Origin: Candidatus Eiseniibacteriota bacterium
GTDB lineage: Bacteria; Eisenbacteria; RBG-16-71-46; JABDJR01; JAWXBZ01
DNA length: 64,000 nucleotides
Reading direction: 5' to 3'
Assembly: GCA_034440375.1 (NCBI GenBank)
Contig: JAWXBZ010000235.1
Location: 1 to 64,000, forward strand
Below, in pieces: positions 1-64,000 of this stretch. The notes beneath the pieces were generated by a model, which was given only the letters and a program-made list of their open reading frames with translations, ran no database searches and was not told the DNA's origin. The first letter of the stretch is position 1. Every line of letters starts with the position of its first letter. The translations under genes and the position numbers were made by a program.

Positions 1-2
1 GT

Positions 3-113
3 CATGCGCCGGTCGGGGGAGGGAGCGGTGGGCGGGCCGCCGCCGGCGTCTACTTCCTTCGATTGGAAGCCGGCAGCCGGCATGAAGTTCGACGCGTCGT
101 GATCAGTCGGTAA
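3..113 (+). CDS. 3' end of a secreted protein with a FlgD-Ig/T9SS type A-like C-terminal sorting domain (partial)
   Basis: My translation of frame 3 reads ...GRAAAGVYFLRLEAGSRHEVRRVVISR*, with TAA at 111-113. GxYFxRL followed by a basic terminal beta strand is typical of such tails. It is not in the ORF track. Confidence 0.7.
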   Translation, partial: HAPVGGGSGGRAAAGVYFLRLEAGSRHEVRRVVISR

Positions 114-140
114 GGTAGAGAGCCGGGTGCCGTGAGACAT

Positions 141-1076
141 TCAGCCTTGCCCAGAAAGCCGCGCCAACCAATCATCGTAAATCGCATTCAGTGTCGATTC
201 CAGCGCGTGTCGCGGTTTCCACCCGGTGGCCTGCCGGAGCTTTTGGCTTTCGCCGTACCGAAGGAGTGATTGACCCGGGCGCGCCAGTATTTCCGGTTGG
301 ATGATGGTTATCGGCACACCGGCACGCATCTGATAGTGACTCAGCAGCTCGCTGATCGGGCGGGGCGTGCCGGATGCCACGTTGTACACCTCGCCGGGCA
401 CCCCCGCGGTTGTCGCCAGGCAGAGCGCCTCCACCGCGTCCCGCCAATCGATGAAGTCCCGGGCCACGCGCAGGTCGCCGGTTTCGATTCGGGGCGGCTG
501 GAGGCCCAGCGCCACGCGGGCTGTCTGCATGGCAAAGTTCGATGCGACGAAACGGTCTCCCTGGCCCGGACCGATCACGTTGAACAGCCGCACGCGGATT
601 ATCGGCATGCCGTGCTCCGAGTGATATTCGATCCCCAGCGCCTCCTGCATCCGCTTCGCTTCGGCGTAGGGATTCCCGGGTTCGATCGGAGTCAGTTCGT
701 CAAAGGGGAGGAGATCCGGGTCGGGCCGATAACCGTCCGCGGTCCCGGCCAGCAGGATGCGCGGCAGGGGATCGAGCCTGCGGGCTGCATCGAGGAGATG
801 TCGCGTACCGTCCACGTGCGCGGCATGGAATCCTTCTGGATCGCGGCGCGAATCGGGCACGAACGACGGCCCGGCCAGGTGATAGATGACCGTCGGGCGT
901 GATCGCAGAACCAATTCCCGCACGGCCAGCGGATAGGTGATGTCGATTCCGCCCCGGCGGGAGAGTCCGTGCACCTCGTGAGTGTCCGCCGCCAGCGCCG
1001 CCACCAGGTGACGCCCGATGAAACCGGAATCGCCGGTGACCAGGATGGCGGTGGCAGGGCCCGTCGGGTGCGTCAT
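141..1076 (-). CDS. NAD-dependent epimerase/dehydratase, GDP-mannose 4,6-dehydratase/Rmd-like
   Basis: Motifs ILVTGDSGFIG (Rossmann), YHLAG, PYAEAK (YxxxK), RLFNVIGPGQ and RDFID. Start taken at ATG 1076. Confidence 0.85.
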   Translation of the reverse strand: MTHPTGPATAILVTGDSGFIGRHLVAALAADTHEVHGLSRRGGIDITYPLAVRELVLRSRPTVIYHLAGPSFVPDSRRDPEGFHAAHVDGTRHLLDAARRLDPLPRILLAGTADGYRPDPDLLPFDELTPIEPGNPYAEAKRMQEALGIEYHSEHGMPIIRVRLFNVIGPGQGDRFVASNFAMQTARVALGLQPPRIETGDLRVARDFIDWRDAVEALCLATTAGVPGEVYNVASGTPRPISELLSHYQMRAGVPITIIQPEILARPGQSLLRYGESQKLRQATGWKPRHALESTLNAIYDDWLARLSGQG

Positions 1077-1127
1077 GACGGTGCATGTTGCCAGCCGGGG
1101 AGTCCGCCGCCAATGGCACCGTGGCGT

Positions 1128-1156
1128 TTGCCCGCCGACTCCGCCCCGCCTATACT
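1128..1156 (+). promoter_or_regulatory. sigma70-type promoter of glyQS, probably leaderless
   Basis: TTGCCC-17 nt-TATACT lies 9 nt before ATG 1166, with no SD sequence. Confidence 0.6.
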
Positions 1157-1165
1157 CCGCGCCCG

Positions 1166-2104
1166 ATGAAAATCCATGACACGCCGACATTTCAGGAGAT
1201 GCTGCTCCGCCTGGAGCGATACTGGTCGGATCTGGGCTGTACCATCCTGCAGCCGTACCCTTCCGAAGTTGGGGCGGGCACGTTCAATCCGGCCACGTTT
1301 CTTCGCGCTCTCGGACCGGAACCGTGGAACGTGGCGTACGTCGAGCCGTCCCGACGTCCCAAGGACGGACGCTACGGCGAAAACCCCAACCGGATGCAGA
1401 ACTTCTATCAGTACCAAGTTCTACTGAAGCCGGCGCCCGACAACGTCCTTGAACTCTATGAGAAGAGTCTCGTGGCCATGGGCATTGATCTCAAACGCCA
1501 CGACCTTCGGTACGTCGAAGACGATTGGGAAAGCCCGACGTTGGGCGCGTGGGGCCTCGGCTGGGAAGTCTGGCTGGACGGCATGGAGGTGACTCAATTC
1601 ACCTACTTCCAGCAGGTCGGCTCGATCGACCTGGACCTGACCTCGGCCGAGATCACCTACGGCATCGAGCGGATCGCCACTTATCTCCAGGGCGTGGATC
1701 GCGTCATGGATCTCCAGTGGACGAAGGATCTTGCCTGGTCCGATCTTTTCCTGAAAAGTGAAGTGGAGTGGTGCCACTACAATTTCGAGGAGGCCAACAC
1801 GGAATTTCTGTTCCATAACTTTGGCGCCAATGAAGCCGAAGCGCAGAGACTGCTGGCCAGGGGATTCGTGGCCCCGGGATATGACCATGTCATCAAGTGC
1901 AGCCACGCCTTCAATCTCCTCGAAGCCCGCGGCGCCATCAGCGTGACCGAGCGGACCGGCTACATCGGTCGTGTGCGCAAGCTGGCGCGTCTGGCGGCGC
2001 TGGCTTACCAGGAGCAGCGGAAGACGCTCGAGTGGCCGCTGTTGAAGCCGGGGCCGGAGCGGGAGGCCTGGCTGGCGAAGGTGGCGGCGGAGTCCCCGGC
2101 ATGA
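1166..2104 (+). CDS. glyQ: glycine--tRNA ligase alpha subunit
   Basis: Motifs [45 protein letters not shown] and EITYGIER. Confidence 0.98.
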
Positions 2105-4224
2105 CCCGTCAATTCCTCCTCGAAATCGGCACCGAGGAAATACCGGCCGGTTATCTTTGCCCGGCGGGAGATTACCTGCACAAGAGCATCACCGATGGCC
2201 TCGCGGAGCGTCGTCTCCCGGCGGATCGAATCGAGGTTCATGTCGCGCCGCGTCGTCTCATCGTCCTGATTCATGGCCTGGCGGACGGACAGGCCGACCT
2301 GTCGAAGGAGGTCATGGGTCCGGCATCGAAGGCGGCGTTCACGCCGGATGGTGCCTTGACCCGTGCGGGAGAGGGTTTCGCTCGCGGGCAGGGGGCCCTT
2401 CCATCGGCGCTTCGCCGCGTTGAAACACCGAAGGGCGAATATGTGGCCGTCACCGTTCACGTCGTCGGCCGGCCGGTGGGGGACATCCTCCTCGAGTGGC
2501 TGCCGGACCTCATCCGAACGATCCCGTTTCCGAAGAGCATGAAATGGTGCGGCGACACGCTCCGCTTTGCCCGTCCGATCCGCTGGCTGGTGGCGCTTCT
2601 CGATCAGGAGGTCGTGCCGCTCCAGGTTGGATCGATCCAGGCCGGTCGAACCAGCCGCGGCCATCGCCTCGTGACACAGGATCCCGTGGTCATCGACCGG
2701 CCCGAGAGCATCCTGCCGGCACTGGAAGCGGCGGGCGTACTGGCCGATTTCGAGGTCCGCCGTGCGCGGGTCCGGATGGAGATCGAGTCGGTGGCCGGCA
2801 AGTCATCCACCCGGATTGTCTCTGATGACGACCTGGTCGATGAAGTGACGAACCTCGTGGAGTGGCCGACGGCCGTCATCGGCTCATTCGACGCGGAGTA
2901 CCTGGCGCTGCCACGCGAGGTGATTATCACGGCCATGAAGGCCCACCAGCGGTACTTCGCCGTGGAAGGCCTGGATGGAGTCCTTCGCCCGAACTTCATC
3001 ACCGTGGCCAACGGACGTTGGGACGACACGAGCCGGGTCGTGGCCGGCAACGAACGGGTCCTCCGCGCCCGGCTGGCCGATGCGCGCTTCTACTGGGACA
3101 CCGATCGAAAGATCGGCCTCGTGAACAAGGTCGACGAATTGAAGTCCGTCGTCTGGCTGGAGGGTGCCGGGACGCTGCACGACCGCGTCATCCGTATCGA
3201 GCGGATGGTGGACTGGCTTGGCAGAAATCTTAGAACCTCCGCCGGACACCCGGTTGTCGACGCGGCCACGCTCGCCATCGCCGCCCGCGTCGCCCACCTG
3301 GCCAAGGCCGATCTCGCCACGGACATGATCCGGGACGGCAAGGAGTTCACCAGCCTGCAGGGGATCATCGGAGGCCACTACGCCCGAATTGGCGGAGAAC
3401 CCGAGGCCGTGGTCACCGGCATCTCCGAGCACTATCTACCGAAGGGGCCCGGCGATTCGCTGCCGAGCACGACGCCCGGCCTTCTCGTCAGCCTGGCCGA
3501 TCGCCTCGACGTCATTGTCGGTTGCTTCGCGATCGGCCTGATCCCTTCCGGCAGCCAGGACCCCTATGCGCTTCGCCGCGCCGCCAACGGCATCATGCGC
3601 ATGCTGCTTGAGATGGGGTGGCACATCGATCTGACGGAAGCCATCGTGTTCGGGCTCGGCGGATTGCCAGGGACGGCTTTCAAGGGCCCCGCGGAGTCCG
3701 CGCCGCCACGCATCCAGGAGTTTCTTCGCGACCGACTCGACTACTTTCTTCGCGAGTCGGGCCAGCCGTACGACGTCGTGGCGGCCACGCTGGCCGGCGG
3801 TGCCAATGATCCGGTCGACGCCCGGGCCAGGGGCAGCGCCCTGGCGGTCATTCGGGGCGACGCCGATCTCGCGAAGCTGGTCATCGGTTACAAGCGGGCC
3901 GCCAATATTTTGAAAGGCGTCACCGAAGTCATTCCATCACTGGCGTCCGATCCGATGTCCGGCGCCGAACCGGTCGAGGCCGCACTTCATGCCGCCGCCG
4001 TGGAAGCCCGCGCCGCCGTCGACCAGGCCATCCAGCGCGTCGACTACCCTGCCGCCGTCGCCGCTTTCCTCAAACTCCGCGCCCCGATTGACGCTTTCTT
4101 TGCAGGCGTCATGGTCATGTCGAAGGATGATGCCGAGCGCCATCGACGGTTGGGGTTACTCGTCGAAGTGCGGTCGATCTTCGACCGGTTGTTTGATCTG
4201 TCGAAAATCGTCGTCGAGGGGTAA
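2101..4224 (+). CDS. glyS: glycine--tRNA ligase beta subunit
   Basis: Motifs [37 protein letters not shown] and [14 protein letters not shown] overlap with glyQ. Confidence 0.97.
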
Positions 4225-4245
4225 GGACCGCGGGTCGATTTTCAC

Positions 4246-5685
4246 CTATCCCCGCCGGACCACCTTCACCAAAGCCCCCTTCGCCGGAACGTCCTTCCCG
4301 AAGGCATTGTTCAGCCAGGCCAGCTTGTCGAGCGGCAGGGCAAGATCTTTCTCCTTGCTGAAAATTTCGTCATAGCTCCTGCCGCCGGGGGCGGTGACCA
4401 GGTCAATTCGATCGGGCCGCGCGTTGCGCTTGGTGGCGTCCCGGATGGGCCCGAGCGAGGTGACGACGTTCTGGAATCGGCCGTTGGCATCCGTGGCGCC
4501 GGGGATCCCCAGCAGCTGATAGAGCTGTTTCTCACCCTTCTCGATGAAGGCAAGGGCAAAATCGCCGGGGCCCTGCGGTCCCTTGGCGGTGACGCGGCCG
4601 ACCCAGGCCTGCTGGCCGTTGATCATGCGGGTCTTGCCCACCACGTTGGTGATCTCCCCTTTTTGCTTCAGGTAGTCGACATAGGCGGCGGGGTCGGAGG
4701 GGCCTTCGCCGGTATCTTCCATCGTGAGCTGGATGGCGGACTGGCCGTCGGTGGCTGAGACGTTCGCGGCGTTGTTGGTCACCTTCCAGCCGTTGGGCCA
4801 GGTCAGCTCGATGTTGAGCCCGGGGTGATAGAAGACGTTTGCTTCGAGATATCCCGCCTCGGGATCGACGCCGTACACCATGCCGTCGAGTCGATTCTTG
4901 TAAGCGTCGGCGCTGACGCTCCAGATGGACGTGGTGTTGCCGGTGACCGCCTTCTGGGCCAGCGTGGACGTGCGTGATTTTCGATCGCCTGGATCGGGGT
5001 GCGTGGAGAGAAAGCTGGGGATGGCGTCACCGGTGCTCGAGGAAAGTCGGCCGAGCATGTCGTAGGTGGACGGCACCTCGCGCGGGTCATATCCGAGTCG
5101 GACCATGTAGCGGATGCCGAGCTCGTCGGCCTCGTTCTCGTCATCACGGCCGAACTTGAGGAGCAAAAGGCCAGCCCCGGTCTGCAGGGCCTCTCCGTAA
5201 CGCGCCACATCGGGGGACAGGATCATCCCGGCCAGGAGCCCCACGCTGGCGAGTTGCTGGTTCGTGATCCGTTGCGCCGTGTGCCGGGCGGTCACATGAC
5301 CGATTTCATGGCCCACGATGCCGGCCAGCTGGGCCTCGCTGTTCAGGGCGGCCATGATGCCGCGCGTGATGTAGATGTATCCACCCGGCAGCGCGAAGGC
5401 GTTGACGACGTCCGAGTCCAGCAGGCGGAAATGCCATTTCAGGCTCGGCAACTCCGACTGGGCGGCAAGCTTCTGACCGACCTCATCCAGATGCCGCGTC
5501 AGGGTCGTGTCGCCGTAAGTGCCGTACTGGGCCAGGATGCGCTTGTCTTCCTCCCGGCCGATCTCGATTTCCTTATCCCGGGAGACGAACGACACTTCCT
5601 TCTTGCCGGTGGCGGGATTGGTGGCACAACCGGAAAAGGCACCGAGGCCGATCAGAAGAACGGCGGCGATGGTCAGACGGATCAT
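4246..5685 (-). CDS. M48 family zinc metalloprotease lipoprotein (BepA/YfgC-like)
   Basis: Lipobox FSGC; motifs NAFALPGG, HEIGH (HExxH), ENEAD and FLSTHP; C-terminal extension. Confidence 0.9.
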   Translation of the reverse strand: MIRLTIAAVLLIGLGAFSGCATNPATGKKEVSFVSRDKEIEIGREEDKRILAQYGTYGDTTLTRHLDEVGQKLAAQSELPSLKWHFRLLDSDVVNAFALPGGYIYITRGIMAALNSEAQLAGIVGHEIGHVTARHTAQRITNQQLASVGLLAGMILSPDVARYGEALQTGAGLLLLKFGRDDENEADELGIRYMVRLGYDPREVPSTYDMLGRLSSSTGDAIPSFLSTHPDPGDRKSRTSTLAQKAVTGNTTSIWSVSADAYKNRLDGMVYGVDPEAGYLEANVFYHPGLNIELTWPNGWKVTNNAANVSATDGQSAIQLTMEDTGEGPSDPAAYVDYLKQKGEITNVVGKTRMINGQQAWVGRVTAKGPQGPGDFALAFIEKGEKQLYQLLGIPGATDANGRFQNVVTSLGPIRDATKRNARPDRIDLVTAPGGRSYDEIFSKEKDLALPLDKLAWLNNAFGKDVPAKGALVKVVRRG

Positions 5686-5829
5686 GAAGGTGGGTTCTCC
5701 TCTTAGTTCGTGTCGGAATGGCAAATGCGTCTCTTTGAGCCTAGCGGATCGGGTGTCGATTGGACAGCAAACCTGTCTTCCCGACCGGCGGCCGCAGGCA
5801 GCGGATACCCTTGATGGGCCACTTTTCTC

Positions 5830-5858
5830 TTGAGGCTTGCGCCGCCGGGTGTTACGTT
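5830..5858 (+). promoter_or_regulatory. putative sigma70 promoter of the pyr operon
   Basis: TTGAGG-17 nt-TACGTT with an extended TG, just upstream of the attenuator. Confidence 0.5.
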
Positions 5859-5885
5859 CCCCGGGCGTTTGAATTCGGTTCTATC

Positions 5886-5967
5886 GTTCCTTTAAGTCGG
5901 GCCTGTGAGTCCGCCAAGGAGCAGAGGCGTCATGTTATTGAATTACAATAACTTGCATCCGCTCCTT
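5886..5967 (+). promoter_or_regulatory. PyrR-binding RNA hairpin (anti-antiterminator) and overlapping antiterminator
   Basis: CCTTTAA...GGGC-CTGTGA-GTCC...AAGG carries the CNGNGA hexaloop. AAGGAGC (5916-5922) can pair alternatively with GCTCCTT (5961-5967). Confidence 0.85.
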
Positions 5968-5994
5968 CGCGCAGTTTGCGAGGGGGCTTTTTTT
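5961..5994 (+). terminator. attenuator intrinsic terminator upstream of pyrR
   Basis: Stem GCTCCTTCGC / GCGAGGGGGC followed by T7. Confidence 0.9.
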
Positions 5995-6057
5995 GTCTCC
6001 CGCCCGGAAGCCGACACCCGTTCAACGGGAAATGCCGGAAGTGATTCGTCGAGGTGA

Positions 6058-6642
<585 letters not shown>

Positions 6643-6648
6643 CACGTC

Positions 6649-7605
6649 ATGCGGATGGACGACAAGCGGGATCTGCTCGATCTCGAGAGCCTGTCCAGCG
6701 TCGAGATCGTCGACCTGCTCGACACGACCCGGAGCATGCGGCAGGTCATCGACCGGCCGGTGAAGAAAGTGCCGGCACTTCGCGGCAAGACCGTGGCCAA
6801 TCTCTTCTACGAGCCGTCGACGCGGACGCGGCTCTCGTTCGAGCTGGCGGAAAAGCGACTTACCGCCGACTCGATCAACTTCTCGACGTCGGGAAGCTCC
6901 GTGGCCAAGGGGGAGACGCTTCGCGATACGGTGCGCAACATCGAGGCGATGGGCGTCGACTTCGTGGTCCTGCGCCACGGCTCCTCGGGTGCCGCCCACT
7001 TCGTGGCTCGCGAGGTGAAGGCCAGCGTCATCAACGCCGGTGATGGCACCCATGAGCACCCGACGCAGGGCCTGCTCGACGTGTACACCATCCGCGAAAA
7101 ACTCGGGAAGGTGGCTGGACTCCGGGTGGCCATCGTCGGTGACATAGCCCACAGCCGGGTTGCACGGTCGAACATCTGGGCGCTGACGAAACTTGGGGCG
7201 GAGGTCGTCGTCTGCGGCCCGACGACACTGATCCCCGCCGACGTCGAATTGATGGGCGTTACCGTCAGCCACCAGGTGGAGGAGGCGCTGGAAGGGGCGC
7301 ACGTCGTCAACATCCTGCGAATCCAGCAGGAGCGCCTCAAATCAAACCTGTTGCCGAGCCTTCGCGAGTACGCCCTCCAGTTCAGCGTCACGAGCGAACG
7401 GCTGCGCGTGGCTCATCCGGAGGTCTTGATCATGCACCCCGGCCCGATGAACCGCGGAATCGAGATTGCACAGGAAGTGGCCGAGGACGGACGCAATGTC
7501 ATCCTCGACCAGGTCACCAACGGTGTGGCCGTCCGAATGGCCGTCCTCTACCATCTGTCCGGCGGCGAATCGCTGCTGCCGGTTGGCCTCGAAGGAGTCG
7601 CCTGA
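6649..7605 (+). CDS. pyrB: aspartate carbamoyltransferase catalytic subunit
   Basis: Motifs FYEPSTRTRLSF, NAGDG-EHPTQ, RIQQER and MHPGP. Confidence 0.97.
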   Translation: MRMDDKRDLLDLESLSSVEIVDLLDTTRSMRQVIDRPVKKVPALRGKTVANLFYEPSTRTRLSFELAEKRLTADSINFSTSGSSVAKGETLRDTVRNIEAMGVDFVVLRHGSSGAAHFVAREVKASVINAGDGTHEHPTQGLLDVYTIREKLGKVAGLRVAIVGDIAHSRVARSNIWALTKLGAEVVVCGPTTLIPADVELMGVTVSHQVEEALEGAHVVNILRIQQERLKSNLLPSLREYALQFSVTSERLRVAHPEVLIMHPGPMNRGIEIAQEVAEDGRNVILDQVTNGVAVRMAVLYHLSGGESLLPVGLEGVA

Positions 7606-8963
7606 TGAATGCCCGTTCTTTCCAGCGACTGGCGCTCTGGGACAGTCATGACCGGCCGCTCGAGCTGCAGGGAGCGGAGATTCTCGATTCCGGCACCGGC
7701 CGGATGAACCGTCAGGACATCTGGGTGGTGGACGGGCGGATTCACTTCCAGAAGCCCGAAGGTACAACCCCCATCGTCTTCAAACTTGATGGCGCCACGC
7801 TGTTCCCCCGCCTCATCGACGTCCACGTCCACCTGCGCGAACCCGGGTTCGAGGAAGCCGAAACAGTCGCCACCGGTGCCCTGGCCGCGGCCAAGGGCGG
7901 ATTTTCCGCCATCTGCTGCATGCCGAATACGGAGCCGCCGATCGACGATGCGGCCACCATCCGCTACGTTCTCGAACAGGCCGAGCGAGCCGGCGGCGCG
8001 AAGGTGTACCCGTTCGCCTGCATCACGCGGGGTCGGAAAGGCGAGACGCTGGCCGACATGTTCGAGCTGGCCGAGGCCGGTGCCCGGGGATTCAGTGACG
8101 ATGGCAGTCCGGTGATGAACGCCGAGATCATGCGCCGGGCCCTTGAATACTCCAAAATGATGGGTCTGCCGATCGTGGCCCACGAGGAAGACACCCACCT
8201 GGCCGGCCCAGGTTGCGTGCACGAGGGGGCGGTGGCCACGCGCGTCGGCCTCCGCGGCATCCCGCGGGAAGCCGAGGACATCATGGTGGCGCGCGATATC
8301 GCCCTGGTGCGGTTGACCGGTGGGCGGTTGCATATCTGCCATGTCTCGTCGAAACACACGGTCGAGCTGGTTCGTCAGGCCAAGCGCGAAGGACTGCCGG
8401 TCACCGCCGAGGTCACGCCGCATCATCTGGTCCTGACGCATGAGCGGATTGCGGGGTATGACACCAACTTCAAGCTGAACCCGCCGCTTCGCGAGGAGTC
8501 CGATCGACTGGCACTGCTCGAGGGGCTTCTGGATGGCACGCTCGACTGCATTGCCACGGATCATGCGCCGCATACCGCCATTGCCAAGCAGGTGGAGTTC
8601 GATCGGGCACCCATGGGGGTCACCGGTCTGGAGACGGCCCTCTCCATCTGCCTTACCGACCTGGTGAACCCGGGGCTCGTGCCACTGGACACCGTTCTCC
8701 GTGCCCTGGGTCCCCATCCCGCCGCCCTCCTTGGCGAGAGCTGGACGCCGATCCAGGATGGCGCGCCGGCCGATTTCACCGCGATCGACCTCAAACGAAC
8801 CTGGACCGTATCGACCGACAGCTTCGTCTCGAAGTCGGCCAACTCCTCGTTTCTTGGCCGCGAACTGGCCGGCGTTACGCTCCTGACACTCGTTGATGGT
8901 CGCGTCGCCTGGTCCGATCCGTCCGTTGTGCCGGTTCAACAATCCGCGGCCCGGGTTTCGTGA
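7605..8963 (+). CDS. pyrC: dihydroorotase
   Basis: Motifs DVHVHLREPG, MPNTEP, HICHVS, EVTPHHL, NPPLR and ATDHAPH. Confidence 0.95.
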   Translation: MNARSFQRLALWDSHDRPLELQGAEILDSGTGRMNRQDIWVVDGRIHFQKPEGTTPIVFKLDGATLFPRLIDVHVHLREPGFEEAETVATGALAAAKGGFSAICCMPNTEPPIDDAATIRYVLEQAERAGGAKVYPFACITRGRKGETLADMFELAEAGARGFSDDGSPVMNAEIMRRALEYSKMMGLPIVAHEEDTHLAGPGCVHEGAVATRVGLRGIPREAEDIMVARDIALVRLTGGRLHICHVSSKHTVELVRQAKREGLPVTAEVTPHHLVLTHERIAGYDTNFKLNPPLREESDRLALLEGLLDGTLDCIATDHAPHTAIAKQVEFDRAPMGVTGLETALSICLTDLVNPGLVPLDTVLRALGPHPAALLGESWTPIQDGAPADFTAIDLKRTWTVSTDSFVSKSANSSFLGRELAGVTLLTLVDGRVAWSDPSVVPVQQSAARVS

Positions 8964-10588
8964 ACCGGACCAGCGAGTCTTCCCGCCCGGCCGGCGGTTC
9001 CGGGCCCTTCGGCCCCCTGTCAGCCCTCCGTCCGCACGACGCGCTGCTGGCACTCGAGGACGGCACGGTCTTTCGCGGCTGGTCGTGCGGCGCTCCGGGC
9101 GAAATGTCGGGCGAACTGGTCTTCAATACCTCGATGATGGGGTATCCGGAGATCATCACCGATCCGTCGTATCGCGGGCAGATTGTCACGTTCACCTATC
9201 CGCTGATCGGCAACTACGGCATCAACGCCGCCGATGCCGAAAGCCCGAAACCCTTCCTTTCCGGCGTCGTGGTCCGGACGATGTGCGGCGAACCATCCAG
9301 CTGGCGTTCGAAGGAAAGCCTTCCCGACTACCTCCGCCGTCACCGCGTCGTGGCGATTGAAGGGGTCGACACCCGGGCGCTCACGCGTCGGCTCCGCACC
9401 GCCGGTGTCATGCGTGCCGTCCTCTCAACGCGCGACCTGAACAGCGAGAGTCTCGTGTCCAAGGCCCGTCTGTCACCAGGCCTCGTCGGCCGCGATCTGG
9501 TCGCCGAAGTGACACCTTTCGAGGCGACACCCTGGCTAGCTCCGGCGGCTGTCGCCGCCGGAGACGCCAACGCACACGGCAACACCCGGGCACACGGGGC
9601 AATGGTCGCCGGTGCAGCCACCCAACGCCTCAGCACATCGTCATCCTCATCTTCAACATCAACATCCACAGCCTCCCAAGACCGCTTCATTCCCAACGAC
9701 CCCATCACCGCCCGCTTTCGCGAAATTCCCGCCGACATCGAACTCACCGACGCCGATGTCCGGGGCGAAGCGCCGCGCATCGACCCGGCGGCGATGGCGG
9801 TCGAGGCGGCGATCGAGGCCCGGCGTTCCGGGGGACCCCTGGTGTTGCCAATCGTGGAGACGGTGTACCGCAGGCCCTCGGCCCGCGAGGTGGTGTCGGA
9901 CGGGGAGGGAGGCTTCGCGGCGGTTCAGAGGTCCGATGTCGATGAACCACCGGCGCTCAACCCGGCTGAAAGCGAATTGACTCCCAGTGTGGCCATCCTC
10001 CACTGCGGCATGAAAGCCAACATCGCCGAAGAACTGCGTCGGCGCGGCGCGCGGGTACGCATCTGGCCGGCTTCGACGCCGATCGCCGTGATTCTGGCCG
10101 ATCGTCCCGACGGGCTGGTCCTGTCCAACGGTCCGGGCGACCCGGAGGGAGTCGACGGCGTCGTGGCGGAAATCCGGCAGGCGATCGGGCAGGTGCCGAT
10201 CTTCGGCATCTGTCTCGGCATTCAGATGCTGGCGCTCGCTTTTGGCGCCAAAACCTACAAGCTCAAGTTCGGCCACCGGGGTGGAAATCAACCGGTCATC
10301 GATCTGACCACCGGCAAGATCGAAATCACCGCACAGAATCATGGCTTCGCAGTCGATGCCGAGTCGCTTCGGCCGGAGTCAGTCGATGATGTGCGGCACG
10401 GTCTGACCGTCACGCACCTCAATGTGAACGACGGTACCGTGGAGGGTTTTGAACACACCGGCCTCGACGTCGTGGCCGTTCAGTACCACCCCGAGGCCGC
10501 GCCGGGCCCCCATGACTCGGCTTACCTTTTCGATCGATTCCTCGAGCGGGTCAGGACGAGGATGGCTGCCGTGACCGGAGTGCGCTGA
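8960..10588 (+). CDS. carA: carbamoyl-phosphate synthase small subunit with a ~150-aa interdomain insertion
   Basis: Motifs LALEDG, GYPEIITDPSY, SNGPGDP, GICLG (catalytic Cys), QNHGFAV and QYHPEA. Confidence 0.95.
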   Translation: MNRTSESSRPAGGSGPFGPLSALRPHDALLALEDGTVFRGWSCGAPGEMSGELVFNTSMMGYPEIITDPSYRGQIVTFTYPLIGNYGINAADAESPKPFLSGVVVRTMCGEPSSWRSKESLPDYLRRHRVVAIEGVDTRALTRRLRTAGVMRAVLSTRDLNSESLVSKARLSPGLVGRDLVAEVTPFEATPWLAPAAVAAGDANAHGNTRAHGAMVAGAATQRLSTSSSSSSTSTSTASQDRFIPNDPITARFREIPADIELTDADVRGEAPRIDPAAMAVEAAIEARRSGGPLVLPIVETVYRRPSAREVVSDGEGGFAAVQRSDVDEPPALNPAESELTPSVAILHCGMKANIAEELRRRGARVRIWPASTPIAVILADRPDGLVLSNGPGDPEGVDGVVAEIRQAIGQVPIFGICLGIQMLALAFGAKTYKLKFGHRGGNQPVIDLTTGKIEITAQNHGFAVDAESLRPESVDDVRHGLTVTHLNVNDGTVEGFEHTGLDVVAVQYHPEAAPGPHDSAYLFDRFLERVRTRMAAVTGVR

Positions 10589-10591
10589 ATC

Positions 10592-13500
10592 GTGCCCAAA
10601 TCCGAAGATATCAAATCCATCCTCATCATCGGTTCGGGTCCGATCATCATCGGCCAGGCGTGCGAGTTCGATTATTCGGGCACGCAGGCCTGCCAGGTCC
10701 TGAAAGAGGAGGGTTACCGGGTTATTCTCGTCAACTCGAATCCGGCCACGATCATGACGGACCCCGAGATTGCCGACGCCACGTACATCGAGCCGATCAC
10801 GCCCGAGGTGGTCGAGCGGATCATCGAGAAGGAGCGTCCCGATGCCCTGTTGCCAACCCTGGGGGGGCAGACCGCGCTGAATACCGCGGTGGCGCTGGCC
10901 GAGCGGGGGACGCTTGATCGCTTCAACGTCCGCCTGATCGGCGCCAACCTGGCTGCCATCAGGAGAGCCGAGGATCGCGAGGAGTTTCGGCACACCATGC
11001 TGTCGATCGGCATGGATCTTCCGCTGAGCCGCCAGGTCCGGAGTGTGGCCGAGGCCGAAGCCTTCGCACTGGAGGCGGGGCTCCCCCTGGTCGTGCGTCC
11101 GTCGTTCACGATGGGTGGCCAGGGTGGCGGCATGGCTCGCACGATGGACGATCTGAAATCAATCGTGGCCGGGGGCGTGGCCGCGAGCCCTGTCGGCACC
11201 GTCCTCCTGGAGGAGTCGGTTGAAGGGTGGAAGGAGTTCGAGCTCGAGGTGATGCGCGATTGCAAGGACAACGTCGTCATCATCTGCTCGATCGAGAATT
11301 TCGATCCGATGGGCGTCCACACGGGGGACTCGCTCACCGTCGCCCCGGTCCAGACGCTCACGGACCGCGAGTACCAGAAAATGCGCGACGACGCCCAGAC
11401 GATCATCCGGGCCATCGGCGTGGAAACCGGTGGTTCGAACATCCAGTTTGCCGTGGATCCCCGGGACGGTCGCCAGGTGGTCATCGAGATGAATCCGCGC
11501 GTCAGCCGCAGTTCGGCCCTGGCCAGCAAGGCCACCGGTTATCCCATCGCCAAGATCGCGGCGCGGCTGGCGGTCGGCTACACCCTGGACGAGATCACCA
11601 ACGACATCACCCGGAACACGAAGGCCGCCTTCGAACCGACCATCGATTACTGCGTGGTCAAGATCCCGCGCTGGGCCTTCGAAAAGTTTCCGCGCACCGA
11701 CCCGACGCTTGGCACGCGCATGAAGAGCGTGGGGGAGGTCATGGCCATCGGCCGGACATTCAACGAGGCGTTTCTGAAGGGGATGAACAGTCTCGAGATT
11801 GCCGACCAGGCCGAATTGCGCGTGGGCCTCGGGCTCCCGACCGACCGGGCGGAACTGCTCGATCTGGTCAAGCGTCCAACATGGCGCCGCCCGTTCGAGC
11901 TGTTCCAGGCGCTCCGACTCGGAGCCACCCCGACGGACTTGAATGCGATCACCGGAATCGACCGCTGGTTCCTGGACCGGATGTCGGAGATCGTCGTCAT
12001 GGAGCGAGCCATGAGCAACGACCTGGCCGAAGCCGCCCGGAAGGAAGATCTGGACAGTTGCCGCCGGCTCATCCTGGCTGCCAAGCAGATGGGAATGAGC
12101 GACTGGGAGATTGCCCACTTCACCGGCGGTTTCGAGAATGACGTGCGCGCGTTCCGCCAGCGGCTCGGCATCATCCCGACAATGAAGTCGGTCGATACCT
12201 GTGCCGCCGAGTTTCCAGCCTACACACCCTACTACTACTCGACCTACGAAACCGAGGACGAGGGGGAGCCGCTGGGCCGGGAGGCCGTGGTCATCCTGGG
12301 ATCGGGCCCAAACCGGATCGGCCAGGGGATTGAATTCGACTACTGCTGTGTCCAGGCCTGCCGGGCCCTGCGAGCCGAGGGGATCCGGGTCATCATGGTC
12401 AATTCCAATCCGGAGACCGTGTCGACCGACTACGATACCTCCGATCGACTCTACTTCGAGCCGTTGTTGATCGAGCATGTGCTCAACGTGATCGACAAGG
12501 AAACGCCTCGCGGGGTGATCCTCCAGCTTGGCGGCCAGACGCCGCTCAAGCTGGCGCATGCCCTGGACCAGGCCGGTATCCGGGTCCTGGGCACCCAGCC
12601 CGATGACATCGACCGGGCCGAGAACCGGGATCGCTTCCGGACGCTCATCGAAACGCTGGGGCTGACCCAGCCGACCAGCCTGATCGCCCGGACTCGCCGC
12701 GAGGCGACCCGGGCCGCCGAACGAATCGGATTCCCGATCCTGGTCCGCCCCTCCTGGGTCCTGGGGGGCCGGGGAATGAAGATTCTCCATGACATGAAGT
12801 CGCTGGAACAGCTTCTGGAAGCCGGGGTTAAGCTCTCTCCCGAATCGCCGCTCCTGATCGACGAGTTTCTCGAGAACGCCGTCGAGCTGGACGTGGACGC
12901 GGTTGCCGACGGCACCGATGTCCTGATCGGGGCGGTCATGGAACACATCGAAGAGGCCGGCATTCATTCGGGCGATTCTTCCTGCGTCATCCCTCCCTGG
13001 TCGATCGGCGAGGAGACGACGAAACGCCTGGCCGAAATCACGAGGGCCGTCGCCCTCTCGCTCAACGTGATAGGGCTCATCAACGTGCAGTTCGCTGTTC
13101 ACAACGACATCATCTACATCATCGAGGTCAATCCGCGCGGCTCGCGTACGATTCCATTTGCCAGCAAGGCAGTTGGCCGGCCGCTGGCCCGTATCGCCAC
13201 GCGCGTCATGGTTGGCAAGAAACTGGCCGCCATGGGGCTGACCGAGTTGCCCAAGCCGACGCATGTCAGCGTCAAGAAAGCCGTGCTGCCGTTCGAGCGA
13301 TTTCCCGGCGAGGACACGCTGCTCGGTCCCGAGATGAAATCGACCGGCGAGGTCATGGGGATCGGCGAAGATTTCGGGCAGGCCTACGCCAAGGCTCAGC
13401 TCGGCTCGGGCGAGGGGCTGCCGACGGGGGGCACGGTGTTCCTGTCGATACGCGACGCCGACAAGCGCGCGATCGTCTTTCTGTCGAAGAAGCTGCTCGA

Positions 13501-13834
13501 ACTCGGTTTTCAGATCGTGGCCACCGGCGGCACGGCCCGCTTCCTGAAAATGAACGGACTCATCGTGGAGAGCGTCCGAAAGATCGTCGAGCCCCCACCG
13601 AACGTGATGGACCTGCTGGTGGCTGGTCGAATTCAGATGGTGATCAACACGCCCGAGGGAGGGCCCAGCCAGCACGACGACCAGGCCATCCGGATGGCCG
13701 CCGTGGCCCGCGGCATCCCCGTCGTCACCACCATTCCCGGGGCGATGGCCGCCGTCAGCGGCATCGAGGCGCTCAAAGTTTCCGGCCTGACGGTGGCTCC
13801 GCTGCAGGCGCTGGCCCCCGTTCGGGAGCCCTGA
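10592..13834 (+). CDS. carB: carbamoyl-phosphate synthase large subunit
   Basis: Motifs [27 protein letters not shown] and [17 protein letters not shown]-terminal MGS domain; 1080 aa. Confidence 0.98.
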
Positions 13835-13838
13835 CGCC

Positions 13839-16196
13839 ATGCTCGCGCCACGGATCGGCCAATTCGGCACCCGTGCCCTTTTCCGATCGATGGCGGCTCT
13901 CTTCCTCCTCGCGGCCACGCTGCCGACGGGTTGCGCCTACTACAACACGTTCTATCTCGCCCGAAAACACTACAAGCAGGCGATCGTGGAGGAAGAGCGG
14001 AATACCACCGGGCGAATCGCACCGGCGGCCAGCGCTTCCTACAACAAGGCGATCGAGCAGTGCAGCAAGGTTCTTCAGCGCTACGGGCATTCCAAGTGGG
14101 CCGATGATGCCATGTTGCTCATGGGAAAGAGTTACCACGGGCAGGGGAGCTACGGCGAGTCGCGCAAGTGGTTGAACCAGATGATCACCTCACAACCGGC
14201 CAGCCCCCTGGTCCCGGAGGCCCAGGTATGGGTCGGGCGCACCTACCTGGGAGAGGAGGACTTTGAGGCCGCGGCGCAGATCCTGCGCGAGACACTGGCG
14301 AAGTACCCGGAGTTCGAGGGGCGGGGTGATGCCCTCTTCTTTGTCGCCGAGACCAATCTCGCCCAGGAACAGTGGGAGGAGGCCATTGCCGGCTACCGGG
14401 AGCTGATTCAGCGGTATCCGAAGAACGAACGAATCCCCGAGGGGCTGATCAAGGTAGGCGATGCGCAGTTCGGGCTTCGCCGCTATGACGAAGCCGAAAA
14501 GTCGTATGAACTCGCGGCCTCTCGCGCTCGTGATCCGCGCCAGCGGATGCAGAGCCTGCTCAAGGTCGGCCTGGCCCTCGAGAAGCAGGATCGATTCGAC
14601 GAGGCCATGAAGTTGTACGACGAGCTGTCGGCCGAGCTCGTCCCGCGCGACAAGCTCAACACGATTCTCTCGGGCTTCGACGCCGTCGTACCGGTGACGG
14701 TCCGGACGTCGATTCCGGGGCAATCCCCGGCAGCCGATGAGAAACGGCTGCTCGAGGAACTCGCATTCACCGATGAGAATGGCGTCGTCGGCACCCGCAA
14801 TTCGCTCTACGCCAACCAGAACCCGGGCGGGACCAACCCCGGCGACGCCACCGACGACCTGAACAATCCGGCAGCGCCTCCCGATCCCCGACGCACCGGC
14901 GAGGGGAACGCCACGGCCCGATCGGTGGCCTCGCTTGCCACGGCCGCCAATCCCCTGGCGGCGGACCTGCCGCTGGTGCTGCTGCGACACGGAAATGCGT
15001 TGCTGGAGATGGGGGAATACGATCGGGCCATCAAGACGTTCGAGTCCGTGCTCGCCGCCTACCCCCGCACCTCGGAGTCGGCCGAGGCGCAATATCGGAT
15101 CGGCTACGTTCAGGAAGTGTTTATCGAGGATTACGCGGAGGCGCGCCTGTCCTACGATGCGGTCCGCCTCCACGGGCAGAGCCTCTTCTCCGAGCAGGCC
15201 ACCCGGCGGTCGGGCGGGTTGGCGCGGCTCGTCGCCCTGGCCGCCGCGGACACCTCGAAAGCCACCGTCGGTAATGTCACCCTGGAGCAGGAGGCCGAAA
15301 AGCAGTTCCTCGCGGCCGAGCTTTCCTGGTTTCAGCAGGAGAAGGCCGAGAAGGCAATCGAACAGTACGCCCTGGTCGAGACGAACTTTCCGGGCACCTC
15401 GTTCGCCCCCAAGGCTGCCCTCGCGCGGGCCTGGCTTTTGGCCAATGCGCTGGAAGACACCGTGGCGGCACGAACGGCCTTTGAGGGTGTTCTCGCGACA
15501 TACAGCGGCACGGAACAGGCACGTATTGCCCATCAGATTCTCTTTGGCGAGGTTCTCGCCGCGACCGCCCGTCCCGATTCCCTGACCATTGCCGCCTTCG
15601 AGGATTCCATCAGGCAGGTCGAGGCGCTGGCCGACAGTCAGGCCGCGCTCGCCGCGCGCGAACTGGCGGAAGAGCGAGCCCCGGAGAATTCCGAGGTGTT
15701 GCCGGATTCGTTGTCCGATTCGTTGCCGGAGGCCCTGCCCGGTGCGCCGGCCGTGGCGGTGACCGGGGAGGCGTCGCCACCGGCCACCTGGGCCCGCGGC
15801 CTGCCAGCTCTCTCGCCTGCTGATTCACTCAGCCGGTACAACGCAAGGGAGTCGGCTCGCTTGCACGCGGAAAGCGAGGCGCAGGCGATGGCCATGGCCG
15901 TTAAGGCTCGCGAGGATTCCATTGCGGCGGCGACGGCGGCCATTCGCGATTCAACAATGGTGGCCCTTTCGACGGAGCCGGCGGTTTCCGATAGGCCCCC
16001 GAGTCGGCTGGCGGCAGAGAGCGCCACCGGCCTGCCGCGTCCCTTCACCATGAAGAAACCGGTGCGTGGCCAGGAGGCCCGCACGCCGCGGATGCGGCCG
16101 GCTCCACAACCGGCGCCGGTGCCGGCCCCGGCCGATACGACACAACCTCGTGGCAACGGCAATCGCGGACGTCTGCTGGAGGGACCTTGGCGCTGA
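13839..16196 (+). CDS. TPR-repeat lipoprotein (BamD/CpoB-like TPRs) with low-complexity insert and tail
   Basis: Lipobox-like PTGC followed by AYYNTFY, many TPR motifs (YGHSKWADDAM, YPRTSESAEAQYRIG) and a Pro/Ala-rich C terminus. Confidence 0.8.
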   Translation: MLAPRIGQFGTRALFRSMAALFLLAATLPTGCAYYNTFYLARKHYKQAIVEEERNTTGRIAPAASASYNKAIEQCSKVLQRYGHSKWADDAMLLMGKSYHGQGSYGESRKWLNQMITSQPASPLVPEAQVWVGRTYLGEEDFEAAAQILRETLAKYPEFEGRGDALFFVAETNLAQEQWEEAIAGYRELIQRYPKNERIPEGLIKVGDAQFGLRRYDEAEKSYELAASRARDPRQRMQSLLKVGLALEKQDRFDEAMKLYDELSAELVPRDKLNTILSGFDAVVPVTVRTSIPGQSPAADEKRLLEELAFTDENGVVGTRNSLYANQNPGGTNPGDATDDLNNPAAPPDPRRTGEGNATARSVASLATAANPLAADLPLVLLRHGNALLEMGEYDRAIKTFESVLAAYPRTSESAEAQYRIGYVQEVFIEDYAEARLSYDAVRLHGQSLFSEQATRRSGGLARLVALAAADTSKATVGNVTLEQEAEKQFLAAELSWFQQEKAEKAIEQYALVETNFPGTSFAPKAALARAWLLANALEDTVAARTAFEGVLATYSGTEQARIAHQILFGEVLAATARPDSLTIAAFEDSIRQVEALADSQAALAARELAEERAPENSEVLPDSLSDSLPEALPGAPAVAVTGEASPPATWARGLPALSPADSLSRYNARESARLHAESEAQAMAMAVKAREDSIAAATAAIRDSTMVALSTEPAVSDRPPSRLAAESATGLPRPFTMKKPVRGQEARTPRMRPAPQPAPVPAPADTTQPRGNGNRGRLLEGPWR

Positions 16197-16993
16197 GCTC
16201 CCGGGCCATTGCCTGTCGGGCGACGGTCGTCGAGCAGATTGAAACGCAGCCCGGGTTTTTTCGGCTTGTCTGTCGCGTCCCGGCCGCATTCGCGGATCCG
16301 TTGCCCGGTCAATTCGTGCAACTTCGGCTCAACGATCGAAGTGACCCCCTTTTGCCCCGCCCGTACGGCATCGTCGATTTTCGCCGTCAATCCGATCATG
16401 CGATCTTCGAACTCTACTATGGAGTTGTCGGCGCCGGCACGAAGATCCTGGCCCGCTATCGCCCGCCTGATTCCATCGCCTGCATTGGCCCTCTCGGGCG
16501 CGGCTACACGTTCGACCCGGGCCGCGAGGCGATCCTGGTGGCGGGCGGGCGCGGGGTAGCGCCGCTGCTCATGCTCTATGCCGCCGAGCGGCCGAAGGGG
16601 CGGGCCATCCCGTTCGTGTATGGCTTTCGGACGGCCGCCCTGGCCTTTGGCCTTGATCGGATCGAGGAGTCCGATCGACGGATCGCCACCGACGACGGTT
16701 CGATGGGAGTGCACGGCAATGCGCTCCAGGTACTGGCCGGTTTGCCCGAGCGTCTGCTGTCGTCCGCGACGTTGTACGCCTGCGGCCCCGAGATCCTGCT
16801 CGAGAAGACGGCCCGCTTTGCGCTGGAGCGCGGCATCCCTTGCCAGGTATCGCTCGAGGCGCCGTTCGCCTGCGGCGTCGGCATCTGCCGCGGCTGCGCC
16901 GTACCGGCGGCCGCCCATGACGGATACCTCATGTGCTGCAGCGATGGCCCGGTTTTTTCGGCCGACGAGATTCGCTGGGACGCCATGCCATGA
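16187..16993 (+). CDS. pyrK: dihydroorotate dehydrogenase electron transfer subunit
   Basis: Motifs PGQFV, RPYG, GPLGRG, AGGRG, YACGP and CGVGICRGC...C ([2Fe-2S]). Confidence 0.92.
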   Translation: MALSSRAIACRATVVEQIETQPGFFRLVCRVPAAFADPLPGQFVQLRLNDRSDPLLPRPYGIVDFRRQSDHAIFELYYGVVGAGTKILARYRPPDSIACIGPLGRGYTFDPGREAILVAGGRGVAPLLMLYAAERPKGRAIPFVYGFRTAALAFGLDRIEESDRRIATDDGSMGVHGNALQVLAGLPERLLSSATLYACGPEILLEKTARFALERGIPCQVSLEAPFACGVGICRGCAVPAAAHDGYLMCCSDGPVFSADEIRWDAMP

Positions 16994-17928
16994 GTTCGCC
17001 CGATCTCTCGGTCCTGATCGGTGGTGTTCGGTTCAAGAATCCCGTGCTGGCCGCCTCCGGCTGTTTCGGCTACGGCTCCGAGATGGAACCCCTGATACCC
17101 GCCTCGCTCTTCGGGGGAGTGGTCACGAAGACAATCCTGGAATCGCGTCGCCCGGGAAACGGTGCGCCCCGAATCATCGAAACGCCGTCCGGGCTCATCA
17201 ATTCGATCGGGCTGGAGGGGGTCGGCATTGATCGCTATCTCGATGAAATGGTGCCGAAGCTGACCGGTGTCGACACCCGGCTGGTCGTGTCGGTGGGAGG
17301 GCATGACATCGAGGAATTTGCCCGTCTGGCGGCGCGGCTCGACCGCGTCGATCGGGTTGACGCGCTCGAACTGAACATTTCCTGTCCCAACGTGGATGGC
17401 GGCACCGACTTTTCCACCGATCCCGATCTGGCCGCGGCCACGGTCAGGGCCGTCCGGCGGGTCACCGGGAAGCCGATCTGGGCCAAGCTGACGCCGAACG
17501 TCAGCCGCATCTCGGTCATCGGCCAGGCCTGCGAGAAAGCCGGCGCTGACGCGCTGTCGGCCGTCAACACGTTCACCGGCATGTCGATCGACATCCACAC
17601 CGGCCGGATGATCCTGCCGCGCGGCGCCGGAGGCACCTCGGGCCCCGCCATTCGACCGCTGGCGCTGGCCAAGGTCTGGGAACTGGTCCGAAACGTCGGA
17701 ATTCCGGTGGTCGGAATCGGCGGCATCGCGACCGGGCACGATGTCATCGAGTTTCTCATCACCGGTGCCAGCGCCGTCCAGCTCGGAACCGTGCTGTACA
17801 TCGACCCCAACTCGCCACGGACCGCCCTGGCCGGTTTGACGGAACACCTGGCATCCCGCGGCATGAGCACGGTGCGCGACCTCATCGGCACACTGAAGGG
17901 GCGGCAGGAGCGCCGTCCCCACTCATGA
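16990..17928 (+). CDS. pyrD: dihydroorotate dehydrogenase family 1B catalytic subunit
   Basis: Motifs KNPVLAASG, LELNISCPNV, KLTPNV, GGTSGPAIRP and GIGGI. Confidence 0.95.
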   Translation: MSSPDLSVLIGGVRFKNPVLAASGCFGYGSEMEPLIPASLFGGVVTKTILESRRPGNGAPRIIETPSGLINSIGLEGVGIDRYLDEMVPKLTGVDTRLVVSVGGHDIEEFARLAARLDRVDRVDALELNISCPNVDGGTDFSTDPDLAAATVRAVRRVTGKPIWAKLTPNVSRISVIGQACEKAGADALSAVNTFTGMSIDIHTGRMILPRGAGGTSGPAIRPLALAKVWELVRNVGIPVVGIGGIATGHDVIEFLITGASAVQLGTVLYIDPNSPRTALAGLTEHLASRGMSTVRDLIGTLKGRQERRPHS

Positions 17929-18167
17929 CGACCGCCAGCGCCGTCGACCGCTTCAAAAAATCCCTTGAGGCCATCGATGACCGCGTCTTCCTTGATTGGG
18001 TCGAGGGACAGGCCCCGCTCGATCCGGCGCTGCAGGGTGAAATCACCGCCTTTGTCCAGAGCGAGCGAAGCCGGCTCATCAAACTGAAGTCGCTGGGATT
18101 GACCCACAAGACGGATGAACGACTGGCCCTCATCGACCGGCTACTTCGCACACTCGAAGGGGCATAG
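17925..18167 (+). CDS. small helical hypothetical protein (80 aa)
   Basis: ATGA overlap with pyrD, host-like codon use, and it fills the gap before pyrF. Confidence 0.7.
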   Translation: MTTASAVDRFKKSLEAIDDRVFLDWVEGQAPLDPALQGEITAFVQSERSRLIKLKSLGLTHKTDERLALIDRLLRTLEGA

Positions 18168-18200
18168 CGGGATCCGGCTTCGCTCTGCCATGATGTGGGC

Positions 18201-18983
18201 ATGACGCCCGACGCCCCCGCCCCGTCGACACGCCCCGCCCTGGACTACCTCGTCGTGGCGCTGGACATGCCGTCCTCCGACGACGCCATCGAAATGGCGA
18301 CACGGCTCGAGGGCACGGTGCGATGGCTCAAGGTGGGCCTGGAGCTCTACGTGTCAGCCGGCCCATCCATCGTGCTTGCCCTGCGCCGGCTTGGCTTCGA
18401 GATTTTCCTTGATCTGAAGTTTCATGACATTCCCAACACGGTGGCCGGCGCCTCGGCCGCGGCGGCCCGTACAGGGGCCGGAATCATCAACGTGCACGCC
18501 GGCGGCGGGATCGACATGATGAAGGCCGCTCTCGAGGGTGCTGCCCGGGGCGCGAAGGAAGGGGGGACCACGCCGCCAAAAATCCTGGCCGTCACGGTCC
18601 TTACCAGCCTGACCGGCCTTGAGTTGCCCGACTACTATCAGCCGCGTCCGATGGGGGAGCGGGTCGTTTACCTGGCTGAATCGACCCGCGAGGCCGGACT
18701 GGATGGCGTCGTTTGCTCCCCAAAGGAAATCGAGATTCTGCGCGCGGTCGTTGGGCCCGCATTTCTTCTGCTGACGCCGGGTCTCCGGTTTGCCGACGGT
18801 GGCCGGGACGACCAGAAGCGTGTGGCCACGCCACAGGCCGCGGCCCGCTCCGGTTCGGACTACCTCGTCATGGGGCGGCCGATTACCGGCGCCACCGACC
18901 CGACCGCGGCCGCCGCCCGCGCTCTCCTGGAGATCCAGGGCGGGCTCGCCGCGCGGGCCACGGCCGGAAAGAATCCATACTAA
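18201..18983 (+). CDS. pyrF: orotidine-5'-phosphate decarboxylase
   Basis: Motifs VALD, KVGLEL, FLDLKFHDIPNTV, VTVLTS, TPGLR, DDQKR and MGRPIT. Confidence 0.96.
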   Translation: MTPDAPAPSTRPALDYLVVALDMPSSDDAIEMATRLEGTVRWLKVGLELYVSAGPSIVLALRRLGFEIFLDLKFHDIPNTVAGASAAAARTGAGIINVHAGGGIDMMKAALEGAARGAKEGGTTPPKILAVTVLTSLTGLELPDYYQPRPMGERVVYLAESTREAGLDGVVCSPKEIEILRAVVGPAFLLLTPGLRFADGGRDDQKRVATPQAAARSGSDYLVMGRPITGATDPTAAAARALLEIQGGLAARATAGKNPY

Positions 18984-19012
18984 CCCGGTAGACTTGCTTG
19001 ATATGCTTTGGT

Positions 19013-20104
19013 ATGCATCCGCGGACCCGCGCCCATGAATGGACGCCGATCAGCCTCGAGCCCCTGAACGGTGGTCCCGACCCCGCCATGCTTGGCGACT
19101 CGTTCCTGACCCCGACGGCGCGCTTCTTCGTCCGAAACCACGGTACCGTCCCACTTGTCGAGCTCGATTGCTGGCGACTCGAAGTGGTGGGGATGGTGCG
19201 CCAGCCGCTGCAGTTGTCCCTGCCGGAGATTTGGGCACGATTCCCGCGGGTCACGCGTCCCGCGCTGATCCAGTGCGCCGGATTTCGCCGGACCGAGCTG
19301 GCCCGGGTGAAGCCGATTCCGGGCGAGCTGCCGTGGAGCCTGGAGCCCGTGGCTACGGCGGAGTGGGGCGGTGTCCGACTCAAGGATGTGTTGCGTGCGG
19401 CCGGGCCTGGCCCAGGCGCGGCGCATGTCGCTTTCGAGGGTTGCGACGTGGTGGAGCGTGAGGGGCGCCGCTTCGGCTTCGGCGGTTCGATCACGCTGGC
19501 CGAAGCCGATGCGCACGATGTGATCCTGGCCACCGACATGAACGGGGAGGCGCTTTCAGCCGAGCACGGGTGGCCGCTCCGGGCCGTCGTGCCGAACGTC
19601 ATCGGCGCCCGCAGTGTGAAATGGTTGACGCGGATCGAGCTGCGCGAGTCGGCGTCCGACAATTATTTCCAGGAGCTCACCTACAAGCTGATCGACCGCG
19701 TGGGGGCCGCTCCTGACGTCTGGCGGGCCGCACCGGCCATCTCGGAACTGCCGGTCAATTCGATTCTCTGCCGGCCGCGGGCCGGTGAACGGCTTCGCGA
19801 GGGTCCTGTCACGCTGACCGGCTACGCCTGGGCCGGCGGCCCGGGTGGGATCCATGCCGTGGAGGTGTCGACGTCCGGGGGTGCGGGGTGGCAGCCCGCC
19901 CGCCTTTCTGACGTGGACTTGCCCGGTTGCTGGCGAGCCTGGACGGCGGATCTCAATCTCTCTCTCGGCCGACACGAGGTGGCGGTGCGGGCGGTCGGAC
20001 GGAATGGCCAGTCTCAGCCGGCCGATCCCGGAGCCCTCTGGAATGCCAGGGGATACCTGAACAATTCCTGGACTCGCGTGACGATCGAGGTTGACGCGGA
20101 GTGA
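19013..20104 (+). CDS. sulfite oxidase family molybdoenzyme (Moco plus dimerisation domain)
   Basis: Motifs FFVRNHG, IQCAGFRR (Mo-ligating Cys), MNGEAL-EHGWPLR-VVP, GARSVKWL, VEVS and WNARGYLNN. Confidence 0.9.
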   Translation: MHPRTRAHEWTPISLEPLNGGPDPAMLGDSFLTPTARFFVRNHGTVPLVELDCWRLEVVGMVRQPLQLSLPEIWARFPRVTRPALIQCAGFRRTELARVKPIPGELPWSLEPVATAEWGGVRLKDVLRAAGPGPGAAHVAFEGCDVVEREGRRFGFGGSITLAEADAHDVILATDMNGEALSAEHGWPLRAVVPNVIGARSVKWLTRIELRESASDNYFQELTYKLIDRVGAAPDVWRAAPAISELPVNSILCRPRAGERLREGPVTLTGYAWAGGPGGIHAVEVSTSGGAGWQPARLSDVDLPGCWRAWTADLNLSLGRHEVAVRAVGRNGQSQPADPGALWNARGYLNNSWTRVTIEVDAE

Positions 20105-20156
20105 TCAACCCACTCGATTGAGTCGGATGACCCGCTGACCCGGGCCGGGTTTTTCC

Positions 20157-20185
20157 TTGAGAGGTCTTTTCGGCTCGCGTATACT
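20157..20185 (+). promoter_or_regulatory. sigma70 promoter of the nucleotide-sugar operon
   Basis: TTGAGA-17 nt-TATACT. Confidence 0.65.
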
Positions 20186-20257
20186 CCCTTGCGTCTTTTT
20201 CACTTACGGGTTTTCACTTTTGAATGCCAGCCCCACCGGACCCCTTCGGGAGAGCTC

Positions 20258-21598
20258 ATGTACAAGATCTGCATGGTCGGCACCGGCTACGTCGGTCTGG
20301 TCTCCGGCGCCTGCTTCGCCGACTTCGGTAATACGGTCATTTGCGTCGACAAGGACGCCGGCAAGGTCGAGCGATTGAAGAATGGTGAGATCCCCTTCTA
20401 CGAGATCGGGCTCGACGAAATCGTGGCCCGAAACCTCAAGGAGGGACGCCTTTCCTTCACGACCGACCTGGCCTCGGCGGTCAAGAAGTGCGAGGTCATC
20501 TTTATCGCCGTGGGGACGCCGTACGGCAAGGGTGGGGAGGCCGACCTGTCTTATGTCTGGGCGGCTGCCAGGGAGATTGCCCAGAACATGAACGGCTACC
20601 GGCTGATCGTCCAGAAGAGCACGGTCCCGGTGGGGACGGGCGCGAAGATCAGGGATCTGGTCGCCAAAACGCTCAAGAAAAAGACAGCGTTCGATGTGGC
20701 CAGCAATCCCGAATTCCTGCGCGAGGGAAGCGCCATCAGCGACTTCATGCGCCCCGATCGCGTCGTCATCGGCACCTCGAGCCAGCGGGGCGAGGATATG
20801 CTGGCCGGCATCTACGCGCCGCTCTATCTCAATGAGACCCCGATGGTTCGCACCAACGTCGAGACGGCCGAGCTGATTAAGTACGCCGCCAACGCCTTCC
20901 TGGCCACCAAGATCTCCTTCATCAACGAGATGGCCAACCTGTGCGAAATCGTCGGAGCGGACGTCAAGGTCGTGGCCCGCGGCATGGGCCTCGACAACCG
21001 GATCGGCGGAAAATTCCTCCACGCCGGTGCCGGCTACGGCGGATCGTGCTTTCCAAAGGATACATCGGCATTGGCCACGTTCAGCAGGAAAGTCGGCTAC
21101 CCGCTCCGGATCGTCAAGGCCACCATCGACGTCAACGACGGGCAGCGCCAGCGCATTCTGGACAAGATTCGTCGCGCGGTCGGGCCCATGAAAGGGAAGA
21201 CGGTCGGCGTGCTCGGCCTGTCGTTCAAGCCCAACACGGATGATGTTCGCGATTCGGTGGCGCTGGATCTCATCAAGGCGTTGCTCCGGGCGGGCGCCCG
21301 GATCCGGGCGTTCGATCCGGTGGCCATGGACAACGCCCGGGCGGCGCTGCCTGCGAGTGTGGTCTTTGCCGAGGATGTATGGGAAACCCTCGACGGTGCC
21401 GACTGCCTGATCCTCGCCACCGAATGGAACGAATTTCGACGGCTCGACATGGCCAAGGCCAAACGGATGATGAAGCGCCCCGTGGTCATCGACTGCAAAA
21501 ACGTCTACGATCCGAAGGCCATGGCCGACATGGGCTTCGTGCACGTCGGCGTGGGTCGCGGCATCCCGCTCGACAAGCAGAAGCGAACCGACGGCTGA
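20258..21598 (+). CDS. ugd: UDP-glucose 6-dehydrogenase
   Basis: Motifs GTGYVGL, KSTVPVG, SNPEFLREG, GYGGSCFPKD and FKPNTDD. Confidence 0.93.
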   Translation: MYKICMVGTGYVGLVSGACFADFGNTVICVDKDAGKVERLKNGEIPFYEIGLDEIVARNLKEGRLSFTTDLASAVKKCEVIFIAVGTPYGKGGEADLSYVWAAAREIAQNMNGYRLIVQKSTVPVGTGAKIRDLVAKTLKKKTAFDVASNPEFLREGSAISDFMRPDRVVIGTSSQRGEDMLAGIYAPLYLNETPMVRTNVETAELIKYAANAFLATKISFINEMANLCEIVGADVKVVARGMGLDNRIGGKFLHAGAGYGGSCFPKDTSALATFSRKVGYPLRIVKATIDVNDGQRQRILDKIRRAVGPMKGKTVGVLGLSFKPNTDDVRDSVALDLIKALLRAGARIRAFDPVAMDNARAALPASVVFAEDVWETLDGADCLILATEWNEFRRLDMAKAKRMMKRPVVIDCKNVYDPKAMADMGFVHVGVGRGIPLDKQKRTDG

Positions 21599-21608
21599 GG
21601 ATTCAATC

Positions 21609-22064
21609 GTGATTGATGGCGTCATCCTGAAGCCTTTGAAAATAATCCCGGACGAACGGGGTTTTCTGATGGAAATCCTCCGCAAGGACGACCCCTTCTT
21701 TCAGGAGTTCGGACAGGTCTATCTCACGGTGGTCTATCCGGACGTGGTCAAGGGGTGGCACTACCACCGTCGGCAGACCGACCACTTCTGCGTCGTGAAG
21801 GGGATGTCCAAGGTCGTCCTGTACGACTCGCGCGAGGGGAGCCCGACAAAGGGAGAGGTCAACGAGTTCTTTCTCGGCGACAACAACCGCACGCTCCTGG
21901 TCATTCCGCCCCTGGTCCTGCATGGAATGAAGGGGGTCGGTACGGAACCCGCTTTCCTGATCAACACGCCCACGCACGCCTACGACTACAAGGAGCCGGA
22001 TGAATTCCGGGTCCACCCGCATGACAACGACATACCCTACGACTGGAGCCGGCACGATGGCTGA
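21609..22064 (+). CDS. rmlC: dTDP-4-dehydrorhamnose 3,5-epimerase family cupin (RmlC/SpsL-like)
   Basis: Motifs DERGF, KGWHYH, DSREGSPT and IPPLVLHG. Confidence 0.8.
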   Translation: MIDGVILKPLKIIPDERGFLMEILRKDDPFFQEFGQVYLTVVYPDVVKGWHYHRRQTDHFCVVKGMSKVVLYDSREGSPTKGEVNEFFLGDNNRTLLVIPPLVLHGMKGVGTEPAFLINTPTHAYDYKEPDEFRVHPHDNDIPYDWSRHDG

Positions 22065-22081
22065 CCTGGCGGGCCGCCTGC

Positions 22082-23128
22082 GTGACTGATCGCACGTCCG
22101 AATCCAGGAAACCGGTCTCCCTTTCCGGGGCCCATCTGCTCGTGACCGGCGCCGCCGGCTTCATCGGCTCGAACTTCGTCCAGCACCTGGCAGCCGGCCA
22201 CGATGACATCTCGATCACCGTACTCGACAAGCTGACTTACGCCGGCAACCCGGCCAACCTGGCGCCGCTCGAAGGGGTCAAGGGGTATCGCTTCGTCAAG
22301 GGGGACATCGCCGATCCCGCTGTGGTGGAGGACCTGGTGGCGGCGGCCGACTACGTCGTCAACTTCGCGGCCGAGTCCTTCGTCGACCGGTCCATCGAAG
22401 ACGCCCGTCCCTTTCTCAAGTCCAATGTCGAGGGGCCGCTGGTTTTGCTCGACGCGGCGCGGCGGCACGGCGTCACCCGTTTTCTCCAGGTGTCGACCGA
22501 TGAGGTATACGGCGAAGTTTTCGGTCCGTCGGCCACCGAGGAATTTCCGCTGAAGCCCCGGAATCCCTATGCGGCCAGCAAGGCCGGCGGCGATGCGCTC
22601 GTGTTCAGCTTCGGCGCCACGTACGACATGCCGATCGTGATCACGCGTTGCAGCAACAACTACGGGCCGTACCAGTATCCGGAAAAACTGATCCCGCTCT
22701 TCGTGACCAACGCGCTGGACGACAAGCCGCTGCCGGTGTACGGCAATGGCCGGAACACCCGCGACTGGATTCATGTGTCGGACCACTGCCGGGCTCTCGA
22801 GGCGGTGCTCCGGCACCCGGGCGCGGAGGGGGAAATTTATAACGTGGCCGCCGAGAATGAGCTGAACGTTCTCGAGATCACCGGGATGATTCTCGAGGCT
22901 CTCGGGAAGCCGAAATCACCGGTCGATCATGTGACGGATCGGCCGGGCCATGATCGGCGCTACGCCCTCGACGCGGCCAAGCTCCGGGCCGCGACGGGCT
23001 GGGAACCAAAGGTGGCGTTTCCGGACGGGTTGCACGCCACCGTGCAGTGGTACCTGGCCAACGAAGCCTGGTGGCGACCGATCAAGTCCGGCGAGTGGCG
23101 CGAGTACTACGCCGGGACGCAGGGGTGA
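22082..23128 (+). CDS. rmlB: dTDP-glucose 4,6-dehydratase
   Basis: Motifs TGAAGFIGSNF, DKLTYAGN, AAESFVDRSI, STDEVYG, YAASK and DRPGHDRRY. Confidence 0.95.
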   Translation: MTDRTSESRKPVSLSGAHLLVTGAAGFIGSNFVQHLAAGHDDISITVLDKLTYAGNPANLAPLEGVKGYRFVKGDIADPAVVEDLVAAADYVVNFAAESFVDRSIEDARPFLKSNVEGPLVLLDAARRHGVTRFLQVSTDEVYGEVFGPSATEEFPLKPRNPYAASKAGGDALVFSFGATYDMPIVITRCSNNYGPYQYPEKLIPLFVTNALDDKPLPVYGNGRNTRDWIHVSDHCRALEAVLRHPGAEGEIYNVAAENELNVLEITGMILEALGKPKSPVDHVTDRPGHDRRYALDAAKLRAATGWEPKVAFPDGLHATVQWYLANEAWWRPIKSGEWREYYAGTQG

Positions 23129-23147
23129 TCCGGCCTTACCTTTTCCC

Positions 23148-24248
23148 ATGAAGATTGACTGCGTTGTCGGCGCTCGTCCCAACTTCATGAAGATGGCCCC
23201 GATCATCAAGGCATTGAAGGCAACGCCGGGTCTTGAACCCCGGCTGATCCACACCGAACAGCACTACGATGCGGCCATGTCGAAAATTTTCTTCGACGAA
23301 CTCGGACTCCCGGTGCCTGACCTGTTTCTTGGCGTCGGCTCGGCCGGCCACAGCGAGCAGACGGCTCGCGTCATGGTCGAGTTCGACCGGGTGGTGGCGG
23401 CGAACTGTCCCGATTTCGTGCTGGTGGTCGGCGACGTCAACTCGACAATGGCCGCCGCGCTGGTGGCGGCGAAACGGCTGATTCCGATCGGCCATGTCGA
23501 GGCGGGCCTCCGATCGTTCGATCGAACCATGCCCGAGGAGATCAACCGCATTGTCACCGACGTCGTCTCCGATCTGCTTTTCACGACCAGCGAGGATGCC
23601 CACTTGAACCTGGCCAACGAGGGAATCGATGCGGCCAAAATCCGGTTCGTGGGGAATACGATGATCGACTCGCTCCTGCTCCACCGGGAACGGGCCCGCG
23701 CCACCTCGACGGCCCTTGAAACCTTTGGACTTAACCCGGGGCGCTACCTCCTGGTCACGCTTCACCGACCGGCCAACGTGGATGAGCCGGATGCCCTGTC
23801 GGGACTCCTTGGCGCGCTGGGGCGCCTGGCCGACGAACGACCGGTGCTGTTTCCGGTGCATCCGCGTACGCGCGCCCGCATCGAGGCGTTCGGCCTCGGC
23901 GCCGTCCTCGCCCGTCATCCGGGTCTCCGGCTGATCGACCCGCTCGGGTATCTCGACTTTCTTCGGCTCATGGAATCGGCCGAGCTGGTCCTGACCGATT
24001 CCGGCGGCATCCAGGAGGAGACCACCGTGCTGGGCGTTCCCTGTCTGACGCTTCGTCCCAATACGGAGCGACCGGTGACCATCACCGAAGGAACCAACAT
24101 TCTGGTCGGCACCGATCCGGCGCGGATCGTCGAGGAGGGGCTCCGTGTGCTGGCCGGCGAACGAAAGACGGGGCGGTCGCCACGCTACTGGGACGGTCAT
24201 GCCGCGGGGCGCATCGCACAGGCGCTGGCGGAATGGGGGCAAGCGTGA
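23148..24248 (+). CDS. wecB: UDP-N-acetylglucosamine 2-epimerase (non-hydrolysing)
   Basis: Motifs GARPNFMK, GDVNST, HVEAGLRS, PEEINR and TDSGGIQEE. Confidence 0.93.
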   Translation: MKIDCVVGARPNFMKMAPIIKALKATPGLEPRLIHTEQHYDAAMSKIFFDELGLPVPDLFLGVGSAGHSEQTARVMVEFDRVVAANCPDFVLVVGDVNSTMAAALVAAKRLIPIGHVEAGLRSFDRTMPEEINRIVTDVVSDLLFTTSEDAHLNLANEGIDAAKIRFVGNTMIDSLLLHRERARATSTALETFGLNPGRYLLVTLHRPANVDEPDALSGLLGALGRLADERPVLFPVHPRTRARIEAFGLGAVLARHPGLRLIDPLGYLDFLRLMESAELVLTDSGGIQEETTVLGVPCLTLRPNTERPVTITEGTNILVGTDPARIVEEGLRVLAGERKTGRSPRYWDGHAAGRIAQALAEWGQA

Positions 24249-25837
24249 GGAGGCCACCGCTCGCTCTTCTGCTGGTGCTGGCACTCGGTTTCCAGTTGTC
24301 CGGCTGGACTTCGGCACGCGCGCAGGCATTCGACGAAGCGCTCCTGCCGAGCACCGTGCGTGAGGCGCTCGGGGCAGAGGCCCTGGCGCTGCCCGACGTG
24401 CCGCCGCTCGCGCCTTCGCTGGGCGACGGGCCGATCGACGCCGCCACCTACCGGCTCGGACCGGGGGACGAACTGACAGTCCGGTATCGCGGTCGCACCA
24501 CCGCCACCCATCGGCTGCTGGTGAATCCGGAAGGGGATGTCTACCTGCCCGATGTCGGACGGATCGTACTGCTCGGCAAGACGCTCGAGGAGGGGCGCGT
24601 CCGCGTGGTGGCGGCCGCCCGGAAGATCCTCAACAATGTGGCAGTGGATGTCGACCTGACGCGCGTCCGCGCCTTCAAGGTGAGCGTGACCGGCCAGGTG
24701 GCCCGGCCCGGCGTCTACGCGGCCTCGGGTGCCACGCGCGTCTTCGAAGTGCTCCGGCTGGCCGGTGGCCTTCGCGATTCGGCGGCCATTCGTGACATCC
24801 GGCTGGTGGACAACCGGACTGGCGACTCGCGTTCGGTCGATCTCCTGCCGTTCCTCCTGAATGGCGGACCGCCGACATCGAATCCGTATCTCCCGGACGG
24901 CGCCACCGTCGTGGTGCCGCGGCGGGTGCGCATGGCCAGCCTGGCCGGAGCGCTGGTTCATTCCGGTGTTTTCGATCTGCCGGCCGCGGGGACCACGATC
25001 GGCCAGGCGATCGAACTCCTGGGTCTCGAACCGGATGCCGCGACCGACCGGCTGGAGCTGACGCGGCGGGGGAGCGACGGCCGGATCGAACGGAAATCCG
25101 GTTCGCTGTCCGAGCTGGGATCGATTTCTCTCGAACACGGTGATCATCTGAACATGCCCCGCTCGGGCAGTCGCCGGATGAACGACCTGGTCACTCTCGA
25201 GGGAGAGGTTGGATTTCCGGGCACGTACGCCCTGGAGTCCGACGCGATCACGCTGGCGGATCTCCTGGAACGCGCTGGTGGTGTGGCCCCCGGGGCGGTG
25301 AGGAGCCGCATCCTGCTCGCGCGCCCCGCGCTCTCGGATACGCTCACTCCGGATGCGCGGCGCCTGGCGCCGTTTCCCAACGTGCCGCTCAACATGACCG
25401 AGAAGGAGCAGATCCGCGCCCGCGGCCTTCACGGCTATCGTGCGGTCATCGTCGATCTGAGCGATCCGACGGACAAGGGGCCCTTCCTCGCGGCCGGCGA
25501 TCGGATCGTCGTCCCGCGGCGCGGCGCTTACGTGGAAGTGGCCGGACGCGTCCGGAGGCCCGGCTTTTACCCTTACCGGGCGGGTGCGTCGGCCGAATCC
25601 TACATCGCCTCGGCCGGTGGCTGGGCCGACCGGGCCGACAAGGGGCAGACGCGCATCGGGGCCGGGCCCGGCGACAACTTCCGCGTAACAGATGACGCCG
25701 GCCCGCCGGCCCCCGGAGATCAGATCTGGGTGCCCGAGCGCATTCCGCGGTCCAGCTGGGAAAACATTCGAGACGCGGTGGTGATCCTTGGCCAGCTGGC
25801 CACCGTCGTGCTGCTCATCGATCAGCTGAGCAACTAG
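24245..25837 (+). CDS. SLBB-domain polysaccharide export protein (Wza/KpsD-like)
   Basis: Signal peptide; YRLGPGD; repeated GQVARPG/GEVGFPG/GRVRRPG SLBB units; PGDQIWVP; terminal amphipathic helix. Start taken at the GTGA overlap with wecB. Confidence 0.88.
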   Translation: MRRPPLALLLVLALGFQLSGWTSARAQAFDEALLPSTVREALGAEALALPDVPPLAPSLGDGPIDAATYRLGPGDELTVRYRGRTTATHRLLVNPEGDVYLPDVGRIVLLGKTLEEGRVRVVAAARKILNNVAVDVDLTRVRAFKVSVTGQVARPGVYAASGATRVFEVLRLAGGLRDSAAIRDIRLVDNRTGDSRSVDLLPFLLNGGPPTSNPYLPDGATVVVPRRVRMASLAGALVHSGVFDLPAAGTTIGQAIELLGLEPDAATDRLELTRRGSDGRIERKSGSLSELGSISLEHGDHLNMPRSGSRRMNDLVTLEGEVGFPGTYALESDAITLADLLERAGGVAPGAVRSRILLARPALSDTLTPDARRLAPFPNVPLNMTEKEQIRARGLHGYRAVIVDLSDPTDKGPFLAAGDRIVVPRRGAYVEVAGRVRRPGFYPYRAGASAESYIASAGGWADRADKGQTRIGAGPGDNFRVTDDAGPPAPGDQIWVPERIPRSSWENIRDAVVILGQLATVVLLIDQLSN

Positions 25838-25840
25838 ATC

Positions 25841-27016
25841 ATGGCCCGCCGTCGTGTCCTGCACATCGTCACCCGCCTCGCCCTGGGAGGCGCTCAGAAG
25901 AGTGCGCTCGACACCGCCATTCGACTGTCGAAGTCCCAGTGGGAGGTGGAGGTGCTCGCCGGCCCGGATGTCGGCGAGGAGGGGGGATTACAGGAGGAGT
26001 TCACCGCCGCCGGGATCCCGGTTCACATCCTTCCGGGGCTGCACCGCGAGGAACATCGGGGCAACGATCTCTCCGCACTCTGGCGGCTGATCGGATTTCT
26101 AAGGCGGGGCCGCTACGACGTGGTTCACACGCACATGGCCAAGGCCGGTGTCATCGGACGACTGGCGGCCGGTTACGTGCACGTCCCGGCCGTGGTTCAT
26201 ACGGCTCACGGATGGCCGTGGCACAACTTCCTCGACAGGAAAACGAAGGATCGCTACGTCGGTTTCGAGCGGCGGGCGGCCGAGAAGAGCGGAAAGATCA
26301 TCGTCACCAGCGAACGCGATCGGGGGAAGGCGCTGGCCTGGAAGATCGCTCCGGTCGACCGGTTCGAGATGATCCGCACGGGAATCGATCTCGAACTGTT
26401 CGATCCGACCCGGTGGGACCGCGCGGCAGGGCGACAGGCACTCGGCATCGCTGACACGGCCCCGGTGGTCATCACGGTCGGCGCACTGACCGAACAGAAA
26501 AACCCGCTCGAAGCGCTGGAGGTGGTGGGGAGGACGCGCCATGCGTTTCCCGAACTCGTCTGGCTCGTGGTGGGGGATGGTCCGCTGCGCGCCGCCATGG
26601 AAGGGCGGGCCGAGGCGCTCGGGCTCGGAGAATCTGTCCGGTTCCTGTCGACTCGAAACGACGTGCCGGCGCTGCTCGCCGCAGCGGATGTCTTCCTGCT
26701 GACATCGAAATGGGAGGGGTTGCCACGCACGTTGATCGAGGCGATGGCGATGGGAAAATCCCCGGTGGTTACCCAGGTCGACGGCGTCCTCGATGTCATT
26801 GAGGACAACGTCACCGGCTATACGCGCGACCCGGGCGATGTGGATGAGCTGACCGCCATGGTCGTTCGCCTGTTTCGGGCGCCGAACCTGATCCGGGACA
26901 TGGCGGCCCAGAATCCCGTGTTCATTCGCAACCAGAAGTTTTCGGTGGAGCGAATGGTGACGCAGATCGAGGGGATCTATGATCGATTGTTGAGCGGATC
27001 CGGGTCGACGGGATGA
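25841..27016 (+). CDS. GT4 family glycosyltransferase
   Basis: Motifs GGAQ, HTHMAKAG, HTAHG and EGLPRTLIEAMA. Confidence 0.92.
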   Translation: MARRRVLHIVTRLALGGAQKSALDTAIRLSKSQWEVEVLAGPDVGEEGGLQEEFTAAGIPVHILPGLHREEHRGNDLSALWRLIGFLRRGRYDVVHTHMAKAGVIGRLAAGYVHVPAVVHTAHGWPWHNFLDRKTKDRYVGFERRAAEKSGKIIVTSERDRGKALAWKIAPVDRFEMIRTGIDLELFDPTRWDRAAGRQALGIADTAPVVITVGALTEQKNPLEALEVVGRTRHAFPELVWLVVGDGPLRAAMEGRAEALGLGESVRFLSTRNDVPALLAAADVFLLTSKWEGLPRTLIEAMAMGKSPVVTQVDGVLDVIEDNVTGYTRDPGDVDELTAMVVRLFRAPNLIRDMAAQNPVFIRNQKFSVERMVTQIEGIYDRLLSGSGSTG

Positions 27017-29334
27017 CAACGTCACGGATCATGGGATTCATGGCCGTTGTCGTCGTGGCGCTTCACTGGATCGGTGCCTTCCTGCCCGGTTCCAACACCT
27101 GGGGATTTCACCACTGGGCCTTTCTGCCGCGCCCACTGCTGTTTCTGATCGGCGGCCTGTCCATGCTTCTTCTCGTCCCGGCCGTGGCCAGGCTGGCGGC
27201 GGACGCCCTTGCCCCGATGGCCCGGGCGCTGGAGACCGGGCGACGCCCGATCGGTCTTCTGGCCGTGCTTTTCACGCTCTTCGCACTTGGATTCTGGTTT
27301 GGGCGACAGCGGCTCTTCCTGCTCTCCGACGGCGAATTGCTCATTCGCCTGGTGGCGCAGGGTCTTCCCAGCCTGGCTTTTACGGCCGACACGCTTGGCG
27401 CCCTGATTCAACTCTGGGTCAACGTATTCACCGTAGACATCCTCAAGATTGACTCCCAGACGGCGTCATTCCGCATTGTCTCGATGGTTTGCGGTCTCAT
27501 CTGGCTCGCGGCGATGTTTCGGACGGTCGGGCGGCTCATGCCCCACGGCTGGAGTCGCCTCCTGGCCGGGGGACTCCTCGCCACGGCCGGAATCACCCGA
27601 CTCTTCTACGGCTACGTCGAGACGGGCCCGCTTCTGGCGGCGGCCGTCGCCCTGTTCGTGCTGGCCGGCGTTCGACTCGTTCAGGACGGGCGGGGCGTGG
27701 CGGCGGCAACGTTCACCTTCCTGCTGGCTTCGGCCATGCATGTGACCGGGCTGCTTCTATTTCCGGCGTGGGCCTGGCTCCTCTGGCACTGGTCGCGGGA
27801 TGACTCAAGGCGGCGGCGTCTGGCTCTTGCCCTGCTCACGCTGCCGATCCTCATGTACGGGGCGATCTGGTCCGTGTTTGGCGGGAGTGCTCGCGCGGTG
27901 GGCGATCTTTATGCTCCCTACTTTGGCAAATTTCTGACGCTTCTCGGCCCCACCGACGGCAAGCGCGCCTACACGCTCCTTTCGCCGGCACGATGGACCG
28001 AGTTCCTGAACGAACAATTCCTCCTCGGTCCGTTTGCCCTCCTGGCTCTCGTCGGACTCTGGCTCGCGCTGCCGCGCCGCGAACGCCCGGCCGGTCCCGA
28101 GGTTCGATTCCTCCTGCTCCTGCTGGCGCCTTTTCTACTCCTCTCGATCCTGTTCAACCGGGAGCTGGGCGGCGCTCGTGATTGGGACCTCGTGGCCAAT
28201 CTGGCCGTGCCGGCCATCCTGCTGGTGGCCGTGACGCTGGCAAGAGCGCCCGCGCCGGACGGCGGGAGCCAGAGGGAGCGTCGCGATGCGGCTCCCGGTC
28301 CTTCGCCGGGCCTGGTCATCACGCTGCTTTCGGCTTCGCTGTTTCATCTCATCGGTTTCGTCCTGGTCGACGCCCGCCCGGATCGTTCGCTGGCGCACTT
28401 TCTGACCCTCTTCGAATCCGGCGCTCCGGTTTCACCCTTTGCGCGCTCCTACGCCCTGGAAGAGGTCGGACGTTACGAACTGGAACGAGGTCGAACCGAT
28501 GAGGCAATCCGCCATCTGGAGGATGCGGCGCGGGTCGATCCGGGTAACGTCAAGGCCGTTGGGACGCTGGGCAGCCTTTACAACAGCCGGGGCGATCTGG
28601 CACGGGCCATGCCGCACCTGGAACAGGCCGTCCGACTTCGCCCGGACATGGCGTTGAATCACTACAACCTCGGCGCTGCCCGGATGAGTGGCGGGCGTTC
28701 CACGGACGCCGCCCGGGCGTTCGAAGAGGCGCTTCGCCTCGACCCCAACCTCGAGCCGGCCTGGCTGGGCCTTGCCAACATGGCCCTGGCGCTGAAACTG
28801 ACCGCCATTGCCGACTCCGTGGCGCGGGAAGGGCAGGCTCGATTTCCTGCCAACGCGGACCTGATGGTCGTCCGGGCGGCCGTTCGGGAACAGGCGGGGC
28901 GGTTCGACGAGGCCATTCAAATTCTCGAAACCGCGCGCATCGCGGCTCCCGACAACCAGACCGTTCTTTACAATCTTGGAAGGCTGCGGAACGACCAGGG
29001 AAATTACCAGGCCGCCATTGGTTCGCTTTCGCGCCTCACGGCACTGGCACCGGACGATGCCGAGGCCTGGAACAACCTTGGCGTGGCTCAGCTGCAACTG
29101 CTTCAGTTCGACGCGGCCGGACAGGCGTTCGTCAACGCCATCAATGCCAACGCCGACCTGATTCCGGCCCATGTCAATCTGGCCGAGGCGCTCTTCCGGA
29201 TGGGACGACGCGAAGAGGCGCTCGGGACGCTCCAGGCTTTCATCGATCGCCGACCCGGGCTGGCAAAAGAGGCTGGAATGGATCGAATGATGGAGAACCT
29301 CCGCCAGCGTTCGCTGAACGACAGTGCCGACTGA
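27013..29334 (+). CDS. multi-pass membrane protein with C-terminal TPR array (GT-C/TMTC-like architecture)
   Basis: About 11-12 hydrophobic segments in the first ~450 aa with acidic loops (LSDGE, GYVET, RDWDL), followed by about 8 TPRs. Confidence 0.75.
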   Translation: MTTSRIMGFMAVVVVALHWIGAFLPGSNTWGFHHWAFLPRPLLFLIGGLSMLLLVPAVARLAADALAPMARALETGRRPIGLLAVLFTLFALGFWFGRQRLFLLSDGELLIRLVAQGLPSLAFTADTLGALIQLWVNVFTVDILKIDSQTASFRIVSMVCGLIWLAAMFRTVGRLMPHGWSRLLAGGLLATAGITRLFYGYVETGPLLAAAVALFVLAGVRLVQDGRGVAAATFTFLLASAMHVTGLLLFPAWAWLLWHWSRDDSRRRRLALALLTLPILMYGAIWSVFGGSARAVGDLYAPYFGKFLTLLGPTDGKRAYTLLSPARWTEFLNEQFLLGPFALLALVGLWLALPRRERPAGPEVRFLLLLLAPFLLLSILFNRELGGARDWDLVANLAVPAILLVAVTLARAPAPDGGSQRERRDAAPGPSPGLVITLLSASLFHLIGFVLVDARPDRSLAHFLTLFESGAPVSPFARSYALEEVGRYELERGRTDEAIRHLEDAARVDPGNVKAVGTLGSLYNSRGDLARAMPHLEQAVRLRPDMALNHYNLGAARMSGGRSTDAARAFEEALRLDPNLEPAWLGLANMALALKLTAIADSVAREGQARFPANADLMVVRAAVREQAGRFDEAIQILETARIAAPDNQTVLYNLGRLRNDQGNYQAAIGSLSRLTALAPDDAEAWNNLGVAQLQLLQFDAAGQAFVNAINANADLIPAHVNLAEALFRMGRREEALGTLQAFIDRRPGLAKEAGMDRMMENLRQRSLNDSAD

Positions 29335-29362
29335 ACCCGGGGCGGCTTTTTCGGCCCGATCC

Positions 29363-29391
29363 TTGACCCCGTAACGGCCGATTCCTACCAT
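29363..29391 (+). promoter_or_regulatory. sigma70 promoter of the M16 peptidase gene
   Basis: TTGACC-17 nt-TACCAT. Confidence 0.6.
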
Positions 29392-29464
29392 CACCCCGGA
29401 AATCACTCCCGCCCGGATGTGCCGGGCCTGATGCACCAACATGCCGAATGGATCCGGAGGCCGA

Positions 29465-32056
29465 ATGGCCGCGACGCTTGAAGACGTTCAGAAGCGAGTC
29501 CTGCCCAATGGCCTCACCATACTGGTGCGCGAGGACCACGCCTCGCCGGTGGTCGCGCTCAATTTCTGGGTGCACGTGGGATCGAACAACGAGAGCGGCG
29601 ACCTGATGGGTTGGGCCCACGGCATCGAGCACATGCTCTTCAAGGGAACCGGACTTCGCCCGCCCGGCGCCATCGCCCGCGAAATCAAGAATGCCGGCGG
29701 CGAGGTGAATGCCGCCACCGGCTACGAAACGACCAACTACTACATCGTGGTTCCACGGGAGGAATTCCGGACGGCCCTGGACATCCACGCCGATGTCCTC
29801 CGGAACTCGGTCTTTGACCCGCTCGAGCTGGAAAACGAAAGACAGGTCCTCATTGAGGAAAACCAGATGTACCGGGACCGCCCTTCCGGTTACGGACACA
29901 CCTGGGAGGAGCTGTTCCGGCTCGGCTTCACCCGCCATCGTTACCAGTCGCCGATCGGCGGCCCGGACCGAAATCTGCGCGAGACCCCGCGCGAGCGCAT
30001 CGTGGCCTACAAGGAGCGATATTACGTTCCGGCCAACATCGTCTACGTCATTACCGGTGATGTCGAGGCCGAGGTGGCCTTTGCGGCCGTGGAGTCGGTC
30101 CTCGGCGACTGGCCGGCCGTCCCGTTCGAGGCCGATGTCTCGCCGCCGGAGCCTCTGCAGACCCGTTTTCGATACAAGGAGATCGAGGGGGACGTCTCCA
30201 GGGTCTACGGCAAGATCGGATTTCACGTCTCGAGTGAACTGGCCGACGACCACGACGCGCTTCATGTCCTGTCGCATATCCTCGGCGTGGGCCGGTCGAG
30301 CCGCCTCTTCCGGGAAGTGCGGGAGAACCGGGGACTTGCCCACTCGATCAGTGTCCTGTCGGTTTCCGGCGTCGATCCGGGTTACCTGGTCATCGATTTT
30401 ACCGCGGACGCGCCGCGCGCCCTCGACGCCTTGACCGCCATCTTTCACGAGATCGGTCGGCTGATTCGCGAGCCGGTGGCAAAGGCGGAGCTGGTCAGAA
30501 CCCGCACCATGGTGGAGAGCGATTACGTTTTCGGCCTTGAAACAGTTGAGGGGCAAGCCTCCATCCTGGGGCACTACGCCACGCTCGGGCAGCTCGAGCG
30601 GGCCTTCGACTATCCCGATCGGGTCGGTCGGGTCACCAAAGACGATGTCCGCGAGGTGGCCACCCGCTACCTGGGCGTGGCAAAGGCGTCCGTGGTTCTA
30701 TATCGGCCAAGGGGCGAGGCGCTGGCCGAAGATGTGGACCGCCTGGAGGCCAGGCTGTCGGCGGCGGAATCGGGCGTATCCGGCGCCGCGCCGCCTCTGG
30801 CGGCGGTCATTCCGGGTGCGAAGTTCCGCGTCAGCCGCCATCTTCTCTCGAACGGTCTGACCGCCCTCATCGAGTCGATTCCAGGCCCGCCGATCGTGGC
30901 GGTCACGGTGCCGATGCGCTGCGGCAGCGGCGAGGAAAGCCGCGCGAACAACGGGGTGACCCACCTGATGCAGCAGCTCCGCCTGAAAGGGGCGGGGGGG
31001 CGTAATGCCGAAGCGCTGGCGTCGATCATCGAGTCGATGGGAGGGCACATCCGCCCCTTTGCCGGGCGCGACGTTTCCGGCGTGTCGATGTCGGTCCTTC
31101 GCTCGCGGCTGGACGACGCCCTGCCGATCCTGGTCGATGTGCTGCTGCATCCCGATTTCCCCCCCGAGGAGATCGAGCGGGAGCGATCCAAGACGATGGC
31201 CGACATGGCGGCCCTGCGCGATTCAAGCCTTCAGTTCACGATGCAGAGTTTCAACGAAACAATTTTCGCCGGCCATCCGTATGGCCTGGCTCTCCTTGGC
31301 AACGTCGAGTCCGTGCCTGCCATCACCCGGGACGACCTCCAGAGTTGGCATGAAACCCACGTCGCACCGGAGCGTATGGTCGTGGCCGTCGTGGGGGACA
31401 TCACCGAAACGGAGGCTCTTGATCGACTCGAGCGGTGGTTCGGCAAACTCGTCCCGGGAAAGCCGCTGGCGGAAGTCCCACTCGTGATGCCGGTGCTGCG
31501 CCCGAGCCGGACCGTGCTTGAGAAGGAGGTGGCTCAATCCGTCATCGTCCTTGGCAGCCCGGGCCCGGCCCACGACAGTCCGGAACGATTCGCGCTGGAT
31601 GTCCTGATGTCGGTGCTGTCCGGGATGGGCAATCGGCTCTTCGATGAACTCCGTGATCGCCAGCACCTCTGTTACTTCACCGGAGCCTTCGCCAGCTTGC
31701 TGGCCCGGGGCGGCGTGGTTGGCGCCTACATCGGCACCCGACCGGCCAACGAAAATCAGGCTATCGACGGGCTCATGGCGGAGCTGGAAAAGATCCGCCG
31801 CGAGCCACCGACGGAGGAAGAGATGCAGCGGGCCAAAAACACAATCGCCGGCGGTTACGTCATCGATCTGCAGCGGCGCGGCGCGCGGGCACAACTTCTG
31901 GCCCAGGCCGAAGTGTCCGGTCTTGGGCTGGAGGAGGCTCTGGGCTACCTCGATCGAATCCGCACCGTCAGCGCCAGGGACGTTTGCGATGTCGCCGCCC
32001 GGTGGTTCCAACTCGAGTCGACAACACTCACGATACTGAAACCAAAGGTTACCTGA
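29465..32056 (+). CDS. M16 (pitrilysin/PqqL-like) zinc peptidase, two fused halves
   Basis: HGIEHMLFKGT (HxxEH) in the first half and degenerate HLMQQ in the second. GGAGG RBS before ATG 29465. Confidence 0.92.
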   Translation: MAATLEDVQKRVLPNGLTILVREDHASPVVALNFWVHVGSNNESGDLMGWAHGIEHMLFKGTGLRPPGAIAREIKNAGGEVNAATGYETTNYYIVVPREEFRTALDIHADVLRNSVFDPLELENERQVLIEENQMYRDRPSGYGHTWEELFRLGFTRHRYQSPIGGPDRNLRETPRERIVAYKERYYVPANIVYVITGDVEAEVAFAAVESVLGDWPAVPFEADVSPPEPLQTRFRYKEIEGDVSRVYGKIGFHVSSELADDHDALHVLSHILGVGRSSRLFREVRENRGLAHSISVLSVSGVDPGYLVIDFTADAPRALDALTAIFHEIGRLIREPVAKAELVRTRTMVESDYVFGLETVEGQASILGHYATLGQLERAFDYPDRVGRVTKDDVREVATRYLGVAKASVVLYRPRGEALAEDVDRLEARLSAAESGVSGAAPPLAAVIPGAKFRVSRHLLSNGLTALIESIPGPPIVAVTVPMRCGSGEESRANNGVTHLMQQLRLKGAGGRNAEALASIIESMGGHIRPFAGRDVSGVSMSVLRSRLDDALPILVDVLLHPDFPPEEIERERSKTMADMAALRDSSLQFTMQSFNETIFAGHPYGLALLGNVESVPAITRDDLQSWHETHVAPERMVVAVVGDITETEALDRLERWFGKLVPGKPLAEVPLVMPVLRPSRTVLEKEVAQSVIVLGSPGPAHDSPERFALDVLMSVLSGMGNRLFDELRDRQHLCYFTGAFASLLARGGVVGAYIGTRPANENQAIDGLMAELEKIRREPPTEEEMQRAKNTIAGGYVIDLQRRGARAQLLAQAEVSGLGLEEALGYLDRIRTVSARDVCDVAARWFQLESTTLTILKPKVT

Positions 32057-32073
32057 ATCAAGGAGCCTGATTG

Positions 32074-34362
32074 ATGCCCGATATGAGGCAACTGCCGGCC
32101 ACCCTGTACCTCATGGTCGGGGCGCTGGCGGTGTTGCTGGGCGTGGTCATCTTTCGGGAGAACGCCCGGGAACGGATTCATCGGGTCACGGCCACCCTCC
32201 TGATCCTGGTGGGGCTCAAGGCCGCCTACGAAGGGTTGGTCTATGCGTCGGTCACAACGGCGCTGGCTGCCACCCCGGCCGACCCCATTCTCGGGGCGCT
32301 CGGCTTTCTCTGGGAATTTTTCTTCCCGACGCTGGTCCTCTTTGCCTCGATCTTTCCGGCGGACTCCGCCTGGATGCGCCAATTCCGCTTCGGCCCGCTT
32401 CTCCTGTTTCTGCCGCACACGTTTCATTTCGTCCTGATGGTGTACCTCGGGGTTTTCGGGCGCACTGACCTTGGACTGTCGGCGGTGGCGCCGGAAGGGG
32501 GATGGGTTCGCGGTATTTTTCGGCTCACGGAAACCATCTTCGGCCTGCTCCTGTCGGTGCAGCTGGCATTCTTTTCACTGGTCAACATTTTTTATCTGAC
32601 GCTGGCCACGGCCCTCCTCTATCGCTCCTGGCGGGCTACTTCCAATCCACGACTCGGTACCCAGCTCCGGATCATCACCATTGGCCTCGGTTCGTGCGTT
32701 GGCCTGTACATGCTGGCCGAGCCGATGCCGACCCTCCTCGGCATGGAACTCGCGCCCTGGCTCCGGCAGGGTCTCGTGGTCGGCGCGCTGACGCTGGCCG
32801 TGGGCGCCATTGCCTGGTCAATCGTCCGCTATCGTTTCCTCGACACGCAGCTCCTGGCCCGGCGCTCAATTCTCTACGCGCTGGTGACGGCGGCCCTGGT
32901 GGGCGCATACCTCACGCTGGTCCGCCAGGTCCAGGAGTTGCTGGCCCGCGCGCTGGGCCGCGAACTGACCGTCATCGAGCCGGTGTTCCTGGTACTGGCG
33001 CTGATCCTGTTCCAACCCGTGTTGCAGCGGCTGGAGGAGCTGATCGATTCCTGGTTTCTGCGCGACCGACACGATCACCGGAACATCCTGCGCGACCTTT
33101 CGCGTGACATCATTTCGATCCTTGACCGGAGGGATCTGACGCGCCGGATCGTGTCGACACTTTCCGAGGGGGTCCTGGCCCGCCATCCGATCCTCATCGA
33201 CCTGGAGGCGCCGGCGGGGGAGCGGGTCACGGCCGACGAGGTCGTATCCTTAGAAGCCCTGGCGCTGGAGGAGGATTCCATCCTAGCGGAACTGCGCAGG
33301 CTGCCTCTCGACCAGGACTTCATCCATCGCGATCAGATGGCTGGACGACTCCAGGCCTGGGGAACACCGATCATCGACCTCCTGTACCGGCTGCGCATTC
33401 GCTACCTGGTGCCGATTCGCCATGGTGACCGGCTCCTTGGCGTTCTGCTGCTCGGTCGCAAGGTGACCAATGTGTCGTACACCGGCGAGGAGGTCAGCCT
33501 CCTGTCGACACTGGCCAACCAGCTCGGGGTGGCGCTCCAGAATTCAGCTCTCTACAAGCAGAGCCTTGAAAAAGCCGTCATGGAAGAAGAATTGGCGCTG
33601 GCCCGTCAGATCCAGGAGCGGCTGCTGCCGTCCGAGCTGCCGCGCATCGACCCGTTTCATGTGTCGGCCATCAACGTCCCCAGCAAGACGGTGGGCGGTG
33701 ACTTCTACGACTTCGTCGAGCTGGAAGATGGTCGCCTCCTATTTGCCATCGCCGATGTGGCCGGCAAGGGGGTGCCGGCGGCGCTCCTTACCTCCATGCT
33801 GCAGGCCTCGCTCCGGACGCAGGTTCACGTGATGACCAGCCCCAGCCGGATACTGGCCAATCTCAACGACCTGACGTACCGGTTCACCGCCGCTGATCAG
33901 TTCGCCACGTTATTCCTCGGGGTGCTCGACCCGGCCCGGCAGACGCTGACCTACGCCAATGCCGGGCACAATTTTCCGATGCGGCTGGCCGCGGACGGCA
34001 CGGTGGAAGGGCTGACCGAGGGGGGACTCCTGCTCGGTGCGTTTCCGGGCATTCAATGGACGGAAACGACCATTCATCTCGTGCCCGGGGAGTGCCTGGT
34101 GTTTTATACCGATGGCGTCACGGAAGCCCGTCCGGCGGGAATCGACGAGGAGTACGGGGAGCGCCGGTTCCTGGAGCAGCTTCATCGCCTGCGGGAGGCG
34201 CCGCCAGAGCGGATCATGGACGCCATCCTGGAAGACGTGGCCGCTTACGCCGGTGACGAACAGGCCGACGACATCACGCTCATCATCATCCGGATCGACG
34301 ACACACCGGTCGAGCGGGGGGAGGTCGACCAGGTTCCGGCGATGCTGGAAGAGAGTCTCTGA
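32074..34362 (+). CDS. membrane-bound GAF + SpoIIE/RsbU-type PP2C phosphatase
   Basis: Multiple TM segments, a GAF region (LLSTLANQ), then ARQIQ, VGGDFYD, ADVAGKG, NAGH, YTDGVTEA and DDIT. Confidence 0.92.
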   Translation: MPDMRQLPATLYLMVGALAVLLGVVIFRENARERIHRVTATLLILVGLKAAYEGLVYASVTTALAATPADPILGALGFLWEFFFPTLVLFASIFPADSAWMRQFRFGPLLLFLPHTFHFVLMVYLGVFGRTDLGLSAVAPEGGWVRGIFRLTETIFGLLLSVQLAFFSLVNIFYLTLATALLYRSWRATSNPRLGTQLRIITIGLGSCVGLYMLAEPMPTLLGMELAPWLRQGLVVGALTLAVGAIAWSIVRYRFLDTQLLARRSILYALVTAALVGAYLTLVRQVQELLARALGRELTVIEPVFLVLALILFQPVLQRLEELIDSWFLRDRHDHRNILRDLSRDIISILDRRDLTRRIVSTLSEGVLARHPILIDLEAPAGERVTADEVVSLEALALEEDSILAELRRLPLDQDFIHRDQMAGRLQAWGTPIIDLLYRLRIRYLVPIRHGDRLLGVLLLGRKVTNVSYTGEEVSLLSTLANQLGVALQNSALYKQSLEKAVMEEELALARQIQERLLPSELPRIDPFHVSAINVPSKTVGGDFYDFVELEDGRLLFAIADVAGKGVPAALLTSMLQASLRTQVHVMTSPSRILANLNDLTYRFTAADQFATLFLGVLDPARQTLTYANAGHNFPMRLAADGTVEGLTEGGLLLGAFPGIQWTETTIHLVPGECLVFYTDGVTEARPAGIDEEYGERRFLEQLHRLREAPPERIMDAILEDVAAYAGDEQADDITLIIIRIDDTPVERGEVDQVPAMLEESL

Positions 34363-34405
34363 GTGTGTGAGCCCGAGGAGATTCCACCGGATTCCGCCGA
34401 ACGCG

Positions 34406-34717
34406 TCAGGCCGCTTCCCGGAGTGCCAGGCCGATCATGATCACCACAGTGGCCAGCGTGATGAGCGCCGTGATCACCACCGACACCGCCAGAAACCGGC
34501 GCGCCGTGGGACCGTGGACGATCCGCTCCCATCCTTCGTCATCCACTGACATCCGAAGGAAGAGAAGCAGGCCGCCAATGCACATCGTCGAGGCCGGCAC
34601 GGCCGCGCCCAGGCTCGCCTGTTCCGAGGCCGCAATGGCCAGGAGCACCAGAAGCCCCGAGAACGCCGAAATCGCCGCCAGCCATCGCCATGAGGATCGT
34701 TCAGTGATTCGTCTCAT
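34406..34717 (-). CDS. small membrane protein (about 3 TM), hypothetical
   Basis: Three hydrophobic stretches; start taken at ATG 34717. Confidence 0.55.
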   Translation of the reverse strand: MRRITERSSWRWLAAISAFSGLLVLLAIAASEQASLGAAVPASTMCIGGLLLFLRMSVDDEGWERIVHGPTARRFLAVSVVITALITLATVVIMIGLALREAA

Positions 34718-34885
34718 GGCATTCCCATCGGCCGGATTGCCGCCCCCCTTTAGTTGCAACTGAGCGAATCGCACGAGTCACGTGCCCTCCGAATCGGCCT
34801 CGTGCCAGAGGAAACGTCCGGGGGATCCAACCCATTGAACAGCAGGCCGTGCCCGGAGGTCCAATGACTCAATCGCTTTGCCGGT

Positions 34886-35290
34886 GTGGGAGAACTGAAG
34901 GACGTGACGGCACCGAGAGGACTAACGGAAGAATCCACGATCTCCACCACGCCGCGTCAGCCGGGCCTTGACCTGCTCCGTCTCGTGGCCATTGTGCTGG
35001 TGCTCGGCCGTCATCTGTTGCCACCGCCGGATTCGTTGCCGGGCGGCTGGCGAATGGCCTTGGCCACCTGGCAGCAGGGTGGGTGGATTGGCGTTGATCT
35101 CTTCTTCGTCCTGAGCGGCTTCCTGGTGTCCGGGCTCTTGTTTGCCTAGTTCAAGTTGCATGGCCAGGTGACGCCTGCCCTGTTTTTTGCCCGCCGGGCG
35201 TGGAAAATTTATCCGCCGTACCTGGTGCTCATTGCCGTCACGGTCCATTCCTGTTCACGGTGGGGCTCACTCTCTTGTATCTCGGGGGCC
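34886..35290 (+). pseudogene. acyltransferase_3 (OafA-like O-acyltransferase) remnant
   Basis: GLDLLR..AI and GVDLFFVLSGFLV, then an in-frame TAG at 35147-35149, then FFARRAWKIYPPY, after which homology is lost. A fragment FTVGLTLLYLG sits in another frame. Confidence 0.85.
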
Positions 35291-35341
35291 GTTGGACCAC
35301 CCAGTGCCAACGCCCCATCTCCCTCCGGGAGCAGGCCCCAC

Positions 35342-36520
35342 TCAGTGAGCCGCGTCCTCACCCCAGAGCTCTTTCAACCGGGCATCACGACCACAGCCGA
35401 GTCGGTAGCCGAAATAATGGACCGGGTTCTTCCGGTGATAGTCCTGATGGTATTCCTCGGCGGGCCAGAAGGTGCCGGCGGGACTGATCGTCGTGACGAT
35501 CGGTCCCGACACCTTCAACTTCGTGGCAGCCCAGTCCCGGCTCGCCTCGGCCAGCGCCTGCTGCCGGGTGCTGCGAGGGAAAATGGCGGCCCGATAGGTG
35601 TCGCCCCAATCGCAGAACTGCCGGTCGTCCGTCGTCGGATCGACGTTTCGCCAGTACACCTTCAACAGGTCGGCGTAGCTCACCTTTGTGGAATCAAAGG
35701 CTACCCAGATGGCTTCGATGTGGCCCGTCGTGTGGGTATTGCTCATCTCATACGTCGGGTCGTCCATATGCCCGCCGGTGTAGCCGGAAACAACCGCATA
35801 AACTCCAGGAATTTTCTCGAAGGGTAGTTCCATGCACCAGAAGCAGCCACCGGCCAGGATGGCCACATCCTGGTTCGGTTGGTCGGCCGGCAGCATGGCC
35901 ATGCCGGAGTGCTTCGATTTCGGCGCCCGCGAGAGCTGGAATCGGGCGGCGTCGGCGCCCCGCAATTCCGGCAACTCTTCCTCGCCGGGTACAAATCGGA
36001 GTGACACGCCGTTATTGCACCAGCGCTGGCCGGTCGGGGGGGGGCCGTCATCAAAGAGGTGGCCCATGTGTCCGCCGCACCGCACGCAGTGATACTCGGT
36101 TCGGGGCACGATCATCTTCGTATCCTGCCTGAGCCCGAGCCGCCCCGGTATCGGTTCGAAGAAGCTGGGCCACCCCGTGCCGCTGTCGAACTTGCTTTTC
36201 GACGAAAAGACCGGGAGATAGCAAGCCGCGCAGACGAACGTTCCCGCGCGGTGTTCGTCATTCAACGGGCTGGTGAAAGCCCGTTCCGTTCCGTCCTCGA
36301 ACAGGACCCGCCGGGCTTCCGGCGAGACCTTGTCGCGCCAGAAGTCGGGGGTCACGGCCAGCGGTGAAACGGCCGTCATGTCCCAGGCAGCGGCGTGAGG
36401 GCCAACCGTCGGGGGCGTGTCGGCGCGCGTGCTGTTTCGGGGAGTCGCCCCGCAGGCCATCAGGAGGAGGGCGGGGAGTGTCAGGCCGATAAGCCAGGCC
36501 GGCTGGCGGTTGGGTGACAT
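35342..36520 (-). CDS. msrAB: exported methionine sulfoxide reductase MsrB-MsrA fusion (lipoprotein)
   Basis: LLLMAC lipobox. MsrB part: GTERAF, CAAC, KFDSGTGWPSF, CVRCGGHMGHLF, RWCNN. MsrA part: AGGCFWC, GYTGG, FWPAEEYHQDY. Confidence 0.93.
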   Translation of the reverse strand: MSPNRQPAWLIGLTLPALLLMACGATPRNSTRADTPPTVGPHAAAWDMTAVSPLAVTPDFWRDKVSPEARRVLFEDGTERAFTSPLNDEHRAGTFVCAACYLPVFSSKSKFDSGTGWPSFFEPIPGRLGLRQDTKMIVPRTEYHCVRCGGHMGHLFDDGPPPTGQRWCNNGVSLRFVPGEEELPELRGADAARFQLSRAPKSKHSGMAMLPADQPNQDVAILAGGCFWCMELPFEKIPGVYAVVSGYTGGHMDDPTYEMSNTHTTGHIEAIWVAFDSTKVSYADLLKVYWRNVDPTTDDRQFCDWGDTYRAAIFPRSTRQQALAEASRDWAATKLKVSGPIVTTISPAGTFWPAEEYHQDYHRKNPVHYFGYRLGCGRDARLKELWGEDAAH

Positions 36521-36643
36521 GCCGGGTTGGATGCCGCGGGAAGGCGGCTGGTTTCCTTTAATATCGGGTGACGTCAGGATTGCTGATAGGGAAACCACGT
36601 GTAATTGCTCCCAAAAGGCATCGATTCTCGTGACAGGCTCCAT

Positions 36644-37552
36644 TCACTTACCGCGAAAGTTGACTTTTCGGCCCGCGTTGCAAATGGCGACGACGGCCGG
36701 GTGACTTAAGCGCCGCTCTGCAGAGATGGCGTAGAATCGCTGGCGGAGGGTGCCGACCCGCCCGACAACCCGCACGCGGTAGCGCTTGACCACGTCCGCT
36801 TCGATGGCGGAAGGGCCAGCGAAGACCCCGACGCCGGCCTCTCCGAGCACCTTTAGGAGGGCGCTGTCGTCGATCTCGCCGACGATCCGCGGCCGCAGCT
36901 TCTGCGACTCGAACCAGTCCTCGAGGCTCCGGCGCAGTGCTGCGTTGCGGCCCGGAAGCAAGAAGGGGGCTCCATTCAACCCACCGGGAAACCGCTTGTG
37001 CAGGGTCGCCGCCACACGTGGGTTCGCGAAGAAGCAGGTGCCGGTCTCGCCAAGGAGATGACTGAATAGCTTGACCGGCAGCTCCGACCCCGCAGGGGCA
37101 TCGGAGAGCACAACATCGAGGCCGTGTACCGCCAACTCAGAGAGGAACCCTTCCAGGGACCTGTCCTCGCGACAGACGAGACGCACGGGCTCACCCAGTT
37201 GCAGGGCCGGCTCGATGAGTTGTTGCACGATCGCTTTGGGCACCGCGTTTGTAACGCCGACGACGAGACGGAGCGGGTGTCCAGCCGCTTGTCCTCTGAC
37301 GGTCTCAACAAACTCCCGCCCGAGAGTGAAGATCTCGTCGGCATAACGAAAAGCGACGCGCCCCACATCGGTGAGTACCAGGCGTCGCCCAACGCGCCTG
37401 AAGAGCTTCTCACCCAGCATCTCCTCCAGCCGTCGGATCTGACCGCTGACAGTCGGCTGGGCGAGCCGGAGCTCTTTGCTCGCTCGCACAATGCTGCCTT
37501 CCCGGGCGACCATCCAAAAGTAGAGAAAATGGTGGTAGTTGAGCCACTCCAT
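36644..37552 (-). CDS. nhaR: LysR-family transcriptional activator NhaR
   Basis: MEWLNYHHFLYFWMVAREGSI N terminus, then HGLDVVLSD, SHLLGE, GEIDDSALLK and FYAISAERRLSHPAV. Confidence 0.88.
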   Translation of the reverse strand: MEWLNYHHFLYFWMVAREGSIVRASKELRLAQPTVSGQIRRLEEMLGEKLFRRVGRRLVLTDVGRVAFRYADEIFTLGREFVETVRGQAAGHPLRLVVGVTNAVPKAIVQQLIEPALQLGEPVRLVCREDRSLEGFLSELAVHGLDVVLSDAPAGSELPVKLFSHLLGETGTCFFANPRVAATLHKRFPGGLNGAPFLLPGRNAALRRSLEDWFESQKLRPRIVGEIDDSALLKVLGEAGVGVFAGPSAIEADVVKRYRVRVVGRVGTLRQRFYAISAERRLSHPAVVAICNAGRKVNFRGK

Positions 37553-37559
37553 GGCCGGC

Positions 37560-37580
37560 AGTATACCTCGTATTTTACGA
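37560..37580. promoter_or_regulatory. LysR T-N11-A palindrome next to the leaderless nhaR -10 box
   Basis: TCGTA-TTT-TACGA at 37568-37580. TATACT on the minus strand (37560-37565) lies 7 nt before the nhaR ATG, in an AT-rich divergent spacer. Confidence 0.65.
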
Positions 37581-37742
37581 AGGATTGCCTCTAATCTTTC
37601 TTATTTTATTCAGGGCTCGTGTATCCGATTCTTCACATGTGCCTCGCGAGGTGCGAACCCGATCTGAACTTCCGAGGAGATTCTGCCGGAACCCCGTACG
37701 GGGACCCGGGTCACTTACACGTCACACGAGGGGCCAACCCCG

Positions 37743-38447
37743 ATGACCACACTACAACTCGCGCCGACTTTTCTCCTGGCTTCACTGCTGCTCTGCGCGT
37801 TGCCCGCGATCTCCAATGAGCCACGGCGCGACCGGGAACACCCGAAAGTTGTCGCTGCCGATGCATTCGCCCGTCTCGAAGACGGCAACCAGCGCTACGT
37901 GGCTGCAGAAAGCTCATGCCTCCACGACAGACAGGACGCCAAGCGCCGCGTCGATCAGGCCACCGATCAGCATCCGTTCGCAGTCATCCTCGGTTGCGCG
38001 GATTCGCGCACTTCACCGGAGCTGTTGTTCGACCAGGGCCTCGGTGATTTGTTCGTCGTCCGGGTGGCCGGCAATGTTCTCAACGACCACGTCCTCGGCA
38101 GCATCGAGTATGCGGTCGAACATCTAGGGGCTCGGATCGTCGTCGTCCTCGGCCATGAGCGCTGCGGCGCGGTTAAAGCCACCAGAGACATTCTTGCAAC
38201 CAAAGCCGAGGCGCCATCGCACATCAACTCGCTGGTTAGCGCCATTCGGCCGGCGGTGGAGGCCGCCCCCGGGACCGACCTGGAGGTCATGATCCACGCG
38301 AACATCCGATACGTGGTTCAAGGTCTGCGCTCATCCGCCCCCACTCTCAAGAGCAAGGTTGACTCGGGGGAGATCGTCGTGGTGGGTGCCTACTACGACC
38401 TCGATACGGGTAAGGTGGTTTTCATCGATGATGGGCAGGATGACTGA
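37743..38447 (+). CDS. beta-class carbonic anhydrase with predicted signal peptide
   Basis: Motifs GNQRY, ILGCADSR, GDLFVVRVAGN, SIEYAV, GHERCGAV and YYDLDTG; hydrophobic N terminus. Confidence 0.93.
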   Translation: MTTLQLAPTFLLASLLLCALPAISNEPRRDREHPKVVAADAFARLEDGNQRYVAAESSCLHDRQDAKRRVDQATDQHPFAVILGCADSRTSPELLFDQGLGDLFVVRVAGNVLNDHVLGSIEYAVEHLGARIVVVLGHERCGAVKATRDILATKAEAPSHINSLVSAIRPAVEAAPGTDLEVMIHANIRYVVQGLRSSAPTLKSKVDSGEIVVVGAYYDLDTGKVVFIDDGQDD

Positions 38448-38636
38448 AACAGAGCGAGATCACTGTGGATCGTCATGCCGGTAGCAGGGGCGTGTCTGAA
38501 ACAGCACTGGTTTCCGCGAAGTCGCCGAGGCGCGGATTCTGCGATGAGCGCCAATCACGAGGACTACAACCAGCCCACGCCGAACCATGCTCAGACACAA
38601 GGAACGCCGGTCGTGTGGCCGCAGAGAGGTGAAGTC

Positions 38637-39851
38637 ATGAACAGGTACTCAACCACCGGGACAGGCGACACTGAGATGCCAACCATGGATCTGAGCGAGC
38701 TCCAGGCTCACATCCGTGCCCTCATCACGTTGGAGGAGACTGACGCGCCGACGCTCAGTTGCTACCTGAGCGTGGGGGGGCCGGTCAACGACCCCCTGCC
38801 AGCGTTTGATCGGCGCGTGAACGCAGTCCGCAAGGTGCTCCGGCGGGAGGAACGCGAGCCCTTCGAGGAGGCACTCAACCACATCAAAAACTTTCTGGCC
38901 AATGAAGTGCATTCCGCCGCACAAGGCGTAGCGGTCTTCTCCCGGGCCGGGACGAGGCCCTTTTCCCTGGGACTGCAGTTTCAGGTGCCGCTTCCCGACC
39001 TGCTATTGGTTGACTCGACTCCAAACATCCACCACCTGGTCGAGCTCAAGGACACTTACCACCGTTACGTCGTGCTCATCACCACCGAGAAGTGGGCGCG
39101 TATCCTCGAAGTCAACCTCGGCGCCATCACGGAAGAACTATGGACCGCGCGACCCGAGCTGCGCGAGCGGGTAGGCCGTGAGTGGACTCAGGAGCATTAC
39201 CAGAACCACCGTCGCGATCGTGGCGAACGCTTCCTCAAGGAAAAGATCGAGGTTCTCGAGCAACTCATGTCAGCCGGCGGACACACCCACCTGATCCTGG
39301 CGGGTAGCCCCCGTCTGACTGCGAGGGTACGCAACTGCCTCCCGAAACACATCGCCGCCAAGCTTGTGGACACCGTGTCGGCCTCAGCGAACGTTCGTGT
39401 AGACGATGTGGTCACTGCGACGCTGTCGAGTTTCGTCGAAGTGGAACAGGAGGAGTCGCTGACCGCCGTGGCTCAGCTCGTCAGCAACCTGCGGCGCGGT
39501 GGTCTCGCTGTATCCGCTACCGGACCCACCCTCCTGGCCCTGCGACGCGGGCAGGCCGACGTCCTGGTCCTGGCCACGACATACGAACCGCCGCTCGGGG
39601 CAAGCTGCCGAGCCTGCGGGTGGATCGATGCTGTGTCCCGAATGCCCGCGGAATGCCCGGAGTGCACATCGGCCGAGCTCAGGGCCGTGAACCTCAAGGA
39701 GGCAATGGTCAAACTCGCGGTGGAACGATCCACCGAGGTCGAGTTCGTCCGGGACAGCGACACCCTTATGGATCTCGGCGGTGTGGGTTGCCTGTTGCGA
39801 TACGCGATGTCGAAGCAGGGCATGTGGGTTGGATCCGAAGAGGGCATGTGA
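38637..39851 (+). CDS. bacterial aeRF1/pelota-like protein (baeRF) with zinc ribbon, lacking GGQ
   Basis: LSCYL; GVAVFS; YVVLI..ARI; REWTQEHYQNH in place of the GGQ loop; LILAG; ALRRGQADVLVL; CRAC..CPEC; LGGVGCLLRY C terminus. Start is uncertain (38637 has a GAGGTG RBS; 38676 and 38685 are alternatives). Confidence 0.82.
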   Translation: MNRYSTTGTGDTEMPTMDLSELQAHIRALITLEETDAPTLSCYLSVGGPVNDPLPAFDRRVNAVRKVLRREEREPFEEALNHIKNFLANEVHSAAQGVAVFSRAGTRPFSLGLQFQVPLPDLLLVDSTPNIHHLVELKDTYHRYVVLITTEKWARILEVNLGAITEELWTARPELRERVGREWTQEHYQNHRRDRGERFLKEKIEVLEQLMSAGGHTHLILAGSPRLTARVRNCLPKHIAAKLVDTVSASANVRVDDVVTATLSSFVEVEQEESLTAVAQLVSNLRRGGLAVSATGPTLLALRRGQADVLVLATTYEPPLGASCRACGWIDAVSRMPAECPECTSAELRAVNLKEAMVKLAVERSTEVEFVRDSDTLMDLGGVGCLLRYAMSKQGMWVGSEEGM

Positions 39852-39903
39852 TGAAAGTCAATCTCCGCAGATCTCGTGGCCCAGTACCCAATCAAGAGAT
39901 CTC

Positions 39904-40902
39904 ATGACGCAGGAGCTGTGGCTATGGATAGGGTTCAACGCTTTCATCGTCGGAATGCTGGTGCTGGATCTCGCCGTGTTCCACAAGAAACCGCACGAGG
40001 TGAAGTTCAAGGAGGCCGCGGGCTGGAGCGTATTCTGGATCGCCCTCGCTCTCGTGTTCAACGCGGGCCTGTGGTTCGTGCGCGGCCAGCAGGCGGGGCT
40101 CGAGTTCCTGACCGCGTATCTCATCGAGAAGTCGCTCAGCGTGGACAACCTGTTCGTGTTCCTGCTGGTGTTCTCGTACTTCGCGGTGCCCGCGAAACAC
40201 CAGCACGGGGTGCTGTTCTGGGGCATCCTCGGCGCGCTCGTGTTCCGCTTCATCTTCATCATCGCCGGCATCGAGCTGCTCGAGAGCTTCCACTGGCTGA
40301 TCTACGTGTTCGGTGCAATCCTCATCGTGTCCGGGGTCAAACTGTGGCAGGAGAAGGAGAAGAAGATCGAGCCCGAGAAGAACCCGCTCGTGCGCCTGTT
40401 CCGTCGCCTGATGCCGGTGACGCCCGAGTACCACGACGGAAAGTTCTTCGTACGGCAGTCCGGAAAGCTCGCGGCCACGCCGCTGTTCGTCGTGCTGCTC
40501 GTGGTCGAGACCACCGACATCGTGTTCGCGGTGGACTCGATCCCGGCGGTCCTCGCGATCACGCGCGACCCGTTCATCGTGTACAGCTCGAACGCGTTCG
40601 CGATCCTCGGGCTCCGCGCGCTGTACTTCGCGCTCTCGGGAGTCATGCGGATGTTCCACCACCTGCACTACGGCCTGTCGGCGGTCCTCGTGTTCATCGG
40701 CGTCAAGATGATCGCCTCGGAGTTCGTCAAGGTGCCGACCGTGGCCTCGCTTGCGGTCGTGGCTGCGATCCTCGCGGTCTCGATCTGGGCGAGTCTCCGG
40801 TGGCCCGCGAAGGGCGGGCATGCGGTGTCGGAGACCCCAATCGCTTCGGGCGATACGGCCGTGCGGCCCGAGGTAGCCGAGGATGCGGAGAGCTCCCGGT
40901 GA
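39904..40902 (+). CDS. terC: TerC/Alx family metal-homeostasis membrane protein
   Basis: Motifs YLIEKSLSVDNLFVF, LFWGILGALVFR, ETTDIVFAVDSIPA and SNAFAILGLRALYF. Confidence 0.93.
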   Translation: MTQELWLWIGFNAFIVGMLVLDLAVFHKKPHEVKFKEAAGWSVFWIALALVFNAGLWFVRGQQAGLEFLTAYLIEKSLSVDNLFVFLLVFSYFAVPAKHQHGVLFWGILGALVFRFIFIIAGIELLESFHWLIYVFGAILIVSGVKLWQEKEKKIEPEKNPLVRLFRRLMPVTPEYHDGKFFVRQSGKLAATPLFVVLLVVETTDIVFAVDSIPAVLAITRDPFIVYSSNAFAILGLRALYFALSGVMRMFHHLHYGLSAVLVFIGVKMIASEFVKVPTVASLAVVAAILAVSIWASLRWPAKGGHAVSETPIASGDTAVRPEVAEDAESSR

Positions 40903-40999
40903 GCCGGCCGTTCCAGTTCTGACCGCAGGGGGTCGCCCGCGAAGAGATCCTTCCAGAGCCGCGGTGTGATGCGGCCACGGGAGGAAGAATGGGCGAGCC

Positions 41000-41422
41000 T
41001 CATGGGAGTACAGAGAACCCCTCACGTCGAGCCGCGCTCGAGAGGCGCGTGTCGAGCGATATGAAGGAGTGGCCAGTGGGGTCGTCGTGTGTTGCGATCA
41101 GGGCCGCGCCCAGTTGAAGTGCATCGCCGGCGCGGATGGCGTGGATTCCCAGGAGTCGCTTGGCCCGGAGTTTGACTGGTTCCAGCAGCGAAATGAGCTC
41201 GATGACCTGCCAATGGAACTCGGCTTCCTCCCGAGCCTGACGGATCATTTCCTCGGAAACGATCCGTTCACGCTCCAGCCGGGCGAGGGCGGATCGGATC
41301 TCGACATCGCTCAGGGTCCATGTATACACGCGGCCACCGAGCTCAAGGATGTCACGGACGTCGTCGCTGCTCGCCTGACTGACGTAAAGGGCCACCAGTG
41401 CCGATGAATCCCAGTAGGTCAT
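41000..41422 (-). CDS. vapC: VapC/PIN-domain toxin
   Basis: Motifs YWDSSALV, EIRSAL, RAGDALQLGAA and SLDTRL..AARREG. Confidence 0.9.
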   Translation of the reverse strand: MTYWDSSALVALYVSQASSDDVRDILELGGRVYTWTLSDVEIRSALARLERERIVSEEMIRQAREEAEFHWQVIELISLLEPVKLRAKRLLGIHAIRAGDALQLGAALIATHDDPTGHSFISLDTRLSSAARREGFSVLP

Positions 41423-41706
41423 TCCCTGTCTCGGTCCTCGCTCAGGAGGCGGACGATGTCCACCGGGCAGGGGATCGGCGGATTCAGTGGACGACGCGGC
41501 CCCGATCGGTGTTGCGCCGGGGTCACGATGCCCTCGCGGACCAGGCGCTCCAGATAGGCGTCCTCGCTCTCGAGCGTCTTCGGAAGGCCCGATAGGTGGG
41601 CAATGGGGACCGAGTGCTCAAGGACCTCTATGGTCTCCCCACTCTTGACCAATCGCAGGTACTGGCTCAGCCGGTTCTTGAGTTCGCTGACGCTCACTTT
41701 CTTCAT
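41419..41706 (-). CDS. Phd/YefM-family antitoxin
   Basis: MKKVSVSELKNRLSQYLRLVKSGETIEV; ATGA overlap with the toxin gene. Confidence 0.9.
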   Translation of the reverse strand: MKKVSVSELKNRLSQYLRLVKSGETIEVLEHSVPIAHLSGLPKTLESEDAYLERLVREGIVTPAQHRSGPRRPLNPPIPCPVDIVRLLSEDRDRE

Positions 41707-41712
41707 TTGGCT

Positions 41713-41741
41713 AGAATAGCTATATTTATTAGGCCTGTCAA
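41713..41741 (-). promoter_or_regulatory. leaderless sigma70 promoter of the TA operon, with short palindromes
   Basis: TTGACA-17 nt-TATTCT-6 nt-ATG. Inverted repeat GCTA-N3-TAGC covers the -10 box. Confidence 0.8.
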
Positions 41742-41762
41742 GCCTGATTAGACGGTGCCTGG

Positions 41763-43331
41763 TCATCGTTCCGCCCCCTCCCGATCCAGGCACCGATACT
41801 GAATGGCCTCCGCCACCTGTGCCGACGACAGCATGTCGGCGCCGGCCATGTCGGCGATCGTTCGCGCCACCTTGAGAACGCGCCGGTGGGCGCGGGCCGA
41901 CAGTCCGAAGCGTTCCATGGCCCGGCGGAGGAGGTCGGTGGCGGCCAGATCGGTGGCACAGTATTGGTCGGTCTCATCGTGTGACATGCGAGCGTTGATC
42001 GGTGGACGGGGGCGCGCCAATGATTGCGCGGCCGCGGCAAGGCGGATCGTCTGGATTTCCCTCGCCGCGGCCACCCGCTCCCGGATCGGCAGCGAGGGCT
42101 CGCCACGCTCGCGCGAGGCCAGGTCGTCGAAGGCCACCGGCGGCAACTCGAGGTGCAGGTCGAAGCGATCCAGCAGCGGCCCGGAAACCCGGGCGCGATA
42201 GGCGCGGATTTCACGATCCGAGCAGAGACACCGGCGGCGCGAGTCGCCCAGGTGGCCGCAGGCGCAGGGGTTCATGGCGCCGACGATCATGGCGTCGGCG
42301 GGGTAACGAACGTTGAGCATCGAGCGGCTGACGCGGACGAAGCCCTCCTCCAGCGGCTGACGCAGGGCCTCGAGAACGTTGCGGCGAAACTCGGGGAGTT
42401 CGTCCAGGAAGAGCACGCCACCGTGAGCCAGCGAGAGTTCTCCCGGCAGGGCCCGTGGGCCGCCCCCGATCAGTCCGGAGTCGGAGATCGTGTGGTGGGG
42501 CGATCGGAACGGGCGATCGAGCATCAGTGGCCGGCCGAAGGGCAATCGCCCCGCCACGGAGTGAATGCGGGTGACGACGAGCGCCTCATCCAGGGCCAGC
42601 GACGGCAGAATCGTCGGCAGGCGCCGGGCGAGCATCGTCTTTCCCGAGCCTGGCGGGCCAACGAACAGAATGTTGTGGCCTCCGGCCGCCGCTACTTCGA
42701 TGGCCCGCCGGGCCGGCAGTTGGCCGCGCACATCACCCATGTCCAGGTGACTGTCGCGACGGGAAACGTGGGCCCATTCCCCGTCCGGAAGGGAACTCGG
42801 CTCCGGCCCGGATTCGAGCAGCCAGTCGAGCGCCTCGCGCAGCGTGGCCAGCGGCACCAGCGGGATGCTCTTCGCGAGCGCGGCCTCGCTTCGGTTTCCC
42901 AGGGGAAGAAGAAAGGAGCGGGCGCCCATACCGACACCCATCATGGCCATCGACAGGACGCCACGAACCGGCCGGATGGATCCGTCAAGCGCCAACTCGC
43001 CGGTGGCCAGGAATGGACCGTTCCGAATCAGGTCTTTCGGACGGCGGCCGTTGTCGGTGGCGGCCAGGAGTGCCAGGCTGATCGGCAGGTCGTAGGCGGT
43101 GCCGGATTTTCGAACATCCGCGGGGGCCAGGTTCACCGTGATGCGGCCGGAGGGGAAGCGAAGGCCGGAATTCTTGAAGGCAGCCTGGATCCGTTCGCGG
43201 CTTTCCCGGACGGCCATGTCGGGGAGGCCCACGATGGTGAAGACCGGCAATCCCGGTGCCACATCGACTTCGACGTCGACCGGTCGGGCTTCGATGCCGG
43301 CCAGTGTTGCGGAAAGAACGCGCGCCAGCAT
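41763..43331 (-). CDS. comM: ComM/YifB Mg-chelatase-like AAA+ ATPase
   Basis: Motifs VGLPD..RESRERI, NLAPAD, GPPGSGKTM, RSPHHT, FLDELPEF, NPCACG, SGPLLDRFD and VARTIAD. Confidence 0.93.
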   Translation of the reverse strand: MLARVLSATLAGIEARPVDVEVDVAPGLPVFTIVGLPDMAVRESRERIQAAFKNSGLRFPSGRITVNLAPADVRKSGTAYDLPISLALLAATDNGRRPKDLIRNGPFLATGELALDGSIRPVRGVLSMAMMGVGMGARSFLLPLGNRSEAALAKSIPLVPLATLREALDWLLESGPEPSSLPDGEWAHVSRRDSHLDMGDVRGQLPARRAIEVAAAGGHNILFVGPPGSGKTMLARRLPTILPSLALDEALVVTRIHSVAGRLPFGRPLMLDRPFRSPHHTISDSGLIGGGPRALPGELSLAHGGVLFLDELPEFRRNVLEALRQPLEEGFVRVSRSMLNVRYPADAMIVGAMNPCACGHLGDSRRRCLCSDREIRAYRARVSGPLLDRFDLHLELPPVAFDDLASRERGEPSLPIRERVAAAREIQTIRLAAAAQSLARPRPPINARMSHDETDQYCATDLAATDLLRRAMERFGLSARAHRRVLKVARTIADMAGADMLSSAQVAEAIQYRCLDREGAER

Positions 43332-43440
43332 GGTGATAATCTCCCTGGGGGGAGGCGGAATGGGGTGGGGGATGGGTCGAGCGGACGGGTCTCGACCGTA
43401 GCGTCCTTCGTTCCGACTCGTCAAGCATCAGGGAGATCCC

Positions 43441-44664
43441 GTGACGTTTAGTGATCCAGCCGCGCTCCGCGCTCGATTCCCCGCGCTGGCGGGCCAGACC
43501 ATCTACTTCGAAAATGCCGGCGGCTCGCAGCTGCCCGACGTCGTGATTGACGCCATGACCGACTATCTCCGGCATCACTACGTGCAGCTCGGCGCCGGAT
43601 ACCCCGCCTCCAGGGAGGCCACGCGAATCGTCGACGAGGCGCACGCGTTTGCACGGCGACTGGTCGGCACCGAGAACGGCCACGCCATCCTCGGTGCCTC
43701 CACGACCATCCTCCTGCGGATCCTGGCCGACTGCTACGCCGACATCCTGCCGCCAAAATCGGAGATCGTCATCAGTGAAGCGGGGCACGAGGCCAACATC
43801 AATCCCTGGCTGCGGCTGGAACGGGCCGGCCACGTCATCCGGTGGTGGCGGGTCGATCCAACCCGGGAGGACGCCCCGCTCTCGAGCCTCGACGCGTTGT
43901 TGAACGAGCACACCCGCCTGGTCGTGCTGCCGCAGGTATCGAACCTGCTTGGCGCCGTCACCGACGTGGCGGAAGTGGCCCGGCGTGCGCATCGGGTCGG
44001 CGCCCGCGTCGTTGTCGATGGCGTTGCATTCGCGGCCCACCGGCCCGTCGACGTGACGGACTGGGATGTCGACTGGTACGTCTTCTCAAACTACAAAGTA
44101 TACGGGCCGCACATGGCGGTCCTTTACGGGAGCGCCGCCGCCGTGGCCGAATTGACCGGCCCGAATCACTTCTTCATCCCGAAGGAGATGGTCCCGTACA
44201 AGTTCGAGCTCGGGGGATCCAATCACGAGGGATGCGCCGGGCTGGTCGCGCTGGGGCGATACCTGAACGTGGTGGCCGGTCGGCCGGAGGCGGATCCCTG
44301 TGACCGGGAGACCGTGGTGTCGGCATTTCAACGCATGGGTTCCCTCGAACTCCCGTTGCAGGCCCGCCTGATCAGCTGGCTGGCTGATCGCCCCGGCGTC
44401 CGGATCGTCGGGCCAGGAACCGCCGGCCCCGAGCGGGTCCCGGTGATCAGTTTCCGGGTGGCGGGGCGCGCCTCGGCCGAGATCTGCCGTGCCGTTGATG
44501 ACACCGGAGTCGCCATCCGATCGGGCCACATGTACGCGTATCGCCTTTGCCAGGCACTGGGGATCGACCCGGCCGACGGGGTCGTCCGCGTCAGCCTGCT
44601 CCACTACAACACCCTGGCCGAGGTGGATCGGCTGATCGAGGTCCTGGACGGTGTCCTCATCTGA
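43441..44664 (+). CDS. class V aminotransferase, cysteine desulfurase-like, lacking the catalytic Cys
   Basis: Motifs FENAGGSQ, HEANI.PW, VDGV, SNYKVYGPH and RVSLLHYNT. RSGHMYA replaces the SufS RxGHHCA motif. Confidence 0.85.
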   Translation: MTFSDPAALRARFPALAGQTIYFENAGGSQLPDVVIDAMTDYLRHHYVQLGAGYPASREATRIVDEAHAFARRLVGTENGHAILGASTTILLRILADCYADILPPKSEIVISEAGHEANINPWLRLERAGHVIRWWRVDPTREDAPLSSLDALLNEHTRLVVLPQVSNLLGAVTDVAEVARRAHRVGARVVVDGVAFAAHRPVDVTDWDVDWYVFSNYKVYGPHMAVLYGSAAAVAELTGPNHFFIPKEMVPYKFELGGSNHEGCAGLVALGRYLNVVAGRPEADPCDRETVVSAFQRMGSLELPLQARLISWLADRPGVRIVGPGTAGPERVPVISFRVAGRASAEICRAVDDTGVAIRSGHMYAYRLCQALGIDPADGVVRVSLLHYNTLAEVDRLIEVLDGVLI

Positions 44665-44786
44665 GCCGGTTTTCGGCCCCGGATCCCGTTGGAAGGGCCC
44701 GGCCGGGCTGGCCTCCCGGGGAACCCCAACCGGCAATTCGGGTTAAGGCCGGTTATCCCACGACCGGCCTCGAATTTCCGGTTAAA

Positions 44787-44816
44787 TTGACACTCCTCCA
44801 TCGCAGGAAGTAAGCT
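44787..44816 (+). promoter_or_regulatory. sigma70 promoter of the TPR-PPIase-iscS-mnmA unit
   Basis: TTGACA-18 nt-TAAGCT. Confidence 0.6.
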
Positions 44817-44905
44817 TTCCCCTTCATTTTATGGCTGATGGGCGCGCGAGCGCCGAATGGAGCGTTGATGTGTCCAACCTACTACTGCTGACAGGTAATC
44901 GACCG

Positions 44906-45706
44906 ATGACAACAAGTCGTGCGGAGTCCCTTGCGGGACGTTTCTACTGGGTGCCACTGCTTCTCATTGCCGGTCTTCTGGCTGTGGATCAGGTCAAGGG
45001 ACCGGTTTTCCACCCCACGCCCGGCAAGAAACCACGGTTGCCGAAGAGTTCTGCCGCGGCGGCGGCTACCCTGGACCGTGAAGACCCGCGGGCGGATGCA
45101 ACATCCACGCTCACCGCCGCTCCGGACCTTCTATCCCAGGACGAGCGGGTCGGCGGGCTTCTTTCCGGCTCGGGCAGCCCCGATGAGGCCACCAAGAAGG
45201 TCGATGGAATCCGTACTCAACTGGCGGTCAACCCCAGGGATTATCGCCTGCACTATGAACTGGGCAACGCCCTGTATGATGCGGGCGACCAGCCGGCGGC
45301 CATTTCGGCCTACCGGAAGGCGATCGAGATCAACCCGAAGTTCGTCAAGGCTTATGTCAACCTTGGCGAGACATTGCGTGAGCGCGGCGATCTGAAGGAA
45401 GCCGTGACATCCCTCGAAACCGCGCTCGCACTGGACGACAAGAGCGATGTGGCTCACGCCGCGCTTGGATTCGCCTACTACACCGACAGGAAATATCCCG
45501 ACGCCATGAGTCAATTCAAGACGGCGTTGACGCTCAATCCCAAGTCCGTTCACGCCACGTACTACATGGGGATGGCCTTTGCCGACGCGCAGATTTATCG
45601 TGAGGCCATCACCTGGTGGGAAAAGGTCTGCGACATCGACCCGAACTCGGATGCCTGTCTCGAGGCTCGGGAAAACGTCAATCTGTTGAAGAGAATCGTC
45701 AACTGA
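44906..45706 (+). CDS. membrane-anchored TPR protein
   Basis: N-terminal hydrophobic segment and about 4 TPRs (HYELGNALY, AYVNLG, AHAALGFAYY). Confidence 0.82.
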   Translation: MTTSRAESLAGRFYWVPLLLIAGLLAVDQVKGPVFHPTPGKKPRLPKSSAAAAATLDREDPRADATSTLTAAPDLLSQDERVGGLLSGSGSPDEATKKVDGIRTQLAVNPRDYRLHYELGNALYDAGDQPAAISAYRKAIEINPKFVKAYVNLGETLRERGDLKEAVTSLETALALDDKSDVAHAALGFAYYTDRKYPDAMSQFKTALTLNPKSVHATYYMGMAFADAQIYREAITWWEKVCDIDPNSDACLEARENVNLLKRIVN

Positions 45707-45753
45707 GGCCGCCGGGGCGCCTCGTGGTTGATATCCCGAAAGGAGTTCCACTC

Positions 45754-46662
45754 ATGACCCGTTTCAGGCCCCGTTGCCGCATCTTCATAGCGGCATGGCT
45801 CCTCGTTGCAGCCGTTTTGCCGATCCTGGGCCACGCGGCAACCGCCGACGACATTCAAAAGGATATCGACGAGGGGCGGCTGATCAAGGCGCTGGAGGCG
45901 GCAACGCTCCTCTGCGCCTCCGCGCCCGTCGACTGCCGGGCCTGGCGTCTTCTTGGCGATGCCAACCGCAAGCTGACACGGGTCGGGGCGGCGGGCCAGG
46001 CGTACCGGACCGGAATCGAGGCCTGCCCCGAGGACAAGGAACTTCTCCGCACGTTTGGATTGATGCTTGAGGAGTCGGAACAGTACGAGGAGGCTGCCCG
46101 CATCCTCTCCCGCTACTGGGCCCTCGACACGAGCGACCCCTCGGTCGGGTCCCGTCTCGGTGCCGCCTGTTATCGGGCCGGAAAGTGCAACGAAGGTCGC
46201 CTCGCGTATGACGCGCTACTTCTGGCGCATCCGGAAAGATCAAGCGATCGGCTGGCCTACGCACAGTTGCTGTCACGCGTCTGCCATGACCTCCCGGCCG
46301 CCCGGGCCCAGTTCGAAAAGCTCATGGTTGAGCGACCCAATGATCCGTCCGTACTTTGCGCCTGGGTTTACGCGCTGGCCGATGCCGGGCAAGCGGACGA
46401 GGCGGCGAAAGTGGCGGCCGGCGGGTTGACTGCGGCCGGCGGTTCGGCCGGCTGTCTGTATGCCGCGTGGGGTCGTGCGCTGGAGAGCGCGGCGGACAGT
46501 CTGATGATCAAGGGTCAGGTCGAGGAGGCTCGCGCCCGCTATCTGGAGGCACTCGATCCGCTGAGCAAGGGAACCACCGACCCCGTTTTCGGCACGTACT
46601 GCGAGGCCATTCTGGCACAGGTCAAGTACAAGGAATCGCCGATGGAGGAGCTCAAGCCATGA
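45754..46662 (+). CDS. secreted Cys-rich TPR-like protein
   Basis: Signal peptide (…GHAA), TPR-like helices and several Cys; AAGGAG RBS. Confidence 0.78.
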   Translation: MTRFRPRCRIFIAAWLLVAAVLPILGHAATADDIQKDIDEGRLIKALEAATLLCASAPVDCRAWRLLGDANRKLTRVGAAGQAYRTGIEACPEDKELLRTFGLMLEESEQYEEAARILSRYWALDTSDPSVGSRLGAACYRAGKCNEGRLAYDALLLAHPERSSDRLAYAQLLSRVCHDLPAARAQFEKLMVERPNDPSVLCAWVYALADAGQADEAAKVAAGGLTAAGGSAGCLYAAWGRALESAADSLMIKGQVEEARARYLEALDPLSKGTTDPVFGTYCEAILAQVKYKESPMEELKP

Positions 46663-47276
46663 CGAAGCGCCACCCGCTACCCGTCGTCGCGCTCCTTCTG
46701 GCGCTCGGATTCGGATTCGCTCTGAATATCGCCGCGCCGGGGAGCGCCGACGCGCAGATCATCTCCAACAAGAAGGAGACGGCCACCCTGGAAACCGCCT
46801 TCGGCAAGATTGTGGTCGAATTTTACGAGGACACCGCGCCGAAGCATGTGGCGTCCTTCAAGAAGAATGTCCGGACCGGCGTTTATGACGGGACGAGCAT
46901 CTTCAAGATCGTCCCGGGCTTCGTCATCATGGGCGGCGATCCGTTCACCAAGGACAAGAGCGCCGCCAATGACGGTTGGGGCGGGTTTGGTCCGCCGATC
47001 CCCAATGAATTCAACACCACTCACAAGAATGTGCGCGGCGCCCTCGGCGCCCCGCGGAAGCCGGACGCCGTGAATCCGGACAAGTCGGGAAATGGTTTCC
47101 AGTTCTATATTGCCCTGGCGGACCTCCCCTCGCTGGATGCCTCACAACACACGGTCTTTGGCCGCGTCATCTCCGGGATGGACGTGGTCGACCGGATTGC
47201 CGGCATGGCTCGTGATGACAAGGGTGCACCGAAAGACAAGGTCGAGTTCAAGAAGTTCTATCTCGAACGGAAATAA
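46659..47276 (+). CDS. secreted cyclophilin-type PPIase with atypical active-site residues
   Basis: Signal peptide; APKHV..F, YDGTSIFKIVPGFVIMGGDP, QFYI and HTVFGRVISGMDVVD. Confidence 0.85.
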   Translation: MTKRHPLPVVALLLALGFGFALNIAAPGSADAQIISNKKETATLETAFGKIVVEFYEDTAPKHVASFKKNVRTGVYDGTSIFKIVPGFVIMGGDPFTKDKSAANDGWGGFGPPIPNEFNTTHKNVRGALGAPRKPDAVNPDKSGNGFQFYIALADLPSLDASQHTVFGRVISGMDVVDRIAGMARDDKGAPKDKVEFKKFYLERK

Positions 47277-47284
47277 CTCGATCC

Positions 47285-48454
47285 GTGTTCGGAGAATATC
47301 TCGACCATAATGCCGCCGCGCCGCTACGCCCGGAGGTCCTGGGGGCGCTTATGCTGGCGATGGAGCAGCAGCAGGCCAATCCCGGAAGCGCCCATGGCGC
47401 CGGGCGGTTCTGGCGTCGGCGAATCGACGCGGCACGCCGCGAAGTGGCCGGGCTTGTCGGCGCGCAACCGCATGAAATCGTCCTGACCGGTTCCGGAACC
47501 GAAGCCTGTTTCCTGGCGCTTCACGGTGTGATCGAAGCGGCGCGCACCCGTAGCGTGGAGCCGCCGCTTGTGCTGGCAACACCCATCGAGCATGCGGCCA
47601 TTCGCGAGCCTCTGTGTGCCATGGCGGCGCGGGGCACGATCCGGCTTCTCCTGTGCCCGGTTGGCGCCTCCGGCCGCGTGGATGCCGATTGGTTCGCGGA
47701 TCATCTGACACAAATTCCGGTCCTGGTCGTCTGCCAGTGGGCCAACAACGAGACGGGTGTCATCCAGCCGGTACTCGAGGTGGCCGATCTGTGTCGGGCG
47801 CATGAAACGAGGCTCCTGGTCGACGCCGTTCAATGGGCCGGCCGCGGACCCATTGATCTGACCGCCCAGCCGATCGATCTGCTGGTCCTCTCCTCACCCA
47901 AGCTCGGCGGCCCGACGGGCGCCGGCGCGCTGTTCATCCGCGAGGGATTGGCGCTCGAGCCGTACCTGGTCGCAGGCAAACAGGAGGGGGGCCTTCGTGG
48001 TGGTACGGAAAACAGTCTCGGCTGGATCGGTTTCGGCGCGGCGGCCGCGGCGGCTCGCGAGACGTGGGCGGCGGAGGTCGCTCACGAAGCGCCTCTCACG
48101 GCCCGCCTGGTGGAGCAGGTCCTGGCCCGGGTTCCCGGCGCCCGCCTGGCCGGCGATGGATCGACCCGCATCGCCAATACGGCTCAATTCCTCGTGCCGC
48201 ACGACGACGAGGAGATGCTCATCCTGGCGCTCGACCGGCTGGGGTACGCGGTTTCAGCCGGCTCGGCCTGCGCGGCGGGTGCCCACGAGCGCTCCCATGT
48301 GCTCCGTGCCATGGGCCTTCTCGAGCCTGGCTTCGCCTCGGTCCGCGTGTCGATCGGATCGGGCACGACCGCCCGTGCCATCGACGATTTTGTGACCGCG
48401 CTCTGCACTGGCATCCAGGCCGCCCGGCCGGATGAGGCGGAGGTGGCCCGATGA
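47285..48454 (+). CDS. iscS: cysteine desulfurase (IscS/NifS group)
   Basis: Motifs YLDHNA, ANNETG, DAVQ, SSPKLGGP, RGGTEN and SAGSAC. Confidence 0.85.
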   Translation: MFGEYLDHNAAAPLRPEVLGALMLAMEQQQANPGSAHGAGRFWRRRIDAARREVAGLVGAQPHEIVLTGSGTEACFLALHGVIEAARTRSVEPPLVLATPIEHAAIREPLCAMAARGTIRLLLCPVGASGRVDADWFADHLTQIPVLVVCQWANNETGVIQPVLEVADLCRAHETRLLVDAVQWAGRGPIDLTAQPIDLLVLSSPKLGGPTGAGALFIREGLALEPYLVAGKQEGGLRGGTENSLGWIGFGAAAAAARETWAAEVAHEAPLTARLVEQVLARVPGARLAGDGSTRIANTAQFLVPHDDEEMLILALDRLGYAVSAGSACAAGAHERSHVLRAMGLLEPGFASVRVSIGSGTTARAIDDFVTALCTGIQAARPDEAEVAR

Positions 48455-49536
48455 GCAAGGGACTCGTGGTCGTGGCCATGTCCGGCGGCGTTGACAGCGC
48501 GGTGGCCGCTGCGTTGCTGCGTCAGGATGGATACGATGTGTACGGCGTCACGATGAAGCTCTGGTGCTACCAGCGCGAAGCACCGACGGCCAAAGCCTGC
48601 TGCTCGATGGCCGCCATCGGCGAGGCCCGCGCCACGGCGGTTGTCCTGGGTATCGAGCACGCCGTGGTCGATCTCGAGGAGCAGTTCGAAGCTCATGTCA
48701 TCGGCCCCTTCGCCGAGGACTATCGAGAGGGGCGGACGCCAAACCCCTGTGTGAACTGCAACACCTTCATCAAGTTCGGCACGCTGCTCGAGAAGGCCCG
48801 TCGCCTCGGCGCGGGCTGGGTGGCCACCGGCCACTACGCCCTCATGGAGCATGGTGCCGGGGGGCCTGTCCTGAAGCGCGGCATCGACGCCAGCAAGGAT
48901 CAGTCGTACGCGCTGTGGGGCTTGAACCGCAAACGCCTGGACAAGGTCCTGATGCCTCTCGGCGCGCTGACCAAGTCGGAAGTTCGGGAAATGGCCCGTG
49001 CCCTGAAACTCCCCGTGGCCGACAAGCCGGAAAGCATGGACATCTGTTTCGTCGAGGGTGGCCACTACGCCGATTTCCTCGTGAACCGCCTTGGCGCCTT
49101 CGCCCAGGCCGAGCCCGGCCCAATGGTGGACCAGGCCGGCCAGGTCGTTGGACAGCATCAGGGCGTCATGCGCTACACCGTGGGTCAGCGAAAGGGCCTC
49201 GGCCTCGCGCGCCCCGAGCCGACTTTCGTCGTGGGTATCGACGCCGCCACGAACACGCTGACCGTCGGGGAGGAGAGCGACTTGTATCGAAGCGCCTTCC
49301 ACGCCGGCCGCGCCAACTTCGTCTCGATCGATGTTCCCACGTCGCCGATCCAGGTGGACATTCGCGTCCGCCATCGCGGCCGTGCCGTTCCCGGCACCGT
49401 GACGCCGGAAGGCTTCGGCCGCCTCCGCATCGAACTCAGCGAACCCGAGCGCGCCATCACGCCGGGTCAGTCGGCGGTGTTTTATGATGGTGAGGTGCTT
49501 GTGGGCGGGGCGCTGATCGAGACGGCGATCGGCTGA
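48451..49536 (+). CDS. mnmA: tRNA 2-thiouridine(34) synthase
   Basis: Motifs AMSGGVDS, TPNPCVNCN, ATGHYA, KDQSY, ESMDICF, TVGQRKG and TPGQSAVFY. Confidence 0.96.
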   Translation: MSKGLVVVAMSGGVDSAVAAALLRQDGYDVYGVTMKLWCYQREAPTAKACCSMAAIGEARATAVVLGIEHAVVDLEEQFEAHVIGPFAEDYREGRTPNPCVNCNTFIKFGTLLEKARRLGAGWVATGHYALMEHGAGGPVLKRGIDASKDQSYALWGLNRKRLDKVLMPLGALTKSEVREMARALKLPVADKPESMDICFVEGGHYADFLVNRLGAFAQAEPGPMVDQAGQVVGQHQGVMRYTVGQRKGLGLARPEPTFVVGIDAATNTLTVGEESDLYRSAFHAGRANFVSIDVPTSPIQVDIRVRHRGRAVPGTVTPEGFGRLRIELSEPERAITPGQSAVFYDGEVLVGGALIETAIG

Positions 49537-49605
49537 TCCGGCCGCCCTTCCGCGGTTGTCGGGCCGCCCCGCCATCTGCTAGCCTTTCCGGCCTTGACTT
49601 CCTGC

Positions 49606-49695
49606 GGAGGGGTGACCGAGCGGCTCAAGGTGGCACCCTGCTAAGGTGTTTATCGGGAAACTGATACGTGGGTTCGAATCCCACCCCCTCCGCCA
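49606..49695 (+). tRNA. tRNA-Ser(GCT)
   Basis: Acceptor GGAGGGG/CCCCTCC-G-CCA, anticodon arm GCACC-CTGCTAA-GGTGT, long variable arm, and T arm GTGGGTTCGAATCCCAC. Confidence 0.95.
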
Positions 49696-49764
49696 GTTGG
49701 ACCTGCCCGGCCCAACCGGTCTTGAGCCAGGTGGGTCAGCGAGTGGGCGGCCTTCGCGCCCTGG

Positions 49765-50392
49765 TCAACCTCTTGCGGTGGTCTCCGCCGGCAGCCTGGC
49801 CCGCCACTCCGCCGCCTGTCGCGGACGTCCTGTCTGTTCGTATATCGTCACGAACGACCGGACGGCCTGCTTGATGCCGCGTCCCTCGGGATCCAGATGT
49901 ACGATGATGGCGTAGGCTTCACGAAGCGGATCTTCGGCTTCGGCGTACCGCTTCATGGCCACGAGCGCCTCGGCATAGGATTGAAGGATGACGCCCCGTC
50001 CGAAGAAACCGGTGGGAAGAACTTTTCGCGTGGTGACCGATGCCCGGCGCAGTATCAGTTCCGCTTCATCGAGCTTTCCCTGCTTGATGAGCAGGCGGCC
50101 CAGGTTGCTCATGGCCGGCAGCGTGTTCGGGTGCTCGTCGCCCAGCAACTGGCGGCTGACCTCATACCCTTCGCGATACAAGGGCTCGGCTTCGGCGCGT
50201 CGATCCGTCTGCATGTAGAGGACGGCCAGGTTGTTGATGGAGTCCATCGTATCCAGGTGATCGTTGCCCAGGACCTTGCGGCGCAGCGCCAGCGTCCGGA
50301 CGCAGAGCGATTCCGCCTCGGCATACCGCCCAACTTGCCAATGACCCGGTACGGGCCGATCGTTTCGCGGGTCCGGGTGGGGTCCGACGCAT
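49765..50392 (-). pseudogene. internally deleted Ser/Thr kinase-TPR gene
   Basis: The kinase start ETIGPYRVIGKLG is joined out of frame near 50331 to KLC-type TPRs (GRYAEAE..VLGNDHLDT..INNLA, LGDEHPNT). Confidence 0.75.
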
Positions 50393-50523
50393 GATGTCTG
50401 TCAGGCTCTTGATCGGGCCGGATTCTATCAGGGGAGCGGCGGCGGCTGAACAGGTTGCCAGCCTGTTGCTATCATCCCGGCCGACCCGTCCGCTTGTTTC
50501 CATCTCCGGAGTCCTTTCGAATC

Positions 50524-52344
50524 ATGGCGTTGATCAGTCTGAACGACGTGTCCCTCAAGTTTGCCGGGCCCCTTCTGCTTGATCAGGTCAGTCTTCAGAT
50601 CGACGAGGGGGAGCGGGTGGGGCTTCTGGGGCGGAACGGCGCCGGCAAGACGACACTGCTCAAGGTGCTGGAGGGCTCTCTGGCGCCGGATTCGGGCGAC
50701 GTGGTGCGGCGGCCGGGCCTCCGCGTTGTCAGCCTGCAGCAGGATGTACCGCAGGGCCTGGTCGGCACCGTGGGGGTGTACCTGCATCATGTCTGCGGCG
50801 CCACGACCAGCGACATCTCCTGGGAGATCGAGCGCCGCATTGATCGGGCGGCCGTTGACCTGTCGCTGGATCTCGACGCCGACATCGACACGCTGTCGGT
50901 CGGCTCCAAGCGGCGTGTCCTCCTGGCCGCGGCGCTGGTGCGAGATCCGGACATCCTGATCCTGGACGAACCGACGAATCACCTGGATGTCGACGCGATC
51001 AGTCATCTCGAGGAGGCGCTGGCGCGCCGACGCGGAACGATCGTCTTCGTGACGCACGATCGGACCTTTCTCCAGAACCTGGCTACGCGCATCCTGGACT
51101 TGGATCGCGGCACGCTTCGCAGCTATCGGACGACTTATGACATCTATCTCGAGATGCGCGAAGCGGAGCGGGTGGTCGAAGCGGACCAGGGAGCTCTCTT
51201 CGACAAGCGGCTGGCACAGGAAGAGGCGTGGCTCAGGCAGGGCATCAAGGCGCGACGCACCCGGAACGAGGGGCGCGTCAAGGCGCTCGAATCGATGCGG
51301 GTCGAGCGCGGGGCCCGCCGCGGCGAGGTGGGGCGAGTCCGGGCCACTCTCCAGGAGGCCGAGAAGTCGGGACGCGTCGTGATCCGCTGCCGGGATTTGA
51401 CGTTCGCCTACGACGGGATGCCCATTGTTGCCGGATTCACCGGGACGCTCCTTCGCGGCGACCGCATCGGCATACTTGGGCCGAACGGTTGCGGCAAGAC
51501 GACGCTGATCGACCTCCTTCTTGGCGACCTGGCACCGCAGGGAGGCACGGTGACCCCGGGCACGAAACTCGAGGTGGCACACTTCGAGCAGTTGAGCGAC
51601 TCGCTGGACGACTCGAAGAGTGTCGTCGACAACCTGGCGGAGGGGCGCGACACGATCACGGTGGGGGGTGTCGTCCGGCATGTCGTCGGCTACCTGCGCG
51701 ATTTTCTCTTCAGCGGGGACCAGATCCAGGGCCCCGTCCAGAAACTTTCCGGTGGGGAGCGCAAGCGTCTCCAACTGGCCATGATCCTTTCCCGCCCGTG
51801 CAATGTTCTGGTGCTGGACGAACCGACAAACGACCTGGACCTCGAAACGCTCGAGTTGCTGGAGGAGATGCTGCTGGACTTCCAGGGGACGCTGCTGGTC
51901 GTCTCGCACGACCGGACCTTTCTGGACAACGTCGTCACTTCCACGCTGGTCTGGGAGGGAAATGGCGAGTGGAGTGAGTATGCCGGGGGGTACGCGGATT
52001 GGTTGCGCCAGCGGAAGGAGGTTGGGTCGGCGTCGGGATCGAAACCAGCCAAGGCCTCACCGAAGCCATCCAGGCCGTCACCGGATCAAGTCCGCACCTT
52101 GAAACCGCGCCGCACCTCGTTCAAGGAAAAGCGGGAGCTCGAGGAATTGCCCGGCCGGATCGAGCGGTTCGAGGCCGAGAAGCAGAGCCTCTTTGACCGG
52201 ATGGCCTCCCCCGATTACTACACGATGAAGGGAGACCAGGTGGCCGAAACGAAGCAACAGCTGGCCGCGGTGGAGGAGGAACTTCACCGGGCCTATGAGC
52301 GCTGGCAGGAACTGGAATCGTTGGTGACGGGGGAGGAGGGATAG
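50524..52344 (+). CDS. uup: ABC-F family ATPase Uup
   Basis: Two ABC domains (GRNGAGKT, LDEPTNHLD; GPNGCGKT, LSGGE), linker EEAWLRQGIKARRTRNEGRV, and a C-terminal coiled coil ending ..RWQELE. Confidence 0.92.
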   Translation: MALISLNDVSLKFAGPLLLDQVSLQIDEGERVGLLGRNGAGKTTLLKVLEGSLAPDSGDVVRRPGLRVVSLQQDVPQGLVGTVGVYLHHVCGATTSDISWEIERRIDRAAVDLSLDLDADIDTLSVGSKRRVLLAAALVRDPDILILDEPTNHLDVDAISHLEEALARRRGTIVFVTHDRTFLQNLATRILDLDRGTLRSYRTTYDIYLEMREAERVVEADQGALFDKRLAQEEAWLRQGIKARRTRNEGRVKALESMRVERGARRGEVGRVRATLQEAEKSGRVVIRCRDLTFAYDGMPIVAGFTGTLLRGDRIGILGPNGCGKTTLIDLLLGDLAPQGGTVTPGTKLEVAHFEQLSDSLDDSKSVVDNLAEGRDTITVGGVVRHVVGYLRDFLFSGDQIQGPVQKLSGGERKRLQLAMILSRPCNVLVLDEPTNDLDLETLELLEEMLLDFQGTLLVVSHDRTFLDNVVTSTLVWEGNGEWSEYAGGYADWLRQRKEVGSASGSKPAKASPKPSRPSPDQVRTLKPRRTSFKEKRELEELPGRIERFEAEKQSLFDRMASPDYYTMKGDQVAETKQQLAAVEEELHRAYERWQELESLVTGEEG

Positions 52345-52574
52345 ATGCACCTTTCGGACCGTTTGGTATCTCATTGATAGGCAGCGAATTATCCGGCATC
52401 GCGTCAGAATGGCTTCACACCGACTCGCAGCGGTGCCGGTTGCTTCGCATGTTTGGGTGCGATTTGAGTTAGACATAACTGACAAGACTCGGTCCAGACC
52501 GAGTTACCGGGCCTCGTTTCGGACGGGCACGGCTGACTTCCGACGATCGAGTGCCGTTGCCGCTTCCAACGTCT

Positions 52575-53120
52575 TCAGCCGTTCGGCAGCGAGAAGGGCG
52601 CGATGACCCCCGTGAGCGTCTCGTCGCCGAGCGCCACGTAGAGCTGCCGGTCGGAGACGGTCAGGTCGAGGATCATCCGGCGCCCCAACCGTTGCACCAG
52701 GGCCGCCACCAGTTCCCGATCGACGGCGTACAACTCCAGCTCATCCCCGCGATGGATGCGTTCGCCCGTGAGGTGCCGGACGAGGAGGGAGGGGTCCTTG
52801 TGCGTGTACACGGCCACCCGCGGCGACAGCTTGCCGGCCTTGTGCAGGCGCGCCGCATCCGGAACGCCGATCTCGATCCACGACTGGATGGTTCCGGTCA
52901 TGTCCCGCACCGACAGCGCCGGCTCCTCCGGCTCGGACAGTCCTTTCGAGAAGGCGATCCCGTCGGTGTATTCAAGGCAGTAGGCCAGGACGCGCGTGAT
53001 TAGATATTCCTCCGACTCGGATGGGTGGCGCGCCACCCGAAGCGCCAGCGATTCGTAGCAACCGCGGTCGACGTCGGACAGTGAAATCTCGAAGGTGTGG
53101 ATCGTGGCGGTCAACGCCAT
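52575..53120 (-). CDS. yaeQ: YaeQ family protein
   Basis: Motifs MALTATI, SDVDR..Y, ARHPSES.E...RVLAY, KGLS..EEP and WIEIG.PD..RL.KA. Confidence 0.92.
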   Translation of the reverse strand: MALTATIHTFEISLSDVDRGCYESLALRVARHPSESEEYLITRVLAYCLEYTDGIAFSKGLSEPEEPALSVRDMTGTIQSWIEIGVPDAARLHKAGKLSPRVAVYTHKDPSLLVRHLTGERIHRGDELELYAVDRELVAALVQRLGRRMILDLTVSDRQLYVALGDETLTGVIAPFSLPNG

Positions 53121-53138
53121 GTCGATCCCATCATTGAA

Positions 53139-53753
53139 TCAGATGATCCGCACCACCGTCGCGGTGCCATCGAAGCGAACCGGCAGATGTCCATCCTGGA
53201 AGGCATAATAGGCGAGCCCGGCCCGCGCCATGAGGAGGACGTCCTGGCCGATCGCCTTGGGCCACAATGAATAGGTACGACTGAGCATTCCCGGCTCCGT
53301 GTCGCCGCGGAAGTTGATGCAGATCGGGCATCGGGTCGTGGTGGCGAAAGTCGCCATTGCGTCGCCGCAGGCCGTCGCCGGCCAGATGTGGATGATGTCA
53401 GGCCCGGCACCCAGAATGATGACAGCATGCAGGCCGTCGCCGGCATACCCGACCGGGTGGTAGGAGTGGAGGCTCGCTTCATAAGCTGCTGGGTAGTCGT
53501 CGCAGAGGCACGGGGTGGCGCTGCAATCGGTGACCGCGGTGGGGACCCCTGTCCCGATTCCCTGCAGGGGGCGCTGTGGCGCCACCAGTTGCTCCCCATG
53601 GCCGCAACCGATGAGGACGAGGAGGCCAATGCTCCAGTGTCGCAGGAGCAGGCCAATGCTCGGGTGTAAGAGGGCCACGGATCTTCCCCCCGGAGGATCT
53701 CCGGCCGATCGGCGTGATCGGCCCGCTGGTATACATCGCAAGAATCGGACCAC
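53139..53753 (-). CDS. hypothetical Cys-containing lipoprotein-like protein (start uncertain)
   Basis: LLVLIGC lipobox-like segment; co-oriented with yaeQ and ends 19 nt before it. No recognisable family. Confidence 0.45.
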   Translation of the reverse strand: MVRFLRCIPAGRSRRSAGDPPGGRSVALLHPSIGLLLRHWSIGLLVLIGCGHGEQLVAPQRPLQGIGTGVPTAVTDCSATPCLCDDYPAAYEASLHSYHPVGYAGDGLHAVIILGAGPDIIHIWPATACGDAMATFATTTRCPICINFRGDTEPGMLSRTYSLWPKAIGQDVLLMARAGLAYYAFQDGHLPVRFDGTATVVRII

Positions 53754-53893
53754 CGAAAGTTAGAATGCCGAGGCCGTGGAAGGGCACCGCGCGCGTCCAG
53801 CGGGTAAGGATGGGGTGATGCCGGGGAGGGAGCCGATCAGAATGACAGGCCACCCCGCCAGCGGGGTGTGTCATCTCTTCCGACCGCCGATCC

Positions 53894-55651
53894 TTAGCGA
53901 TCCTGCAACTCCGGCACCGGCATGACCTCCGTGGATGGCAGGAGGCCGATTTCGGCGCTGGTCCAGAGCATCCGGTCGTAGCTGTTGGTCCGGTTGGGTC
54001 CCGGTGCGATGGCCACGGTGGTATTGAGAATCATGACCGAGTGGGAGACGCGGGTCGGCAGCGTGACGGAGGGCAGAAGTCGCTCGGGCATCCGGATCTT
54101 GATTCCCGCTTCGCCGAGCGCCTTGAGCTTTTGGATAACGCCGTCCGGGTCGAGCAACATGCCGCAGCGCGACAGTCGATCCTGCGTGGCCAGGCTGGCC
54201 CGAACCGCCGCCCATGAGTCATCCGTGAGCGTCATGGCGATGGGGTGGCGGTCCCGTCGGAGACTCGTTCGAAGGGAGATTCCCCCGGGAGTGTCGACCA
54301 GGCTGACCACCCCGGCAAGGCCATGATCCTGCGGCAGGACTCGGGCGGCCACATGGACCGTGTCACGAAATCCGTGGCAGAGGATCGAGATCAACTTTTT
54401 CGGTTTCCAGGCGAAATCAAAGGTCATTCGGCCGCTCCCCGATTCAATATGGGTCGGCACGCGGAGTGAGATAATGCCCTCCTGGCCCACGTCGACCCGG
54501 GGTCGGCCGGCCCTGAGGATGCCGCGCAGCCCTTCGACCTGGAGGTTGATCGACCAGCCGCCGGCGTTGATCCTGCCGATGGGCGTCCCGACCCGGAGCG
54601 AACCGGTTTCCTCCTCCTGGATGGCGGCTTCCATGTCGACCTCGACCCGGTCCAGGTAGCGTGTTGCCACCTGCTCCAACATGGCGTCGAGCAATCCTTC
54701 GCTGGTGCCGACGGTCACGCCGGCCTTGTCGGTCATCATTTTCTGGAGGACGAGGTCCTGCCGGAAGCGATAATCGAGGCTGTCACGCAGCGCGGTTTCC
54801 TGATCGACGGAGGGAGCCGCCCGGCGCTTCAAGGCTTGTTTCACCGGCCGGGTGGCCCGGACTCGGCCCACGGACGCCGCGCTGCGGGCGGCGGCCGAAT
54901 CGAGTCGGTCGGCACTCAGGAGTTGGACCGGAATCCAGAGACGATCAAAGAGGGCCACCGGTGCGCCAACCGACACATCGAGCGGAATTGAGGCCGGCTC
55001 AATCTTGACGGGCAGATCGAGTTTTTCGTCCGACGCCAGATCGGGCAGCGCCAACCGATCGGCCACCCGGATCGGAATTTCAATCTCGTAATTTACCCCT
55101 TCGAAGTTTCGTGCCCCGAGTCGGGCGAGGTCGCTGATGAAGCCGCGCCATCCGACGGGCTTGACGCCGGTCGGCTGCGATTCAACGGCGAGCACCCGGG
55201 AGCGCGCCCGGAGAATTCCGTCGGCAGCCTCGAAGCTGATCGACTCGATGACTCCCTCGACCTGAACGGTCATGGTGGGCGCGGGCGCGGGGCGTCCGGA
55301 GCCATCGGTTGGGCCGGCCGTGCCGCTCAGGTGCAGGAGGGGGAGGCCGTCATTGAACTCAACCTGTACCGCCTCCAACCGGACGAGAAGCTGTCCCTTG
55401 ACAACCTGCTCGAATGGTAGTGCGGCCGCAAGAAGCCGCTGGATCACTTCCTCGTGGATGACCAGCAGCGATTGATCGCGATCGATGAGTTGGCTCGCGG
55501 CCGGGCGGGCCAGGAGTTCCTGCATCGCTTCGATCCGTTTTGCGGCGAGTACGGTTTCGCGCGGTTCGTCCCGCCGGAATCGGGCGCAACCCATGAAGCA
55601 CAGCGACAACGCGCAGAACACCAGGAGGACGCGTCCGGCGTGCCGATTCAA
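53894..55651 (-). CDS. hypothetical 585-aa lipoprotein, two beta-rich halves (possibly BPI/TULIP-like)
   Basis: FMGC lipobox; TTG start 4 nt after the cyclophilin stop; two segments of strand-helix followed by long beta strands. Confidence 0.7.
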   Translation of the reverse strand: MNRHAGRVLLVFCALSLCFMGCARFRRDEPRETVLAAKRIEAMQELLARPAASQLIDRDQSLLVIHEEVIQRLLAAALPFEQVVKGQLLVRLEAVQVEFNDGLPLLHLSGTAGPTDGSGRPAPAPTMTVQVEGVIESISFEAADGILRARSRVLAVESQPTGVKPVGWRGFISDLARLGARNFEGVNYEIEIPIRVADRLALPDLASDEKLDLPVKIEPASIPLDVSVGAPVALFDRLWIPVQLLSADRLDSAAARSAASVGRVRATRPVKQALKRRAAPSVDQETALRDSLDYRFRQDLVLQKMMTDKAGVTVGTSEGLLDAMLEQVATRYLDRVEVDMEAAIQEEETGSLRVGTPIGRINAGGWSINLQVEGLRGILRAGRPRVDVGQEGIISLRVPTHIESGSGRMTFDFAWKPKKLISILCHGFRDTVHVAARVLPQDHGLAGVVSLVDTPGGISLRTSLRRDRHPIAMTLTDDSWAAVRASLATQDRLSRCGMLLDPDGVIQKLKALGEAGIKIRMPERLLPSVTLPTRVSHSVMILNTTVAIAPGPNRTNSYDRMLWTSAEIGLLPSTEVMPVPELQDR

Positions 55652-55655
55652 TTGA

Positions 55656-56351
55656 TCAATCCACCAGTCGCGCGGACTGAATGTAGTCGAGCCTTGGAAA
55701 ACCGTCGATCAAGTAGGCATTTCCTTCCGTCTGGATGCGTCCCTGGTCGGGGCCAAGCCCTCTTGGCATGCCCTCACCATACCCCTTGTAGAGTCGATCG
55801 ACGACCTCCATGCCGATCGCCACCTGCCCGAACGGCGTGAAACCCTGAGAGTCGATCGCGGCGTTGTCCTTGAGGTTGATGAAGAGCTGGGTCGTTCGGC
55901 TGTCGGGCGCTCCTGTTTTGGAGAAGGTGATGTAGCCGCGCTTGTTGCTCTGCCGGTCGGCCCCCGCGGGCGTGTCATCCGGGATGGTGGCCTCTCGCCA
56001 GTGGCGCTGGATGATCGGGTCGCCGTTGATTCCGAACTGGGCCACGAAGTTTTCAATTACACGGAAAAAACGGACATCGTCATAGTATCCGTGCTTCACC
56101 AGATTGTAAAAGCGATCGGCACCGCTCGGCGACCAGGCCCGGGTTACCAGGACGGTGAATCTCCCCTGGCTGGTCGTGACATGAACCGCGAAGATTGCCG
56201 GAGCCCGGTCGGTCAGCTGCGACGGATCGATCAACAGGCTCCGGTCGACCTTCATCGATTCGGTGGGGGAGTCCGACTGGCAGCCGAAGCCCGAGTTCAT
56301 GCCAAGGACAAGCAGTAACAGAAGGGTGATCCCGCGCCGGCCGGGCAACAT
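55656..56351 (-). CDS. cyclophilin-type PPIase, lipoprotein (paralog 2)
   Basis: GFGC lipobox-like; WSPSGADRFYNLV, FFRVIENFVAQFG, RTTQLFIN and FTPFGQV. TGATG overlap with the upstream gene. Confidence 0.9.
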   Translation of the reverse strand: MLPGRRGITLLLLLVLGMNSGFGCQSDSPTESMKVDRSLLIDPSQLTDRAPAIFAVHVTTSQGRFTVLVTRAWSPSGADRFYNLVKHGYYDDVRFFRVIENFVAQFGINGDPIIQRHWREATIPDDTPAGADRQSNKRGYITFSKTGAPDSRTTQLFINLKDNAAIDSQGFTPFGQVAIGMEVVDRLYKGYGEGMPRGLGPDQGRIQTEGNAYLIDGFPRLDYIQSARLVD

Positions 56352-57322
56352 CACCCCGGCGCGATGGCGTCCAGCGCCCGCTTCATTTCTGCGCGGATGG
56401 CAGCGTCCGCACCGGCGGGCCAGGCCGACGGATCGTCGCGGATGAAGGTGGTCAGGTCGTTTCGGTTGTCGAAACGGGTGACCGGGAGGTGATAGCTCTT
56501 GCCCCGCGTGTCGACCCGAACGGTACCCGGCTCGCCGCTCGTCTCGATCAGGTGCGCCATGTCGTCGGTGCCGTAGTCGCCGAGCATGACCTTGATGGGG
56601 ACGCCGTGGTGAAGGATGGAGGCGTCGCCGTCGCGGCCGGGTTTGGCGCGCTCCTCGTTCTTGCGGCGCGATTCCTCGGGCGTGACCCAGATATAGAGAA
56701 TGGCGGCCCGGCCGAGGATATGGTCCGACAGGCGCCCGAAGCTGTACTGATACCCGTACGGCGGGGTCAGCGGCATCGAGGAATTCTGGGGGCCGCCGCG
56801 CGCAAATTCGATGACGATCGTCCTCCCCTCGAGCGAATCGGGTATGCCGGCCATTTTGTCGTTCAAGAGTTGTCGCGCCTCGGGTTCCAGCGCGGACTCG
56901 AGACGCTTCCGCAACTCCGGGGGCAGCTTGCCGAGTGCCGGTTCCGCCCCGACCTTGATGCGAGCCGCGTCCAGTCGGTCCAGCAGCCACCCGGCGGCGG
57001 ATGGCGGGTTGATCGCGGGCCTGGCGTGGAGGTCCTCGTAGTCCTCGTTAATCAGCTCGATCAACGTACCCCAGTCGAGCGACTCCTGAAACGGCTCCAG
57101 CCCCGATGGAAAGAAGATTGGGTCGTGGCCGGCGTGAGTCAGTTCCTCCGAGATGCGCCGCATCATGTGGACGTACGGGTAGTCGTCGAGCTGGACCGTT
57201 TCGCCCATGTGAAAATCCCGCGACTGGGACACAAAGTCCTGCATCGCCAGCCACCGCCGGACCTCGGACTTACCCGAGGCCGGCAGGGCTGTCAGCAGCA
57301 ATGTGTCGAAATTTCGACTCAC
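56351..57322 (-). CDS. uncharacterised P-loop protein, nucleotide/small-molecule kinase-like
   Basis: LLLTALPASGKSE (Walker A variant), IVIEFARG and ILYIWVTPEESRRKNEER (lid-like). Confidence 0.75.
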   Translation of the reverse strand: MSRNFDTLLLTALPASGKSEVRRWLAMQDFVSQSRDFHMGETVQLDDYPYVHMMRRISEELTHAGHDPIFFPSGLEPFQESLDWGTLIELINEDYEDLHARPAINPPSAAGWLLDRLDAARIKVGAEPALGKLPPELRKRLESALEPEARQLLNDKMAGIPDSLEGRTIVIEFARGGPQNSSMPLTPPYGYQYSFGRLSDHILGRAAILYIWVTPEESRRKNEERAKPGRDGDASILHHGVPIKVMLGDYGTDDMAHLIETSGEPGTVRVDTRGKSYHLPVTRFDNRNDLTTFIRDDPSAWPAGADAAIRAEMKRALDAIAPG

Positions 57323-57348
57323 GCCTGGCTTCTCCCGATGGGGGGGTA

Positions 57349-58071
57349 CTACTTTGAGATGCGAGCGGTTTTGATGTAGTCCATCTTCGGGAAGTCCTTG
57401 TTCAGGTAGGCATTCCCTTCCGCCTGGAGGCGTCCCTGATCGGGGCCCTGGCCGCGCGGTGCACCTTCGCCATATCCCTTGTAGAGCTTGTCGACGACTT
57501 CCATGCCGCTGGTCACCTGCCCGAACGGCGTGAAACCCTGCGAGTCGAGCATGGAGTTGTCCTTGAAGTTGATGAAGAGCTGTGTGGAGCGGCTGTCGGG
57601 AGCGCCGGTCTTGGCGAAGGTCAGGAAACCACGCTTGTTGCTCTGCTTGTTCGGCGCGGTCGGGGCGTCATCCTTGATGCTGGCCTCGCGCCAATGTCCC
57701 TGGAGGGTCGGGTCGCCGTTGATGCCAAACTGGGCCATGAAGTTCTCGATGACACGGAAAAAGCGGATATCGTCGTAGAAGCCGTTCTTCACCAGGTTGT
57801 AGAAACGGTCGGCGCCGTTGGGCGACCAGGCCCTTGTTACGGAAACGGTGAAATTGCCCTGGCTGGTGACGAAATCGGCCTTGAAGGTGGCCGGGGCCTG
57901 CTCGCTGCACTTCGATGGATCCGTCAGCATGCTCTTGTCGATCTCCTTGGACTTCGAGGTCTTCGGCTGGGAAGCCGGGGGTGCGGCCGCGTAGGTCACG
58001 CAGGCAGCCGTGACGAGCAGGGCGGTTGACAGCGCGAGCCGGGTGGCGAATCGAATACGGGACATCGGCAT
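57349..58071 (-). CDS. cyclophilin-type PPIase, secreted (paralog 1)
   Basis: GAGGAG RBS and signal peptide; WSPNGADRFYNLV, FFRVIENFMAQFG and RSTQLFIN. Confidence 0.92.
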   Translation of the reverse strand: MPMSRIRFATRLALSTALLVTAACVTYAAAPPASQPKTSKSKEIDKSMLTDPSKCSEQAPATFKADFVTSQGNFTVSVTRAWSPNGADRFYNLVKNGFYDDIRFFRVIENFMAQFGINGDPTLQGHWREASIKDDAPTAPNKQSNKRGFLTFAKTGAPDSRSTQLFINFKDNSMLDSQGFTPFGQVTSGMEVVDKLYKGYGEGAPRGQGPDQGRLQAEGNAYLNKDFPKMDYIKTARISK

Positions 58072-58214
58072 ACTCCTCGGCCAAATGGCCGGATAGGGAA
58101 ATTGTTGGACGAGACGAAGCCGGGGAAGACTACCCCAGCGTGCGGTCCGGTGGTACCCCCTGGAGCCCCGAAAGGTTTCGGGCAAACGTCGGTTTCGGGA
58201 GGCCCCGGGAGCGA

Positions 58215-58796
58215 TCAGCCGGTCCTGGGGGGCATGGCGTCGAGGAGCGCTCGAAAGTCGACCCGGCCGCGATTTCTGGCCTGCAGGACGTCCGCCAGCG
58301 CCGTCGAGAGGCCGGTCGCGCCGGACTTGTCCGACACGTGGACAGTCGGGGTGGAAGGCGTAAGAATCACCCCGGCCCCCACACGGGCGCCGGCCTCATC
58401 GCGGCACCGGACAAGCCGTCCGGGGGCGCGCCCCTCACAGGCCAGGAAGAGTCCGGCGTCGGGTTCGTAGCCGTCTGGAACGGTCATGCGCAGCGAAAAG
58501 CTCAGGATGGAAGCCGCTTCGAGCCACGCGTGCAGGTCCGGCGTAGCCGGACCGACCCAGGCCACGGTCAGGTCCTCGAGAGAGTGGCCATCCTGGCGCA
58601 ACTGGTGAAGTGATCGAAGCACACTCCACGACTCGTCGCTGAGCCGATGGCTGGCAGTTGTCACTTCGGCGTCCGACACCGCCGGGTCGAGGTGACGCGG
58701 TGCGCCTCCGTCGAGTTCGTCGGCGCGATCGAACAGGCCGAGAATCTCCTCGCGAGAAAAATCGGCCAGGCAGAGCTCAAGGCTGGATCGGGTCAT
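58215..58796 (-). CDS. miniaturised ornithine carbamoyltransferase-like protein lacking catalytic motifs
   Basis: DFSREEILGLFDRADEL, LTVAWVG, PDGYEPD and QARNR resemble OTC. No STRT, HPCQ or HCLP. Intact frame with AAAGGAG RBS. Confidence 0.65.
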   Translation of the reverse strand: MTRSSLELCLADFSREEILGLFDRADELDGGAPRHLDPAVSDAEVTTASHRLSDESWSVLRSLHQLRQDGHSLEDLTVAWVGPATPDLHAWLEAASILSFSLRMTVPDGYEPDAGLFLACEGRAPGRLVRCRDEAGARVGAGVILTPSTPTVHVSDKSGATGLSTALADVLQARNRGRVDFRALLDAMPPRTG

Positions 58797-58821
58797 GGCG
58801 TCACTCTCCTTTCAAGACCGG

Positions 58822-60834
58822 TCAGAGCGAAATGGCGTCGGCATCGACTGAAATCGGCCGTCTCGCCGGTGGAATCGGAAGCTCCCAGTGCTGTGGGGCG
58901 GCGTCGGCCCTGGCCGTGGCTCCGGGAACCAGGTCGAGGACGACGGCTGTTTCATCGCAGGCATGGCGACGTGGGCAGTGAATGCAGTCGGTCCACACTT
59001 TTCGCGGCAACGACTCGCGCGTCACGATGCGAAAGCCGCAACGCTCGAAAAACGCCACCTCCCGCGTCAGGGCGATGACACGCTCGAGCCCGATTGGTCG
59101 GGCATCCTCCACGACCTCTGCCACCAGCATCCGGCCGAGACCCAGGCCCTGGGCGTCGCTCCGGATGGCCAGCGAACGGACCTCGCCCAGGTCGTCCCAC
59201 AGGACACGCAGGGCACAGCAACCGACCACCTCACCGTTCCGTTCGGCCACGTGGAATTCGCGCACCGACTGGTACAGCTCTCCGACTGGCCTCGGCAAGA
59301 GTGTTCCGTCTGCGATGTGTCCCGACATGAGCCGCGAGATGGCCGGGACGTCGGTGGGGAGGGCCCGGCGGAGCCTGATATTGGCCGCCAGGGCCGGCGG
59401 TGATTGCGCGGAAGGCGTGTCGGTTTCAGCCGGCGCCGACGCGGTCATTTGAACAGGCGTCACGCCGAGGCGTTCTGCGTGCCGCGCAAGCTGCCTCGCC
59501 ACCGATTCCGGACCTCCGCCCGGCGTGGCGTTGCGACGAACAACGGCCGCTTCATGATCGAGCGTGGCCAGCGTGGCGTCGTTGAAGTGGGGCGAGATCG
59601 ACAACCGCTCCGCGGATGGCAGTTGGGAGGGGGCCACCCGGGCCGCCTCAGCCGCCAGCCACAGCCGGCCGACGGCCGAATGCGCCTCCCGAAACGGCAG
59701 GCCCCGCCCGACGAGAAGATCGGCCAGTTCGACGGCCAGGAGGTCGTCACCGAGGCCTTCGCGGATCCGATCAGGCCGAGGCGCCAATGCCTCGATCGCG
59801 GCCGGCAGGACGCCGAGCAGTGCTTCGAGCGTGGCCGCTGTGTCGAAAATGGCCTCCTTGTCTTCCTGCAGATCCTTTTGATAGCTCGACGGCAGTCCCT
59901 TCAGCACAATGGCCAGCCGGCTGGCATTGGCGATCAGTCGCCCGGACTTGCCCCGTGCCAGTTCGAAGAGATCCGGATTGCGCTTCTGCGGCAGGAGGCT
60001 CGACCCGGTCGAAAAGCCATCGGGCGGTGCGTACCAGCCAAAGCCGGGCGAGCACCAGAGGACCAGGTCCTCGGCCATGCGACTCAGATGAACCGCCAGC
60101 GTCGAGGCGGCACCGAGGTAGTCGAGCGCAAAGTCGCGATCTCCCACGGCGTCGACGGAATTGTCGGCGGCGCGGGTGAAACCGAGCCGGCGGCTCAGGG
60201 CACCTCGATCGTAGACCAGCGGTGTGCCCGCCACGGCGCCGGCACCGAGCGGCATCCGGTCGGCCGACTCGCGGGCGGCGCGGAAACGATCCTCATCGCG
60301 GAGGAACGCCTCGACATGCGCCAGCCAGAGGTGTGCCAGGCGGACGGGCTGCGCGGGCTGCAGGTGGGTCTGGGCCGCCGCATTGAGATTGCCGGCCAGT
60401 ACGGCCTGGTGAAGCAACGCGCGGGCAAGCTCCTGAAGACCCGCGACGGTATCGTCGCAGAGGCGGAGAACCCGCAGGCGGACCAGCGTGACGACCTGAT
60501 CGTTGCGGCTTCTTCCGGTATGGATTTTCAGTCCGGCGTCGCCGGCCCGGCGGACCAGCTCCGCTTCGATCGCCGAGTGGATGTCCTCCCCGACTAGCGT
60601 CTGCCGGCCCGATTCCAGATCGGCCTGGATGTCGAGCACCGCGCGATTCAATGCCGCACACTCGGAGGAGGAGAGAATTCCCGCCTCGACCAGCGAGTCG
60701 GCATAGGCCCGGGCCAGTGCCAGCTCTTCCGGCCAGAGCACCCGGTCGATCGGCAGGGACTCGTTCAGCGCCTGCGCCCGCGGGTCGAGCCCGCCGAGGC
60801 GCCCCGCCCAGAGGCGGTGGTCAGTCGTTGCCAT
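58822..60834 (-). CDS. argH: argininosuccinate lyase fused to a GNAT N-acetylglutamate synthase (ArgH-ArgA)
   Basis: LWAGR, EDIH, HTGRSRNDQ, THLQ, TGSSLLPQKRNPD, YQKDLQEDK; then LLPR, GEVRSLAI, QGLGLG, ALT and KVWTDCIHC. Confidence 0.93.
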   Translation of the reverse strand: MATTDHRLWAGRLGGLDPRAQALNESLPIDRVLWPEELALARAYADSLVEAGILSSSECAALNRAVLDIQADLESGRQTLVGEDIHSAIEAELVRRAGDAGLKIHTGRSRNDQVVTLVRLRVLRLCDDTVAGLQELARALLHQAVLAGNLNAAAQTHLQPAQPVRLAHLWLAHVEAFLRDEDRFRAARESADRMPLGAGAVAGTPLVYDRGALSRRLGFTRAADNSVDAVGDRDFALDYLGAASTLAVHLSRMAEDLVLWCSPGFGWYAPPDGFSTGSSLLPQKRNPDLFELARGKSGRLIANASRLAIVLKGLPSSYQKDLQEDKEAIFDTAATLEALLGVLPAAIEALAPRPDRIREGLGDDLLAVELADLLVGRGLPFREAHSAVGRLWLAAEAARVAPSQLPSAERLSISPHFNDATLATLDHEAAVVRRNATPGGGPESVARQLARHAERLGVTPVQMTASAPAETDTPSAQSPPALAANIRLRRALPTDVPAISRLMSGHIADGTLLPRPVGELYQSVREFHVAERNGEVVGCCALRVLWDDLGEVRSLAIRSDAQGLGLGRMLVAEVVEDARPIGLERVIALTREVAFFERCGFRIVTRESLPRKVWTDCIHCPRRHACDETAVVLDLVPGATARADAAPQHWELPIPPARRPISVDADAISL

Positions 60835-62134
60835 GAAGGACGACCTCCGCCGTTTCGGTGTGGATACTGGACATGGATTCATCGGGTGTGTTCCCGGGGA
60901 TCGATTTCATCAAGGCCGGGGCGACATCCCCGTGCCGCACCTGGCGCGACGTGGCCACCATCGGCAACCCGAAGAGGCGGATGAAACCCTCGGCATCCTT
61001 TGGACGATAGCCCGCCATGTCGAAGGAGGCGAGCGCATTGTCGTAGAGCGAATTAGGACTGGTGCGGGCCACGGCACGGACCTGCCCCTGGTGAAACTCG
61101 AGCGTGACCGTGCCCGCCGCGACCGACATCGCTTCGTCAAAGAATGCCGACAGTGAGCGGCGGAGCGGCGAAAACCAGAGTCCGTTATAAATGAGGTCGG
61201 CCAGCGTGAGGGCCATCGTTGCTCGCGTCCGATGGAGATCGTGTGGAAGCACGAGACGGGCCAGATCTTCGAGCGCCTCGTGGAGCGCCGTTCCAGCCGG
61301 CGTCTCGTACACCCCACGGGACTTCATGCCGACCAGCCGACTCTCGACGAGATCGGCCCGGCCGACGCCGTGACGTCCGGCGAGAAGGTTGAGTTGCTCG
61401 ACCAGCGGGACGGGATCGAGCCGTGCGCCGTCGAGAGCCACCGGAATGCCCGCCTCGAACGTGACATCGATCGTGTCGGGAAGTGATGGACGTTGGGCCG
61501 TAGCCGCCGTCAACCGGTAGAGCGATTCGGGTGCCGGGTTGGCCGGATCCTCGAGCAGGCCCCCCTCGTGGCTCATGTGCCACAGGTTGGCATCACGCGA
61601 GTAGAGATCGGCGGTTGTCTGCTTGACCGGGATATCGTGCCGCGCCGCGTAGGCGAGCGCTTCCTCACGCGATGAAATATCCCATTCGCGCCAGGGGGCG
61701 ATGATCGGAAGCTCGGGCGCAAGGGCCATGGCGGTCAGCTCGAAGCGGACCTGATCGTTCCCCTTGCCGGTGCACCCGTGGGCCAGGGCATCGCAACCGG
61801 TGGCACGGGCCGCGGCGACCTGCCGCTCGGCGATCAGGGGACGCGCGAGCGCGGTGCCAAGAAGGTAGCGCCCCTCGTACAACGCGCCCGCCTTGAGGGC
61901 AGGGAACACGTAGTCGGTCAGGAATGGCCGGCGCAGGTCCTCGAGAATCACCTGGTCGGCACCGATGCGGCGAGCCCGATCATGGAGGTCGGAGAGTTCA
62001 TCCCCCTGGCCCAGGTCGGCGCAGAAGGCCACGACCTGGCAGCCGTACTTTTCCTTGAGCCAGGGGACGATGATGCTGGTGTCGAGTCCGCCCGAATAGG
62101 CCAGGGCCACACGGCGGTAGGTGTGTGCAGTCAT
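60821..62134 (-). CDS. argG: argininosuccinate synthase
   Basis: Motifs LAYSGGLDTS, YLLGTALARP, HGCTGKGNDQVRFE, YSRDANLWH.SHEG and KSRGVYETP. Confidence 0.97.
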   Translation of the reverse strand: MTAHTYRRVALAYSGGLDTSIIVPWLKEKYGCQVVAFCADLGQGDELSDLHDRARRIGADQVILEDLRRPFLTDYVFPALKAGALYEGRYLLGTALARPLIAERQVAAARATGCDALAHGCTGKGNDQVRFELTAMALAPELPIIAPWREWDISSREEALAYAARHDIPVKQTTADLYSRDANLWHMSHEGGLLEDPANPAPESLYRLTAATAQRPSLPDTIDVTFEAGIPVALDGARLDPVPLVEQLNLLAGRHGVGRADLVESRLVGMKSRGVYETPAGTALHEALEDLARLVLPHDLHRTRATMALTLADLIYNGLWFSPLRRSLSAFFDEAMSVAAGTVTLEFHQGQVRAVARTSPNSLYDNALASFDMAGYRPKDAEGFIRLFGLPMVATSRQVRHGDVAPALMKSIPGNTPDESMSSIHTETAEVVLHGND

Positions 62135-63999
62135 GAGCGACCTCCCAAACTTTCCGAGACCGGCGACAGCCGGCCGAGCGCCCTGCCCAACCGGGCAAGA
62201 GCATCGTCAATATCAGCAACAGCAACATTCAGCGGCGGAAGCACCCGAACGCTCCAGCTTCCCGCCTTGCACAACAACAGCCCCTCGTCACGACAGGCGC
62301 CAACCAGCGCGGCCGGATCGAATCCCGCCGATTCGTCGATCTCGATAGCCCGAAGGAGGCCCAATCCGCGCGAGGCGGTCAGCGCGTCAAAACTTGCCAC
62401 CAGTCGCTCGAGGCCGGCCGCGAGATACACGCCGCGCTCGGCGATGTTGTTCAGAAATCCGGGTCGGCTGATCGTGTCGAGCAGGTAGCCGGCCGCGGCG
62501 GCCGCGACGGGATTGCCGCCGAACGTCGTTCCGTGCTGGCCGGGTTCCAGGAGTCCCGCCAGTTCGTTGCGAATCAGGACGGCGCCGATCGGAATGCCGC
62601 CGCCCAGCCCCTTGGCCAGAATCGTGATGTCCGCCTGAACGCCGGCCTGTTCAGCCGCCAGGAATGTGCCGGAACGGCCGGCACCGCATTGGACTTCGTC
62701 GAAAAGCAGCAGCGCGCGATTCTCCGTCGTGCGACGACGAAGGTGATGCAGGAACGACGAGTCCGCCACGCGCGCTCCCGCCTCGCCCTGAACCGGTTCG
62801 ATCAGCACGGCGTCGAGGGGTTTTCCTTCGGCCTCGATTTCGGAAAGAAGCGCATCGAACGCCGCGGGGTCATTGAACGGCGCGAACCGGACTCCCGGGA
62901 CCAGGGGCTCGAATGGCTCGCGGTAGGCCGGCGTGGCCGTGGCCGACAGGGCGAAGGCCGTCCGCCCGTGGAAGGAGCCATCAAAGGCGACAATGACCCC
63001 GCTGTTCCGGCCGGCGGTCCGCGCGTGAAGTCGTGCGAACTTGAGGGCGGCCTCGTTTGCTTCCGTGCCCGAGTTGCACAGAAAGACCCGGTCATAGCCG
63101 GTGAGGGCTACGAGGCGTTCGGCCAGTTCGATGGCCGGCCGATTGCCGAACAGGTTCGACACGTGAACCAGTCGATCCATCTGGCGGCAGACCGCCACCC
63201 GGAGGCCACGGTCGGCGTGACCGAGTGTGTTCACCGCGATGCCACTGACGAAATCGAGGTACTCCCGTCCGTCCGCGTCGACGACCCGGCATCCCGAACC
63301 GTGAGACAGTTCGAGTCGGGGCAGGGGATAAACGGCGGCAAACAGATCCGACTCCGTCACCGTCGTGGCATCGATTCCGGCGCCCGTTGCCAGGAGCCGG
63401 GTCAGATCGCCAATCGATGTCCAGGTGGAGATGATGGCCTGACGAACACCCGCCTCGACCGATTGACATGCCGCTCCGAGCTTCGGCTTCATGCCACCGG
63501 TCACCTCGATGTGTGACAGGAGCCGCTGGGCCTGATCCAGGTTGATCGTTCCCACCGGTCTGGATTCGATGGTGACTGCCGGGACATCCGACAAAAAGAG
63601 GATCGTGTCGGCGCCGAGGGCCACAGCGACGGCCGCCGCGGCCTCGTCGGCGTTGATGTTCCAGACACCTCCAGCCCGATCCATCCCGATGGTCGAGAGG
63701 ACCGGCACCCGGCCCGTGGCCATGAGATCTTCCAGCAGGCCGGTGCTGACGTTCGATACGTGTCCGACATGACCCAGGCGGGCGGCATGCGGGTGGGGCT
63801 CGGCTTCCAGCGTGCGGGCGTCGATTCCGGAAAGCCCCACGGCCTCGACACCCCCCGCGAGCAGGCCCGCCACCAGGCGACTGTTGACGAGGCCCGTCAG
63901 GACCGCCGTAGCCACATCGAGAACAGCCTCATCCGTCACACGAAGACCATCCTCAAAGCGGCTATCCAGCTTGAGGTTATCGCACCAGCTATTGACGTC
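62131..63999 (-). CDS. argD: acetylglutamate kinase fused to acetylornithine aminotransferase (ArgB-ArgD), 5' truncated by window edge
   Basis: The frame is open to the window end. ArgB part: GLRVTD, GLSGID, LGHVG, NINAD, GGMKPKL. ArgD part: YLDFVSGIAVN.LGH, NSGTEANE, FHGRT, EPVQGE, DEVQCG, AKGLGGG, HGTTFGGNP. Confidence 0.92.
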   Translation of the reverse strand, partial: DVNSWCDNLKLDSRFEDGLRVTDEAVLDVATAVLTGLVNSRLVAGLLAGGVEAVGLSGIDARTLEAEPHPHAARLGHVGHVSNVSTGLLEDLMATGRVPVLSTIGMDRAGGVWNINADEAAAAVAVALGADTILFLSDVPAVTIESRPVGTINLDQAQRLLSHIEVTGGMKPKLGAACQSVEAGVRQAIISTWTSIGDLTRLLATGAGIDATTVTESDLFAAVYPLPRLELSHGSGCRVVDADGREYLDFVSGIAVNTLGHADRGLRVAVCRQMDRLVHVSNLFGNRPAIELAERLVALTGYDRVFLCNSGTEANEAALKFARLHARTAGRNSGVIVAFDGSFHGRTAFALSATATPAYREPFEPLVPGVRFAPFNDPAAFDALLSEIEAEGKPLDAVLIEPVQGEAGARVADSSFLHHLRRRTTENRALLLFDEVQCGAGRSGTFLAAEQAGVQADITILAKGLGGGIPIGAVLIRNELAGLLEPGQHGTTFGGNPVAAAAAGYLLDTISRPGFLNNIAERGVYLAAGLERLVASFDALTASRGLGLLRAIEIDESAGFDPAALVGACRDEGLLLCKAGSWSVRVLPPLNVAVADIDDALARLGRALGRLSPVSESLGGRS

Positions 64000-64000
64000 C

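Follow-up and report, generated by a model that had tools for sequence, protein, structure and literature searches.

In E. coli, NhaR is the Na+-responsive LysR-type activator of nhaA, and in strain K-12 the two genes are co-oriented, with the regulator downstream of its target. To our knowledge, the only role known for NhaR-type LysR regulators is that of Na+/alkaline switches of nhaA and a few other genes in enterobacteria. Where a LysR-type regulator shares a divergent spacer with its target, the promoter carries a T-N11-A dyad near -65 and a second site near -35. Balon-type ribosome hibernation factors have an aeRF1-like three-domain fold without GGQ or NIKS, with reference structures 8RD8 (P. 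urativorans Balon), 8V9J (Msmeg1130) and 8V9K (Rv2629), and we know of inducers for only a few species. Balon is further marked by an HP motif, a bL27 trap and a beta-hairpin in the C-domain where aRF1 has its zinc ribbon. E. coli alx, which encodes an Alx-type TerC, is controlled by the PRE/yybP-ykoY Mn2+ riboswitch. As stated in the available part of one report (PMC10003395), E. coli NhaR with its effector binds the rmf promoter, and deletion of nhaR alters the levels of RMF and 100S ribosomes; RMF went up on deletion, a sign opposite to activation. Links to HPF are already on record in the available parts of papers on the baeRF families (PMC6514570) and on Balon (PMC10901736), the second of which names RaiA, Hsp20, OsmC/OsmY, HdeD, MarC, EmrB and RtcB as Balon neighbors in text where LysR, NhaR, TerC and carbonic anhydrase each have zero occurrences.

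We found no description in the literature of an NhaR-type LysR regulator linked to a baeRF/TerC module. In the window, by which we mean the whole 64-kb stretch of DNA analyzed, such a regulator is divergent from three plus-strand genes for a carbonic anhydrase, a baeRF protein and TerC. The features of this region are as follows.

35342..36643, minus strand: MsrB-MsrA fusion gene, with SelR and PMSR domains
36644..37552, minus strand: NhaR-family LysR-type transcriptional regulator, with HTH_1 and LysR_substrate domains
37560..37565, minus strand: -10-like hexamer TATACT of the LysR gene, read from the sequence
37566..37583, no strand: dyad CCTCG-N7-CGAAG, presumed LysR recognition site, holding T37568-N11-A37580
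37596..37612, plus strand: conserved box CTTTCTTATTTTATTCA, presumed activation site overlapping the -35 position; family consensus TTTCTAATTTTCTA
37625..37632, plus strand: -10-like block CCGATTCT, predicted for the target operon (columns 73-80 of alignment A2)
37743..38447, plus strand: beta-carbonic anhydrase, probably exported; Pro_CA (PF00484), E 1.4e-40
38448..38636, plus strand: spacer of 189 nt between the carbonic anhydrase and baeRF genes, conserved in part with the spacer between the SOD-like and baeRF genes of relative G155
38637..39851, plus strand: baeRF family 10, aeRF1-like three-domain protein (PF18854)
39904..40902, plus strand: Alx-type TerC membrane protein (TIGR03718)

All four genes of the module are what the first-pass annotation had called them, and two start codons, those of baeRF and TerC, had to be moved. 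The baeRF open reading frame runs from 38475 to 39851 on the plus strand, and homologues align only from residue ~68-71; the start was placed at 38637, where a Shine-Dalgarno sequence and ATG are conserved in two relatives, the alternative being the start of the source annotation at 38676 (P0001, 391 aa). For TerC, whose open reading frame covers 39781-40902 on the plus strand, 39904 is the likely start, 52 nt beyond the stop codon of baeRF, and the protein scores 432.9 bits against TIGR03718 (cut-off 246.4). The carbonic anhydrase carries the zinc ligands of the beta class in CADSR (CxDxR) and HERC (HxxC), falls under the cut-off of NF011765 (130 bits against 221), and has a hydrophobic N-terminus from which we infer export.

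The regulator exceeds the cut-off of the NCBIfam NhaR equivalog model NF008284 (241.6 bits against 219) and shares 40% identity with E. coli K-12 NhaR over its full length (300 residues, E 1e-70). No other protein of the host genome passes this cut-off, and among 14 control genomes it was passed by E. coli only. The equivalog model gauges sequence kinship, not effector. As in the E. coli system, a local regulator of this family stands beside a membrane ion-homeostasis gene. Unlike that system, the regulator is divergent from its presumed targets, which instead of nhaA comprise genes for TerC, a ribosome factor and carbonic anhydrase. The module has no antiporter gene, as pointed out in the first-pass annotation; the host genome (93.7% complete) has no match to the NhaA family (PF06965) and encodes four CPA-type exchangers (PF00999) elsewhere. 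The module also differs from that of E. coli alx, in that a protein regulator takes the place of the riboswitch: Rfam gave no match in 35000-42000 at E<=1, so that the yybP-ykoY/PRE riboswitch to which the 'R_switched' label of TIGR03718 refers was not found here, nor was it in 13 other TerC-bearing loci. An alkaline or Mn2+ theme is plausible for this Alx-type protein as well.

The spacer between the divergent genes (37553-37742) is AT-rich, as first described, with a GC fraction of 0.505 at 37500-37699 compared with 0.555-0.69 in the flanking 200-base windows (36600-38299). A T-N11-A pattern alone is trivial. The palindrome noticed there on first reading proved to lie within the dyad at 37566-37583, and 14 of 25 upstream regions of related LysR genes have a perfect 5+5 inverted repeat at the same anchored position, compared with 193 of 1250 shuffles (15%) and 4 of 25 control regions. 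The operator block can be aligned across 15 loci (alignment A2), in which columns C48 and T49 of the downstream box are invariant, and in other phyla the -10-like block of the target operon is TATAGT-, TATATA- or TACAAT-like. Taking the start from this block, the dyad is centered at about -64, so that dyad and box would together form the classic LysR-type layout of a shared operator. A position weight matrix of the composite operator recovered a single site in the whole genome (70.2 bits), with no other match above 18. A sigma-70 consensus scan found no promoter for the target operon at its thresholds, as expected of an activator-dependent promoter.

The baeRF protein matches PF18854 at 70.5 bits (Pfam gathering cut-off 27.1), a domain precomputed on 120 of the 120 relatives listed. 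Its structure model (pLDDT 87) has the three-domain aeRF1 fold, and the top Foldseek matches are the Balon Msmeg1130 (E 6e-19) and archaeal aRF1 4af1 (E 1e-18). Neither the GGQ tripeptide nor the NIKS tetrapeptide is present in the sequence, and NIKS of aRF1 aligns with a variable stretch of the family. The resemblance to Balon drawn in the first-pass annotation thus stands for the fold and the missing GGQ. It does not extend to membership in the curated Balon families, which was considered and rejected, as both NCBIfam cut-offs (NF052288, NF052289) are widely missed, with 48.8 bits against 480 and 40.8 against 320. Direct kinship is weak (phmmer E 2e-6), and a profile search against the PDB finds 4af1 (3.6e-13) as readily as Balon (8.5e-13), with domain order and the C-domain zinc ribbon aligned to 4af1. 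This CxxC...CxxC ribbon, whose cysteines are kept in 54-55 of 63 family sequences, is retained here, unlike in Msmeg1130. With the ribbon kept and the cut-offs missed, the protein is Balon-like at the superfamily level only. An invariant block of the family, IYHLVELKDTYHR, aligns with IHPLVE of Msmeg1130, and the nearly invariant YH, aligned with the HP of that stretch, may correspond to the Balon HP motif. We read the protein as a release-factor-like one that would probably park ribosomes. In Balon/RaiA-HPF operons the setting is likewise one of stress genes, and HPF is adjacent in 10 of the 69 baeRF family-10 loci; here, in contrast, HPF is absent from the operon and is encoded on another contig.

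The co-occurrence survey proposed in the first-pass annotation gave a positive answer. Among the 69 baeRF-10 loci, the same LysR family occurs in 26, with 22 in divergent orientation and at least eight phylum labels represented; TerC was present in 23 and carbonic anhydrase in six. In the other 43 loci the fetched flanks contain no NhaR-type LysR, and in 18 cases a sigma-54 response regulator takes its place. The linkage of regulator and baeRF is beyond chance. A close baeRF-10 copy occurs in 4 of 206 genomes of the same phylum and in all four the LysR gene is adjacent and divergent, while 54 of the 58 genomes with the LysR family are without such a copy. Pairwise identities of the two proteins co-vary (Mantel r 0.754, a value reached in 0 of 2000 permutations). 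Of four further genomes, those of loci L050, L017, L009 and L047, three have one NhaR-family match and the fourth has two, the best match likely being the copy beside baeRF.

Within the clade of the regulator (10 rows, SH-aLRT 99 in a quick tree), five operon versions lie behind one alignable operator, consisting of TerC, CA-TerC, baeRF-TerC, SOD-like-baeRF-TerC or CA-baeRF-TerC. The SOD-like gene takes the place of carbonic anhydrase in G155, G129 and G115, the nearest relative included. The trio of carbonic anhydrase, baeRF and TerC occurs in other gene orders in two other phyla (L007, L041), and the exact four-gene set was found in this window only. In a sample of Acidobacteriota, 17 of 30 NhaR-family loci have at least one partner gene within 1.5 kb, among them TerC (10), HPF (5), M48 (4), P-type ATPase (2), Usp (2) and baeRF (1); HPF-TerC and HPF-M48-TerC operons are found there opposite regulators of this family. 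Across relatives, the regulator forms a constant core with TerC, with a hibernation factor (baeRF-10 or HPF) or with both, and the exchangeable extras are carbonic anhydrase, the SOD-like protein, M48 protease, Usp and cation transporters. Of the cassette first proposed, the regulator and TerC recur beside baeRF; carbonic anhydrase, present in few loci and replaceable, is in our reading an occasional passenger. The commonness of TerC as a partner, the operator layout and the series of operons within one LysR clade are new here.

These observations suggest a model in which the NhaR-family regulator would bind the dyad ~64 nt upstream of the predicted divergent start as well as the box over -35, and from there activate one operon as a local, single-target module. 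This operon would yield a beta-carbonic anhydrase that is exported, together with the baeRF family-10 protein and the Alx-type TerC. The baeRF protein would act as an aRF1-shaped, non-catalytic A-site factor that parks ribosomes in the manner of Balon, and TerC would export divalent cations (Mn2+). Judged from what NhaR and alx do in E. coli, the inducing signal would most likely be ionic or alkaline stress. While gene identities, conserved linkage, conserved operator layout and the single genomic operator are observed, we infer activation, signal, co-transcription, ribosome binding and the TerC substrate. As an explanation of the whole locus, a local NhaR-type switch of a mix-and-match module of TerC and ribosome hibernation factor has, in our estimate, an even chance of being correct. 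Somewhat more tentatively, NhaR-type LysR regulators may serve in many soil phyla as dedicated local switches of TerC with HPF, baeRF-10 or both, and baeRF family 10 may form a separate branch of A-site hibernation factors, one that bears a zinc ribbon.

The signal is where this model has its strongest competitor, as the same architecture could instead respond to Mn2+, oxidative stress or bicarbonate/CO2 and form a metal/redox unit that also throttles translation, which we consider possible but rather unlikely. Bicarbonate is the product of carbonic anhydrase, the NhaR score reflects kinship rather than effector, and both the SOD-like gene of three relatives and the MsrB-MsrA gene that abuts the regulator suggest that oxidative or metal stress is sensed, and not Na+. 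E. coli TerC/Alx is described as a Mn2+ exporter in the available part of one report (10.1101/2023.05.07.539761). However, the SOD-like match is limited to the C-terminal domain (E 4e-14), no msrBA homologue was found beside the LysR gene in 68 loci or in 29 loci of the phylum, so that this neighbor is not conserved, and in the various phyla the partners are for the most part channels and transporters of monovalent or divalent cations, along with an enzyme for an osmoprotectant, including CPA2 exchangers, Na/Ca exchangers, P-type cation ATPases, ion channels, CNNM and trehalose-phosphatase.

It is unlikely, in our view, that the baeRF protein is instead an active or semi-active aRF1-like factor that rescues or releases stalled ribosomes under stress. 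The equal profile match to 4af1 with its aligned zinc ribbon would fit such a role, as would Q243 in HYQ, kept in 50 of 63 sequences, and the available part of a paper by Burroughs and Aravind (PMC6514570) singles out family 10 as possibly catalytic, with a conserved Gln. Unlike archaeal aRF1, however, this is a patchily distributed, stress-linked bacterial gene whose product has no GGQ and no conserved NIKS region; gapless extension of the 4af1 alignment brings the invariant Trp237 rather than a Gln opposite GGQ (an extrapolation, as the aligned block starts 4 residues after it), and the HPF adjacency fits hibernation. Still less probable is that the neighbors are not one unit, with the regulator controlling carbonic anhydrase alone, or itself and msrBA, and with a baeRF-TerC promoter in the 189-nt gap. 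This gap is long and partly conserved and could hold a promoter of its own (the stretch shared with G155 is seen in alignments A3 and A4), and the first gene after the operator varies among relatives. On the other hand, the operator directly faces baeRF in G132 and G156, TerC in G069 and CA-TerC in G084, where TerC directly follows a carbonic anhydrase ortholog 75% identical to this one, so that each gene is directly under the operator somewhere. In addition, no terminator-like site was found on the plus strand between carbonic anhydrase and baeRF, and the baeRF-TerC gap is short. The 189-nt spacer folds no more stably than shuffles (z +0.69).

If the broader reading for many soil phyla is right, such modules would hold a direct transcriptional wire from cation/pH stress to ribosome parking, standing where E. 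coli has a Mn2+/pH riboswitch for alx. The recurrence of variants of this pairing in many soil bacterial phyla hints at a connection, so far undescribed, of ion stress with the shutdown of protein synthesis. For the induction of a hibernation factor, the module supplies a regulator and an operator that are both defined, as well as a candidate signal, in a pattern that holds across poorly studied phyla that dominate soils. TerC/Alx and ribosome hibernation may share one stress response, and outside enterobacteria the NhaR family regulon may be much wider and different. The series of TerC, CA-TerC, baeRF-TerC and CA-baeRF-TerC, all following one orthologous operator, shows cleanly how an operon has been remodeled in nature under a fixed regulator.

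Finally, on the other side of the operator, the MsrB-MsrA gene, which scores 290.7 bits against NF004042 (under the cut-off of 330), lies 0 nt from the LysR stop codon, and the two genes may share a transcript. The TATACT hexamer, whose ATAC core is kept in alignment A2 with invariant T12 and A13, lies 7 nt from the LysR ATG, which suggests that the LysR mRNA is leaderless or nearly so.

The module consists of four genes, one on the minus strand and three running divergently from it on the plus strand, and each could be assigned to a protein family by profile scores.

Genes of the module and the divergent spacer
36644–37552, minus strand: NhaR-family LysR-type regulator, 241.6 bits against an NCBIfam NhaR equivalog cut-off of 219
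190 nt between the two: LysR–CA spacer, GC 0.505 at 37500–37699
37743–38447, plus strand: beta-carbonic anhydrase (CA), Pro_CA E 1.4e-40
38475–39851, plus strand: open reading frame of the aeRF1-like protein, Pfam baeRF family 10 (PF18854), 70.5 bits against a cut-off of 27.1
from 39904 (most likely start), plus strand: Alx-type TerC, TIGR03718, 432.9 bits against a cut-off of 246.4

The regulator is 40% identical to E. coli K-12 NhaR over its full length (E 1e-70) and is the only copy in the source genome above the equivalog cut-off. The translated carbonic anhydrase contains the zinc ligands CADSR and HERC, and its hydrophobic N-terminus suggests export. While the gene identities proposed in the first-pass annotation held, two of its start codons did not. 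Matches to baeRF homologues begin only at residue ~68–71 of the open reading frame, and a Shine-Dalgarno sequence and ATG kept in the relatives G155 and G132 place the baeRF start at 38637 (annotated in the source record at 38676). With this start and that of TerC revised to 39904, baeRF is separated by 189 nt from CA and by 52 nt from TerC. The reported lack of an antiporter was also borne out, as none lies in the module and no NhaA-family gene was found in the 93.7%-complete genome; four CPA-type exchangers and four TerC paralogues are encoded elsewhere in it, and its single HPF gene lies on a different contig. EF-Tu is represented in this genome only by contig-edge fragments (contigs C222 and C17), the tuf gene(s) falling in gaps of the MAG assembly.

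The ribosome factor was examined through an AlphaFold model (pLDDT 87, alignment of 62 sequences), for which the top pair of Foldseek matches was the Balon protein Msmeg1130 (8v9j, E 6e-19) and archaeal aRF1 (4af1, E 1e-18), with eRF1 and Pelota lower. The factor-family profile likewise scored aRF1 (3.6e-13) and Msmeg1130 (8.5e-13) about equally. Neither GGQ nor NIKS occurs in the factor sequence, which together with these matches confirms the earlier description of a GGQ-less aeRF1 homologue. In the alignment, the NIKS position of aRF1 corresponds to a variable helix of the factor family, and the GGQ position, extrapolated by ungapped extension of the aRF1 alignment, would fall on an invariant Trp237 (62 of 63 sequences), six residues ahead of a Gln (HYQ) conserved in 50 of 63. 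The aRF1-type CxxC...CxxC zinc ribbon is conserved in 54–55 of the 63 sequences and is without a counterpart in the aligned Msmeg1130, and the most conserved block of the factor, IYHLVELKDTYHR, pairs with IHPLVE of Msmeg1130. The comparison with Balon thus stands at the superfamily level but not as membership of a curated family, since the factor scored far under both Balon cut-offs (48.8 versus 480 bits and 40.8 versus 320). The factor family is large, with at least 1100 clusters at E ≤ 1e-20, and the best 120 listed relatives carry at most the names “hypothetical protein”, “protein required for attachment to host cells” and, once, “rubrerythrin”. Between the window and the G155 locus, the flanking genes LysR and TerC retain 82% and 88% identity, and the factor, at 60–63%, has diverged much more. 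In tblastn, baeRF matched in two separate segments at four loci (L046, L056, L060 and L062), for which a frameshift, pseudogenization or misassembly may be responsible.

To survey the neighborhood, open reading frames from 68 loci with factor relatives, taken from one-genome-per-species contigs that are all MAGs, were clustered together with the window (n = 69). The genes in question do co-occur elsewhere: the NhaR-family LysR was the partner at 26 of the 69 loci and TerC at 23, followed by tandem Usp (19), a sigma-54 response regulator (18), a histidine kinase (14), a P-type cation ATPase (13), HPF (10), an ion-transport channel (7), beta-CA, M48 protease and a CPA2-TrkA exchanger (6 each), CNNM and an M50-CBS protease (5 each) and a Na/Ca exchanger (4). 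LysR and the gene string bearing the factor point away from each other at 22 of the 26 loci with this regulator, and no other LysR cluster was found in four or more of the 69 loci. By record title, the loci with the NhaR-family LysR are labelled Eisenbacteria, Myxococcota, Pseudomonadota (MAGs), Acidobacteriota, Planctomycetota, Verrucomicrobiota, Gemmatimonadota and GN15. The pairwise identities of the regulator are correlated with those of the factor (Mantel r 0.754, 0 of 2000 permutations), a result that shared ancestry alone could give. CA, baeRF and TerC occur together at two further loci, one from Acidobacteriota (L007) and one from Bacteroidota (L041), in gene orders different from that of the window.

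Within the phylum of the source genome, the LysR family was found in 58 of 206 genomes (29 above cut-off) and a close copy of the factor in only four (the source genome, G155, G132 and G156), each of which has LysR and factor side by side in divergent orientation; the factor count at E ≤ 1e-30, 13 of 206, takes in nine distant paralogues and the unpublished genome G072. A quick maximum-likelihood tree placed the window LysR in a 10-row clade (SH-aLRT 99), with the divergent operons listed here.

Divergent operons facing LysR in the clade of the window
Window: CA-baeRF-TerC
G155: SOD-like-baeRF-TerC
G132: baeRF-TerC
G156: baeRF, then contig end
G084: CA-TerC, genome lacking baeRF at E ≤ 1e-30
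G069: TerC
G129 and G115: SOD-like, then contig end

The SOD-like gene, at the position of the window CA in three relatives (L001 5254–5955, the G155 locus; L105 1–690; L077 2–196), encodes a 233-aa protein with only a C-terminal Fe/Mn-SOD domain (E ~4e-14). The remaining LysR copies of the phylum face TerC (five further loci), HPF, trehalose-phosphatase (two), Usp or a Na/Ca exchanger, and about a dozen face unrelated enzymes or genes without a Pfam hit. In a second phylum, 251 Acidobacteriota genomes yielded 30 LysR loci, 17 of which had a panel gene beside LysR (TerC 10, HPF 5, M48 4, P-type ATPase 2, Usp 2, baeRF 1), the five HPF loci being arranged as HPF-TerC and HPF-M48-TerC; the other 13 had no panel gene within the 1.5-kb flanks. 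Two genomes of this sample that consist of a single contig, G251 and G431, have LysR divergent from baeRF-10 and from HPF-TerC, respectively.

The regions upstream of LysR, anchored on its ATG, could be aligned across 15 loci and contain a candidate operator. The spacer is flanked by 200-base windows of GC 0.555–0.69 (36600–38299).

Elements of the divergent spacer
7 nt from the LysR ATG, LysR strand: -10-like TATACT
37566–37583: dyad CCTCG-N7-CGAAG, containing T-N11-A
between dyad and box: GTCAC-like spacer
37596–37612: box CTTTCTTATTTTATTCA
37625–37632: -10-like block

If 37625–37632 is the -10 element of the target operon, the dyad would be centered near -64 and the box would lie over -35, the textbook layout for LysR-type regulators. 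The position of TATACT suggests that the LysR mRNA is leaderless. Of 25 loci, 14 had a perfect 5+5 inverted repeat at the anchored position; among shuffles the figure was 193 of 1250, and among downstream control regions 4 of 25. The same operator precedes CA in the window, baeRF in G132 and TerC in G069. The dyad by itself holds too little information for a genome scan. A 49-nt operator matrix built from seven clade members found one site genome-wide, its own (70.2 bits), with nothing else above 18, so that the regulator looks local and single-target; a wider regulon in the source genome was rejected on this result, and by the same scan the distant HPF gene has no copy of this operator. The presumed CA 5' leader contains a near-palindrome of 12+12 nt (37686–37709, CCGGAACCCCGT/ACGGGGACCCGG, 83% complementary).

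We propose that the NhaR-type regulator, on receiving its signal, would activate a single transcript carrying the CA, factor and TerC genes, and would also autoregulate its own putatively leaderless gene, which abuts msrBA. A rival is an internal promoter inside the 189-nt CA-baeRF gap. Over 36400–41200 as a whole, a sigma-70 consensus scan gave no promoter-like site. A structured leader before baeRF was rejected, as the 193-nt fold was no better than shuffles (z +0.69). Upstream of baeRF, the window (38509–38560 and 38618–38636) and G155 (L001 6018–6117) share a non-coding stretch. Its alifold pairs UUUCCGCG, which could be an anti-SD, with the Shine-Dalgarno region GCAGAGAGG, but the two sequences vary too little to judge this pairing and there is no fold signal. 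As a further alternative, the factor might act catalytically in rescue, against which stands the lack of GGQ in its sequence.

Judging from E. coli NhaR and alx, Na+ or alkaline stress is the probable inducer, as the first-pass annotation had proposed, the rival being a metal or oxidative signal. In E. coli, alx is controlled by a Mn2+/pH riboswitch. No Rfam family matched at 35000–42000 (E ≤ 1), and none reached gathering score in 13 further TerC-bearing loci; a riboswitch or other RNA family at the module was rejected on this result. This absence fits the Na+/alkaline signal, and so do the partner genes for ion transport and osmoprotection found in relatives. One study (PMC10003395) reports binding of the rmf promoter by E. 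coli NhaR and a change in 100S ribosome levels when NhaR is lost, which also fits, though the sign there is repression. A baeRF-HPF link (PMC6514570) and stress-operon contexts for Balon (PMC10901736) have already been published. The terms “LysR”, “NhaR”, “TerC”, “antiporter” and “carbonic” do not occur in the available text of the latter, supplements aside, and our literature search found no description of the present gene linkage of a NhaR-type regulator with baeRF, TerC and carbonic anhydrase genes.

Finally, several neighboring features were recorded. At the 18 sigma-54 response regulator loci, 14 of which also have a histidine kinase, this regulator and a conserved unnamed 337-aa family without a Pfam hit (C11) replace or accompany LysR; the loci include L013–L015, L021, L024, L026, L029, L034, L035, L037, L044, L049, L056 and L062. 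A sigma-54 promoter pattern (TGGCAC-N5-TTGCW-like) was found upstream of baeRF at 0 of these 18 loci and 3 of the 51 others. On the other side of LysR, an MsrB-MsrA fusion gene (35342–36643, minus strand), with a long N-terminal extension and a hydrophobic stretch, has its ATG abutting the LysR stop codon; its inclusion in the conserved unit was ruled out, as it is not beside LysR in any fetched relative. Directly after TerC lies a VapBC-type toxin-antitoxin pair (41000–41793, minus strand), in which a PIN-domain gene (E 3.9e-6, above cut-off) is preceded, with a 4-nt overlap, by a small Phd/YefM-like gene scoring 27.5 bits, just below the cut-off of 29.8.
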